Assembly: GCA_965235115.1 (NCBI GenBank)
Contig: OZ249443.1
Span: forward strand, 15,004,001 to 15,068,000
Origin: Laetmonice hystrix
Lineage: Eukaryota
DNA: 64,000 nt
Direction of reading: 5' to 3'
The translations under genes were made by a program, and so were the position numbers. Every line of letters starts with the position of its first letter. Position 1 is the stretch's first letter. A model generated the notes under the pieces. It saw nothing but the letters and a program-made list of their open reading frames with translations. It searched no databases and was not told the origin of the DNA. Below, one piece after another: positions 1 to 64,000 of the stretch.

Positions 1-1166
1 CAGAAATCTGTCTCTTCCAATTAGGGCAACATTTTTGAACATTTACTAGTAAAGCTTATACGATATAGCAACATCTCAGTAGTTATTTTCGCCTGCTCAA
101 ACTGTACCGCTATCCCTTTGGGAACATTTGAACTTCATGACGCTCAAACCACCTTACTTAGCACACCATCTGTTTTCACACTGGCCCGAACCGGAGTATA
201 TCGGTTTTGTCGGAACAAAATTTTTTCTGGTCCTCGCCCGCATCATCTGATAGCCCTTGCGCCATTATTTTCTGTTGGCCTCTGAACGCCGAGAACTGGT
301 CCAGAACCATTCAGGATATCCTTGGGCATGTGACGTCATTTCTTCTATTCGAATATACCCTGGGGTGATTCGAACGCGTCGAGATGGGCCTGTGCAACCT
401 GCGAACCTGCAAACTGCGCATGCTCGTACTCTGGAGACTACGACCCATTCAGGATTCCCTCGGCATATGACGTCATTTCTGCATATACCCCCGGGTGAAA
501 TGGGCGCCATATTGGCAACCAAATACATGGCGAAATCGACCTGTGTAGCGAGGCACTGAGTGAACCGTAATATCCCATCGAGCCAGAAAGTAGTGCATTA
601 TTGACACCTGCTTCTTGGCATCGTAGGTGCAAATATATATTTTTTGGTATGAAGGGGAACGTTTGAACTGAAAAAATCAATTACCTAATTTACCTAAATG
701 GGCGTGATACGGTAATTTATCAAATTATGGGAAGCAATATGGCCGCGCCCATGAACGACAGCAACACGGCACATGGTACGACTACTTGTATCATGAACAT
801 GATACTCGTAATATTGCCCACTGACTTTGGGGAAGTGCTGGAGGCCTATTTTAGTTGATTCCATGCCTGATGCAGGCAAAATACTGCAAGCACTGCCATG
901 CTGGCGAGAGTCCCGGCTAAATGTACCCGCGATGCAATGCTCAAAATTGCGCCTATTTCACCCGAGGCTACTTTCGAAGATATGGCCAAGGATTCCCGAA
1001 TGACTACGACCCTGCTGGTTAGGGATTGGGCGAAAGGGCGTACCGAAGAGAGAAAAATGCAGTGAAGTGGTACAAAATACAGGGTGACCCCAAAAAAGAG
1101 AACCCATACTAACATTTCTAAAATCTGCAACTCTCATCGAATTTTCTCAGATTTGGTATGCCTTAA

Positions 1167-1612
1167 AGGGATGGGAAACCCACACGGCAATTAAGGTTTC
1201 GTAGACTAAATGAAACACCAGCATTTACCTCAGGACAATAAATGCCACAATTACGTTGTCTGAATGAAGTAATTAACGTGTAACCGCCCGATGTGTGACG
1301 CCGCTGGTTCTGCTTGTGTGTTCGTGACAGCCGAATGCTGCACACCACGGCATATTGCGTAACATTACGCCCTGCTCACAGAACTTGTCTACATGATGTT
1401 TGGAGTCCCAATCTTTGTAAACGTTTGTAAACGTCCGAGGTGATGAACACACCAACAGGTCAAGGTCAGAACCAGCGGCGTCACATATCGGGCGGTTACA
1501 CGTTAATTACTTCATTCAGACAATGTAATTGTGGCATTTATTGCCCTGAGGTAAATGCTGGTGTTTCATTTGGTCTACGAAACCTTATTTGCCCTGTGGG
1601 TTTTCCACCCCT
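1167..1612. mobile_element. MITE with about 145-bp imperfect terminal inverted repeats and TTAA target duplication (Kolobok/T2-type)
   Basis: 1167-1312 is the near reverse complement of 1467-1612. TTAA flanks both ends (1163-1166, 1613-1616) and the termini read AGGG...CCCT. Confidence 0.8.
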
Positions 1613-2004
1613 TTAACTATGCGTCCTTGCACAGTTTTAGTCAATTCCAATTCCTGGTTCGGATTTTATGCCCTGTTAAAAATATGCTCCAAATGTCCCC
1701 CACTGCATTGTATAAGTACACTTGGATTCTGTGGGCAAAGTTTTCAATCACACATGCATACATTCCTCACGCGGTATCTAGTGATTACAAAACAAGTAAT
1801 TAGTAATTAGGAGCAATAAAACTTGAGACATATTCGAATTACACCCTGCATTAAAGCAGAACTTTATTTTCAAATAAACAGAACGCTAACAACAGAATAT
1901 TCAACACTAGTGTTATGATTCAGTATTCTCTTGCGGGTGGGGGGGTGGGGTAGTGACCTGATACCCCTACACCGGCACACCGTACCCTGTGGACCGGGTC
2001 AGTG

Positions 2005-2021
2005 TACCCAGGATGCAATGC
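2005..2021 (+). promoter_or_regulatory. ZNF143/Staf-like site about 70 bp upstream of the DUF885 ATG
   Basis: TACCCAGGATGCAATGC matches the Staf-binding consensus YYCCCANNATGCAYYG closely; a related copy lies at 924-940. Confidence 0.4.
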
Positions 2022-2090
2022 TCAAAGTGGCGCTGAATTCACACGAGGTTACCTTGGAGTAGAAATGACCAACTGATTCGTCCTGGACGG

Positions 2091-5000
2091 ATGGACAGAG
2101 ACAGTATCAGGGAGACCGACATGGAGGCAGAATCGAGGGCACCGGTCCGAACTGTGGATGAACTCTGTGATCGGTTATGGCGTTTTACGGTCGGGGAGCG
2201 CCCCCAACTAGGAACATACCTTGGGGTTGCCAAGGCTGAGGATAGACTCGATTATTACTGCGAGGATCGTTACAAACAGAAGGCGGCAAGTATTAATAGA
2301 TCTACAAGTGTAGGCCCCACGGATATGTACTACCTAAAGGCCGACGTACAGATAACCGCATGTATAACACATGTGTACCTCGGTATTTACAGGACAGGTT
2401 GTGCACAGGTCTACCCATCCGACCATGCACTAATTATTTGGCTAAGGGCCCGATCCACTAGGCCGGCCTAATTTTCACACTGTAAGCTTTATGGCAGTGG
2501 TGTAGTAAAAGGGGGCGGGGGCATACCTCCAATAAAAAAGTATGGGGAACAGAGATTCCCCCATATTAAGGCCCTATGTTGGCATATACCAGACACGTAC
2601 AATTATTATGATCCATATTGTTTTGTATTTCTATAAGTTAAGCCATCTTTCCCACGTATTCGACTCGATTTCAGCACCGCTATATTTGCGTGCGAAGCCT
2701 AGTCCTACTTTCTGTCTGTTTGCGTGTCTATGTCTACTTCATACTCTCCAGACAAATGTAGGTCTATATACAACGGGGTGACCTCGTTATTTATAGGATT
2801 GAATACGATAAGTAGTCTGGCAGGGACAATCCGCTTGGGAAAGATACCTTTAGTCAGGGGCGGATCCAGCCTTTTGCGTTGGGGGGGGGGGGGGTTCAAA
2901 GTGTATATGGGCGACACAGACGTGACTGTACGAGCGCCGAAGGCGCGAAGTCTGCAAGCGCCGAAGGCGCGAAGCCTTGCTCGGGGGGTGCGGGGGCATG
3001 CCCCCCGGAAAATTTTGAATTTCAAGGTGTAATTTGTTGCAATCCAATGCATTTTGGAGCACAAAATAAGCTATTCAATGCCCAATGTGACCAAGGGCAA
3101 AAGGGCCTCCTCAAGTCCAACAGCAATAGCATGAAATCAGGCCGAGCGTAGCGATGCCAAAAAAATTTTTTAGGTGATTTTTATCTTGCGACTGAAAGAA
3201 AAATACTTCTAGATTCTAATGTTTGAACCACCATGTGTATCTGCAAAATTTTAGGGGGGGGGGGGGGTTCGAACCCCCTGAACCCCCCCTGGATCCGCCA
3301 GTGTTTAGTCATTATGATTAATCCTTGGGTAGGCCTATCAACTCATGCAGTCAATGCCATCAACATCATGTTGATGCTTGTCTATAAGTGATATCCCACA
3401 AACGGTTTATGTGTGAAAGGTTTGTCAGACAGTTGGTCAACCTACTGTTTCTCTGTGTTACAACTTGGGGCGGTCCACATACGTTGACACGCGCTGACAT
3501 TAAAATGACACAGCTAGGCTGGGCTAGTCGTCAATATAAGGTCATCCAAAACACTTCGTTGCGGCCAAGGTGTAGCCTTAGAGCGTCACAACATACCTTC
3601 ATTACTATATTGTCCAGTCAAAGCCTGGCGTCAATATTCCCGGGTCTACAAATACTCTAAATTTTCCCCGGCTTGTATGGTAGACCGTTACCGCCCTCTC
3701 AATTCAAACCCACACATGAAGGCCCTCGATTCGTCCATTGGCATGCCACCCTACCACATTCTCAAGGTGTTGACACCCTCCGCCATGCCCCTTGCATGCC
3801 CCACACCCCGTAGGCTTACATAATTTTCCACCAATTCTCAATGTATGTTTAAACACTTTCTCCTTATAGGAGTTCTGCCGCTCCATCCTACAGGAGTCCG
3901 AAGTCCTGCTAGACGCCGACCTCCATCCGTCCGAGTCCATGTCCCTGAAAATGGTACGATACTACGCCGACATATGTTTGAAAGGTATGGTATATCACAA
4001 ACCTAGCATAGAGTTGATTCTGTATGTTGAAGGGGTATACACTCGCAGATATCATCTTGATTTTAGGAACAGGGGTTGTTGCCCCCTTTGCACATGAATC
4101 CGACCAGGCATACCTTGATATAACAATATGAAGTGATATTCTCTGTGTTCCAGGCTTGGAGTACCAGACATACCTTGATAGATCTATAACAATATGAAGT
4201 GATAGTCTCTGTGTTCCAGGCTTGGAGTGCCAGACATACCTTGATATAACAATATGAAGTGATAGTCTCTGTGTTCCAGGCTTGGAGTGCCAGACATACC
4301 TTGATATAACAATATGAAGTGTTAGCACACGCCTGGCTGCTCCCAGCGTGTGTTATAGGCCCAAAACCGTGAAATTATTAGAGCCATAATTCACGGGTAT
4401 GACGCGTCATGAATTGACCAATCGGAGAGGGTGCTCATTCGAATTCATTGTGTTTGCCTGTCCTCGCTTCAAGGTTGTCAATAGGTAGAACTAGCAACTA
4501 ATGGAGTGTTAATGGCTGAGACTTCGCAGTTGTTATAGAATTACGAGAAGAAACCCGTCTGTATAGTTCAGTTGGGTCGTTTCGATTCGATATGCCCACA
4601 GCGAACTCTGTTTACATCGTTTAAATGACGCGCCGAGTCCATTTGCCTAGTAGAGGGGATGGCGCTATTGCTGAATGCATGGCCTTAATGTTCCGTCCAA
4701 TCAGAAAGCTCCTTTTATAGTCAATGAAAGTCACGTGATAACGATTGACCAATAGTGAAGCGTGGTACAAATCGGCCGGTTCAAAGGTCATTGTGGGAGT
4801 CCCCCCGACCTCAGAATGTAAACAAGATGTGGTGGCCACAGTTGCTGAATGAAATCGCCGGTAAAAGCTCAACTGGGTGTAGTTTTGGCACTGTTTAAAT
4901 TGTTTATAGTTATAGGTTGTGTGCTAAAGTAAATAAAGCACTGCCAGAGCCAGTCTCGACGTTGTTCTGGCGATATAATGCACTCGCCTTCGGCTCGTGC

Positions 5001-8000
5001 ATTATTTCGCCAGAACAACGTCTCGACTGGCTCTGACAGTGCTTTATCCACTAAATAGTCTCTGTGTTCCAGGCTTGGAGTACCAGGCATACCTTGATAT
5101 AATAATATGAAGTGATAGTCTCTGTGTTCCAGGCTTGGAGTACCAGACATACCTTGATATAACAATATGAAGTGATATTTTCGGTGTTCCAGGCTTGGAG
5201 TACCAGACATACCTGATGCCTGTTAACTTTTTCGAGGGTCCAGACACCTGGTTTAGGTTGGACATCGTTCACAAAATGTCCCTGAACTCAGAATTAGACT
5301 ACAGTAACTATTGCAGTCGGCTGAAGGCTTTCCCCGCCCAGGTGAGAATGATAGCAGTATTCCCCACCAAATGTTCTAGGGAACACCTTTTGGACATTTA
5401 TATGCATCTTCTCGTAGAATCTCGAAGCCACTGAGACCTAGTATAGATAACTGGGGTTTTCTTAGTGTATATTTATTTCTCAAAAGGCTCTAATTATAGA
5501 ATTTAATTGTCAGAAACGGATAGCCTCTGCCTTTTGTATCTTAGAAGATACGTGTCTGTTTCCTGTTATCTTTGATCAGGTTGACGAAGTTAGAGAAGTT
5601 ATGGGAATTGGATTGGAACGCGGGATAATGCGATATCGAGCATCTATGGTAAGCAGAGGGCGCAGTTTACTCTAGATTTGAATCATTACCACAAATTCTC
5701 CCAAACGACCATCAGAAATGCCACCTTGTGCACAGTGCAATGATAAAAATGATAGAGTGATTTCTTTCTGAAGTGGAGTGATTTAAACCTAAGGGGAGTG
5801 GCTTGAAACTAGGGGTGTTGGCCTGAACCTGGGATGAAATCACTCTAGCATGTTCCGAACCTAGGACTGGTTAGCACCCTGGAGTGTTCTGATCCATGCA
5901 CCTCCCAACACAAGACCCATGGAGACGTCCTCTCGCTTTATTTCAGCGCCGTGTTCCAGAGAGGCTAACCAAACTGATACAGTGTCCAGTAGAGGAAACT
6001 ATATTCTACCAGCCGCTTGTCAAGATATCCGACTCGCTCGACGAGGACATCAAGTAATCACATTTCATTATAATTCAAAATTAATAAATCTGCTATGGAA
6101 ATGTTTTACTTATGACTTTTACTTGTTATTAACGCGTCTTATCAACTTTCGTCCTAGCTCACACAGAAACAATATCAAGCATAACATTTTAAAACCAGTT
6201 TCCTCTAAAACAAGCCATACATAACTGACTAACCATAATGGTTAGTGAAAGGTCCTAACCGTCTGGTAAGTTACTGTCATAGCAATAGGAAATAAGCAGT
6301 AAATACCATCCTTTCTTTGACGTGTCCGTGATTATCAGTGCGTGGAGAAAACAGAAAGTTACTTTCAACAGAATATGGCGGTCACTTTCATCAGTTGTAT
6401 AATTTAAGGCAACACGCCATGCTCGTATCTCAACAAAATGCGGAATTGAATTCTAGGGAAAGGTTGCGAGCCGAGGCTAAATCAGTCATCAGTGGAAGAA
6501 TTCATCAGGCCTTGACAGACTTGAGAGATTTTATAGACAGGGTAAGTTTACCTTGGAGTTGGCATGTGAAAAAACTGGTGTGCTTGAGACTGTGGATGGT
6601 GAGACACTTCTTGCAGACTTATTAATATTAGGCCTAGATCTGTATAAATAATCAAGGGCGAATTCCCCCAAGATTTTTGTTTTCACCGTTTGCCCCCCCC
6701 CCCCGCGTTTGAAATACATGTATTCCTAGATGTGTCACATACGTATCCCCCTTCTTTCCTTTCTAACCGTTTTCCACTTCACCCGATGTTTGCTATTATA
6801 CAGGATTACCTTCCTGGAGTACGCCCCCAGCCCAGTATCTGCAGCCTGCCGGGAGGGATGGACCGGTACCAGATGGACATTAGGTTTTACGCTGACACTG
6901 ACTGGACTCCTCAAAAAATCCACGACATCGGAAAATCTGAGGTCGACCATCTAAAGAAGCGCATCTCAAAGGTATGCACAAGTAAATTTTCCAATCTGAG
7001 AATATAGACGTTGTAATGTTTCATGTCTGTTTGACCCATGAAAATTCTAAATTGGAATGCCTGATCAGGGGTGCCTTTCCTAACCTGTGGTCAGCGTTTT
7101 TGCCGTTAATTTTCAATGTACGGTATAGGATATATCGATGGTTGTGAAACGCACCCTGGTCTTATCCACCCCGTATCTCTGATCTGAAGCGAGGATTGAA
7201 GACCTACAATAACGGTGACTCCTAAAGGCTCGGTTTTTAGTTTGCAACCCGAGTTTTAAGATTTAAATCTTAAGACTGAATGAACCCTTCAAATAAAGTC
7301 AACCAATGAGAGACCATAACACAAGTCAGTCTTAATTTTTGTTGTCATGAATGTGGCAATATCTTTATCTTGCAGGTCATGAAAAAAGTGGGGTATGACG
7401 GGACGAGTCTGACCAACTTTGTCCGCTATCTTCAAACAAAGGATGAACTTTATTTCAACAATGTTGTAAGGATATGTAGGCCTAATAGTACATAATATAT
7501 ATTGTAAAGTATTTGTGAGGACTCAAATTAATAATATCTGCGAATCAAGATAATGCCAAATTTTTATTTCGTGATTAATTAAGAATTTTAAGAATTATGA
7601 ATTTCTTGTGTGATCTCAGGAGGAAATGATGGAGGAGCTTGAATCAGTCGTCAAGAAAAAGATCAAACCGCGGCTTCACCGACTCTTTAAGACTTCAGCA
7701 GACACCGACGTAGAGTAGGTATTTAAAATTAAACATCCTGCTTTAAAACTTGACCTTGGTTAAATTGACTTCAACATTTTACATGTTTAAGATCAGTCGT
7801 ATCTTCTAATGGGCCTAATTAACAGGGCCGCAATCAGCCAACAATTGACGTGGGAAGATTAAGGACTTGATGAAGCGTACTTGTTCAAAATCAATTTAAA
7901 GGGGCACCAAACTTCAAAAAGAGGAAATACTTGTCAAAAAGGGTACTCAGCTGTAGGCCTATACGATGTCGTATAAGATATTTATGGACAGTTTTCAAAA

Positions 8001-10693
8001 CGGAGTTCATTTTGGAGGCTTAGCTAGCAGTGTGAAATTGTTTGACCTCAAGGTTTCACGACGATCGGACAGGGGATGCCCCAGCGATGGCTATTTACTT
8101 TGGTCCGACGCCAGGTGGCGCCCGGCCTGCGCATGTATTGGTTAATGCCGCCGACCCGCGCCGGCTGCCTCGTTATGAAGTCATGACCTTGATGCTGCAT
8201 GAGGTGGAACCAGGACATCACTTACAGGTATCGCAGTTTGTCTTTGCCTTGCCTGACCTTGCCTGACCTTGTCCCATCTACCGATTTTGTTCTAGCTGAC
8301 GCTTGTCTGGCTTGTGAACGATAACTAGGCCCCAAGGAAACATTTATATCTCAGTACGCCTAAGTCCCTTAGTCTATTAAATGAAAGACCGTAGCGTTAT
8401 CTACATCAATTACAACCACCCGTCTGAAGAGCAGTGTTTTTATTTACTGTGTCCTTAGACAGTTCACATGAGTAAACTAACGTCACTGCCCTACTTCCGG
8501 CGATTTAAAGATGACCGACGATACTTCGAAGCTCCTGGTCGTTTCCCACTGAACACAGCTTACACAGAGGTAGACTTATACCTTGTAGAGTCTATATTTG
8601 ATTGAGAAAGGTAACTAACACTTTGCGAGATATCTTACCCGTTACCATGGCGACATTACAAAATGTTATGCATGTCAAGTGAAAGTTACTTAGAGTTGCT
8701 CTCTATTAATGGTGATAGAAATGCAATGGCCTTTGTTTATATGGTTATTCTGCAGGGATGGGGACTGTACGCCGAACAGCTCGGGGATGAGATGGGACTG
8801 TTCAAGGATCCATATGATGAGTAAGTCATCCAACCCTCAGTGAGAAAATAAGCAAGAAACAATTATTGTCAAAATACACATATGTGTCTTGAAATTTAGA
8901 TAAGGTTCATTCCATAGCATAACGAATACCCTAGTTCGACGGGGGAGGGTATGTGGTAGACGAACTAAGGTCTATAAGTAAATCGTATTTTGTGATGTTG
9001 CGCCAACATGCTATGCAAACATAAACTCACTCATAATAATTCCCAGGTTTGGCTACTGTTGCCAAAATATCTCCCGGGCAGCACGGTTGGTAGGAGATAC
9101 AGGGATTCACGCCCTCGGGTAAGGGTTTAAGAATATAGGGACATAACTCTTCAAATTCAGAATTCACTGCGGAGGTAAAGTGTGTGATACCCTCGTGGAC
9201 TTCTATTAACAAAACTACACCTCCGACTAGTTGGTGAAAGATATTTTTTTATAAATACAGTAGGTCCAATCAATGGTTCAAAAGTTAGTTCGAAGTTCGA
9301 TTATTTCAACCTGCACATGCCACTACCTGTCGCAATAAGCGGCCATATTGTTAATCTTGTAATATTTGTCCAGTGTTAATAAGATAATAGGAGCCGCAAA
9401 CTGCCTATTCCCAGGTAGAAAGTTACGGTGGCCCATAAGGTACATACATGTATTATTTGTACCACCGGAAGCGGTAACCGTTCTGTGATATACAGCATGT
9501 ATAGGATACAGTGGTGTATATTGTATGTTTGTGGACAGATGGAGCGAGGAGGACACGGCGGCCTACCTGGCCGAAAACACACCGCTCTCAGGGCCAAGGA
9601 TCACTGAGGAACTGGCCAGATTTATTGGCTGGCCTGGACAGGTATTTCCTAGCTTCTCTCTCAACCTCTTTACCGCAGACTTTCTTTTTATGTGTTTGTA
9701 GCCATATTCATTAACAGACCTAACGAGATATGGGAACGATGAAAAAAATAAATTTATTTTAGATACATTGATTATCACCATTTACTTGTCCTTGTGAGTT
9801 TTTGCTGTTTTCATTTACTTTTATATTATGGTTTCTTGCTCAATCCTCTTGCATGGTAATAGTACATTTGGTATTTATTATCACCTTGCCTTCTGTCTGC
9901 CCAGGCATTAGCCTATAAGATCGGTCACCTGAAGATCATGGGATTGAGAGCAAAGACGGAAAAGTCTCTAGGTGAGAACTGGGGTAAAACCAATTATCTC
10001 TAACATGGGAAAGCGATAGTTCAGTTGAACAGGAACCGGGGATAACCTTCCTCTCAGACTTTTTCTTTTATTGAGGTGTTACATTTGGCCCTGGTTTCAG
10101 AGACTCTAAGCCGCAATATGTAAACTAAGCAGAGTTACAGCAGCCCATAGGGATATAGACCCTTAGTCTTTTTAACTTTCTAGATTGATTTTTCATCGAT
10201 ATATTTATCGTGATTATAATGTATTACCGTGGTGGTATCCATGAAACTCAATGTAGACAGTTAAAGTGTTTGTGTCCTCGTGGGCCACCGTAGCCCTGCT
10301 TAACTTGAAGCTTGTTGCTTAGAGACTTTCTGACACCGGGGCCTGAGGATTTCAATGACTTTACATGACCTATATACTCCCGGTGTGTCATGGGTAATAC
10401 TGACCGTGATTCCTTATTCGTAATTATAACAGGATCAATACACGTGACCCCCAAGTATGATAATTACAATGGATGTTGCCTTTAGAAGTGATTTCTTTAT
10501 TACCCGTACCATGACAACAGCATCAATACAAGTGACCCTCAAAATGTCACTAATTTTACCGACAGGATCGTCATTCGACATTAAGGATTTTCACGAAGCC
10601 CTCTTGGACCACGGGCAGGTGCCCCTCGACCTGTTGGACGAGGTTGTCGATTCGTTCATCGATTCCGTCAAGCAGCGAGAAAACCTGACATAA
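2091..10693 (+). CDS. DUF885-family protein (putative metallopeptidase-like), 16 coding exons, 597 aa
   Basis: Exons 2091-2285, 3870-3984, 5193-5341, 5580-5648, 5947-6053, 6457-6541, 6804-6971, 7376-7465, 7620-7714, 8053-8227, 8459-8569, 8756-8820, 9047-9118, 9539-9641, 9905-9971 and 10566-10693 total 1794 nt. All phases join without a stop; introns are GT-AG except intron 1 (GC-AG). The translation carries DUF885 motifs: YLMPVNFFEGP, NYCSRLKAFP, TPQKIHDIGKSEV, LHEVEPGHHLQ, TAYTEGWGLYAE, RAARLVGDTGIH, WPGQALAYKIG, FDIKDFHEALLDHGQVPLDLL. Confidence 0.93.
2855..3303. mobile_element. MITE-like element with CAGGGGCGGATCCAG...CTGGATCCGCC termini
   Basis: Terminal inverted repeat, internal poly-G tracts and a possible 6-bp target duplication tttagt on both flanks. 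Lies in DUF885 intron 1. Confidence 0.7.
4103..4321 (+). repeat. 60-bp tandem repeat, left cluster (about 3.5 units)
   Basis: Unit agtctctgtgttccaggcttggagtaccagacataccttgatataacaatatgaagtgat; one unit carries a 6-bp insertion. Confidence 0.9.
4322..5054. mobile_element. About 733-bp insertion splitting the 60-bp array, with a terminal 50-bp-stem hairpin
   Basis: The repeat unit breaks at gaagtg| and resumes at |atagtc. The insert begins ttagcacac, with the inverted copy gtgtgctaa at 4919-4927. 4934-5046 folds back around the loop tcgccttcggctc. Confidence 0.65.
5055..5213 (+). repeat. 60-bp tandem repeat, right cluster, overlapping the DUF885 exon 3 acceptor
   Basis: Same unit as 4103-4321; the last copy supplies the real AG (5191-5192) and the first 21 nt of exon 3. 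Confidence 0.9.
7066..7158. mobile_element. Short MITE-like element
   Basis: Inverted ends gggtgcctttc (7069-7079) and gaaacgcaccc (7146-7156). Confidence 0.4.
7242..7337 (+). repeat. Interspersed repeat, second copy inverted at about 39617-39723
   Basis: tttgcaacccgagttttaagatttaaatcttaagactgaa...acacaagtcagtcttaa matches the reverse complement of 39617-39723. Confidence 0.7.
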
Positions 10694-10980
10694 AAGAATC
10701 TTCTAAAAGGTCCCTGTGTCCCGGTCAAGGTGTGGTATAAGAGAGTTGATATTAATTGAGTTAAGTTTTTATTGATAAAATCTCTTGTTTAAGGATATGT
10801 AAACATTGATGCTCCATTATTGATTGCAATAATGTGATGCCAATCATAAAAGTAGGCCCCTAGAATCGAGCCTACTTCTCACACATGCGTCACACATTCT
10901 ACATTTCCCCTCACTATAATCAGTCATAGGTTTATGATAAAGTGTTGTTATGGTGACAAAAACTCCGTTGCCATGGGTTG

Positions 10981-13900
10981 CTAGGCAGTGTCACACGCTG
11001 CCATATATTCTGTGATGGCTGAACACATGTTTTCGACACCCGCCACGAGTTCAGCCTCCTCGTAGTAACTGATCGAGAAACGGATGCAGTTCCTGTAACT
11101 TCCGCTAGGGGAGCAACTGAAACGAAAGTAACCGAAAACTATTTATACGTAACATACGTCGTGGAAACTTTGACCCAAACATTATACACGACATTAGGTT
11201 GGAGCCCAAAATGAACCAAGAAGTTTTGCGACAATACATCTTGCGACAATCCAATGTCACAAGATATGGCACAAGATATGTATATTCAGCAGCTTCTACA
11301 GCAGTCTTAACATCTTCTTACAAATACAAAATACAAAATACATGGATGTGGTTGGAAGATCAGTGATATGAGTGTGATCTATACGTTAAGTGGGGGATTC
11401 GCGTCATGTGGCCCTGTCAGCCCGCCCATCTAACTAATAACCTCCTACTTTACCTGTAATAAAATATTTAAAAAAAGGAAGTGAAGCATACTTTTTGCCG
11501 GCGATGAACTGGACATCGTATTTGCTCATCGCCAGTTTGGCCGCGACCTCCGCGTCCAATCCGGCTGGCATCACTAGCCAGAAGAAGTAGCCGCCCTTAA
11601 ATAATGAGAAACTGTACTTGTAACTTTGTTGAGCATTCTTGTGCTGGGAGAGGGAATTTGTCACTTGTAGAGCCATTAAAATGTTGAAATGTAGAACCAA
11701 TACATATTGAAGTTTATAGGTCTTATTTTGAATGGCATATAGGCCTAACAAAAGGGGGCGAATGTCAAGTCAGTACAAAGTAGCATATTTATGTGCTTAT
11801 TGCATGTATCGCGTTAACGAGATATTAAAAAACCAGCCAAGAATACGCCCGCTTGCCGTCACTGTTCATTGTTAGACGTAATATAGTCCACCATAATATT
11901 TGAAATTAATAACAGTCATATAATAATTTCTTAGTTCCTCACCTGTGGTATTGTGTACGTGATACTGGTGGGTAGTTTCTCACGCAACACTCTGGTGACA
12001 GCTTCGATTCGAGTCTGTAATGTGTAGGTCAGTATTGGCCCAATGCATGTCCTATATAACAACCTTTCATATATCTGCAATGTGTAGGTCAGTATTGGCC
12101 CAATGCATGTCCTATATAACAACCTTTCATATATCTGCAATGTGTAGGTCAGTATTGGCCCAATGCATGTCCTATATAACAACCTTTCATATATCTGCAA
12201 TGTGTGGTCTGTATTGACCTAATGCATGTGATATATAACAACCTTTCATATACACACATATAGTTATTCTAATGATTAGAATCGTCATCCTGTGTTTCAC
12301 ATGTTTCTGAAATACCCGAGGGCTAATAACTTACTCGCACCACGATAACCATAACCCAACCTCAATAACCCCCACATACCCCCACGGCTAGTCCCAACAT
12401 TCGACTCCGAGAATTATAGTCAACTATACATGTCGTCTTACGTAGATTATGAAACCTGGCGAGAATGATGGAGACTTCAAAAACAAAAAAATAACAATTG
12501 ATTAAATCTATGTCTGTGTTCAGGTAAAGCCGAACAAATCGTCAGTAGGTCGTAGTAGAATGGATTCCACTGCGGCCGAATCTTTCCTTTTTAAAAGAAA
12601 CATTTTTTTCTTTCTCTTTCGCTGTGAGATCGTTGGTGGTTGCTTACGGTGTGCTCCTCCTGCATGTCACGGAGGATTGTTTGCTGGAGGCCCGACTCCA
12701 GCGCCGCCGTCACCAGGTGGGACGCGTAGTGATTAAAACTGCCACCACTCCACGCGATGTTACTGGGCACGGGACACAACTTACTTAGTATTTTACTCAA
12801 CTCTTAATTAGTCATGTCAAAAAAAAACAACAAAACGTTTTCAAATCATTTGACATGACAGTAAGGTAATGACCTGTCAGTATGCTGGTATTGATGGAAA
12901 TATTTGATACCCATGAAAAAATATATCTGCCACTTCTTTTGAATTAAATATCCGGAGTAAGTCGCTAAGTGTTATCGAATGGAGCTGAGAATGACCAATT
13001 ATTTATCCCTGGTCTCGACTCGTCTTTACCTTTTGCTGAGGATGTCTATAATCCTCTGACTCGCCTCGATCCAGCCAACTCGTAGGCCAGGCCCGAGGAT
13101 TTTGGAGAAGGTTCCGTTAGAGATCACGTGGCCATTTTCATCCTTTGCTGACCTGTAGAGATGTACAAATACAATTTGTAAAATTTCTATAGGGGGTGGG
13201 TGGGGTTGGGTTGGGGCCAGGCCCGTGACGCTTCCCTAGGACCCCATGCGTTATCTTATCTTCCGTCGACAGGGAATAGACGCTACAAAAGGTACGTCGC
13301 CTACTTGAATTCGTTTCTTTTTTAGAGACAGATTTCAACCATTGTTTGAAATCTCTTGATTTTGTTCTTGATTTTGTACTGTTACCGACAAAAGAATCTC
13401 CTTCCCGAATGACCTGTACCCTTTTATTATAGACACTCACTCCCGCTCGTAGGCTAGAAGCCGTTTAGGTGGTTGCCCTGTGCTGCTGTAATGTAAGAGA
13501 TTGTAGACGTCGTCACAGAATACCAGCAGGCCGTGGCGTCGGGCCACCTCCACCAGGCGGCGACACCGGTCTGAAAATACATACACGCATTTAGTTAAGG
13601 GGGGGGGGGGGGGGGAGTCACGGTTTCTGGTATTCGCGCGCGTCACTTCCGAAGCAGCGCATTGATCAGTGTTTTTTTTTCTTGCCCTCACCTTGTATGA
13701 ATGTGTGAATTGCGCTGCCACCTGGCGGTAAGGCTTGATACTAACCATTGTTGTCATGGAGATTTCATTTATCACTGTAGCGGAAGTGTGTTGTATTCAA
13801 AGCAATGACAGCCAAGGTCATGGTCCTTGTTTACCGGTTCATTTTACCTGAGGCACCAGCGAACAATCACTATTGGGAATTGGGATTCGGCAACATTTTG

Positions 13901-16900
13901 ACCAGGACACCGGGGTTCTTACCGTCGGGAAGACTGCGCCCGGTCGGGTTGTTGAACGTCGGGATGGTGTAGATCATGCCCCAAAACGGACGCCGGGCTG
14001 TCGTCTCGCGCGCCCCCTGGTGGTGATCCTGAATGAGACTCTCAAGGACGTCCACCTGGAGGCCTTCCTCGTCCGTCGGAACTGAAACCGTGTAAAAAGG
14101 GCACTAGGGGACGTTGGTACATGGTTAACGGTTACAACTTAACCCCCACAAAATAACCCCGATTCTTACACCTCCTAAAAACATGACCTTAAAGGGAATA
14201 GAAAAATTCCTCACTAATGTACCTTTGAACACCAGTAACACCATATAATGTGTCTAAGGTCACACCGATAAGTGGAACACTGTCAACGGCGACTTTTTAA
14301 AAATACCGCCCGGATCATTCGCTATTTCCCACGCGAGACAGCGGGAGCTATATCTATTAATGGATTGAGATAAGGGCCAAATAGGGTAAACAAACGGACG
14401 AAGCCGGCGGGAGAATGTCTCTACATTTCGGTTCATTATTCCTTTATTAAAGATCAGATAATCACAGGATTGTAGGTAAGAACAAGCTTGTTCATTCTGA
14501 ACACCCTTATATTGATAGTTTGAACTTTTCTATTCCCTTTAACCCAAATATTTTGTTTGGAAGTTACCATGGGGGAATAACCCCCTTGGGGTTATTATGC
14601 TAGATCTGTTTCTATATGCGCTCCTTTAGGTTGCTCATGAGGGGTAATATGTTAGGTCTGTTAGGTAGGTTACTGTAGTATGTGCTGGGGAGGGGCAAAT
14701 ATTAGATCTATTAGGTCGACCTATAGGTCATTAAGGGAGCGGGGCGTGTTGGTTGCCAATCACCGGTGAAATATATGCCAGATCTGTTGGCTATGCCACT
14801 GCTGCCCTTAGTAACTTCATACAGGATCGAGGAATGAGGCCCAAACCTGGCACGACCTTCATGCCAAGGTCACCCCGTAGAACGTTAATGGCGATGAAGT
14901 AGGTAGGGTCCTCCACAAACACAACGTCTCCGGTCATCAGGAACTCTGAGGCCGCGAAATGTAAGCCCTGGGTGGCGCCAGCGGTCACCTGGAGGCATGA
15001 ACTGAGGAAAACGGGACCATGTATATCAAAAAGGGGTTGTAACGGGACATTTGATGTGAAAATAGAAAATGATATGGGATGGAACCCGGAAAGGTTACTC
15101 CCGTATGGGAATTATTATGCAGTTCAAAACATCGCAAGCTAAAATACAGGAGAGAACGCATCTGGGCCCAGTTTTCTTTTCGTTTACCGCTTACCGTGGG
15201 CTGAGCACGTCTTTCACATATCCGAACTGTCTTTGCTCATCCTCACCTCACCTTGTCTCAGCTCAGCTCACCCTTGCTCTGGGTGGAAAAGTAAACACAA
15301 AAACCGGACCCTTCAGGAAATGTTTGTATACCTTTTCACCGGATCCTTGTAGCCCTCCGACAGGAATTTCGCCAGTTCTTCCCTGTACGTTGAGCTGCCC
15401 TGTGTGGCCCCATACTGTAGAATCTCTCCAGACAGGCCGTCTGCCGATGACTGGTGTTTCAAAAATTTCAAAAGTGAAAATGATTAATAAAAGATCAAAT
15501 TACAAGTCTTTATCGGGAAGTCCGGAGGAATTTCAGTTAGAGAGAAACACAAGACTCGTAACGTTATTATGAAATACGTGGCTTTTACCGTAAATAACGG
15601 TGTAGGTATTTTGTTTTACTGAAAATATAGTATAGGTACGCTGTATACATGATGGAGGCCAAAGGCTAATAACGCATACGAGAGTTACAAAGTATTTTTC
15701 AATAGGGACTAAGAACTAAGAACGAAATAGTGACTAATACTAATAGACTAATAGGGAAATAGAGATTAAGACTAAGAACGAAATAGTGACTAATACTAAT
15801 AGACTAATAGAGAAATAGGGATTAAGACTAAGAACGAAATAGTGACTAATACTAATAGACTAATAGAGAAATATGGATTAAGACTAAGAACGAAATAGGG
15901 ACTAATACTAATAGACTAATAGAGAAATAGGGATTAAGACTAAAAACGAAATAGGAACTAATACTAATAGACTAATAGATAAATAGGGATTAAGACTAAG
16001 AACGAAATAGGGACTAATACTAATCGACTAATAGAGAAATAGGGATTAAGACTAAGAACGAAATAGGGACTAATACTAATAGACTAATAGAGAAATAGGG
16101 ATTAAGACTAAGAATGAAATAGGGACTAATACTAATAGACTAATAGAGAAATAGGGATTAAGACTAAGAACGAAATAGTGACTAATACTAATAGACTAAT
16201 AGAGAAATAGGGATTAAGACTAAGAACGAAATAGTGACTAATACTAATAGAGAAATAGGGATTAAGACTAAGAACGAAATAGTGACTAATACTAATAGAC
16301 TAATAGAGAAATAGGGATTAAGACTAAGAACGAAATAGTGACTAATACTAATAGACTAATAGAGAAATAGGGATTAAGACTAAGAACGAAATAGTAACTA
16401 ATACTAATAGACTAATAGAGAAATAGGGATTAAGACTAAGAACGAAATAGTGACTAATACTAATAGACTAATAGAGAAATAGGGATTAAGACTAAGAACG
16501 AAAGTTCAGCAATATTTCTTTCTTGAGCTTAGGACAGAGGAAGGTTTCACACACAAGAGAAATTAATATGTAAATAAAGTAAATGGAAGGGACCTCAAGG
16601 AAGTTCGCGAAGTTTACTTGTTTGCTTGGGTGCATATAGAATACGCCGAGCTATTCCTCAATCTGGAGGCTGAGATCTCCACAAAAGGACTGATCGAGTA
16701 GCTTCCCTACGCTTTACTATGCTAAGAGTTCTCATAGAATACGGCTCCGCAGGAGGTCACACTGGATTGCCATATGAAGCTGCATGTTTAAAGCGAGGCA
16801 GAAACTGGTGCCTTATTGCTAAAACAAAGAATGGTTTGGGGGTTCTTGCAGGCACGTGCAGGGTGTGCAAGGGGACGAGGGGGTAACCTTATGTGACACC

Positions 16901-17030
16901 TCACCAGGAGTGACTGGGCTGAATGAACGAGTACTTCCGCTGCGCGCCGGGTGTACTTCCGGCTGGGGAAGCCAGCCGTTAGCATACTCTGGTCCTGGCG
17001 AAATCCGAACTGCTCGCTTAGGGTATTCAT
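10981..17030 (-). CDS. PLP-dependent aminotransferase class I/II (MocR/Aro8/2-aminoadipate transaminase-like), 10 coding exons, 412 aa
   Basis: Exons (minus strand) 17030-16905, 15450-15332, 15001-14847, 14081-13923, 13570-13441, 13152-13030, 12762-12648, 12014-11943, 11595-11492 and 11116-10981 total 1239 nt, all GT-AG and phase-consistent. Motifs: [39 protein letters not shown], the PLP-lysine segment [21 protein letters not shown] and the conserved Arg in CIRFS. Confidence 0.93.
12015..12251 (-). repeat. 60-bp tandem repeat (3 near-identical plus 1 degenerate unit) abutting aminotransferase exon 8
   Basis: Successive 60-nt lines are identical; on the minus strand each intact unit ends actgacctacacatt(a/g)cag. 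Confidence 0.9.
15701..16503. repeat. 56-bp A-rich minisatellite, about 14 copies, in aminotransferase intron 1
   Basis: Unit agactaagaacgaaatagtgactaatactaatagactaatagagaaatagggatta; period confirmed by a 4-nt shift per 60-nt line. Confidence 0.95.
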
Positions 17031-17249
17031 GGTTGATTTTGTTAGTTTGGGGTCCAACGTCCTATCTTAGCTTTATCAACAGAAGCTCTCTACAACACAA
17101 GTAAAGATGTATTCTTCACAGTGCCATGAATGTTCAGTGTTCACATAATGCCAAGTTCAGTGACTTATTGTGAGACTGCCGCATTGATAGGATCCTGTGC
17201 TGAGGAGTAAAAGTCAGTTATTGTGCGCAAATTAAGGGTGGGGTAACTA

Positions 17250-17786
17250 AGACCTGCCAACCTACAGAGAGAAGAAACCGGGAGATTTTTAAAAGTTGAT
17301 GTCCAAAAACCTGGAAATTGGAAGGAGATTACATTATGAAGCTGATATAGAGCTATGAGTGGGGATGAAACGTTAGTATGGAGCCACTACATTCTACACA
17401 TGAAGTACACAACTTACATACCATCAGTTTAATAAATTTAAAATAAAAACACTTAAAATTAGTTGTTATTTATATTTTAAACATGAAATTGTTCACATCA
17501 GCTCCTTTATGTTGTTTCTTTACTCTTTATGTATCTTTTTTTTAGTGTTCTGCGTTGCATGCGTTGCGCACCATACTTAAAAACATACTCAGAAATTATT
17601 TTATCATTATATTTCAAACTTAAAATTGTCCAAACATTATCTATCTTTTTTCTTGTGTTTTGTGTACATTTGTGTGCATACATGACTTTTCAATTTACCG
17701 TGAGAAAATTGTGACATACCGGGGGGACGGGGGATCAGGTTAAAAACCGGGAGTCCCCCAGTGAAACCGGGGGACTTGGCAGGTCT
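17250..17786. mobile_element. MITE-like element between the two alternative first exons
   Basis: Perfect 11-bp inverted ends agacctgccaa / ttggcaggtct, subterminal ccggg motifs and an AT-rich interior. Confidence 0.6.
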
Positions 17787-18045
17787 GGACTTAAGGGCCT
17801 TCGAAAAGCCAAACTTCCCAGTAACCATAGAAACCTTGAGTTCCAATAAAAGATCTACCAGTTGATGCTATTTATGATGCCCCCTCCAATAGTTCTCAGT
17901 ATAGCAGTTTATAGAAAGAACCCATGTTACGATAGTATAGGGCTGCGACTTCCTACGGGATCAGAAAATCGGGAGAGACTTTGCCACCTAAAAAAGCCAC
18001 TAGAGGGAAGCACCTGGAAGATCGCTTCCCTTTGGATATTCTTAC

Positions 18046-18150
18046 CACTACTTTTTGAGTACACTTCAGTACAATCTCTGCCGCGCGCTTTGTGAACTTC
18101 AGACTTGGGTAGCCCAGGACTAACGACATGTTGGTATCACTTGAGCACAT
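18046..18150 (-). CDS. Alternative first coding exon of the aminotransferase (paralogue of exon 17030-16905)
   Basis: Encodes MCSSDTNMSLVLGYPSLKFTKRAAEIVLKCTQKVV, which aligns without gaps to [31 protein letters not shown]. It ends at a phase-0 GTG|GTAAGA donor compatible with exon 15450-15332. An upstream acceptor (tttgtcataacag) starts the exon at 18237. Confidence 0.75.
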
Positions 18151-18434
18151 CTTGTCCGTGGAATAATTACGGTCCGTTAGGAAGCCTTGAGGTTTCTTGG
18201 AATACGGCCTTATCGACTCGTCATTAAAGGTTCCTTCCTGTTATGACAAAGGAAGTGTGTGTGTGAATTGGTGGGTTCCCGCCGTGTTGGAAATTAACTC
18301 CTATTTCATGGAGAAAACATGGCAAAACCAGCTGGTAAAACTATGAAGATTAATCTGTAAAGACAAGGTGTAGTCGGTGAACGATCTCGAGGAGCCTGCA
18401 ATACTCGGGGTATGCGACCTGCTTAAACATATAC

Positions 18435-18465
18435 CTCTCGGAAAACAACAGCTTTAACGTTGAAG
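18435..18465 (-). other. Possible 31-nt 5'-UTR micro-exon of the aminotransferase
   Basis: Strong acceptor ttatttccttttcag and donor GAG|gtatat, no ATG, just upstream of both alternative start exons, which each have their own acceptor. Confidence 0.35.
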
Positions 18466-19933
18466 CTGAAAAGGAAATAATCGTGTCAGCAAACTCGAAG
18501 AAATGGCGAGTTTGGGTTTCCGCTTCGTGGACCGTTTCGCTCACAATGATTCCTTTGCTTTCCAAGTCAAAGCTAACTATACCTTTAGGCCTACCTTTAC
18601 TACAAGTTATTCGTCTCTCTCCTGAAATCAAGGGTCGTCTGTGAAGCTATAGGGTTGGCTGCTAGGCACAGAGTGGTCTGAAAGATGGTCTTGGTAATAT
18701 TAAAATAGACCTAGAATCCTAACCACACCTTAAGATGACATTGCAATTCACGATAGAACTGCAGTGATCGATTACAGACAGACTTCAGATCTCCCGTGGA
18801 TTTATTCAAGTTACCCCTATCGTCTACTGAAGCAGTAAGAGATTAGAGTTGTCACTGATAAAATAGATAAGATATCAGAGAGAATAGCCTGCCCAATCAA
18901 TTTGATCTGGTAGGCCTATGTGGGTCGGATTTTCGGGCAGAGTCGGTATCAAAGTAGCTTAGGGTTATAGCAATGCTGTTACGTCGTAACAATCATTGGT
19001 TGGCCTACGAGAGACCAAAATAGTGCTTTATACCGGGATTTGAAATGAAATCGCACCATGCTTTCCAAGGGGAGGCGAGGGGTGCTAAGGGGTGTTTTGA
19101 AGATAGGCCTAAAAAAGGGAGGGACAAAGGAGGCATTATTTGGGCAAGAAGTAGTATACTCGTCCCCCAGCCTCATTCAATCGAGGCACGGGTAATTAGG
19201 CACAGACACATAACCGATAAAATTATGTAATAGATGGTCGTGGATCCCTCCATTGTTGAATTAATTATTGATTGGGGATGTGGGGCGAATAGCTCAGGTC
19301 ATAAGCAATTAGTCATATACGGGCGATTAGACACATACATTATTATGTTCATGATAACAATAGAAATGCATTCATAATGAACGAGATAATTGATAAATAG
19401 CACAGATGCGAATTAAGGTCATGTTCTACACTAAATCAAACCCATTACATGTCGATACTATGTATTTTAATAGAAGGAATAAGTGTTTCTGATTATAAAA
19501 ATGTATAAATATCCATATGTGTCCATGCTAACTTTTGTGTGGGATGTCTATAGAAAATCCATGCCTTGGCTACTTTGAGTGCTTCTTACACTCATCTTGG
19601 GGCCTTCAAGGTAAATTCAAGGCTTTACACAGGCATACATTTCCTATAAACCCAGGCTTATTACAAAAAAATAAGCATGGTGACATAATAGTTATCTACA
19701 CGTTTTTAAACTGAAAAACACTTGTTCTTTCTATTAGAATACAAAATATTGGTATGTAGTGGGTTTGTGTTGTATAGGCCTACATTGGTTACTATGGCGA
19801 GATTTGGCACGAGATTTGAGAGGTGTAGCATATATGACCTTAACAATAGAAAATGCATTCATAATGAATTAGATATTGATAACAATAGCATAGATATAAC
19901 AAGTAAAATCTATAAAGCTAGGAACACACCTGA

Positions 19934-20132
19934 CGCGATGCTACGCGATGCTACGCGATGCTACGCGATGCTACGCGATGCTACGCGATGCTACGCGATG
20001 CTACGCGATGCTACGCGATGCTACGCGATCATTGCTACGCGATGCTACGCGATCATTGCTACGCGATGCTACGCGATCATTGCTACGCGATGCTACGCGA
20101 TCATTGCTACGCGATGCTACGCGATGCTACGC
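19934..20132. repeat. 10-bp tandem repeat (gatgctacgc)n grading into a 24-bp higher-order unit
   Basis: About 9 pure units followed by alternating gatgctacgc / gatcattgctacgc. Confidence 0.95.
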
Positions 20133-20922
20133 CGCGGGTTAGATTTTCACGTGTATGAGTAAGGTTGAGCTTCTGGAAAGCCGTTATTCTTACTTACTTT
20201 ATGTTTAGACGCATAGGTGAGTGTAGCAACAGCGATACCACCCACATCCGAACGTATTGGTATTAGTAGGCCCCCCTATCTACAATGACTGTAGGCCTAC
20301 ATGTATTAGATGTGCCGACGACCATTATTGATTGAACTGTAGGTGGTGACTGACGCAAGCACGTGTTAATTAGGACACACATGTTCATTACAACAATAGA
20401 AACACATCCGTACCCAAAATGGACAATTGATATAGAGCGCACAGATGTGTAAGAAATCTATAGCCCGATGCATATATCGGTGTCACTCGATAGAAAATAG
20501 CAAACATTCTACATGGTGTTACTCAACAGTGACAGCTACATACATTAAATCGAAAATCATCTGTTGACTACTACTGGAGCCTCCTGCCAGAGACTGTGCC
20601 TTTTCATGTTTTTAATACTGAAGAAACCCACTGCACAGTGTTGGCGCTGTCGTAGCAACACTAGCGCCGTCTGGCGGGAGAGAGTAAAGTTAAGGTAGCC
20701 TAAATTTGCTATCCTCACTTCATAATGGTCGGCGTGCATACAGAGCTCTGTGGTTTAGACGGTCCACTAGGCCTACAGGCGCTCATGCAAGTAGGCTCCC
20801 GAGTAGGCCTACAATTCTATGTGATGTAGACCGTAGAACACCTACCGTAGTACCGGGTAGTGGGCGTGTAGTAGGCCTAGTGGCTAGTAGGTCGACATCC
20901 GCGGTATTAAAACCGCTATTAT

Positions 20923-20971
20923 CCACCAGAGGGCGCGCATAGAGAAAAACATCCTTGGCGCCACCTGGTGG
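20923..20971. promoter_or_regulatory. Convergent pair of CTCF-like motifs
   Basis: CCACCAGAGGGCGC (+, 20923-20936) and CCACCAGGTGGCGC (-, 20958-20971). Confidence 0.5.
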
Positions 20972-21302
20972 GGAAAGGTTACAATATTTCCATCTCTGCT
21001 AACCGGCCTCGCCTATTAGAAGCGGCCCACCCACGTACAATATTATTGTACAATATTCAGGTTTGCGCAATATTATTGACCGTCTATTGTCATATTGAAG
21101 CACTGCACCATTGTTTCAAGTATTGTTTCAATATTATTGACATTTAAGAGATCTGACAGGGCTTGTTCTACAGCAGGCTAGCGGTAGAACAGATAATAGA
21201 TGGGGAGGGGGGGGGGGGCACTTTGCTTGATGCAATATTGGGGGGGGGGGGCAATATTTTGCTTGAGGTAGTGGAACATGGTTGTAGGCCTATCATAATT
21301 AT

Positions 21303-21691
21303 CAGGGGCGGATCCAGGATTTCTTGGAGGGGAGGGGGTGGAGGTTCAGAAGGCGGCCGCGCCAAGGGGTAGGGGGGGGGGGAGGTCCTCCGACTAAACA
21401 TTTTTGGGACTATAAAAGGCTATAGTCTAGATGCTATTTCCCGGCTTCTCAGCATCTAACTGAAGAGCTTTCGGTGCCGACCTTTTGGTGCTGGTGGGGG
21501 TGGGGGTAGGGGTAGGGCCTTGAAGAGACCTTGGCTTCAATGGTATGCGGGAAAACATGCATTTTTCATTCGAGATCACAGATTATGCATGGGTGGGGTG
21601 GGGGGTGGGGGGTGGGGGGGGGGGTATCGATGCTCCCATCCAGATTATTGAGGAGGGGGCCCGCTGTCCCAGCCCCCGCTTCCGGCGCCTA
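21303..21691. mobile_element. GGATCC-family MITE end with nested poly-G-rich repeat fragments
   Basis: Starts caggggcggatccagg like 2855 and 37768, with several G tracts; the right boundary is uncertain. Confidence 0.45.
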
Positions 21692-22776
21692 GAGGTCTAT
21701 GGTACAGGGCACACCATGCAGTCCCCCTCATGGACACAGACGACCTATCATTAAGGAATACCTGATGTACGGCCCATCCCCACACCGGTCGGGAATTGCT
21801 AATGATGTAAAATGTAGGACACAGGACCTAAACATCTGCTTGTTCACAAACTTTGAAAACATCACCATCAATACACACTGACAGCTCCGTGGCCTGCAGG
21901 GATAGTATTTTACGCTGAAAGACTCGGGTTAATGACGAGAAAATAAGTGACTGTCCCGTGGCAGCTGACCAAGGCTAGCGGGGGCTGGCGACACACGGGA
22001 ACTATAATAACATATATATTATGTCACTTTATACCACTTTTATGTACCCTTACATGAGCGGTGCGTTTAATAATGTATATGAATAGGATAGGGAGTGGGT
22101 TTTGGTGATGGCACTGGGCCTGCTATTTGTTTACGGAGGTTCTGACAGTCCACCCAACAGATAGTAGTGCGTGCAAAAGTTGAGCTGAAAGCGTGTAACG
22201 GCTGTGATTTCATTTAAAAAAACCATTTAATTGTGTGTATGGTTAGGGGGGGGGGGGCGTTTAAGGATCTTTGCATGGATGGGTGATTAGGTATGGTGAA
22301 GGCTCTGATTTTACTCTAGGATATATAGGGCATTTTGGCTACTTCCGTAGTTTTGCCAGACTAATAACCCCATTCCCAACCACCATCCACGTTCTTGACA
22401 GCCTTAATATAAATCAGGTTCTACTGGTTCAAACGTACCCATCTAGACCCTGGGAAGCCGACCTGATTGATCATGTCGGCAGTCTGAAGACTCTGGCGTA
22501 ATGATACCCGCCCGCCCTCTGACGGTAAACATGATAATTACACATATCTGTGTAATTGACGTCACACAAGATAACGTCTACCACGCTAACCATTGTCATC
22601 ACATGATACGTCAACTTTTCCGACGGAAGGAATCATAATTAGAGCATTTCCCCAAGACCCATATACGCGGTCCTCCATGTTAAAGCCATAAAAACAGGTA
22701 GTGTCACAAATATTTGGCGGTCAATGATCTTGAACATGGAGTGCCTTGATGAATTGTCATTTGTATTATGTAGCAT

Positions 22777-22793
22777 GAGAGAGAGAGAGAGGG

Positions 22794-22844
<51 letters not shown>

Positions 22845-22880
22845 AGAGAGAGAGAGAGGGGGGGGAAGAGCAGAGACAGA
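22777..22880. repeat. (GA)n microsatellite with G tracts
   Basis: Directly visible. Confidence 0.95.
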
Positions 22881-23894
22881 GTAGGCCTACCTAGAATAGT
22901 ATTTCGAATCATCCCGAAATTGGCCAACCGACTTGTAACTAGCTGATTTCCCTCCGCAAATGTAGTTCACCTTGTCTCGGTGAATGTCACTTGGTATAAT
23001 CCCGGTTTGGGATTTAGAGGTAGGCTACGTTAAATTTAACAGACCATACAGGACGGCCGACTTTGCAAAAACAGGGTTAAACGCGTAGGGGCCCGATTTT
23101 GCCCGTATGAGGCAGAGAGGTAGAGAGACAGAGACATAGAGAGATAGACATACAAACAGGGGCAGACAGAGTGAAACAGGCGAGTATAAAGAGCTTTATG
23201 TGCTGACATTTATCCCTTAGATTTTTTTTGTCATTATCATTAATTTTATCATTAAAGCAAACCCAGATGCCCCATTAGTCTATCTTTCACGGCTTTAGAG
23301 TCCACATAAACTTCAATCAGCGTCACTGTAAACCTGGGTTGCTGGCCCAAGCTTGTCTCCGTCACTATTAAGGTCACCCCCATTGCCTGATCTTTGAGCT
23401 GGTCTTTCCTGCTGTTCTTTGTTGTGTAGTATTGAGGATAATAGTATTATGTTCTCCACCATCAGTAAGGGGCATGAAATATAATCAGGTCACCGTGTAG
23501 TACAACTTTCTGCACTCTACTATACTACAGGATCTACGGGACAATTGCCAATAGGTTGGTGACATGATATTGGTCTTACTGATAAATGTGCCCACGTCAT
23601 GCCATCACGAAAGTACGCTCTAAAAGCTTGTATATTATATGCCCTAGGTTTAATATAACACTACCAGGAGGAGCATGGCATGGCCGTTAGGAGTTCAACC
23701 CTTCATCAACCTCTGGGTATGCGGGACTGACAAGTTTCTATAGATAATTCACTCGCTGAGAGACCTGTCGGTGTTGGTTGTGAATCAGACTTGTTTATTA
23801 TTAGACAATAGTGACACAAAGGCAACAGTTTACACTTCCCATAGGTCTATTTAGTGACAACACGCAGGATGGACAAAACACAGATCAGCATCTC

Positions 23895-24045
23895 TTTATG
23901 TCCAGATAAGTGCATGAGCGCAAAACAATGTTTATGACCCCGCGTTCTCGCCTCGTTTGATTCCTATTATTTAGTGGTTATTACATGTGACAACATGATG
24001 GTTATCGTGACATGCGCGTTTCTCTGACCTATATCTGGACGTAAA
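23895..24045. mobile_element. Short MITE-like element
   Basis: 14-bp inverted ends with one mismatch: tttatgtccagata / tatctggacgtaaa. Confidence 0.5.
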
Positions 24046-26304
24046 GTTTTGGCAGGACGCAGGCTCTGACCGTGAGTTCACGCAGTTCGTGTCGTCCAAC
24101 CGTCGATCGCGTTACGTCGCGGCGTCCGGCCCTGTCATCTTCCCAGAAGGCACCTCTTCTGACGTGCGTTTTTTGACGTCACACAAAGATCGCGGTTGAT
24201 TGGCTCTAAGTGGCTTTAATTGGAATGGCCAATAAAGATTGCGATAATGGGTCGTAAACAGATGCCGAACATTCTGTGATGAGAGATACAGCCTTCAAAT
24301 ACCCAAACCGGGACCCCCCCGACCCCCCGACCCCCCAACCAGCAATCTCCTTATCCCTGCTGAGTTATAATTGATGATAAAACCACGCCTTGCACCGATC
24401 TTAAATACCAAAAAAATGTTGCTTGGAATTTAATTATGTGTTAATTGCTTAAATTGCATTTAGAATTCGACAATGGCTCACATGATCCTGCAAATGGGCT
24501 CACAACAGTTAATAGCTTCAGCATTATACCAATTATACATTTCAAACGCCAAATTATTTTCTTGCCTACTCATGCAGTTTATGGAAAGAATGTCCATAAT
24601 ATTTTCGGGATTAAATTTTAAAGTATGATAAACTATGAAAGGGGATTAATTTAGGATACTTAGCTAGTAAGCATTCAAGAATATAGCTGTTCTCGTTGAC
24701 AGACTTGATGGTTTAAAAGCTGGTCGTTCTTTAAAACTGGATCTGGCGCCAAAGGCAGGGCTTTTAGAGCCTTAAACCAGACCTCAGCAATCCAACAATG
24801 GCACGCCTGTCTCCTTAAACCGTTACTTTACATGACTTACTCAATAACATTCTTATCTGGCCAATCGCTCACTTCCCCGTATTACAAATACACATGAACG
24901 TGGGAAATGTCAACCAGTAATCCCCCAAGAGAATCCATTGGGGATTGTGACTGTACCTCCAGTAAACTTGGAGTCCCCGGGAAGTTGGTAATCCACACCG
25001 AGGGGTTGGAACACTAGGACCAGTGTGGCCAAAGCCACCACAACCCTGGCCTGACGGCAGGCAGACCTACTGGTATTCGGACATGTCAGAAGTGGCTCCC
25101 TGTCATCAGTTGACACCTTCTATCACGTAGGCCATCGCTGGAGGCGAGACACGTCCGAGTATTGGCTCCCTGGAGGTTTAGCTTGAAAGGTTGAGAAAAG
25201 TGTAGGTGTTTGTGCAAGTGTGCATGGTTGTGTGGTCATGCGTGCGTATACAAGTAGTATGCTCCTGCTTATATGGAGAGCTCTCTAGTATAACCATTCA
25301 CGTACATTTGCGTGCATGGGCGTAACTTATTACATGCATATTTTTAGGATATGTGCAAATCTGGATTATTATTGGGCGGGCATAAAACAAATTATCGAAA
25401 AGTGGCGTTAAATGTTAAGAATATCAGGGTATTTACCCCTGTAACTTCTCAGAAGCTTGTGACAGGTTTAAAAAAATATTTTGATATAATTTTTATTGTT
25501 AATGTTCGACAAGAGGGGTTTTATGTCCACCCTATGTATTATAGTAGGCCTATGTATATTTAGTGTGAGTCCTGCGCCCGTACATGACAAATGATGTACA
25601 TGTACATTATAGAGACTACATGTAAGAGTTTGTGTCTTTATATGCAAAATTGTAACTGTAAACAATGTACAAATGTAAACATGTATAAGCTATGAATCAA
25701 TGGATTCATTGACAAACATTACATAGTAATCAAGCTAACGTCCGTACAGATCATTACATCATTGCGAACTGATAGCTCACGCCACGACAGTGACGGTCAC
25801 TTTATAACACGTTGTTGTTTGGATGAAGAGACCAGAGGCCCAGGGCGAAATGTTTGCTCCGTGAATCATTGGACGTGACACCCGTGCGTGTTTCCCTAAA
25901 TGAGATTTTGTTTGTCTTGGCACGCTGTAGTAGACTAATTGAGCGTCACTGGCGCCAGGCCCCATGTCATTACAACGGTATTGTAAAACGCGAAGAACAC
26001 GGTTAATTTAGCAATCAAACCGAGAGAAACGGCACCACCCGTTAACAACTTCTGTTAGCTTCCAGTGGAAGTAATTGTAGAGTTGTACGTATTGTTCCAC
26101 GCTTTCTCTATGGGTCGGCTGTGCGCTGGCCTGCTTTCATTTAAAACCACGGTTATAAGTACCAACCACGTTGTCCTATATATCGGAGTATGAATCTGGT
26201 GACTTGCTTTATGAAAGGATTGAACATGGATAGCTAACAAGTTATTCCACTATTGGAACATTTAGGGTATGTGGCAGATATAGGGGGTCCGGTACAGAAT
26301 TTTG

Positions 26305-27135
26305 GACAGGTCTGGGGACAGATGGTAGGCCCTATAGGATAATTTAGGGTTAGGGTCTGGGGACAGATGGTAGGAGTTAGGGTTAGGTTTGGGGTTATGG
26401 TCTGGGGACAGATGGTATAGGAGTTATGGTTAGTTTTGGGGTTAGGGCCTGGGGACAGATGGTATAGGAGTTATGGTTAGTTTTGGGGTTAGGGTCTGGG
26501 GACAGATGGTATAGGAGTTATGGTTAGTTTTGGGGTTAGGGTCTGGGGACAGATGGTATAGGAGTTATGGTTAGTTTTGGGGTTAGGGTCTGGGGACAGA
26601 TGGTAGGGGTTAGGTTTGGAATTATGGTCTGGGGACAGATGGTATAGGAGTTATGGTTAGTTTTGGGGTTAGGGTCTGGGGACAGATGGTATAGGAGTTA
26701 TGGTTAGTTTTGGGGTTAGGGTCTGGGGACAGATGGTAGGGGTTAGGTTTGGGGTTATGGTCTGGGGACAGATGGTAGGAGTTAGGGTTAGTTTTGGGGT
26801 TAGGGTCTGGGGACAGATGGTAGGAGTTAGGGTTAGGTTTGGGGTTAGGGTCTGGGGACAGATGGTAGGAGTTAGGGTTAGGTTTGGGGTTATGGTCTGG
26901 GGACAGATGGTAGGAGTTATGGTTAGTTTTGGGGTTAGGGTCTGGGGACAGATGGTAGGAGTTAGGGTTAGGTTTGGGGTTAGGGTCTGGGGACAGATGG
27001 TATAGGAGTTATGGTTAGTTTTGGGGTTAGGGTCTGGGGACAGATGGTAGGAGTTAGGGTTAGGTTTGGGGTTAGGGTCTGGGGTTAGGGTCTGGGGACA
27101 GATGGTATAGGAGTTATGGTTAGTTTTGGGGTTAG
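26305..27135 (+). repeat. 45/47-bp G-rich minisatellite containing TTAGGG motifs
   Basis: Unit ggttagttttggggttagggtctggggacagatggtataggagttat and variants, about 18 copies. Confidence 0.92.
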
Positions 27136-30100
27136 AGGTATATTCCGGGGACAGGTTACCGGGAGAGATTTGCCCTCAACAGAGAGAATTGACCAAAAGT
27201 GGAAACTCGGACACTCTTCACTGATAGATAATGGGATCCTTGCCTAGAAAAGGGGTCCACCCGTGAACCCCCTGACCCCAACCTTGACCCGACCTAGAAC
27301 TTAGAGGTATGAATGACGTCTCCCGTACGTTAAAATAGAAAACAGACACTTTTACGATCCAAAATTGTTATGTTTTAGCGATTATGTCAGCAAACCTGAC
27401 AGGGTCGAGGTATATATTAGTCATTTAGAATGGTTTCTGTGTGAAACGGGTTCCCCAACCCATGCAGGAAAAATAAGGATGAAGGGCTCGATCGGGTCGC
27501 GTCGTCTATAGGCTGGTGGCTTGTTTATCTCTCATGCACACCCACGCACACGCACACACCCACGCACACATTACGTGACGGAATCTAAGGTTACCTATCA
27601 AAGATCCGTACACAGGTACGACATGCATGTACTGAAGTGATGCGATCAGTACGAGCATTCCAGTATGCCATCGCGCAGGCTTCAAAACACCACCCTCCAA
27701 AACTGAACTCCCAACGCCTCCTGACATTCCTGGAAATGGCTGTCATCAAAACACGCTGACGTCTGTAGGTCTATGTTTGCGTCACACGTGCAAGTCTACA
27801 GGCGTCACACAGTCCTGTGCTTGTCATATACGGTGGCATTGTCCATAGATCACCAACCCGGACCAAAGAGAACTTTCTATTATAATCACATCATTTAGAC
27901 TTTCACCAAAATGTAGCCTAACTGTTACACAGATAAACATTTCAACACTTAGAAACAATTTTGTACCACAGTCACATCTAGCTTCACTCGCAGAGTGCGA
28001 ATAAACTTTCCCTGCAGCACAGTAGACAGTAGTCAAAAACCTTCATCATCGCATAATCTGAGGATGTCTGTAATTCAGTAAGTCTCTTTGAAAATAATCA
28101 AGCGTCACTTTTGGAACGAAAAAGAAATTTTAGAGATTATCAAGTGTCATTTTTTGAATATGAAAAAGAATCAACATTAGCCTCATTGTAAATACTTCGA
28201 ATTAGTCCGTATAAAGTCAGTCTCCTCACGATAAGGCAGCATTAACCCAGTTTGAACCCACCCCCTCCTCAAAAAAGTGGGGAAAATCTACCTTCCTCAA
28301 AAACTCCGTAAATAGCCATAGATTTTCATCAGTGGCGTTCAATGTGTGAGAGAGGCATTTCGGATGCACTGCACACTGTCACTTGAGGTCATTGGAGGTT
28401 TTACCATAAAAATAATAAAAACATTGATGATGATATCAACTTAATGGGACAAAAATCATTCCCTTAATACACAATAGCATGTAATTTCGCGATATGTTAA
28501 TTTAACTTGGTTAACAGCCGCCCTGACCGACCCTCTTTAACCTCGGGTAGCGGCGAGGAGAGGATGATTAGCGGTAAAACATGGAGTTTTAGCATCGGCT
28601 ACTGGCACTGACGGTCGGGACCCAGGGTAGATCATGTGTACGGGTCCTGACAGTGGATCAACTGTGTAGGGAAAGAGGCATGTAGGTCATCCGGCATTAC
28701 ACAGTATTATCCTTGGTCAAATAAAGTGAAAAAATCCACATAAAGGCAAGGGAAGCCGAGTACACATGTGTGCGTGACTTGCAGCTTGATCTTTCCATTA
28801 CCAGACAGTCTGTGGCTCTTTTAGTTGGTAATTATACACACCAGACGGTAGTCATCGGTATTCAGACGATTCGCAGGTACACAGCGATAGCTCATATACC
28901 TCGCTCAATAATACGCCAATTGTCAACGCTCTGAAATGTTTGTGGGAAAAACTAGAACAAAAAAATGGGGATAGGTATCCGGTCGGACCTTCCCGGGGAG
29001 TCGGTCTTGTGTTCCTTGGAAATGTATAATGCATGCAAGTGAAGGTTGTATGCTACTAGAATATTAATTTACGTAAGTATTATCCAGGGTAGGACACTGA
29101 ATCACTGACACTGAATGTGATTTAACCGTCCACCTAGGCGTTTAACGGATCGAAAGAAAATCAGGAAAATGCAGACATACACACACACGAACACTGAACT
29201 GTTTGTTCTTACATTTTGTCATCGACCTATGGTCAATGACAAGATGGGAACCTCTTCAGTTTCTGGTGTGGATTTATGACCATTGATTCAAGGTAAGCTC
29301 CCTCTCGATGATCAGTTTTAACCTTTCTACAAAGTGAAAGAATGAAATTTAATAATTTCCCACCCAATCTTGAATCTTGATTTTGTGTTGGATATGCAGA
29401 CGTAGCGCCACTTTGATAAAAAGATAGTTCTAAAGCTACCATCAGGGTGCGCCCCATACAGTGTGCCACCAGGGGGCGGGCCTGGTGTTTCCATTCAGTC
29501 GGTCCCTACATTCCGCGACAGCCCCCTCCCGCCCAACCACTCCACCACGACGGTAGCTCACCTGAGTCGGCCTCCCTGACCTACAAACCGCAATAGTAAA
29601 ATCAGCTGATCCACGTAAGGCCGGCTTTTGGCCGGTATACCTCATCAATCTGGGAGCCCAAGGAACATGGCTTGGTCACCTAACAGGGGTAGTTTGATGT
29701 CGTCTATTTAAAGTCAGAATGTAGAATGACATGTATGAAGAAATACTCCTTCCTCATTCAATTTCTTGTGATTTATTTCCACTACAATTAGAAAATGGCC
29801 CTAAGAAAAGAATTGTTTTTTTTCTAAGTTTAAACGATTAGACGCACGAATACTGAATTTGGACTGTATATAATGCCACATTCCTAGTGTAAATTAGAAC
29901 GTAAAACCTGAATTTCAGGCAGGGGTGGTAATTCTAATTAAATTAGGATAATTCAGATTTTCCTAGGAAGGGTCTCTAAATTATCATTAATTGGGTCAAA
30001 TTGTGGCCTCGTTACATATATTTTGCCAACATATTGGTGGAAAGGTATGTAAGGGGAAGGTGATGTCTGTGGATCTTTCAGGATATATTAAATAATAAAA

Positions 30101-33100
30101 TAGGATTAAAACAGAGGTATATTAAGCATTACAAAATCAGAAAGCCTTTAAGTTGGGTATACAATGTCGGGCCTATAGCCTTGTAATATTGAGGAATAGA
30201 AATGGTGATCGATTTCTTTAAAATTCTAGAAAAATATCTACTCTTTCCTATAGTCATAACCAACGAAGTTGAAATGATCGAAACAGACTTACTCCATTAA
30301 ATCAAAATGATTTTTACTGTCATGGACTATTAACCTTTACGCCGATAGGCCTATGGGGTTTTGTAGAGAATTGAATTAATTGGGTGTATTCCATGGCTGT
30401 TTTTACTTAGCGTCAGTTTTCTTTTCGGAGAACTACCTAGCTTTAGAGGCACATATTTGGTGTAAAGCGGAATTGGCAAGCGAAATTGGATTGACAGCCG
30501 TGAAAAGCTATACCTGAAGACATATACAGTAGTGGTTTTTGTCCTTCTGACCGACATCAAAGAGCTGACCGTGAATAATGATAATGTTGCATAATGCATT
30601 GATGTTAGAGGACGGTCTATTTACCCCAGGCATGCCTTCTCAGGTAACTGGAAATAAATCATGTTTAGACATTATGCATATCCGAGTGAACCAAGCTTTA
30701 CCTTAGAGATAAACACAAACAAGTCATTCTTCAAAGTTGTGTGAAATCGTTGTTAATCCCAAACTACGCATGCGCACTGACTTTGTAATTTAACTGACCT
30801 GATTTGTTCTCCGTCAAGCGCACGTGACTAGCGTAACCAATCAGACTTCAGATCCCGTAATGAAGTCGTTCTATGAAAGGGTCGTTGAAACCAGAGAAGC
30901 GTGTAGAATGTACCTCTTCAAAAGCTATGAAACTGAAAATATTTTATTGAAATTTGATAGGTGTTGGCCTGTCTGCATTTTGCTTGCCTTATACTGATAT
31001 CATCCGGCACAATGTCCGTCATGTGAACATATTCAGTCAGCTTGCTGACGTGTCTATATTCTCGTCCACTTACTGATTCTGCAGGGTTTGCCAGCAAGTT
31101 CTCAGTCCCAGTCGTTTCGTAAACAATCCCTTTATGGCAGCTTCCAGGGAAGAAACCTGATCCAGGGACCCGCGCCACTGCATCTTACATCCCTCGTTCT
31201 CATAAATGACATGAATATACAACATCTACAAGTCGATCATATGACATTACAAACTGACGTTTTAATATTCCAATTCATGGGATATTATAACCTTGAGTTT
31301 CTTTGATTTCTCCATGGTATAACATTTCCGTTTTTGTAGCGTGATACACGATTGGCCGGCTAAGTAATTCAGTGGTCTCCAAACTCAATTTTCTTTATTT
31401 TGTTAAGGAAACCATGATAAAGATATGAGGACATGGCAGATAGCACGTTTTATATATACACAATGGAGTTGGGAATAATACTACTGGGAGGCTTAGATTT
31501 CTATCACGACCGTCCCTGAAAGCGCAGACAGGGGCACTAGCTATAATTCGGCCTATACATACGCTCTTTAAACAAGACATATGATATGTATCTGAACATC
31601 GAAGATCAAATATTTATTGTATGTTAGCTATGGACTGCCGAAAGCCATGTTGTGTGCGTTCCTTCCAGAGTACACCGTCGTCAACAGTGCATGTTAAATC
31701 ATGTTATAAGCAAAAACTGTGTACGCTTTTCAGGGAAAACCGTATGGTGGTAAATAGCGGTTAGGTTATGCAAACATACAGTGAGGACACATAGTGAATT
31801 CGGTCTGAAGTCAGACGGCACAGTCAAGGGCCTGACTTGGCATTCGACTTGAAGATATTGCAGTCTTAAAGGCACGGGCTGTCCTACTTGTTGAGGGAGA
31901 GCTCATCGCCGCAATGACCTCGGCGGCGGTTTCTTAGGAAGCACAATAAAAAGACTCGAGAATATTCCATGAGGTTGAGGACCACATACCTGAAACAAAT
32001 GTGATTTCATAAAGTGCAAAGTTATTTTTATATTACAAGGGGGTGTCGTTAGGTAGGCCTATGCATGTAGTTGACACAATTGTAGCAATGGATGACAAGC
32101 CATAATTGAAGGGCGCTAGGACAGATTGTTTACGCTGAATCCAGATTTTATTATAAAACCAATTATTGCGGCTGTGCTGTAGTCACATTGACGTTATTCG
32201 ATTATACATATGAACGTACATTAAGTAGGGTCTAAGACATGCATCAATGGAGACAGCCCCTTGAATGGAAACACCTGTGTGCCCTACGGAATATATACCC
32301 ACTCTGGGCCCGCCCCCAATTTGCTAGCGTATACTTTCATGGACGTTAAAGAAACTTGCAGCACTCTTCCTCTCAGCTCTTTGATGTCAGTTATGCAGTG
32401 AAGTTGTAAGCCACTCTACTGCGGGGTTGAGCATTCAAAAATGATACTGTAGGGCAATGTGTCTACATGACATGGTAATTGTAGCATTTAACTGCAGGAC
32501 CGCCCGTTATGAAATAACACTGCAAGGCTGTGTATCTCCGTGACGTGTAAAACGAGATGACACTGCAGGGGCCTGGTCACTCTATCCCCTTGCTGCCCCT
32601 TTTAGCGTAGTTCAGGTCCAAGTACTTTACCTTCATTCATACGTACATCAAACTACATAATAAGGTAGGACAACCTCAAAGTCCGCTGAGAAGTTAATGA
32701 TATGAATAAAAGTGAAAACATTCATGCTCAAAATGACGGAGAGAGAACCTTCACATGGCGGGCATTCAAAGATCGTATAAAACGTTTTCGCCAGAGCGTG
32801 ACATATCCGGTTTTTAATCTGATCAGATAAAGCAGTGTTTGGGAAAATCCTCTCGGTATCAAGTGTTGCCATCCATAAAAGACCCAGTACTCTCTATATG
32901 CCTTTGAGGCGGTTTTAAAGATCCACAATATTCTACCGTACCGTAATCTTAGAATCGTAAAGTACGAGTATATAAGAAAAGCAAAAACGGTTGACAGCGT
33001 CAGGAATGAGATTGTGAGAACAAGAGAGAAGGGAAAGGTAGGACGGTATTATTTCATGAGATTTTTAGGGAGACTGTTTACGTTGGTGGGTGACGTATAT

Positions 33101-36100
33101 TCTCCCTGTTATTGGAGCATGGACAGCCTTAAGTGTAGCCCCATCAATGAACCAGAGACAGCCATGTCTCCGATAAGCCATCTCCGTCCGTATGACACGG
33201 AAGCCCTCAAAAGCGAACAAGTGTTTCATTATATCAGCTTCACAATGAACGTACCTGACAATGTTTCTAAACAGCTTCTTAACAATGGTCGCCTTTTAAC
33301 GTGGAGGTGGCTCTCTGGTGACAAGCAGGCGTCTACGTGTGTGGTTATTTCTTCTCTCAGTAGAAAATGATAAAAGTGATCAAGAAAAGGAAAGGAAACT
33401 TTGAGACATGCCCCGAGCCAGACGACATGGACATGGACAAGAATGGCACCAATGACTTCCATGGCACCAGCGACATACAGAGGTTGTTGGTGCATCAATA
33501 TAAAGAACGATGCCGAATAAAGCCAGGCCCTTATTGCATCTCTTGGAAAATCCCAAAAGGAATATGGTTATATTATATACTGAAGTCCCCTTAAGAGCTG
33601 ATCATGGCTTTAAATCCCTGGGACAGAGCCCTGGACAATGCACCCTCTGTGCACCAGGCGCCGGCCGGCAAAACACTTCATTTTTAGTTGGATCGTTGGC
33701 CGGGAGGGCAGCCAGGGATCGGATTACCTGAGGCGGCCGGTCGCGACCTGTTTGTGGGAACTACAGGTGTATACGTTCGGGCCCAGTCGGCCTCACGCAT
33801 GAGGAACGCCGACGTGACAAGCATGCTCCAGTTCAGACGCTGGCGTCCCCCTCAACCCCCACCCCCCTCTCCTCAACATCTCCACACTATCCCCCCTCCA
33901 GCACCATTAAAACCTGAGCCCAGTGCAGGGGTAGAAAGATGATCCTGTACCACTGAGGTTGTGAATATGCTTTCTAATGATGTCTTAAGTTTATAGGGCG
34001 AAGTGTTAAGATGTACGAGAGTTGTTGCATCAACATTGAACAACTCCCACTAAGTAGACTTGTATAGATAAACCATAGCTGGGACAGAGACACTTTGTGA
34101 AAACACGCCCACGGTCCTACATACTCAAAATCTTTCCGAGTGAAAGCGAATATAAGTGAATACAGTGAAGAATAGAGCACCGTTCTACATTGTCCGAGGT
34201 CCCGTTATAAAATGTACCTTCAAGGTGAACTACTTAAATTACAACACTTAGATCATCCTATAATGTTCGGCAAGCTGCCGTGCGACATTATGTTTCCTGC
34301 TACAATATAATTCAAGATAGATGGCGAAAAGTAGCTTTCTAAAGTAAGAGAATATGCTATTGGTAATACAATCTGAGATCGGGGAGGGCTCATGGAATCG
34401 GAATCATAGGATCATGGGAGTAGGTACTCGTATCTGTACAAGTCTGTCCTTGGTGAGCGTTTACCTAACTGAAATCCCATACTATTGGTACTCCAGGTAT
34501 GTGCTTGAACAGTTTCACAATCACATAATTCTTTAAACATTGAGATAGGAACACAGCAGTATCGTGTTTTAGGATCATAGAAAGGAGTCAAGAAAGCCAA
34601 GAAGAAATATCATATGTTTGATTTCTGCTATAGAATCTCCTCCGTTAAATATTTGAGTAAATATTCTAAGTTCATTTTTTCTTTTTCTTTTTCTTGCTAA
34701 GATACGCCCGCTTGTAACTTAGATTTTTATCAATATGAATGTGGTGTGGACGAGTCATAGTGGGGCGAACTACTATAGAAGTAGTAGTGTGCCTGCTGGG
34801 GTTTGAAGAGATTCCTGAAGGAAGTGGTCATGTGAAAAGGGAAGGGGTCAGATGTAAGAAAATGGGCATTGGAATCAAGGTTAGTGAGTGAGTAGTTGGT
34901 GTCAGTTAACAGTATTTAAGCTATATCAGGGTTGCATAATAAGGAAAGCCATGACGAAAGGGCACAGGTCTAGTATGGAAAGGTGCAAGAAATATAAGGA
35001 AAATCATGAAGGAAAAGGGTTGGTGCATGAAAAGGGGCATGGCATATTATGAAAAATCTTAAAGCAAGGGGCCAGGTCTATGGAAAAGCGGAATGACATC
35101 AACCGTTAAGGTAAGAAGCGGCCCTATGTGGACCGTATATTTTCGGGGAGGGAATCGGGTGGATCCCCATCGTTACAATGTGACCCCAAGCGGTCGTTTC
35201 GTAGCCGGTATAGTATGGCCCGTCGCTGTCTGTGAAACGGCCCCCAGAACATTTAGCCCCTGGATGCGGACCTAAAGACAAACTAAGTGAAGAATCAGGT
35301 TAAAGTGAAGAAATCTGTGAATGTTATTCTTTCCCTGAGTATATGGGCAGACCCATCACTTTGATTACTCAAGAGCAAACAACATGTGAAAGTTGTCCTA
35401 TATGATTCTAACAACTGTACGTAAGGAAAAAAGTGTTTGTTTTTGTAACGCGGACATTTAGTTTTTACTACATGTGTGCCGAAAACATCAACAGGTTAAG
35501 GCCCCACCAGTTGTCTGTATATGTATAACACCCCCTTCCCCCTTCGTACCCCCCCCCCCCTCAGCCGAGCAAATTACTCTGTAAATTAAAGTATTGGAGC
35601 AAGTGGTTCAAAGTCTGACTTTGGAAAAAGTGAGGATCGAATAGTTCCACTAGTGTCCGCCAGGGATCTGGGAGCACAAGTCAGGACATCTCACCAAGTC
35701 TCGTTCTTAACGTGACTTGCCTCGGTTTAGACACGTTCCTTCAATAGACTTACAAATCGAGTACATATATAAACCTAGCTGTCCCCAGTCGTCCATGTTC
35801 ATGCATGAGCCTTTTATTATGAACCCACACCGCTGCCATTTTTATGAAAGACACTCTTTGTCCTTGCACTCAACGACTCCTGCATGATTGATGAGTCCAT
35901 GACGTACCCCCCAAGTGATGTTGAATACCGCTCACAGGGGGCGTAGCAGTAGGTGGTAGTCGGTAGATCTGAGGTTGTAATTAGTGGTTCAGCGTACTCT
36001 CTCGAGGCTAAGATCTCACCTGTTATAAACAACTGAAGTGTGTAATTTATGATGATTTAGACGAGCTTCGATCATCATTCAACCCGGTTTCTGGATAATC

Positions 36101-37767
36101 AGTGACACGTGGGAGGGTTGATCAATGAAAGATGCTACTTGTGATCGTTGTGATACCCTAACCGAAACAACTCATGGGGAATCCTAACCTGCTAATTGTT
36201 GTAACTTCATCGTATTATCCGTGGCTATATACTGGTATAATAGTCTAACGTTTGAGGGTATATAATTGATGGACACTTCAATAGAAGAGGAGCATGTCAG
36301 AACTCGACGCTTGGTCATATCACGACGTCCGGTCACAAGGACCTCTGGGATAATTTATTCCTGATCCCGGTTTCCGAAAGGCTCTAAGCAGCAAGCTTGA
36401 AGCTAAGCAGGGTTAAGGTGGCCCACGAGAACTTATCTTAACTAAACCATAGAGTCTAGAATGTTCTATGACTGGACTGAAAAGTGTAGGGGGTCAATGG
36501 CTGGCAGTGCAATTAAAACTACTTTATCAGAAACGGTTTGTCTTGGGGTGAAATGTTTTGAACAACATAAAGATAAAGTTGGAGTGGTCTAGGATTGCAA
36601 TGGTGAGTCATGATTGCGTTAAGTGTTCTCTAAGCGACACCAGTATCAAATATTGTAGACGTTTATGTGGGGAGTGGGTAACAGACCCGTGAGTTTGCAA
36701 TACGTATAGATTGTCTGAACCTCACTAGACTGTATGACCTACATATATGTAATTTGGTTCGTAAACGCTCGGTCAGAATGGATAGAAAGTAGTGAACTGA
36801 TATGTATCAACAACGGAGGCCATTCTTTTCACCCCACTCAATATAAAAAATACCTATTTTTATTTGTTTTTAATGTCTGTTGGCTAAGGTAGGTACCCAT
36901 CGGTCCGGTACCCTGTATCGACGTAATTAGCGTGACGTGATGCTGTGACGATAAACGCGCTTTGATACGCGAACAATTTGTCGCTGGCACACCAACCACC
37001 GTGACTGCATTGATTGTAGTTCTATCTAATACCCAGACAGACTTACCTTGTTCTTCAGTGGGTCTCCTTCAGACAGACAAACGTTTATTGAACAGACACA
37101 GTGTCACCGGATGAAGCACAACTGACTTTTTGCGGGAGAAGCAATGACATTTTTGGGGTAACGTGAACTACTGATTTCATTCATTGAAAAGAACCCGATC
37201 TACCCCAGAGTTGGAAAGCACATCAAAGAACATGTCTTCACATATATGTTTGTTTAACAAAGAGTGATTGTATTCCTATCACAATCAGACCCTCAGCTCA
37301 CTTCATCTGAATGAGTGCGGTTTTATAAGACCTGGGCCTGTATCGACTTTTTATAACTGCTCTATTGAAAAACATCATTGCTAGAATTTGATACATTAAA
37401 TAAACTTTTCTATTTGCAGTATCGGTCCCAACATCCTTGCTAATACAGATATTATAGTTTAGTTTTAATTTTGGTTGTAACCTTTCTTTTCTGGGGAAAA
37501 CTAGCCGCACGCGTTATGTTGACTTCCGGTACCACGGTACATTCACGGCGGGGAGTTGGTGCCCCCTGGTGGACAGATTATGAACTATCCACGACTTCCG
37601 ATCGATGCCAAAGGTTCCGAGCGAGCACCCATTCAGTTCGGTCCTCCATAGATCGATCCTCCTTGGCACAATCTCCCTGAAATCTGGGGTTAAATATTGA
37701 AATTTTATCACCTTCCCTAGCTCCAGACTACTGAGTCCTAACCCAGTCGCTAAAAGGAAACTCAGCC

Positions 37768-37937
37768 CAGGGGCGGATCCAGGGTTGCACCAAGGGGAAG
37801 GGGGTGCCAAGAGGGAGGTTGTGGGTACCAAAGGGGTGTGTAGTTTGTTTTGAACCTTTCAAGCAGAAAAAAGAAAGAAACATTAGGGCTACTTCGTAAG
37901 GGGGGTTGCAACCCCTACCCCTCTGGATCCGCCACTG
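37768..37937. mobile_element. GGATCC-family MITE, short copy
   Basis: caggggcggatccag ... ctggatccgccactg termini, as at 2855-3303. Confidence 0.65.
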
Positions 37938-38200
37938 TTTACCCTACCCTATATCCTCCCTGGGAGATGTTACAAGGAGAGGATCAAGCCGGATCCTTGT
38001 GTATAGGTTGATACACCTGTATCTACCTCAGCGTTGTTGTGGTTCACGCTCACCTGTGGTAAAAATTGGCCACTGTGTCACGCTCTAGTTCCCCGACCCG
38101 TCCGCTAGAGGGCCTTCCCAATCATCTCAAACAAGTGTTGACTGCTGAGAGAGTTGCTCCCCCGTGTGGTATCATCCCTACGATATTTGGGGTCGGAGTT

Positions 38201-38902
38201 AGGGGCAGGGGTGGAGCAGAGGTAGGGCAGGGCTGTATCAGGGGTAGGGCAGGGGTGGAGCAGAGGTAGGGCAGGGGTGGAGCAGGGGTAGGGCAGGGGT
38301 GGAGCAGGGGTAGGGCAGGGGTGGAGCAGGGGTAGGGCAGGGGTTGGGCAGAGAGTGGAGCAGGGGTTGGGCAGGGGTGAAGCAGGGGTAGGGCATGGGT
38401 GGAGCAGGGGTAGGGCAGGGGTGGAGCAGGGGTAGGGCAGGGGTGGAGCAGGGGTAGGGCAGGGGTAGGGCAGGGGTGGAGCAGGGGTAGGGCAGGGGTG
38501 GAGCAGGGGTAGGGCAGGGGTGGAGCAGGGGTAGGGCAGGGGTGGAGCAGGGGTAGGGCAGGGGTGGAGCAGGGGTAGGGCAGGGGTGGAGCAGGGGTAG
38601 GGCATGGGTGGAGCAGGGGTAGGGCATGGGTGGAGCAGGGGTAGGGCAGGGGTGGAGCAGGGGTAGGGCAGGGGTAGGGCAGGGGTGGAGCAGGGGTAGG
38701 GCAGGGGTGGAGCAGGGGTAGGGCAGGGGTGGAGCAGGGGTAGGGCAGGGGTGGAGCAGGGGTTGGGCAGGGGTAGAGCAGGGGTAGAGCAGGGGTGGAG
38801 CAGGGGTTGGGCAGGGGTTGGGCAGGGGTTGGGCAGGGTTAGGGCAGGGGTGGAGCAGGGGTGAAGCAGGGGTTTGGCAGGGGTGGAGCAGGGGTAGGAC
38901 AG
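38201..38902 (+). repeat. 22-bp (2 x 11-bp) G-rich minisatellite
   Basis: Unit ggggtagggca-ggggtggagca, about 30 copies. It explains the Pro/Cys-rich ORFs 38105-38605 and 38238-38993. Confidence 0.95.
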
Positions 38903-40428
38903 GGGTATCTGTGAGATGTATGTGTGCCAGGTCTGGAGACCAGAGAGTAGGAGTTAGGAATAGGTTTTGGATGAAGAAGCGATACGTTTTCACTTTCTCT
39001 CACCAGATTTAGTGGCGATGTTACCATGGAGACAGAACGTTCAAAGACCTACTTGTAGATTGAAGGACACTCTCAAGGTTATTTCAGCGAATTAAAGTCT
39101 TATTGATTCCACTTTATTATCGGGGTAGATACGATGACATTAGATTATGTGGTGTTAGTTTATTTGACTGAATGTGGCGTGTATTGCTTACGCTGTACGA
39201 CGTGTAGGCGTGCATTCACACAAGACGTTTGGAGTGTGTGTTATGGGGTGTGTTTTAACCGCATGCGTGCGTGCACTGCATGTCAACAAGTCGCTGGTTG
39301 TGTGTCCAAGAATGGGTGCAGTGAGGTGTCAAACGTTTACACAGTTTACGGTGACCCCCCCCCCCCCGGCTGATGTATCCTTGCTATTTCCATTATGATC
39401 ATCGTCATTCATGACGTCTATAATTATTAAATCCCTCGTCAAGATATATGTCGTATTTCTCTAAGGGTGGCTTAAATTAATAAACTTTGTCCTGAAACAA
39501 CTCTCACATTTGGTGCATGAGAATTTCGATTTTGTTTCCTTAAGAGTTTTGGGGCAATTTGTGTGTAGCATGAAGGGGGGAAACTCAGTTCGTCATTTTA
39601 CCAATCTTAAGCCTGGATTTAAGACTGACTTGTGTCATGGCTGACTTCATTTGAAAAACCAATCAGAAGCTCTGAAACAAGAGTTCAGTCTTAATATTTG
39701 AATCTTAAGACTCGGTATGCAAATTCTTACAATCTAAAAAGACTCCGGAGTGGTTGGTTGGTGTGAGTTGTAGTTTCGGTGGGCAACACTTTGATTGATA
39801 AACCCATGTCAACATAAATCATGTAACTGTTATCAATCAAGTAACGAGCCTGGTTGGGCATGAGCCTGGGGTGAGGCGGGGACAGGCCTGGCTCACTCAG
39901 GTTGGTTTCACTGGGTCGGATGCACAACCAGGTTTCCATGGAGATTTAGATGGGGCGAAAGGGGTCTATACCAAATCTGTGGTACTTCAATGATTATTGT
40001 CATGGCGTCCAGCAATTCTTCAAAATATTTCTTATAGAATTGGTAATCGCAACGCAGTCCACTTCCATGCCGGTTATACCAAACAAACAAAAAAAAACAC
40101 CAAAAAAACCCGCAAAAAAGACACTTGACATTTTGGCCGGTAGCCATACCTTATCACCCCGTCCCAGTCCGATCTCACATGGGGAGAATGAGGAAATTAC
40201 CCTCAATGACATTACAGTTAAATCATGATTAATTCTACCACTCGTCCCTGTAGGCAGGGATTGCGAGTCGCCAACTTGTTTTTCACGTTCCGCCCCAGAT
40301 GTAACTCTAAATGCCACGTCTGTAGAAGAAGGCTGAGACTGAGACGCCACGTTCATACTCCCACCTTACCTGACCATATATGGTAGTGATACTCATACTT
40401 GACTAGCGTAAGGAGACTCGGGGCCAGG

Positions 40429-40637
40429 TACTGTATAACAGTTTAAGTTAGCGGGTAGAAAATTTAGTGAATTTTCAATATGGACTATTTAGCGGGTACA
40501 AATTTTAGCGATTTGAGAATTAGTACTAGTATGGAAGGCTTTATGGTTAAAATTTAGCGGCAACTATTGTTAGCGAAAATGGCAAATTGCTAAATTCGCT
40601 AAATTAAATACCTCGCTATAATTGCTTGTTATACGTA
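40429..40637. mobile_element. MITE-like element with internal tttagcg repeats
   Basis: Ends tactgtataac / gttatacgta; repeated (a)tttagcg motifs with inverted cgctaaat copies. Confidence 0.5.
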
Positions 40638-43600
40638 TACTGGGGGCCAGGGGACGGGACGCCGACATGCAGTGAATGACAACTCCGACTGAGTGGAGCT
40701 AGCGGAAGTGAAGTGGAACGCCGGGGCAAAGGGCAGAGGGGCATGACGGGAAGGGCCGGCTAGGGAGCCACGAATGGGGTGTGATTGGAGGGATACGAGT
40801 TGATGAAATCAATGAAAAACATATTTACTGAACCGCACACCTAATTCGTGATACACCTTTTAAAACTTTTTTTTCTAAACTTTTGAGATTTAATCGTAAT
40901 CTCAAAATCAAGATAAAACGCAAATATTAGACCAAATGATGCATAGCTTATCGGAAACAAGCGTGTTAGAAAGAGCTCTTCAAGTTAGGCCTTCAAGTCA
41001 ACGAAGTTCAATGTTTCAAAACATGAAAAAAACCACCATAATGTTTGTATACGTATCTGGGCCATGCCAAACACGATATGTGACGGATGTTTGATATTAC
41101 AAGGTAGCGCTGAATTGGTGCGCATCGTAAAGCCGGTCGTCTTGCCCGGGTTATACAAGATAATGACATGTTTGCCCACCTTCTTACATTCGGCATTGAT
41201 AAGGCTATATAATAACAACTGCAGACATATCAAATGTTCGCATAATGTAGGCAGAATCAATGTAAGTCAGATTAGAAGGATCGCTCAAGGCTGGAGACCT
41301 CGCCCGCCTTGCCCTCTATCGTGTTTCGGTGCATGGCCACTAGGGAGCACTACGAACGCTCTCCTGTAGATTCAGCCGCTGAACGACCGGTCACTGCAAT
41401 GTCGAGGTCAGTGGCCAGTACGTACGCTATCGTTTGTGAAGGCTAATAAAAGCGGAACACTGACCCAGCTGAAATTACTTCTAGATGTCGCCGCAATATA
41501 TACGGCTGCCATGATAGGCATATCGCTTGGCTGATTATACAGTTCGTGTTTTATACACACGCTAGACCGCCGTCCACGGGCCATCGGCGTCACTCACGCC
41601 CCCTACCGGGCTTTTGTGACACCAGTCCACCAGATAATGGCTGGAACTTCAATTGAAAACCGAACCTGGCACAGACCATACTTGAACTGATGTTTGGACT
41701 TTGAAAACGCTATCGTGAACAGGATAGAATAGTTCAAACTGCATGATCATGCAGAGTGGGAAAGTATTAGAAGTCATTCAAACCGAGGTTCTTTGTAGCA
41801 TTAAAACGTGATTAAATAAATATGAATGGAGCAAAGTGGGGAGTCCCGTTAGCTCAGAAATACCAACACCATGTTATAGTCGTCACTTAACATACACAAC
41901 TTTTTTGGTGACTTGTTACTGTGTGCTTGTTCTCCTTGTAGTCAGCCATCACTGACCGGCACACAAAACGATTATCTAAAAAAACTAACCTCAAAAATGT
42001 ACGCGCTTGTTTGTGCGTGGGATTCAAGGATCGTAATGTTGTTTTGCCTTCTGTGTTAAAACTTGCCACATGCCACCAAATTCTGCCGGAAGTGACGTCA
42101 GAGCGTCTCTTAACTTCAGTAAAATGGTTATATTGCCGTTTTTGATCAATGACGCTTTTGTTTCAGTAATTGAGATCACTTCTGAATTCTTCTGAGAGGG
42201 TCCAGTGCGGATCAGGTGACTACATGTGGTTGAAATCGTTTACCTCACACCTGTCAGTGTTTGACGTATGCACAAAAACGCCTTTGTTTCTCCTAAATAT
42301 AAACGTAGGCGTATATAAAACGGATTCGTTCTTCTCCCACAGAGAACTCAATGATACTGACTCCATTCAAATTAACCATGTAATCTGTAGTTCAGGTTGG
42401 TATCTTTCAAGAGGGGAATTTCCGAAACATTTAGATCTACTTACGGATCTTATAGCAGGTCAAAGTGCAAACATCACTATTTAATTTATACTAAAGAACG
42501 GGACTTGGAGACTATGTGGCTAAAGTGTGAACGTGGTGACAACCGATCTATAGATATTTTTGCTTTCAGTGTAAAAATAACCACCCACACACGCCGCCTT
42601 ACCGGGTCAACACGCTCAATTAACTTTTATTCTGAAACCATTTGTACGAGTTCTATTGTTTCCCCCGTTCCCTATTATCAGAATGTCCACAGGAAAACGA
42701 CAGTGCCGTAGATCTCATCTGATAATTATGGTTTTAACTCTGAAGGAAGGCTAAGGATGGGAGAAAAGCCAGGGGTCGTTCCGGTTACCTGGACAGATCC
42801 AGCCGTGTTTTGTCCGTTGCGGTCATGACCGCGCGTAGCGGGCACGAGGTGCCGCATGCCTGAGTCAGGTCGGACCTACCCGTACCCTAAACATCCCACA
42901 GCCGGGGCTCTATCTTTCTGTACGGTTTTTATTGAACTCCCTCAGCGACTATTCTTCTCGAGTCATTCATTCAGAAGTGATTTTCCTATCGACGGCTTGA
43001 CGCGAGCCACTTGTGTTGGAAGACGTCGGAACTGTCACACTGGGTGTGCACATCAAGTGGTCGTGTAGTCAGGTCATGACTCCTACATCTGTCACCAGGT
43101 GGCACTGATGAAGGATGGCAAGTACCCGGACGTTGGCCTCCCGACCTCTCAATCCATGTGTGAGGGATTTATATTAGTTAAATTACAAGCATTCAATTTT
43201 AGCCGCCGCTAAATCAGTGAAAAGTTTTGATAGGGAGATTTATCCTTTTCTATTTCTAAGAGGGGTTATTATTCATCATGGACAGTTTAGGCTACCAAAG
43301 CTTGAAAGGAATGTAGAGGGTTCTGAGTTGGTGTCCTTTAGCTAGCGTGTGAGTGTGCACGTAGAGATGTGAGAGTGAATATAGGACTTGGCTCTGTCAC
43401 AGATTCATGTTTACTCAACGGGGGAATATCTGTCATTGGAAGAATAAAACATGGATGTGGTGTTGTTTTCTAACTCGGCAACGAAAAGAAAGGAACTGTT
43501 TATTCTAGACAAGTACAAGATATAGGCCTAACTATGTTAACATTTTGTTATAAAAAGTTAGCAAACACCACAGAATTCCACTTCAAATTGCCTCGTGTAG

Positions 43601-44095
43601 AACCAATAAGATAGATGGTCATAATGTATGCTTTTTTCCAATTATTTCATTTTTTCACATGTGATGATATTCCTCACTATAACATACATTATAGATCTAA
43701 CATACAGTAGGCCATATAGATCTAACATACAGTTTAATAGATCTGTCACCTTCTGTCTATCTTTCCCAGGATAGAGTTATGGTTAGTCTCCACGCATTGA
43801 CGTCAAGGAAACACTATGTTCACATTGTTTCACTAAACAAGTCTGTTTACTCTGCTTTTAATGGTAAATACGGGGGTTATCTTTGCATACAATGCATACC
43901 CCCACGAAATATATCAAAAAACAAGAGTGACGGGCAAAGTGGAACTAAGATTAAGCATACGAGATGAAAAACAGGAACTAACACTCTATACGTGACAAGG
44001 ATTCAGTTCCAAATGGTTCATGGCTGGTTAGAAACAGAGAATTGCATCACGTCTGGATATCCAGATGACTTGATATCGAGAGACCATTTCGTACA

Positions 44096-44412
44096 TTTCA
44101 ATGGGATTTAGGCCTAAACATAGCGTTGGCAGGTCGCATATTTCAACAGGATTTACACCATTGCGTTGGCAGGTCGCACATTTCAATGGGATTTACACCA
44201 TTGCGTTGGCAGGTCGCAGATTTCAATGGGATTTACACCATTGCGTTGGCAGGTCGCAGATTTCAATGGGATTTACACCATTGCGTTGGCAGGTCGCACA
44301 TTTCAACAGGATTTACACCATTGCGTTGGCAGGTCGCAGATTTCACCAGGATTTACACCATTGCGTTGGCAGGTCGCAGATTTCAATGGGATTTACACCA
44401 TTGCGTTGGCAC
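44096..44412. repeat. 40-bp minisatellite, about 8 copies
   Basis: Unit atttcaatgggatttacaccattgcgttggcaggtcgcag. Confidence 0.95.
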
Positions 44413-47400
44413 GTCGCCGGCTCCACGCCCCATAATACGCTGTTGTAGGTCATTCTCTGATGGTAACATTCCTAGGAAATGTGGGGTAGCAGTTTGGGTT
44501 AGAGCAGGGGTAGAGATAGAAATGTTTTAGGGGGAGGTCTGGGGATCGGAAGGATCGATTAAGATTACACTTCGGAATCGGAATAAAGGTAGATTTTTAG
44601 TTCTTGGCACCAGATTTTGAGGATATATTGCCATGGGGGATCTACTGGATTGCAACTCGAGTCACTCAGCAGGAAGCCGCCTCGAAATCCACTTGCCCTG
44701 GAGCAGCTAACTGATAAGGGATTGTTGAATGGCAATATGAGAATACGTGTTCAAGCCCTCCTCGTCATCTTGTATGGAGTTAAAGCACAGGGACGAGCCA
44801 GTTGACTGTTCGGTAGGGGAAGGGCCGGGGGCAGGCAAGTCCTCAAATGGACCAGGACATGGAACGTATAGAGTCCAATAACTTCGTATGCCCAACCCAC
44901 CGCAACTTCAAAGGTCTTTTATTCATTCCAGACCAACTCATGCATTGTGACTTTATACCACCTTCAAATGTATCTTAATCTTCTTTATTGGGAACATCTT
45001 TACCGATTAAGTATTGCAAATTAAATGCTTTCAGTGTATGTGTGAATATCGCTGCAGGGCAATTCTACCAAAATACTTCCATTCATTGTACGCGTCCACT
45101 CGTATACCGCCAAGGTGTTTGAGTACGTCGCCCCATAACGTTACTCTACCTACCTTTCTTCAAAGCCGACTTTGCCCTGGAGAGATATGTTGTAAATTTT
45201 AGGCTGCTCTTGGAAATGCAACGAAAATGCCGAGCTCAAAAGGAGCAGTAAAGGTTTGGAATGTCAGTGACGTTGCCTGGCAACGCCATGACGTCAAGGT
45301 GGTTTGTGAATATGCAAAACACTGTCTGACTCATACCTTGACATATTGGGGAAAAAATTGGTGGGGCATATGGTCGAGGCCTGGGTGTATAGTAAACAAA
45401 TGCAAGTGGGACAATAAACAATATGATTAATATACTGTCCCTGTATGGTGGCGATCGATACGGTCATCTAGGTTATAAGGTGAACGAAACAATTAATCTA
45501 ACCCGTATATAAAAATATATATAAAAAATTAATTTAAAAAAATGCATGAACGCCGCAAGGGGGAGCGCCATGGTGAATTCGGTCTAATGTAACAAACAAC
45601 AGTTCACCCTGAAGCCTAAGATGTACACATCGTCTGTCCATCCGTCAGGCAGTCAGTCTGCCGGCCGGCAAAATGACCTCTTTAGTTTGATGTTTTCTCC
45701 TAGTGACGAAAGTCTGTCATTAGTAATCCGCCCACGGAGGTCGAGTATATCCCTCCTGACGTGACACACAGCATACCCTGGATCTGAACAACCTGTAACC
45801 TTGCTTTACCACACCGCATACATAAATCCTTGCAGTAAAAAAAAACAAAAAACATACATGAACTTCATATAGCGGAGCAGTGAGAGACTGAATGGCCCTG
45901 TTATAGTCAGTATTTGAGCCATTAGTATTCAGGGCAAGGATATAACTTTCAAACTTATTCAGTTATGGGACCTATTGTACCCTCGAGTCCCGTGGTCATG
46001 AAGATAGGGATGAAGTGAGAACTTAAGTAACCCGTCGCCGGCAGGCAACATTATTTTTTTAAATGGAAAGGGGGTTTTATGCACAGCCTACAGACACGGC
46101 TGGAGATACCAGCACCAGCGATGACCCTCTTGTGGAGCACTGGGAAGGGCACTGAGAGATTAATGGTACTGTAAGGATTTAAATCGAAAACCATCTGTCC
46201 AACACACATGATTTTGCCCTCAGAAACTCTGTACCACTTCTTCACGCAAGCCCTCGCCCCATCTGTCGCCTCTTACCAAAAGCCTCTGGAGAAGCAGAGA
46301 TCATTATATCAGTGATATAACTGAATATGTCAGCGCGGTTTCCCTAGAAGCCATTTCCCGGTTAAGCCCCTTTCCAATTATAATTTTCCAGTGGTAGTTT
46401 CTCATCTGTTTTCAACAGGCCTACATCATATGCTCTTCGTTAAAACGATATTTTTTTATCTTGGGTATTTTGTACATCGTGAGGATCTGCCACATGAGAT
46501 GAATCAAAGTCGACGTATAGATACCATGTGTTGTTCATACGTTTTAAAGGGCAATGTATCATGCCGGACCCAGTCGTTCTCTCCCAGAGACTCCTAGCGG
46601 TGAACAGGGCTGAACAAAGGTGAACACCGACCTGTTCAATCGCTCTTGTCACCCGTGTCTGTCACCATGACTCCCTGGTCAGCGTGACAGCGGAGTGATC
46701 CCTGCTACCGTTCCCAGCGTCTCCATCTCTGACAGGTGTACAATACGTGCTGCCACGGGGGCCATTTCACAGGTAAAGCGGGGCTTGTTCAACACAGCTC
46801 CCCGGCCTGGACACCCACCACAAACACCCTATCATCTACAGGTGTGGGCCCTAACACTTCAACCATCGACCATCACCGCTACACTGGGCATTCTATACAA
46901 TATCAGATCCTCAGCACAGTTGCAGCCCAATGGTAAAATTGTAAGTGCCATTCAGGCCCCACAAAAGGGCCATTCACAGGGATAATTTGCTCAGGAGTTG
47001 TGGGGCCATAAAGACCAGTGAATGGGCGGATTCACACCTTCACAAGGACTCTGAGGGCATGCGGTACGGGACTGGAAGCAGAAAAAAACCACACATACCC
47101 ATACGTTATACTTCCTACCTTTTTATACCAACTGGTTTCATTGCAAATGTTGCCAATGCAGATGGAGAAAACGTGCCTCGTGTCAATTAAGGGGCGAGCA
47201 ACGAGTAGTTATAGTTTATATTTGATCTGTGAAATCGAAAATGTAAAAGTTGTAGTTTCCCGAGCTCGCCCTTGAACTGAAGACGCCATCTTAAAAATAA
47301 TGATTTACATTTTCCCTTTCATCCACAAGGATCGAGTTTGACCTCGCCTTATCAGTTGTATTATAAATTACACGCCAATTATATATGGGGACGGGTTATT

Positions 47401-50400
47401 ATCTTCGCCAACAATAGATCTGTAGTGATGCGTGCCTTACCATGCTTATACGACTGAGACAAAAAAAAGTTGTTTTTTTTTGGCTGAAGGTTTGACCTTT
47501 GACCTTTGATTGAAGCGGGTTGATTTGGCTGAGCGCGTCGCTGGCCCCACGCCAAACGATTCCGGTCGATGTACATGTGGCCTTTTAGGTTTACACAAGG
47601 AGGAGAGAGAAAAAGTTTCTAAATTCCCACAGGCTATGAACCCCTGGTTGGTTTTCAATGGCGTGACAGCGGGACCTTTGGACTCAAGGTCAAATATCGT
47701 GAGCATTATACAAACATATATAAAGACTGCTCACAGCTTTAGTTGGGTATACAATTAAAGGGTCATTTACAGTGTAAGAGATTTGATTTGACGGTCAATT
47801 ACAGCTTAAAGGGATTATACTGTTGTAATTATAGGTGTATACGGAACGGCTGAAAGGGTTAAATGTCCTGTAGGCGTGTCTTCACAAATTCAAGGGGACA
47901 TCTGCACGGAGGTGGAAGAAGGATATACAGCGATCGACTATAGAAATATGTACAGGTCATCTCCCGACTGTAACATTTCCACAAAATTGGGGATAGGTTT
48001 TAGAGGGCAGGGGCAGGGCGAGGAATTTATGTGTGTGTGTGTAGAGGACTAGGGTTAGGGGTTAGGATTGCGTTAGGGGCTATAGTGAAAGACTTTTATC
48101 ATTTTTGTTGATGGAATATTGCCATGGGGATCGACTCGAGCCTGACGTAGGACACAAGAGGTTTCCCTCCATGCAGATCATGAGTTCCCTGATAGAGATT
48201 GGGTGTTAGTTTTCACACAGACCACAAGGTGGTGTTGTGAAGATAGGGGGCGCCACTGGTAGGCACGGGGTGTGGTGAATGAACCCTATTGTCTCCCTCT
48301 CTTCCTTCTAGAATTCACCGCCATGTTATTGATCTACGTGTACCGGTGCCTGTTGTACACCGGCAGACTGTTCCCAGCCAGTGTCCTATCATATTGTTAA
48401 GAATCTGAAGGATCTATCCATATTACTTACGCCCTCAAAAACAAGGCTTCCTTTATTATAATGTATCAATAAAAATTCTGCTTTGATCGATGTATGTTGG
48501 AATATATCTGGGATAATTCAATGATTATATTTGATATGATTCTGAATCCATCATGGCCACCACAGCGCTGCTCGTGTGATCGATATATGTATATAGCCTA
48601 TATAAATACACACTTGGAGTGAATTATTGAAAAACCGATATTAAACTATATTATTCAAACATTCATTTCTGAATACACAGTTATACGTGCGACAGCTGAC
48701 GGTGACATATCGTGGAAATGCCAACTATTGATCACCTGGGAGAGTATGATTGAGTGTGAGGTCTGACACCGTACATCATATACAGAATTCTAATGCTGAG
48801 GTTAAAATAACAAATGGCAGAGTCGATCTGTGCTCCTGAAGCTGTCCAAGTTAATATATGATCCTTGCAATAACAGATTCTGGCTGTGAGAGTAGGATTA
48901 TAATATCATCACTGTAGATATAGTAAGCAAGACGTGTCAGATTAGATATTAGACCCTGACGAGCATAATATCATTGTATATCTCTGTCTATACAGAGTGT
49001 GCCCTGCGGCCGGAGTGGAGTGGTTGCGAATGTGTAGGGGCCTATACTATTATGTTGAGGACAAGTGGCATTGGTACATTTTGACACGTAATGCCAAAAC
49101 ACCATGTTGTTATGGTATTGCTGTAGTCTGGCGGTGCATTGTGTGAACGCCAGTCCCGTATCTCGCACCGTAGGCGACCTATCGATCAATCATATATTAA
49201 TCATCATGGCAACCAAATATTAAAATAGACCTGCAATATATTGTAACGCCATGTTTAGGGCATCACCTACACATATCTTGTCTCACACAAAGATTTAAAA
49301 CTTAGGTCTGATATATATATTTGGCGATAATTATAGTGTGGTTCTTGTTTCACTGATACGTCCACCCCTAGCTCCAGGATGTTGCCTAGGATAAGCTGGT
49401 AATTACTTCCAGGGTATGTACTTTGAGGTACTCGGGCTAAGTCTCCCAACATACAGCAACCTTTCCCTTTTTTTCTGTATGTTCATATAGTTACAGTATA
49501 ATAATCTATAGCAGAGGAGCAGTCCGCAGCTGTATCGTTGGGAGCAGTTCGCAGCGATGATGTATCTTTGGGGGGTCTATTATTCCCTCGCAATGCACTC
49601 TGCATATTCCAGGGGCGGAATTTTAGAATTTCAAAAGGGGGTAGGGGCAGGTGTGTTTGACCTTTCCCCCCAGACCGAGAAGACCTAATTTCCAGGGGCC
49701 TTTGACCTCTTTAGGCCCAAACGTTGAGGAGGATATTCCCGTCAGCAGCGCCCCTGTGCATGCTGCAACTGTTTACCGCATGTACACCCACCCAGATATC
49801 TCTGGGCCTCGATATACCTCTACTGCACCACCTGCACAGTAATTATCGATCAGTTATCGAACTGCCACTCATACATGGCTGGCTCTACTGTGATCTGCGA
49901 TCATGAAAGGCGCCGGCAACATGCACGATACAGGCCTACACTTCGACATTGAAACGAGGGAGAAATGCGTCCCGAAGTAGGTCTGGTCTACGTAAGGTCT
50001 TGAAGACCCTAAGAGTAAATTGATATAACCTTGAAGTTGCGGAAGAGAAGTATAAAAAATCTAGCAATGAATTTAGCCTTATAGTCTCGATCTATTTCTG
50101 AGTTTACAAAACCCATCAGAGCTTCTTCTCATCCCTACTTTTTATATGAGGTTCAGGACCTGGGGGAAACCTCTGTCATGATAGGTCCCCTGCTTATAAT
50201 CAATTGTACGGTTAAATGGCCTACTGTAGTTATATGAGATAGGTCTATAGCAAGCTATACGGCCTATAATAAAGAATATATCTAGGATTCCACTTTCCTA
50301 TATTATTGCCAATTATGTGTGTCCCGGGAGGCGTGAAATCTCTGGTGTAAACGCCCCAGGTCTGGAGCCCTGATCAATCTATTACAGACCGAGAGAAAAA

Positions 50401-52916
50401 CACCGGTTGGGTTCAAAATGGTCCGTGCACCCTGACTGGACGCCATGATTACTGAGTAAAGTGGTCGTCCTCCGCCCAGCCCGGGCCTAATACGTCAAGG
50501 TCATCGGGGTCAAGGCCGCGCTGACCTCTGGCGCCAGCCAGCCACTGATTCCTCAAACACTGTACGTACTTACGTCAGAAAATTATCACGACACCCTGCA
50601 GTGACATGAATTGATACAAAACAAGAGGTAATAGACCAGGAGTCTACTGAAATGACATGGGGTTGGTTTTTAGGGGAGGCATCCTGTTTATTAGATGTCC
50701 TACTGTTTTCCACGACTGACTAGCAAAGCTTCTGAAGAGGCGAAATCACAACGCTGATCCGCCTGTTATCGCTCACCCCTGCCCCTAATTCAGGGATTGG
50801 ATTTCGGTGTTTGACACACAATGAAAAATGATAAACCTACATGCTTTCCATTTTTTTCGAATTACTTGCAGATTGATGAAGTAGCCCTACCTCCTATCAG
50901 CTAGGTCATGAGTTTATCCCGACAGTAGACCTATATAAAAACAACAGGATTGCAACCTGATATTGTTCCATTTCTACAGATTATACACTGTAGTCTGTAT
51001 ATGGCCTACCTTCTACGTTATAAACAAGTAATTATACACAAACTTCTACGTCTGAGAGGAAGGGGAGGAGCCAAACTATTTTTAGAATTTAATTTATTTA
51101 AGTTTTCTGGAATTCTTTATAAATGCAGTATCGATTTCCTTCTATTAGAGTAACACTGGGACAAATGGTCGACGGAATAATCATGAACGTCAAACGCCAA
51201 ACTCAGTTACTACAATAAGTCGTCAAGGCCAACATTTTAATAAATTGATAGCAGACTTATTTTGATTTAATCAATGAGAGCATATTTTGATCTAGGTGTG
51301 TGTCGAATGGCCAGCGGCAAGGGCGTCGAAGTACGAGACTAAGTATGGAATTATAGGACAATGCCATTTTGATTGCTCCAGTGTTAGAGAAATAATACCC
51401 CAGGCGTTTGTTGTGTCGAGGCTCTCATTTACCTCCACCAACGCAGTCCATTGTTTCTGACATTTCAAAGGTTCCGATCCTGTTTGGCAAGTCAATATAA
51501 CTTTGTGGGTTCAAATACTGGTATGATTGGCACAGAAACATTTCGTGTTTGTCGGTACTGACTTCACAGTGGCTTCCTTATAGCTTGTATCACAAAGTCC
51601 TTATTCACTCACGCAGCAGGTCAATGGTTTGTGTTTTAGGGTTGAGGAATCTTGGCGTTAAGTTATATAAGCTATAGTGTGAGACTCTTGCTGCTGTTCT
51701 ATACATGCACGTATTTTAACAGCAGATTCGATAAAACCATATCATAAGAAATAACATGGCATTCCATAGTCTTCATATCTGTTTCTTTCACATGTATATC
51801 ATAAAAAACTTTATTGATCTTTCTGTACTTAACACTGTCTATTTTTCGTCACTGTTTATTCGTATATTAGTTTTTGTCAGATATGAAGTTGTTTGCCTTG
51901 TGAATATAGATAGTCTGATTCAATGTGATCTTGCCAACGTGACAAAACTATGTCTGCCTTTCAAATGCCACCACAGGATTGCAACGCCAGTTTTAGAGGA
52001 GTGACCTTATCCAGTCCAGACCTCCAAATCTGTATTATAGGACCGGTGGTCTAGTGAATGTAATGGTTTAAAATGGCCATGGTATGTCTCTAATATCATA
52101 GTCAGCAGAAAATATCACTTACATTTAATACGGGCTTTAAAACTGCTAACAGTATCTGGAAAAAAACTAGCAATATCTGGTGTATCTTGAATATTCTATG
52201 CATGCCAGTAGGGCGTGAGGATTTCATGTGAACCTCTTAGTCCTCGTATTATATCTTAAAAAATACAATAATGATTTGTTTAACAAATTGTTAAAGGAAG
52301 CACGTAAACGCCATGGGAAGCATGAGTTGTGCACGTGCAGCGTCTCTTAAAAAAGACGTCGTCTGCTATACAAACATATTGTCGTCTGCCTTTCAATGAA
52401 AATCCTCGCGTCGCCCGGATTTTGCCGATACGTTTTACATGTTAATACACCTGAGGTAAAGTGCGGAGCAACGGAATATATCGGAGAACATGGCTGAGTA
52501 GAACGTTCCCATGACCTTATGGGTGGCGTTAGAGGCCCGTGTATTCTAGCATGTATTGACTCGTCGATGTGGCCAACATACGTATGCAGCAAAGGCCGCG
52601 AACGTTGCGGTTATGTATGCCGGTGAAGTTGGCAGTCTGGGGAAGGCCATTGTGAACTGCATCCCGCATTACGCCAACTGAATGCTGATTGTGGCATACC
52701 ATCCCTCTACAACCGTCCGTACTTGACTGACCTTCTGCAGGCCATCCGCCATGTCATCTAAATAACCGACGTCCAAAAAAAGATTTTATATTTGACTTAT
52801 GTTGAAATGCCTGCGTGCCTGGGGCATTCCGATATTATAGGGTTTAATGTTTAAATGTGACATCATGGATGATGTAGAGTTATTGACGTATTTTGTCTTT
52901 TCAGTAATAGCCAAGC

Positions 52917-52920
<4 letters not shown>

Positions 52921-52970
<50 letters not shown>

Positions 52971-52992
52971 GAAAAGAGACAGAGAGAGAGAG
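52921..52992. repeat. (GA)n microsatellite
   Basis: Directly visible. Confidence 0.95.
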
Positions 52993-55517
52993 ATTTTGTA
53001 AGCTTAGCAATTTTGAAGAAATATGCGTCGCCACGAGCCTCTTCAAGTGAATTCAGTGTTGATGAGGATATGTTATACAATATTTACAGGTTCCTTTTAC
53101 ATTAAATTTCCCCACGCCATATCAACACTGCATCAATACATTAGAGGCCCCGAACCCCTCGCAGTTCTGATGGACATAAAGTTTCCATTATGCCACAGCC
53201 TGGTGTTAATGTGCCAACAGCATCGTCTTGGGCCGTTTCCAAGCATCTATCCGCGCCGCCTTGCGGTGCCTGTGGGTACTACCAGCCTGGACATCACAAG
53301 AGACCCGTCATTTCTGTAGCCGATATCTTCAGGCGGGCTTAGCGTTTCTATGCATTGCTCTACAGAACCCATATCAACCCAAGGAATTCCTTTCTTTCTC
53401 TGTTTTTTGATTTCTCAGTCTCAGTTTGACCGGGCCTGGTGTTGGTTTTGGTACCGTTGTTTGGGAGACGCCCAGACAAGCGTGACGTCATGTTGGCGAG
53501 GTGACCAGTCAATATCCCAGGGTGATTTGAGGGACGGCGAGTGGTGAGCGTAGGCGTGTGATGTGGGTGATGGTCAGTGAGGGAGGAGTCGGACAGCTGT
53601 GGTCAGGACGGGGGCACAGAGTGTAATCAGCATGACTTCACTATTATGTACGTCATGACGAGTGGTGCCCGTATGTAGGACATGCGCATTCCTTCACTTG
53701 ACGTACACGATAATAGGGGGCAGTGATGATGCTATGGTATAGACATTCTTTGTACGTGTTACAAATATCTCATATTATCATGTCAGATCATAGAATACTA
53801 ACTCTTACTTTGATACTTGATATTGCCAGCTATAGGACGAAGAGTAAACCTGAAATTAGAAGAGGAGTAGATCTATACTGCCCAATTCCTAGGGGGTCGA
53901 GCAGGCTGGAAGTGTTTAACGTGGTATAGGATTATTACAAAATCTGATGCCTCAGGCGGGAATAGAGGGCAAAGCCTTCAACACGAGAGTTGTCGCTTCT
54001 CCCCGCTCTGGAGGCGGATTCAGGATTTTAGAAAAGGGAGGGGGGGGGGTCTGAGTGGTCAACTAGGTTTTCATTCTATCTCTCTTTTTTTTAAAATCTA
54101 TTTTTGAATGGAGGGGGTGCACCCCCCACTCCCATCGGATGCTTACATAGGCCTACTTTTCTTCTACGAAAAAGATAGTATTTTGTTCACCAGAGCCTAC
54201 CTTGCAAGACATTACTATTTAAGCGCAGGAATGTTTATAATTGATATAACAGAAAGCCCCTACAAGTCTGAAACGATTATTAGCGTGTCCAGTATAATCT
54301 TGTTGTAATAAATCAGACAGCCGACCTCTCACTGTAGACGGCTGTTACATGTGTAAGCCTCCTCAGGACGAAATCAATATCATTCTTCTACAGGTTCTTT
54401 ACAGCCGCATTATAGGAGCACTGAAGGTCGTAACATAAATCTGAAGACTGGAGAGAGAGACCAAAACGAACAGGAGAGGTTAATGTAAGACATGTTGTGT
54501 CTGGAAGGGAAAGTGCCGGGATAAAGGAGCAATATAGCCTCCATGTCTGATGTATAGCGAGGTCATCTAATGGATCTCAGCGCCACCTGTCGGCTGGTTG
54601 ATTTATCCTTGTCTACCGAAGGAGACGATGACCAGGGCGCCAAGGTCAAGGCCTTGGGGTCATGCCCCCCACGGGCGTCTGTATTGTTGACCTGTACAAG
54701 TCGCCTGTGAACCTCAGTCACCTGGCCAATTCAGAACGTTTCATCGAATACCGGCTTTAATTCCAGGCCATGAAAGACAGCACTATTACCGTATGATGCA
54801 GGTCCATTCAAAGACGCCCAGGGAGGTACCTACAAAAAAGGTCATATGTACTTGGTGAAAGTAGACGTAATCTTTGAGTTTTCTTAAAGTAAATATTGAC
54901 CAAGTGGCGGCAGCATAGATCTCCCTCGGTCATCGCCATGATTTGTGCGTATATTTGCCCTTGAAAATTGGTCAACCATCGTTTAAAAGATAACGCTATC
55001 TTCGTAACATTAAAAACCCCGATTCGAAAAGTTCCATGTCCCCGTTTATTTACTCGTGATCAGAAATATCACATGGCGAAATTAATTTCAGTACATCGAT
55101 ATGTCATTACACTCCATGACTACGATATATGTTTTCATCAAGAGACGTATAGATGAGACTATATTTCATTCCAAAAGATTATTTAATGGTCTGAACTGAT
55201 TTGAGTTCAGAATCCAGTAAGAGCAGACAGTAGGAACACCAAAGTAGACCACTTGACACATAAAGCTGTTTTTCACTGGTTGTTTTATATCACGGCACTT
55301 CTTTCATCGTATTTTTTTCACTCCCCCTCGGCACCCCCGTTTGGACCAAGGTGCTCGTGTCAGATAATCTCCCTGAAGGTTAAACAGACTGAAATGTTGA
55401 ACTCGAGAAAGGTCAAAGTTGACGCCCACGAAGCAGTCTTGGAGCGACCAGTTCATTCATTAGCTGTGTTAGATGAGATACATTGTAAAACTGCAATCAA
55501 TCTCCTTAATAGTGCTT

Positions 55518-56262
55518 AAAGTGAGCGAGTAGGCTATTGGTGGGTTATCTTTGCGGCCTATTGGAAGGTCAAAGTGAGTTAGTAAGCTATTGGTGGGTTA
55601 TCTTTGCGGCCTATTGGAAGGTCAAAGTGAGCGAGTAGGCCATTGGTGGGTTATCTTTGCGGCCTATTGGAAGGTTAAAGTGAGCGAGTAGGCTATAGGT
55701 GGGTTATCTTTGCGGCCTATTGGAAGGTCAAAGTGAGCGAGTAGGCTATTGGTGGGTTATCTTTGCGGCCTATTGGAAGGTCAAAGTGAGCGAGTAGGCT
55801 ATTGGTGGGTTATCTTTGCGGTCTATTGGAAGGTCAAAGTGAGCGAGTAGGCTATTGGTGGGTTATCTTTGCGGCCTATTGGAAGGTCAAAGTGAGCGAG
55901 TAGGCTATTGGTGGGTTATCTTTGCGGCCTATTGGAAGGTTAAAGTGAGCGAGTAGGCTATGGGTGGGTTATCTTTGCGGCCTATTGGAAGGTCAAAGTG
56001 AGCGAGTAGGCCATTGGTGGGTTATCTTTGTGGCCTATTGGAAGGTTAAAGTGAGCGAGTAGGCTATTGGTGGGTTATCTTTGCGGCCTATTGGAAGGTC
56101 AAAGTGAGCGAGTAGGCTATTGGTGGGTTATCTTTGCGGCCTATTGGAAGGTCAAAGTGAGCGAGTAGGCTATTGGTGGGTTATCTTTGCGGTCTATTGG
56201 AAGGTCAAAGTGAGCGAGTAAGCTATTGGTGGGTTATCTTTGCGGCCTATTGGAAGGTTAAA
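55518..56262. repeat. 53-bp minisatellite, about 14 copies
   Basis: Unit aaagtgagcgagtaggctattggtgggttatctttgcggcctattggaaggtc; 7-nt shift per line. Confidence 0.95.
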
Positions 56263-56299
56263 GAAGACATGTTTAAGATATTGGAGTAGACAAATACAG

Positions 56300-56620
56300 A
56301 AAGTGGACCGAGCGAGATAAAGAGGTCCCGAGGAGGATATTATGGAGAGTGGACCGAGAGAGATAAAGAGGTCCCGAGGAAGATGTTATGGAGAGTGGAC
56401 CGAGCGAGATAAAGAGGTCCCGAGGAGGATATTATGGAGAGTGGACCGAGCGAGATAAAGAGGTCCCGAGGAAGATGTTATGGAGAGTGGACCGAGCGAG
56501 ATAAAGAGGTCCCGAGGAGGATATTATGGAGAGTGGACCGAGCGAGATAAAGAGGTCCCGAGGAGGATATTATAGAAAGTGGACCGAGCGAGATAAAGAG
56601 GTCCCGAGGAGGATGTTAAG
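56300..56620. repeat. 46-bp purine-rich minisatellite, about 7 copies
   Basis: Unit gagagtggaccgagcgagataaagaggtcccgaggaggatattatg. Confidence 0.95.
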
Positions 56621-59600
56621 GAGAACAGTGGCAGATTCAGCCGGCGGCTAAATGACCGGAACCGGAATTTGGCTATCGCCAGTTTGAGCCGCTAAACCAC
56701 ATCTCTCGTCGAATGGCGCATTGTAACGTGATATATACTTGCGCTCCCTATTGCTTGTTCTGACTGTCGTATATAACGTTATGTATTAACCATTTGTTTA
56801 TCACCATGTACCAGTTAGATAAATCAAATTCCTGGTGCTTCGTAAAAAGTTATATGTTTCCCTGCTTGAAATAAATCTTCATTTTTTTTTATCTGGAATT
56901 ATTAAAGACAGTACACGGACGATTAAGAAAAGCATGAGTCTCCACTTGCACCATGGTAGCAACTGTTATTTTATTGGAGAAATAACGTTAATAATTCACG
57001 ACTAAAGAATGACTGAAGGGAGGTGTCCATGTATCTCTGTCACTATGTAATGTCTGTGGTCATTGTAGTTCAGTGTGTTCAAGCCAAGGTCATGCCCCAG
57101 GAACAAGTGAATGACCTTGGAGTCGGCGGTACGGTATCTTCTCGCACACCGCCGCCGGAGGGCGCGCTCTCCCATACAATACTTGCTCTTTTCTGCACAC
57201 AATGGCGCCCGGACAGGTAAGGACAGGTAAGGACAGGTAGAGACGGATTGCCAGGGATCAGGACTGTCAGACTTTGATTGATGACAGTCTTAAACTACTC
57301 GTCTGGTCTCCTCTCTTGTCCTCCTGACGAGCCCATCGAGTGGTGCTTTCTCGGCAAATGTGAACGGCTCCCTCTCCGAAAATAGAAGAAGACCACGCAG
57401 ACTTGGCAAGGGATGAAAAAATTAATGGACACTGTGGCAGGACAGGGAAATTAATCATTATTGGACATGGACAAACCAAGGGACCGGTTGGAAAGCTTTT
57501 AAAGGGGTCACAGGGTTGGGCAAAGAGATGACATGTCACCGGGTGGAACTGTTGAGAAAAGGCTATACACACAGTGTATATAGCACTGGTTGAGGGCTCT
57601 TGCCTCCGTTGGTCCTCTATGGTAATGATCAGAAAAGGGGGGTTAGGAACAGGTCTAGGGGGCAGGGGGCATTCCTTTTTTGGTAGGTCTTGAGACTGGA
57701 ACTGGGTGTTAGTGTTAGGTTTGGGGCTGCAAGGGACAAGGATTTGTCTGGGTTTCATCATCTTCGTCAGCATCATCCGAAGATATATGGCCAATACATG
57801 CCAACAGTGCACAAAACAACCAATCACTTACTTGTCCCCAGTCAGTTGGCAACTTGGCACAGGCACGAGTGTCACATGGAGATAGCTCCGGCTGGGACTC
57901 TGACTTGGAGCGTTTCCTGCAGTACAAGTCAGAGACTAACGGTCAACGACCAACGGTCAGGGACTAACTGATCCTCCCAATTGTAATTCACGAGGAGCCT
58001 TCCAAGACACGCAAGGCCGGTTGGTCGGTTGCAAAAACCTCGCTCCGTCTATCAATAATAGAGTATGTTGAATCCATACTGTTTGTCTGCCTTGGTGTCA
58101 GATTGTAGACAAATATAGCACACCTTCGTGCGAATGTTTTGGTTGTTGAAGTGACTTTCAATAAATGGGACGATTAAATGCAACAAAATATATCCTGAAA
58201 GAATAAGTCGGCCCAGCTTGAAGAAGATAAGGAGCTTTTAACGTTCCATAAGCGCCTGAAGATATTCAGAGTTGCTCTCTTTTTCTTGGGGGGGGGGGGG
58301 GCGGACCCAAGTCCTCCCTAAGCTTGAAAATGGGGGGGGGGGGTCCCCTTTGCCATCCCTTGTTCAGGCGCCTGTGGTTATTTCATGGCAGTTGTTATAC
58401 CAGGGTTGTGTCTATGAGACGGCTGGGGGCCCAGATCACATTTTGGCAGACGCTGTGGTGTGACGTCATTGACGTAACTGACACGATATATAGGTCACCG
58501 GACTGACCAATGACATGGCGTCAATTGTCCACTACAATGGTTAGCCCGGGGCAGGTACGGTCAGAAATAGACGGGTTGAGAGTCATAGATAGACAGGTCT
58601 GGGATGATAGCCAAGTCACTCTAGAATCAACGGTCAACATTCTCTAGCTAGCTCTCCGCCAAATTAACCTTTAATGCAAAGCAGCTGAGGTAGCCACCAA
58701 CAAAAGACTTTACGACTTCAGATGAAATATATGTAGTCTTGCTATGTCGATTCATGGTATACTTGATGACCCCACGATAATACCATATGACCTACTTTGA
58801 CATGGGGCCGGTTCTATATATAATAACCATGACAATTATGGAACATCAAGCCTGTCCCGAATATTTTGTTGACAGAGGAGAAGTTGATTAAGAGTTTCAG
58901 TGGGCCAACTCTAACCCAGACATAGAGACGTGGAGGGTCATGATGCTACACCAAACGGATGAGCACGCTAATGATCCAGGACAATTAACATACTTGAGAA
59001 ATTAATTATTATAGCGAGTTTTGTCTCCTCCTATTGCCTGAACCACTGCCATTTATATGTACATATCACTGCTCATATATAACCTTGAAAAGTTGAAGGT
59101 CATTGTTACAAAGTAGTAGGGGTTTGGTATGCAAAAATTGAACTTTGAACTTTCAAAATGCATTATACATTTTTGTATTACCATGTTATCCGCTAGATTA
59201 CTGTCATATTCTGCTAACTCATTAAAAGCATCGGTGTTGATATGTGATCTCATATCTAAACCAAACTGTGGACAACCTTTCTAAGTCAGCCATATATTAT
59301 ATAGATGTTATTATTTTCACGATGAGTGGAGTGGACGGGCAGAAAGAGGATCAGACTATTGGTTGCCGGGTGAAAACCAAAGTCAGATGTTATGTTTTAA
59401 CATTTCATACACGCCTTCGGATGGAAGACCGCGCCAGATAAAGAATGGGAGAGTGAAAAACTCGCGGCTGCCAGTCAGTGTTGTGATTTTATATTTACCA
59501 GCGCCCTTATCACTCGGCTTCTTTAAGATGCTGGCGTATATATTTTAGGCAACAACAATATGGTTTGCTGTGAGAGAAAACAGAACTTTGGCTTTGCATC

Positions 59601-60153
59601 GTCAGAGGATCGCGTTTCTTTGGTGGGAGAATAGGTAGGGGGTATGACTCTACCGCTGACATCTGTGCCAATCTGTGGAATCTCTATCTGACTCAATATA
59701 GGGGCGTTATAATTAGTTACATATTTGAATACCCCCGGTATATAATATTTTTTAAAGTAAGGGTATCTTTGTAACGGGTACCCAGTTAACTATTGCAATG
59801 ATCCAAAGCGGGAGTTCATATAGCATCCCACTGGAATCATGTTTATAAGGTACCATTAACTTGGATGTGGTATGAGTTTATGTAACTTTGGCCCCAATAC
59901 TCTACCATTAGCAAACTTCCAAATACATGCATTCATGAGTACACGTCGACAATGACAGTTGATTTACTGTTTCCCGAACTGAGATAGCTGAGAGTCCCGC
60001 CTCAGGTCAACATGGGGTAAAAAGTAGAAAATAAAAACTCGAAGAACGCCAAGAAAAATGTATCATGTACAGGCCATAAATAGTTATCTTCTGAGGTTCA
60101 GGTTGTCACGTGATCGCGAGAACTGCCGCAGGGAGGGGAGGGGGGGGGGGGGG

Positions 60154-60330
60154 GGTCGGTGGTCGAGAGGGTCTAGGCAATGGCTGTGGGGTTGGCAACA
60201 GTTGCCAATGCCCGGCTGTGTTATCAAAGGCCGGGTGTTTAACGTTGTGTCAAGCAGTGTTTGCATATAAAAGATCCCCTGCAGCTTATCTGAATGAGTA
60301 AGGAGTTGTCCCGGTGTGCTGGTTTCTTCC
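60154..60330 (+). mobile_element. Probable SINE relic with a Deu/Nin-like central domain
   Basis: A-box-like tggtcgagagg, then tatcaaaggcc...gcatataaaagatccc...cttatctgaatgagtaaggagttgtcccggtgtgctgg. This resembles the conserved DeuSINE/NinSINE core from memory; no search was run. Confidence 0.45.
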
Positions 60331-63300
60331 CGTAGGAGGCCTATCATCTGATCATCATCACCAAACTGAATGAAGGAAAAAGACGGGCTCGCCACCACCA
60401 CCTGCACCCAAACTATGGACGGGAGGGATTTACTTGACGTATTAGGTAATATAACCCGAGCGGTTGGAGGTTGGGGTGGGGGAGTAGGGTGGGGTATAGT
60501 GTGTAGGGGTGGGGACTTTTAACGACGTTACGCCTGCAGTGCCCTGCCCCGTGATCCCCGGGAAGGGGAGGGTAAACATATCCAGCGATCCACATGTGGC
60601 ACATTGGTCTGTCTCTACGGTGATTGATGATCCTCGACCACTTCTGACCTGACCCAGTTAACGTTCACCCAACCCGCCAGTCGGTAATCTCCTATTATCG
60701 CCCACATCTACTCATATTGTACCACTCTATAATGGATTGACCAATGCAGGGGGTGGGAGTGGGGCAAGGGTAGGAGCTCCAACCCCAAACCGCCTAATAT
60801 GTACCTAAATAGAGATCTATTTCCCCTCTATTAGACGTTGTTAGGCTATTTCTCCCCAGGCCTTTTAGCACACAAACTGGAAGGTCACAAATATGTCCTT
60901 GCTATCGGACAATCAACAGTCTTCGTTTGAGGGGGGTGTCCCCGGAATAGAGAGGGAGAAATTCAAAATAAGAATATCTTCAATCTGACTTTTTTCCATG
61001 GATCCAACATTAACATGTTTTGAATGACAAGTTAGAAAATGGCCCATATGGGATAGAAGTGAGTGCTTTCAAAAGGGATGTTCCTTTCTAATATGTTTCC
61101 GTGCCCACTGTTTTTTCTTGAAGGCATGTTGACCTGTCCCCACCTCTCTTCGTGTAACCCGCTCAGCTGTCCGACTCTTACTCCTCCCTTAATTTCAACC
61201 TTTCTCTCTCCCTTCCCAAAAACCAAAATCATGTTATTCTGACCTAATTTTTTTATAACCTTGCAGTCAGAACTTCTGCTAGTATTTTCAAGTTCAAGTG
61301 GTACACTGTACATTGCGACAAACACTACCACCTGCATGTTGACGTAGATTTTAGACACGTTATAAATTGATCACTGCGGGAGAATGAATGTGATGGAATC
61401 CGTGTCAACACCGGGCCAGCTCCAGGTGCCCCATGCTGACGGTCATGTTGTTTCCAATATTAATGCCAGTCGTTTCTGACTACAAATAAAAAGACATCAG
61501 AGATGCGGTTGGTTCAGGGGAAAGGCGCCGGAGGGGCCAATTTCCTCCATTGTAAGATAGTTAAAAAACTCTATCTAATATATACATCTCATTTACTTGA
61601 GTCCTTTTTGAACCTCTTTTTTATTAGATTTCACAGGCAGATTCCCTTTTTGTTACCAGCTTCCTCGATTGCCCCCCCCCCCCTTTCCCCTAATCGTGGA
61701 TCCGCAGCCCACTCCCCATAGAGGAAATAGATAACAGACCAACAACGTTCGTAAGCAGTTTGGTGTCTTCTTCCGTAACCGGTAGACCGCCAAAAGTTCG
61801 AATTATTGGCTGTCTTGTACAGAACGATCGATGACCCTGCAGTGCTCCACGATTCACGGGTGGAGTCACTGCTTATTTAGATTCATCATATTCATTATAT
61901 TAACACACTTTAAAATCCTGGATCCATCCAGGGAGGTGGTTATATTTACTCAGCCTGAGTTAGAACACAGGCCGATGACACATCCATTGCGACAGAATAA
62001 CTGTTAAAGCTTCTTGCTACATGCAAGAAAAACATGTAGCAAGAACGTTTTTAAAAGCGTTACTCCTCGCACTGCACATACTACTACCACACAGCCTGTT
62101 AAAATACTAGATGACAGAGCCTCTGGTATCCCCTTACCGGCTTAGATCTATCAACAGCGATTGTTTTCCATGTGACCGGTTAAAGCAGACAGCCGTGACG
62201 GGTTAGACCGTCCTAGGTGATGAAACGCCTGCAACCATTGGCTCAGTGATGCGACGCACGTCACGTCAAAAAGACGTCACGTCAAATGATGACGTTACCT
62301 GACTGGACAGCAGTTTTTACTGTGAATACCCTGATTTATCACCGTCAATGTCACGGAAAATATCATGAAAGAAGATGCCTTTGGCAGCGACACAAGCTCC
62401 ATTTGTTCCTTGCCTGAATGAAGAATTGCCCCCAAGAATTGTCTCTGTTTCATGAAAGGCGTTCCACTTAGTTCCTGACTGTAAATGCCAGGTTTAGGAC
62501 CATACTTAAAAAGTAACGCAGAGGTTGCTCCAGGCCCTTAATGTAGCTAGTTCAATAGGTTTGCATAAGTTTGCACGGGGACCAAATCCTTTTTTTAAAA
62601 TAAATAATTCAATGCCTCTCTTTTAGAATGCCTGGAGAAATTAAGGCATAAGTGCATGTTCTGTAAATGCTCGGGTTCGTTCGTTGACTGTATATTTCCT
62701 GTTATTAAATGTTCAGGTTCCATATAATGGAGGGAAATGAACGGACTATCTCCCGTCTTAGTCTCTTTAATCCAATTACTTACCTATTTCATTCAATGAT
62801 CCTAATATAAGCCGATAGTTTTTTGTTGCCCAGTGGTCAAAACGTGTCACCAGGGGCTTGCAATTGGCATCACGTACAGAATGCGAAAAAATATAGGGCA
62901 TGTTTTGGCGATGACGCCCATAGTACAGACTAGACTGATGAGCCGTGTCTCCGGCACTGCAATCAGAATGCCATTTATAACATCGTTATCTTCGGTTAGA
63001 TGCATGCAAACAAAGTTGTTTTGACATGGCATAGTCTTCACTGACCGGTGCCTGCTTTCCTCACCATATAAGGTACGCCAAGGTCTGACCCACATGACGA
63101 CATCTAAACCCTGGCGCCACTCGCAAGACGGCATATCTGATGACGTGACGTCAAACGACATGTAACCATTGGCGACCAATTCACATTCACAGCACGCGCT
63201 ACAACTTTTGGGATACAATGAAACAGAAAACTACTGCCGCTTAGGAAAATGGTCATTTCATACTTTATTTCTGACAACGACATGACAGAACAAAGGAATT

Positions 63301-63410
63301 TTGTATGGAAAATTTAAGTATTTGTGATTTTCTTTCGCTATAATTGGCGACGTCGTCGCAATGATGCAGGGAAGATGGTTTATGATGACACTGACAGCAT
63401 TGTGACTCAC

Positions 63411-63595
63411 TCCAAGGCCCTAATCGTCTTGCCAGCGCGGAACATCCATCTGTAGAGATGAATGCCTTCGGTAAAACGTCTAATGATGGATCTCCAAAGA
63501 CCCTCCGCCGTATTTTACAAATTTCAACACGCGTGAAGCATGGTTGGCTCCAGAAGTAGGGTCTGTTGATGAACTCGGAAAGGTTCCAGAACCGT
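63411..63595 (-). CDS. Candidate internal coding exon of an unidentified gene
   Basis: Acceptor tatatctcag, donor GGA|GTGAGT, 61 open codons (RFWNLSEFINRPYFW...ARRLGPW) while the other two frames are closed. No family recognised. Confidence 0.3.
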
Positions 63596-64000
63596 CTGAG
63601 ATATAGATGTATATCTCCGTATACCCACTTTTAATGGATGGTGAAATGACAGGGCTAGCCATCATATACAACCGTTACCAATTCATAGAATGGATTTCAC
63701 TTTCATCTGAAATGCCAGACAGACAAGTATTGCCAAGTAGAACTATCCAATTCCAGCCAGGTTGCCAATTTTGGAACTACGTGACTCTTATTCCAACTCT
63801 TGCTTGTCATAGCATGACACATCTAGGGCACGGTTATCGAATACAAAGCGCGGGCCAAATAATTGCACGTGAATTTGACGACTGTTTTTGCATTGATGGA
63901 CACAAGTAGGTTACTCTGCAAAGCAGCAGGACTCCAACTGTTACATGACACGAACGTCAAATGTCATATTTCAACATCTTCCAGCTTTCTCTCCAGGGAC

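What the first reader, a model, noticed from the sequence alone, without database searches (positions are those of the whole stretch)
16905..18237. Duplicated, mutually exclusive start exons give the aminotransferase two different N-termini
Exon 18237-18046 (SLVLGYPSLKFTKRAAEIVLKCTQKVV) and exon 17089-16905 ([28 protein letters not shown]) are homologous: 11 of the last 26 residues are identical, most others are conservative, and codons have diverged at synonymous sites. Each has its own acceptor, its own ATG and a phase-0 donor into the common exon at 15450. Joining both gives a stop 16 codons into the second exon, so they must be alternatives. In fold-type I aminotransferases the N-terminal L-x-x-G-x-P segment helps form the substrate pocket. 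One locus may therefore encode two enzymes with different substrate preference or localisation (inference).
Basis: partly seen in the sequence, partly recalled or inferred. Interest (0 to 1): 0.72.

Follow-up and report, generated by a model that had tools for sequence, protein, structure and literature searches.

The report
Aminotransferase gene with two start exons
A worm's only YER152C-like (aminoadipate/kynurenine-type) aminotransferase gene has two old, intact, interchangeable first coding exons for the arm that lines the substrate pocket; clams, sea urchins and acorn worms have the same layout, so it probably makes two enzyme versions, but no RNA data could confirm this here.

Summary
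The minus strand carries a clean 10-exon gene (10981-18237), the only YER152C-like / 2-aminoadipate-transaminase-like gene in this annelid-like genome. Exons 18237-18046 (1A) and 17089-16905 (1B) are homologous: 11/26 identical, and each is the other's only real hit among 2,922 open frames in the window (E about 2e-4). Each has an ATG with A at -3 and a phase-0 GT donor that fits exon 2 at 15450. Joining both gives a stop at the 16th codon of 1B.

Synonymous sites are saturated (pS 0.75) while pN is 0.38, so both copies have long been constrained. Both keep the family-invariant G-x-P.

The mRNA of the closest relative found (57% identity) starts with a short exon equally like 1A and 1B. Orthologues in Mercenaria, Mya, Glandiceps, Strongylocentrotus, Lytechinus, Asterias and Amphiura have RefSeq isoforms that differ only by such homologous first exons. 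I confirmed two or three tandem copies in genomic DNA of three of these species.

No RNA run of this species was served, so use of both exons here is inferred (about 0.7). A localisation difference is not supported. This is a new member of a known kind, tandem-duplicated alternative exons. Earlier notes of this scan record other either/or exon clusters in other genes of this genome.

The parts
18046..18237 (-). Exon 1A, the upstream alternative first coding exon. CDS 18150-18046 (35 codons, starts MCSSDTNMSLVLGYPS...). 18237-18151 is 5' leader with one 4-codon uORF.
   Evidence: AG before 18237, A at -3 of the ATG, GT donor in phase 0; homologous to exon 1B and to the first exon of relative P0216; another individual has no change in the CDS but a 1-nt insertion at 18232, so the leader is non-coding.
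16905..17089 (-). Exon 1B, the downstream alternative first coding exon. CDS 17030-16905 (42 codons, starts [23 protein letters not shown]...). In-frame stops lie upstream of the ATG.
   Evidence: its start aligns from residue 1 with orthologue N-termini such as coral P0016 (MSTLFDFLG...); one heterozygous His-to-Gln variant at 16923 (effect worked out).
15332..15450 (-). Common exon 2 ([19 protein letters not shown]...), the phase-0 acceptor for either first exon.
   Evidence: Weak PF00155 match.
10981..15001 (-). Common exons 3-10: 15001-14847, 14081-13923, 13570-13441, 13152-13030 (holds the PLP lysine, TFSK), 12762-12648, 12014-11943, 11595-11492, 11116-10981 (stop).
   Evidence: all introns are GT-AG, and one open frame gives 405 aa (A) or 412 aa (B); all 25 family-invariant columns are kept; same exon layout as Mercenaria.
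17090..18045 (-). Intron between exons 1A and 1B (956 nt), mostly a high-copy repeat (about 17245-17860).
   Evidence: word depth is in the thousands against about 80 for the flanks.
15701..16503 (.). 56-bp minisatellite (14.5 copies) inside the intron between exon 1B and exon 2.

Best explanation
The window holds the genome's single YER152C-like aminotransferase gene. This family is fold-type I, PLP-dependent, and close to 2-aminoadipate / kynurenine aminotransferase II and Aro8.

Its first coding exon exists as two tandem, long-diverged copies. A transcript carries either 1A or 1B joined to exon 2. The proteins (405 or 412 residues) are identical except for the first 35 or 42 residues.

That segment is the N-terminal arm with the invariant G-x-P motif. 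The profile aligns it with the GGLP of archaeal KAT II homologues. Equating it with Gly39-Leu40-Pro41 of human KAT II rests on my own knowledge of the human sequence; those residues touch the ligand, next to the Arg20-Ser32 entrance gate. The isoforms should therefore differ at the mouth and wall of the active site: Tyr versus Phe at x, an arm 7 residues longer in B, and different charges. That points to a difference in substrate range or kinetics.

Shown: the exon anatomy, the homology, constraint on both copies, and the same architecture in other phyla.

Inferred: expression of both exons in this animal, the way one is chosen (separate promoters or splicing from a shared leader exon), and the biochemical difference.
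For: - Anatomy and frame logic.
- Homology beyond chance.
- Selection: pS 0.748 (saturated) against pN 0.381, p 0.0065. A copy that had been neutral for that long would not keep 42% identity, its ATG, its open frame and its donor.
- Both copies keep G-x-P, which is invariant in 55 family members including bacteria. Both isoforms keep all 25 invariant columns.
- The first 34 residues of the mRNA-derived protein P0216 (57% identical overall, in-frame stops before its ATG) hit 1B (E 2.8e-4) and 1A (E 3.4e-4) equally, and nothing else in the window. So neither copy has drifted faster. P0216's short start matches 1A, and its GYPSL-FTKR string is 1A-like.
- In a 32-column tree the three form a clade (99/97), with P0216 nearer 1B (92/86). 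This hints that the duplication predates that species split.
- Precedent: RefSeq isoforms of orthologues differ only by homologous first exons that end at the same junction. Tandem copies were confirmed in DNA: Mercenaria 2, Glandiceps 3, Lytechinus 3.
- Orthologous alternative exons are conserved between two sea urchins: 17/28 and 20/28 identical, against 9-12/28 between types.
- Pocket role: the profile aligns the motif with GGLP of archaeal KAT II homologues. KAT II contacts are taken from PMC6629613 and PMC4926479.
Against: - No RNA evidence for this species. The single run search returned three DNA-like runs, and laying them gave no exon-exon joints.
- A family N-terminal HMM that finds both Mercenaria exons (42 and 34 bits) scores 1A and 1B at only 1.9 and 3.8 bits. 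The arm is divergent in this lineage, so family-level constraint cannot be used to validate each copy.
- Three other annelids (Capitella, Owenia, Lamellibrachia) show a single first exon within 10 kb upstream.
- Only one isoform of the closest relative was found.
- The dN/dS estimate rests on 28 codons and cannot exclude recent loss of one copy.
- One His-to-Gln polymorphism lies in 1B.
Confidence: 0.7

Rival explanations
1. One of the two exons is an unused relic of an old exon duplication. Only the other makes protein.
For: No RNA support for either junction. Other annelid orthologues have one first exon. Both copies score poorly against the family N-terminal profile. Only one isoform was seen in the closest relative.
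Against: Synonymous sites are saturated while pN is 0.38. Both copies keep the ATG with a good context, the open frame, the invariant G-x-P and a consensus donor. Both are equally distant from the relative's exon. Another individual has no disabling change in either CDS. Multi-copy clusters are maintained in other phyla.
Confidence: 0.17
2. Exon 1A serves mainly as a 5' leader. It is spliced to the AG at 17089, giving a 1A-1B-exon 2 transcript. The 1A reading frame then acts as a 50-codon upstream ORF that ends 12 nt before the 1B ATG and tunes translation, or triggers decay, of the B isoform.
For: A plausible acceptor with a pyrimidine tract precedes 17089. The joined frame stops at 17044-17042, just before the 1B ATG.
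Against: This does not explain why 1A keeps protein-level homology to 1B and to the relative's coding exon, nor the phase-0 donor that fits exon 2. In orthologues the equivalent exons are annotated as alternatives, never joined.
Confidence: 0.08
3. Exon 1A is an internal coding exon read in frame from an upstream coding exon, since the whole exon is open in frame 0. That would give a longer N-terminus, possibly a targeting peptide, as in some Amphiura isoforms.
For: All 64 codons of exon 1A are open. Amphiura isoforms read from a shared upstream exon (MHRFSSKLKQTKLIRT) through the 5' extension of the alternative exons.
Against: Another individual carries a 1-nt insertion at 18232, inside that 5' part. 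29 open codons are expected by chance about one time in four (my estimate). The relative's mRNA has in-frame stops before its equally short start.
Confidence: 0.05

Closest known systems
Tandem-duplicated, mutually exclusive (substitution) exons, as reviewed in PMC9013439 and PMC9741552
   Same: Adjacent homologous exons on one strand, each fitting the same neighbour exon. Inclusion of both breaks the frame. They swap a homologous protein segment. They are old and under selection.
   Different: Here the duplicated unit is the first coding exon, with its own ATG in each copy. The choice may therefore be made by alternative promoters rather than by splicing competition. No clear docking/selector RNA pairing was found. 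Usage is unverified.
RefSeq isoform sets of orthologues, e.g. Mercenaria mercenaria XP_053373649.1/XP_053373650.1, Mya arenaria XP_052809080.1/XP_052809088.1, Glandiceps talaboti XP_077986875.1/XP_077986876.1, S. purpuratus XP_030853487.1/XP_030853488.1, Lytechinus variegatus X1-X3
   Same: Same gene family, same exon, same phase-0 junction just before the QYG exon, each copy with its own ATG, two or three tandem copies.
   Different: Those exons carry GAPG against GRPG, GKPG or GQPG. The window has GYPS against GFPS. The 32-column tree suggests separate duplications per lineage (weak). These are automatic annotations, and my searches found no paper describing them.
Human kynurenine aminotransferase II / AADAT and archaeal KAT II homologues (PDB 2QLR, 1X0M, 3AOV)
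   Same: Fold-type I PLP enzyme of the same subgroup: relative P0216 matches at E 5e-46, the family profile at 5e-91. The N-terminal arm holds the G-x-P motif, whose Gly and x residues contact ligands.
   Different: The window's arm is much shorter (9 or 16 residues before the motif, about 35 in KAT II), so most of the Arg20-Ser32 gate is absent. Identity is about 25-35%. No alternative arm exons are known to me for AADAT (own knowledge).
Yeast YER152C
   Same: It gives its name to the orthologue annotations. It is an uncharacterised aminotransferase, detected as a KAT-like hit (PMC5610271).
   Different: It is a single-exon fungal gene. Its deletion did not lower kynurenic acid further in aro8 aro9 cells, so the family's substrate is still unknown.

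Membership tests
Fold-type I PLP aminotransferase, AADAT / KAT II / Aro8-like subgroup (YER152C-like) | Aminotran_1_2 (PF00155) domain and full-length similarity to family members | tested here: met
   Single exons give weak PF00155 hits below the cut-off. The spliced model is 38-57% identical over about 390-410 residues to proteins that carry PF00155. The family profile hits KAT II homologues at 5e-91.
Fold-type I PLP aminotransferase, AADAT / KAT II / Aro8-like subgroup (YER152C-like) | Catalytic PLP-binding lysine and the other invariant residues | tested here: met
   All 25 columns invariant in 55 members are kept in both isoforms, including the Lys of TFSK, NP of NNPTG, GGYFFW and the C-terminal Arg.
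Fold-type I PLP aminotransferase, AADAT / KAT II / Aro8-like subgroup (YER152C-like) | Transaminase activity and substrate | not testable with these tools
   No member of the YER152C-like branch has a defined substrate in what I read.
Mutually exclusive tandem exon cluster | Adjacent, same-strand, homologous exons | tested here: met
   The exons are 956 nt apart. There is no third copy in the window: the candidate at 46080-46178 was rejected.
Mutually exclusive tandem exon cluster | Either exon keeps the frame; both together break it | tested here: met
Mutually exclusive tandem exon cluster | Transcripts contain one or the other, never both or none | not testable with these tools
   No RNA run of this species was served. 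X1-X3 are DNA contigs.
Mutually exclusive tandem exon cluster | Both copies conserved (purifying selection, presence in relatives) | tested here: inconclusive
   pN is well below pS between the copies, and both are equally distant from the relative's exon. The relative's genomic 5' region could not be reached, and three other annelids have a single exon.

The most novel reading that the evidence does not exclude
The exon for the pocket-lining N-terminal arm of this aminotransferase family may have been duplicated independently in several animal lineages: bivalves, sea urchins, starfish, brittle stars, acorn worms and this annelid lineage. Each time it was kept as an either/or exon that changes the residue x of G-x-P. 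That residue is Ala against Arg, Lys or Gln in other phyla, Gly against Val in Asterias, and Tyr against Phe here. This would be a recurrent way for one gene to encode two or more substrate specificities.
Probability: 0.3. Interest if true: 0.7.

Novelty: new member of a known kind. Interest (0 to 1): 0.5.

Why it matters
If both exons are used, a single-copy metabolic enzyme gene makes two active-site variants by swapping the arm that forms one wall of the substrate pocket. The same exon is multiplied in at least four phyla. This singles out that arm as the family's specificity switch, and it gives a concrete handle on an orphan aminotransferase family, YER152C-like, whose substrate is unknown. 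For genome annotation, it warns that first-exon alternatives of this gene are real isoforms and not prediction noise.

Tried and rejected
- **RNA evidence.** The one run search gave only three DNA-like runs of one sample. Laying them showed genomic coverage, repeats and polymorphisms, but no splice joints. Earlier notes mention RNA data for this species in other genes, but none surfaced for this stretch.
- **Own or congeneric proteins.** All three word-index searches and the representative search found nothing closer than P0216 (57%). The window's own protein is not in the collection.
- **Family N-terminal HMM.** It works as a positive control in Mercenaria, Glandiceps and Lytechinus but does not detect the window's exons. 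It could not be used to validate them.
- **Third exon copy.** The best extra hit (46080-46178, E 0.13) lacks the invariant Gly, an ATG and a donor. Rejected.
- **Long N-terminus read through exon 1A.** Disfavoured by the 1-nt insertion allele at 18232.
- **Paralogues.** None; the family has a single member in this genome.
- **Genomic 5' region of the P0216 species.** The contigs reached cover exons 4-9 only. A metagenome scan with an exon-1 pattern found nothing.
- **Docking/selector RNA pairing.** Only four short imperfect inverted repeats (13-17 nt) were found, no more than chance would give.
- **S. purpuratus locus.** It was withheld.
- **Not done.** I did not type the spliced 405/412-residue proteins into any tool, so no exact look-up, fold or complex prediction of the window's own isoforms was made.

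Full report
**What is there.**
The minus strand of 10981-18237 encodes one gene with all-GT-AG introns. The common exons are:
- 15450-15332
- 15001-14847
- 14081-13923
- 13570-13441
- 13152-13030
- 12762-12648
- 12014-11943
- 11595-11492
- 11116-10981

Upstream lie the two exons of the finding.
- Exon 1A (18237-18046) has ATGs at 18150 and 18129 and the donor GTG|GTAAGA.
- Exon 1B (17089-16905) has its ATG at 17030 and the donor CTG|GTGAGG.

Either one joins exon 2 in phase 0, giving open frames of 405 (A) or 412 (B) residues. Joining 1A to 1B gives a stop at 17044-17042, the 16th codon of 1B and 12 nt before the 1B ATG. All three ATGs have A at -3.

**Is the similarity real?**
- Over the last 26 residues, 11 are identical and 8 more are conservative.
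- The BLOSUM62 local score is 64, against 20 +/- 3.8 (maximum 43) in 5,000 shuffles.
- In an unbiased search of all 2,922 open pieces of the six frames of the window, each exon finds the other at E about 2e-4, and nothing else below E 2.7.
- At the DNA level only 38 nt still align.
- Over 28 codons, pS is 0.748, the saturation value, while pN is 0.381 (Fisher p 0.0065).

A copy evolving neutrally for that long would have lost the protein similarity, so both copies were constrained for most of their history. A recent death of one copy cannot be excluded from 28 codons.

**What gene is it?**
- Exon-wise Pfam hits are weak matches to PF00155.
- An exon 4 search in PDB points to KAT II homologues, AADAT and Aro8.
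- Full-length relatives (38-57% identity) are named 'uncharacterized protein YER152C-like' or '2-aminoadipate transaminase-like' in cnidarians, molluscs, annelids, echinoderms, hemichordates and insects.
- The family profile hits archaeal KAT II homologues at 5e-91 and human KAT II at about 5e-53.
- Both isoforms keep all 25 columns that are invariant in 55 members, including the PLP lysine.
- The gene is the only family member in its genome.
- Earlier notes of the scan call this genome annelid-like. The best matches here, to bivalves, Owenia and Capitella at about 46%, fit a lophotrochozoan.

**What the alternative segment does.**
G-x-P is invariant from bacteria to animals. The profile aligns it with the GGLP of 'ISLAGGLPNP' in the archaeal KAT II homologues. 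That this equals Gly39-Leu40-Pro41 of human KAT II rests on my own knowledge of the human sequence.

In human KAT II:
- Leu40 and Tyr74 give the hydrophobic contact to kynurenine, and Gly39 hydrogen-bonds inhibitors (PMC6629613).
- The Arg20-Ser32 loop of the N-terminal arm is the entrance gate (PMC4926479).

Exon 1 therefore encodes a wall and the mouth of the substrate pocket. The two versions differ as follows:
- x is Tyr in A and Phe in B.
- The motif is followed by SLKFTKR in A and SRKYTRR in B.
- There are 9 residues before the motif in A and 16 in B.

Neither start resembles a targeting peptide (my reading of the sequence), so I expect a difference in substrate range or kinetics, not in localisation.

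**Comparative evidence.**
*Closest relative.* P0216 (57% identity) comes from a 1,622-nt transcript contig with in-frame stops before its ATG.
- It starts MDKTKAFNLLAGYPSLCFTKR..., which is short like 1A.
- Its first 34 residues hit 1B and 1A equally (E 2.8e-4 and 3.4e-4) and nothing else in the window. Neither copy has drifted faster.
- In a 32-column tree the three form a clade (99/97), with P0216 nearer 1B (92/86). This hints that the duplication is older than that species split (few columns).

*Orthologue isoforms.* RefSeq isoforms differ only by homologous first exons that end at the same junction. This holds in Mercenaria, Mya, Glandiceps, S. purpuratus, Lytechinus (three exons), Asterias and Amphiura (four or five).

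*Genomic DNA.* I confirmed tandem copies upstream of one common exon 2:
- Mercenaria: 2 copies.
- Glandiceps: 3 copies, one of them unannotated.
- Lytechinus: 3 copies.

*Conservation of each type.* Orthologous alternative exons of the two sea urchins are 17/28 and 20/28 identical. Different types are 9-12/28 identical, so each type is maintained.

*Pocket residue.* The residue x is often what changes between alternatives:
- Ala against Arg (Mercenaria, S. purpuratus).
- Ala against Lys (Mya).
- Arg, Gln and Ala (Lytechinus).
- Gly against Val (Asterias).

*Origin of the duplications.* The tree suggests lineage-specific duplications: the Asterias pair groups at 99/98, and the bivalve second type sits inside the mollusc clade. 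Resolution is poor.

*Other annelids.* Capitella, Owenia and Lamellibrachia show one first exon within 10 kb upstream.

**What could not be shown.**
No RNA run was served for this stretch. The three runs laid are DNA contigs of another individual. They gave useful polymorphisms:
- No change in the 1A CDS.
- A 1-nt insertion plus a substitution at 18232, which argues that the open 5' part of exon 1A is leader, not coding.
- One heterozygous His-to-Gln change in 1B at 16923 (codon effect).

Whether the exons have separate promoters or are spliced from a shared leader is open. Amphiura shows that the splicing mode exists in this family. No convincing competing RNA structure was found.

**Verdict.**
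The reading 'two alternative N-termini from duplicated exons' is well supported by selection and by cross-phylum precedent, but expression is unproven here (about 0.7). The rivals are a silent relic copy (0.17), a leader/uORF role for 1A (0.08) and a longer read-through N-terminus (0.05).

My literature searches found no description of this exon cluster. The general phenomenon is well known, so this is a new member of a known kind.

Noticed in passing
window 12014-12252: A 60-bp tandem repeat (4 copies, 96% matches) fills the end of intron 7. Its last copy supplies the acceptor of exon 8 at 12014, and the earlier copies each carry an acceptor-like ...cacattgcAG.
   Followed up: partly
window 15701-16503: A 56-bp minisatellite (14.5 copies) lies in the intron between exon 1B and exon 2. 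Its unit is 82-87% complementary over 15-17 nt to 18293-18309, just upstream of exon 1A. Probably chance; untested as an RNA pairing.
   Followed up: partly
window 17245-17860, 19240-20030, 21013-21200: High-copy repeats: word depth is in the thousands in DNA runs, against about 80 for the flanks. These are probably transposon fragments. The first fills most of the intron between the two alternative exons.
   Followed up: no
window 26001-28000 and 38001-40000: Two 2-kb bins with strong GC skew (0.32 and 0.41). The second also has raised G+C (0.53).
   Followed up: no
L021:39336-39647 (Glandiceps talaboti): A third intact-looking copy of the first coding exon (...LVAFRGSPSLKSLEDCMEIMNRATSNRL followed by GT) lies between the two annotated alternatives. 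It is not used in either RefSeq isoform that I saw.
   Followed up: partly
L017:22124-23092 (Mercenaria mercenaria): The intron after exon 6 holds several degenerate repeats of the exon's end (WIEAPPRIMQYLEK-like), i.e. a repeat array seeded by an exon fragment.
   Followed up: no
Amphiura filiformis and Asterias rubens isoforms (P0198, P0120, P0359, P0279): Some isoforms add a basic upstream segment (MHRFSSKLKQTKLIRT..., MFMPTTARLSRAALTSARYLS...) in front of the alternative exon. It looks like a mitochondrial presequence, so in echinoderms localisation and pocket variants may be combined.
   Followed up: no
The S. purpuratus contig carrying the orthologue was returned as withheld without DNA, although the window's protein is only about 40% identical to it.
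   Followed up: no
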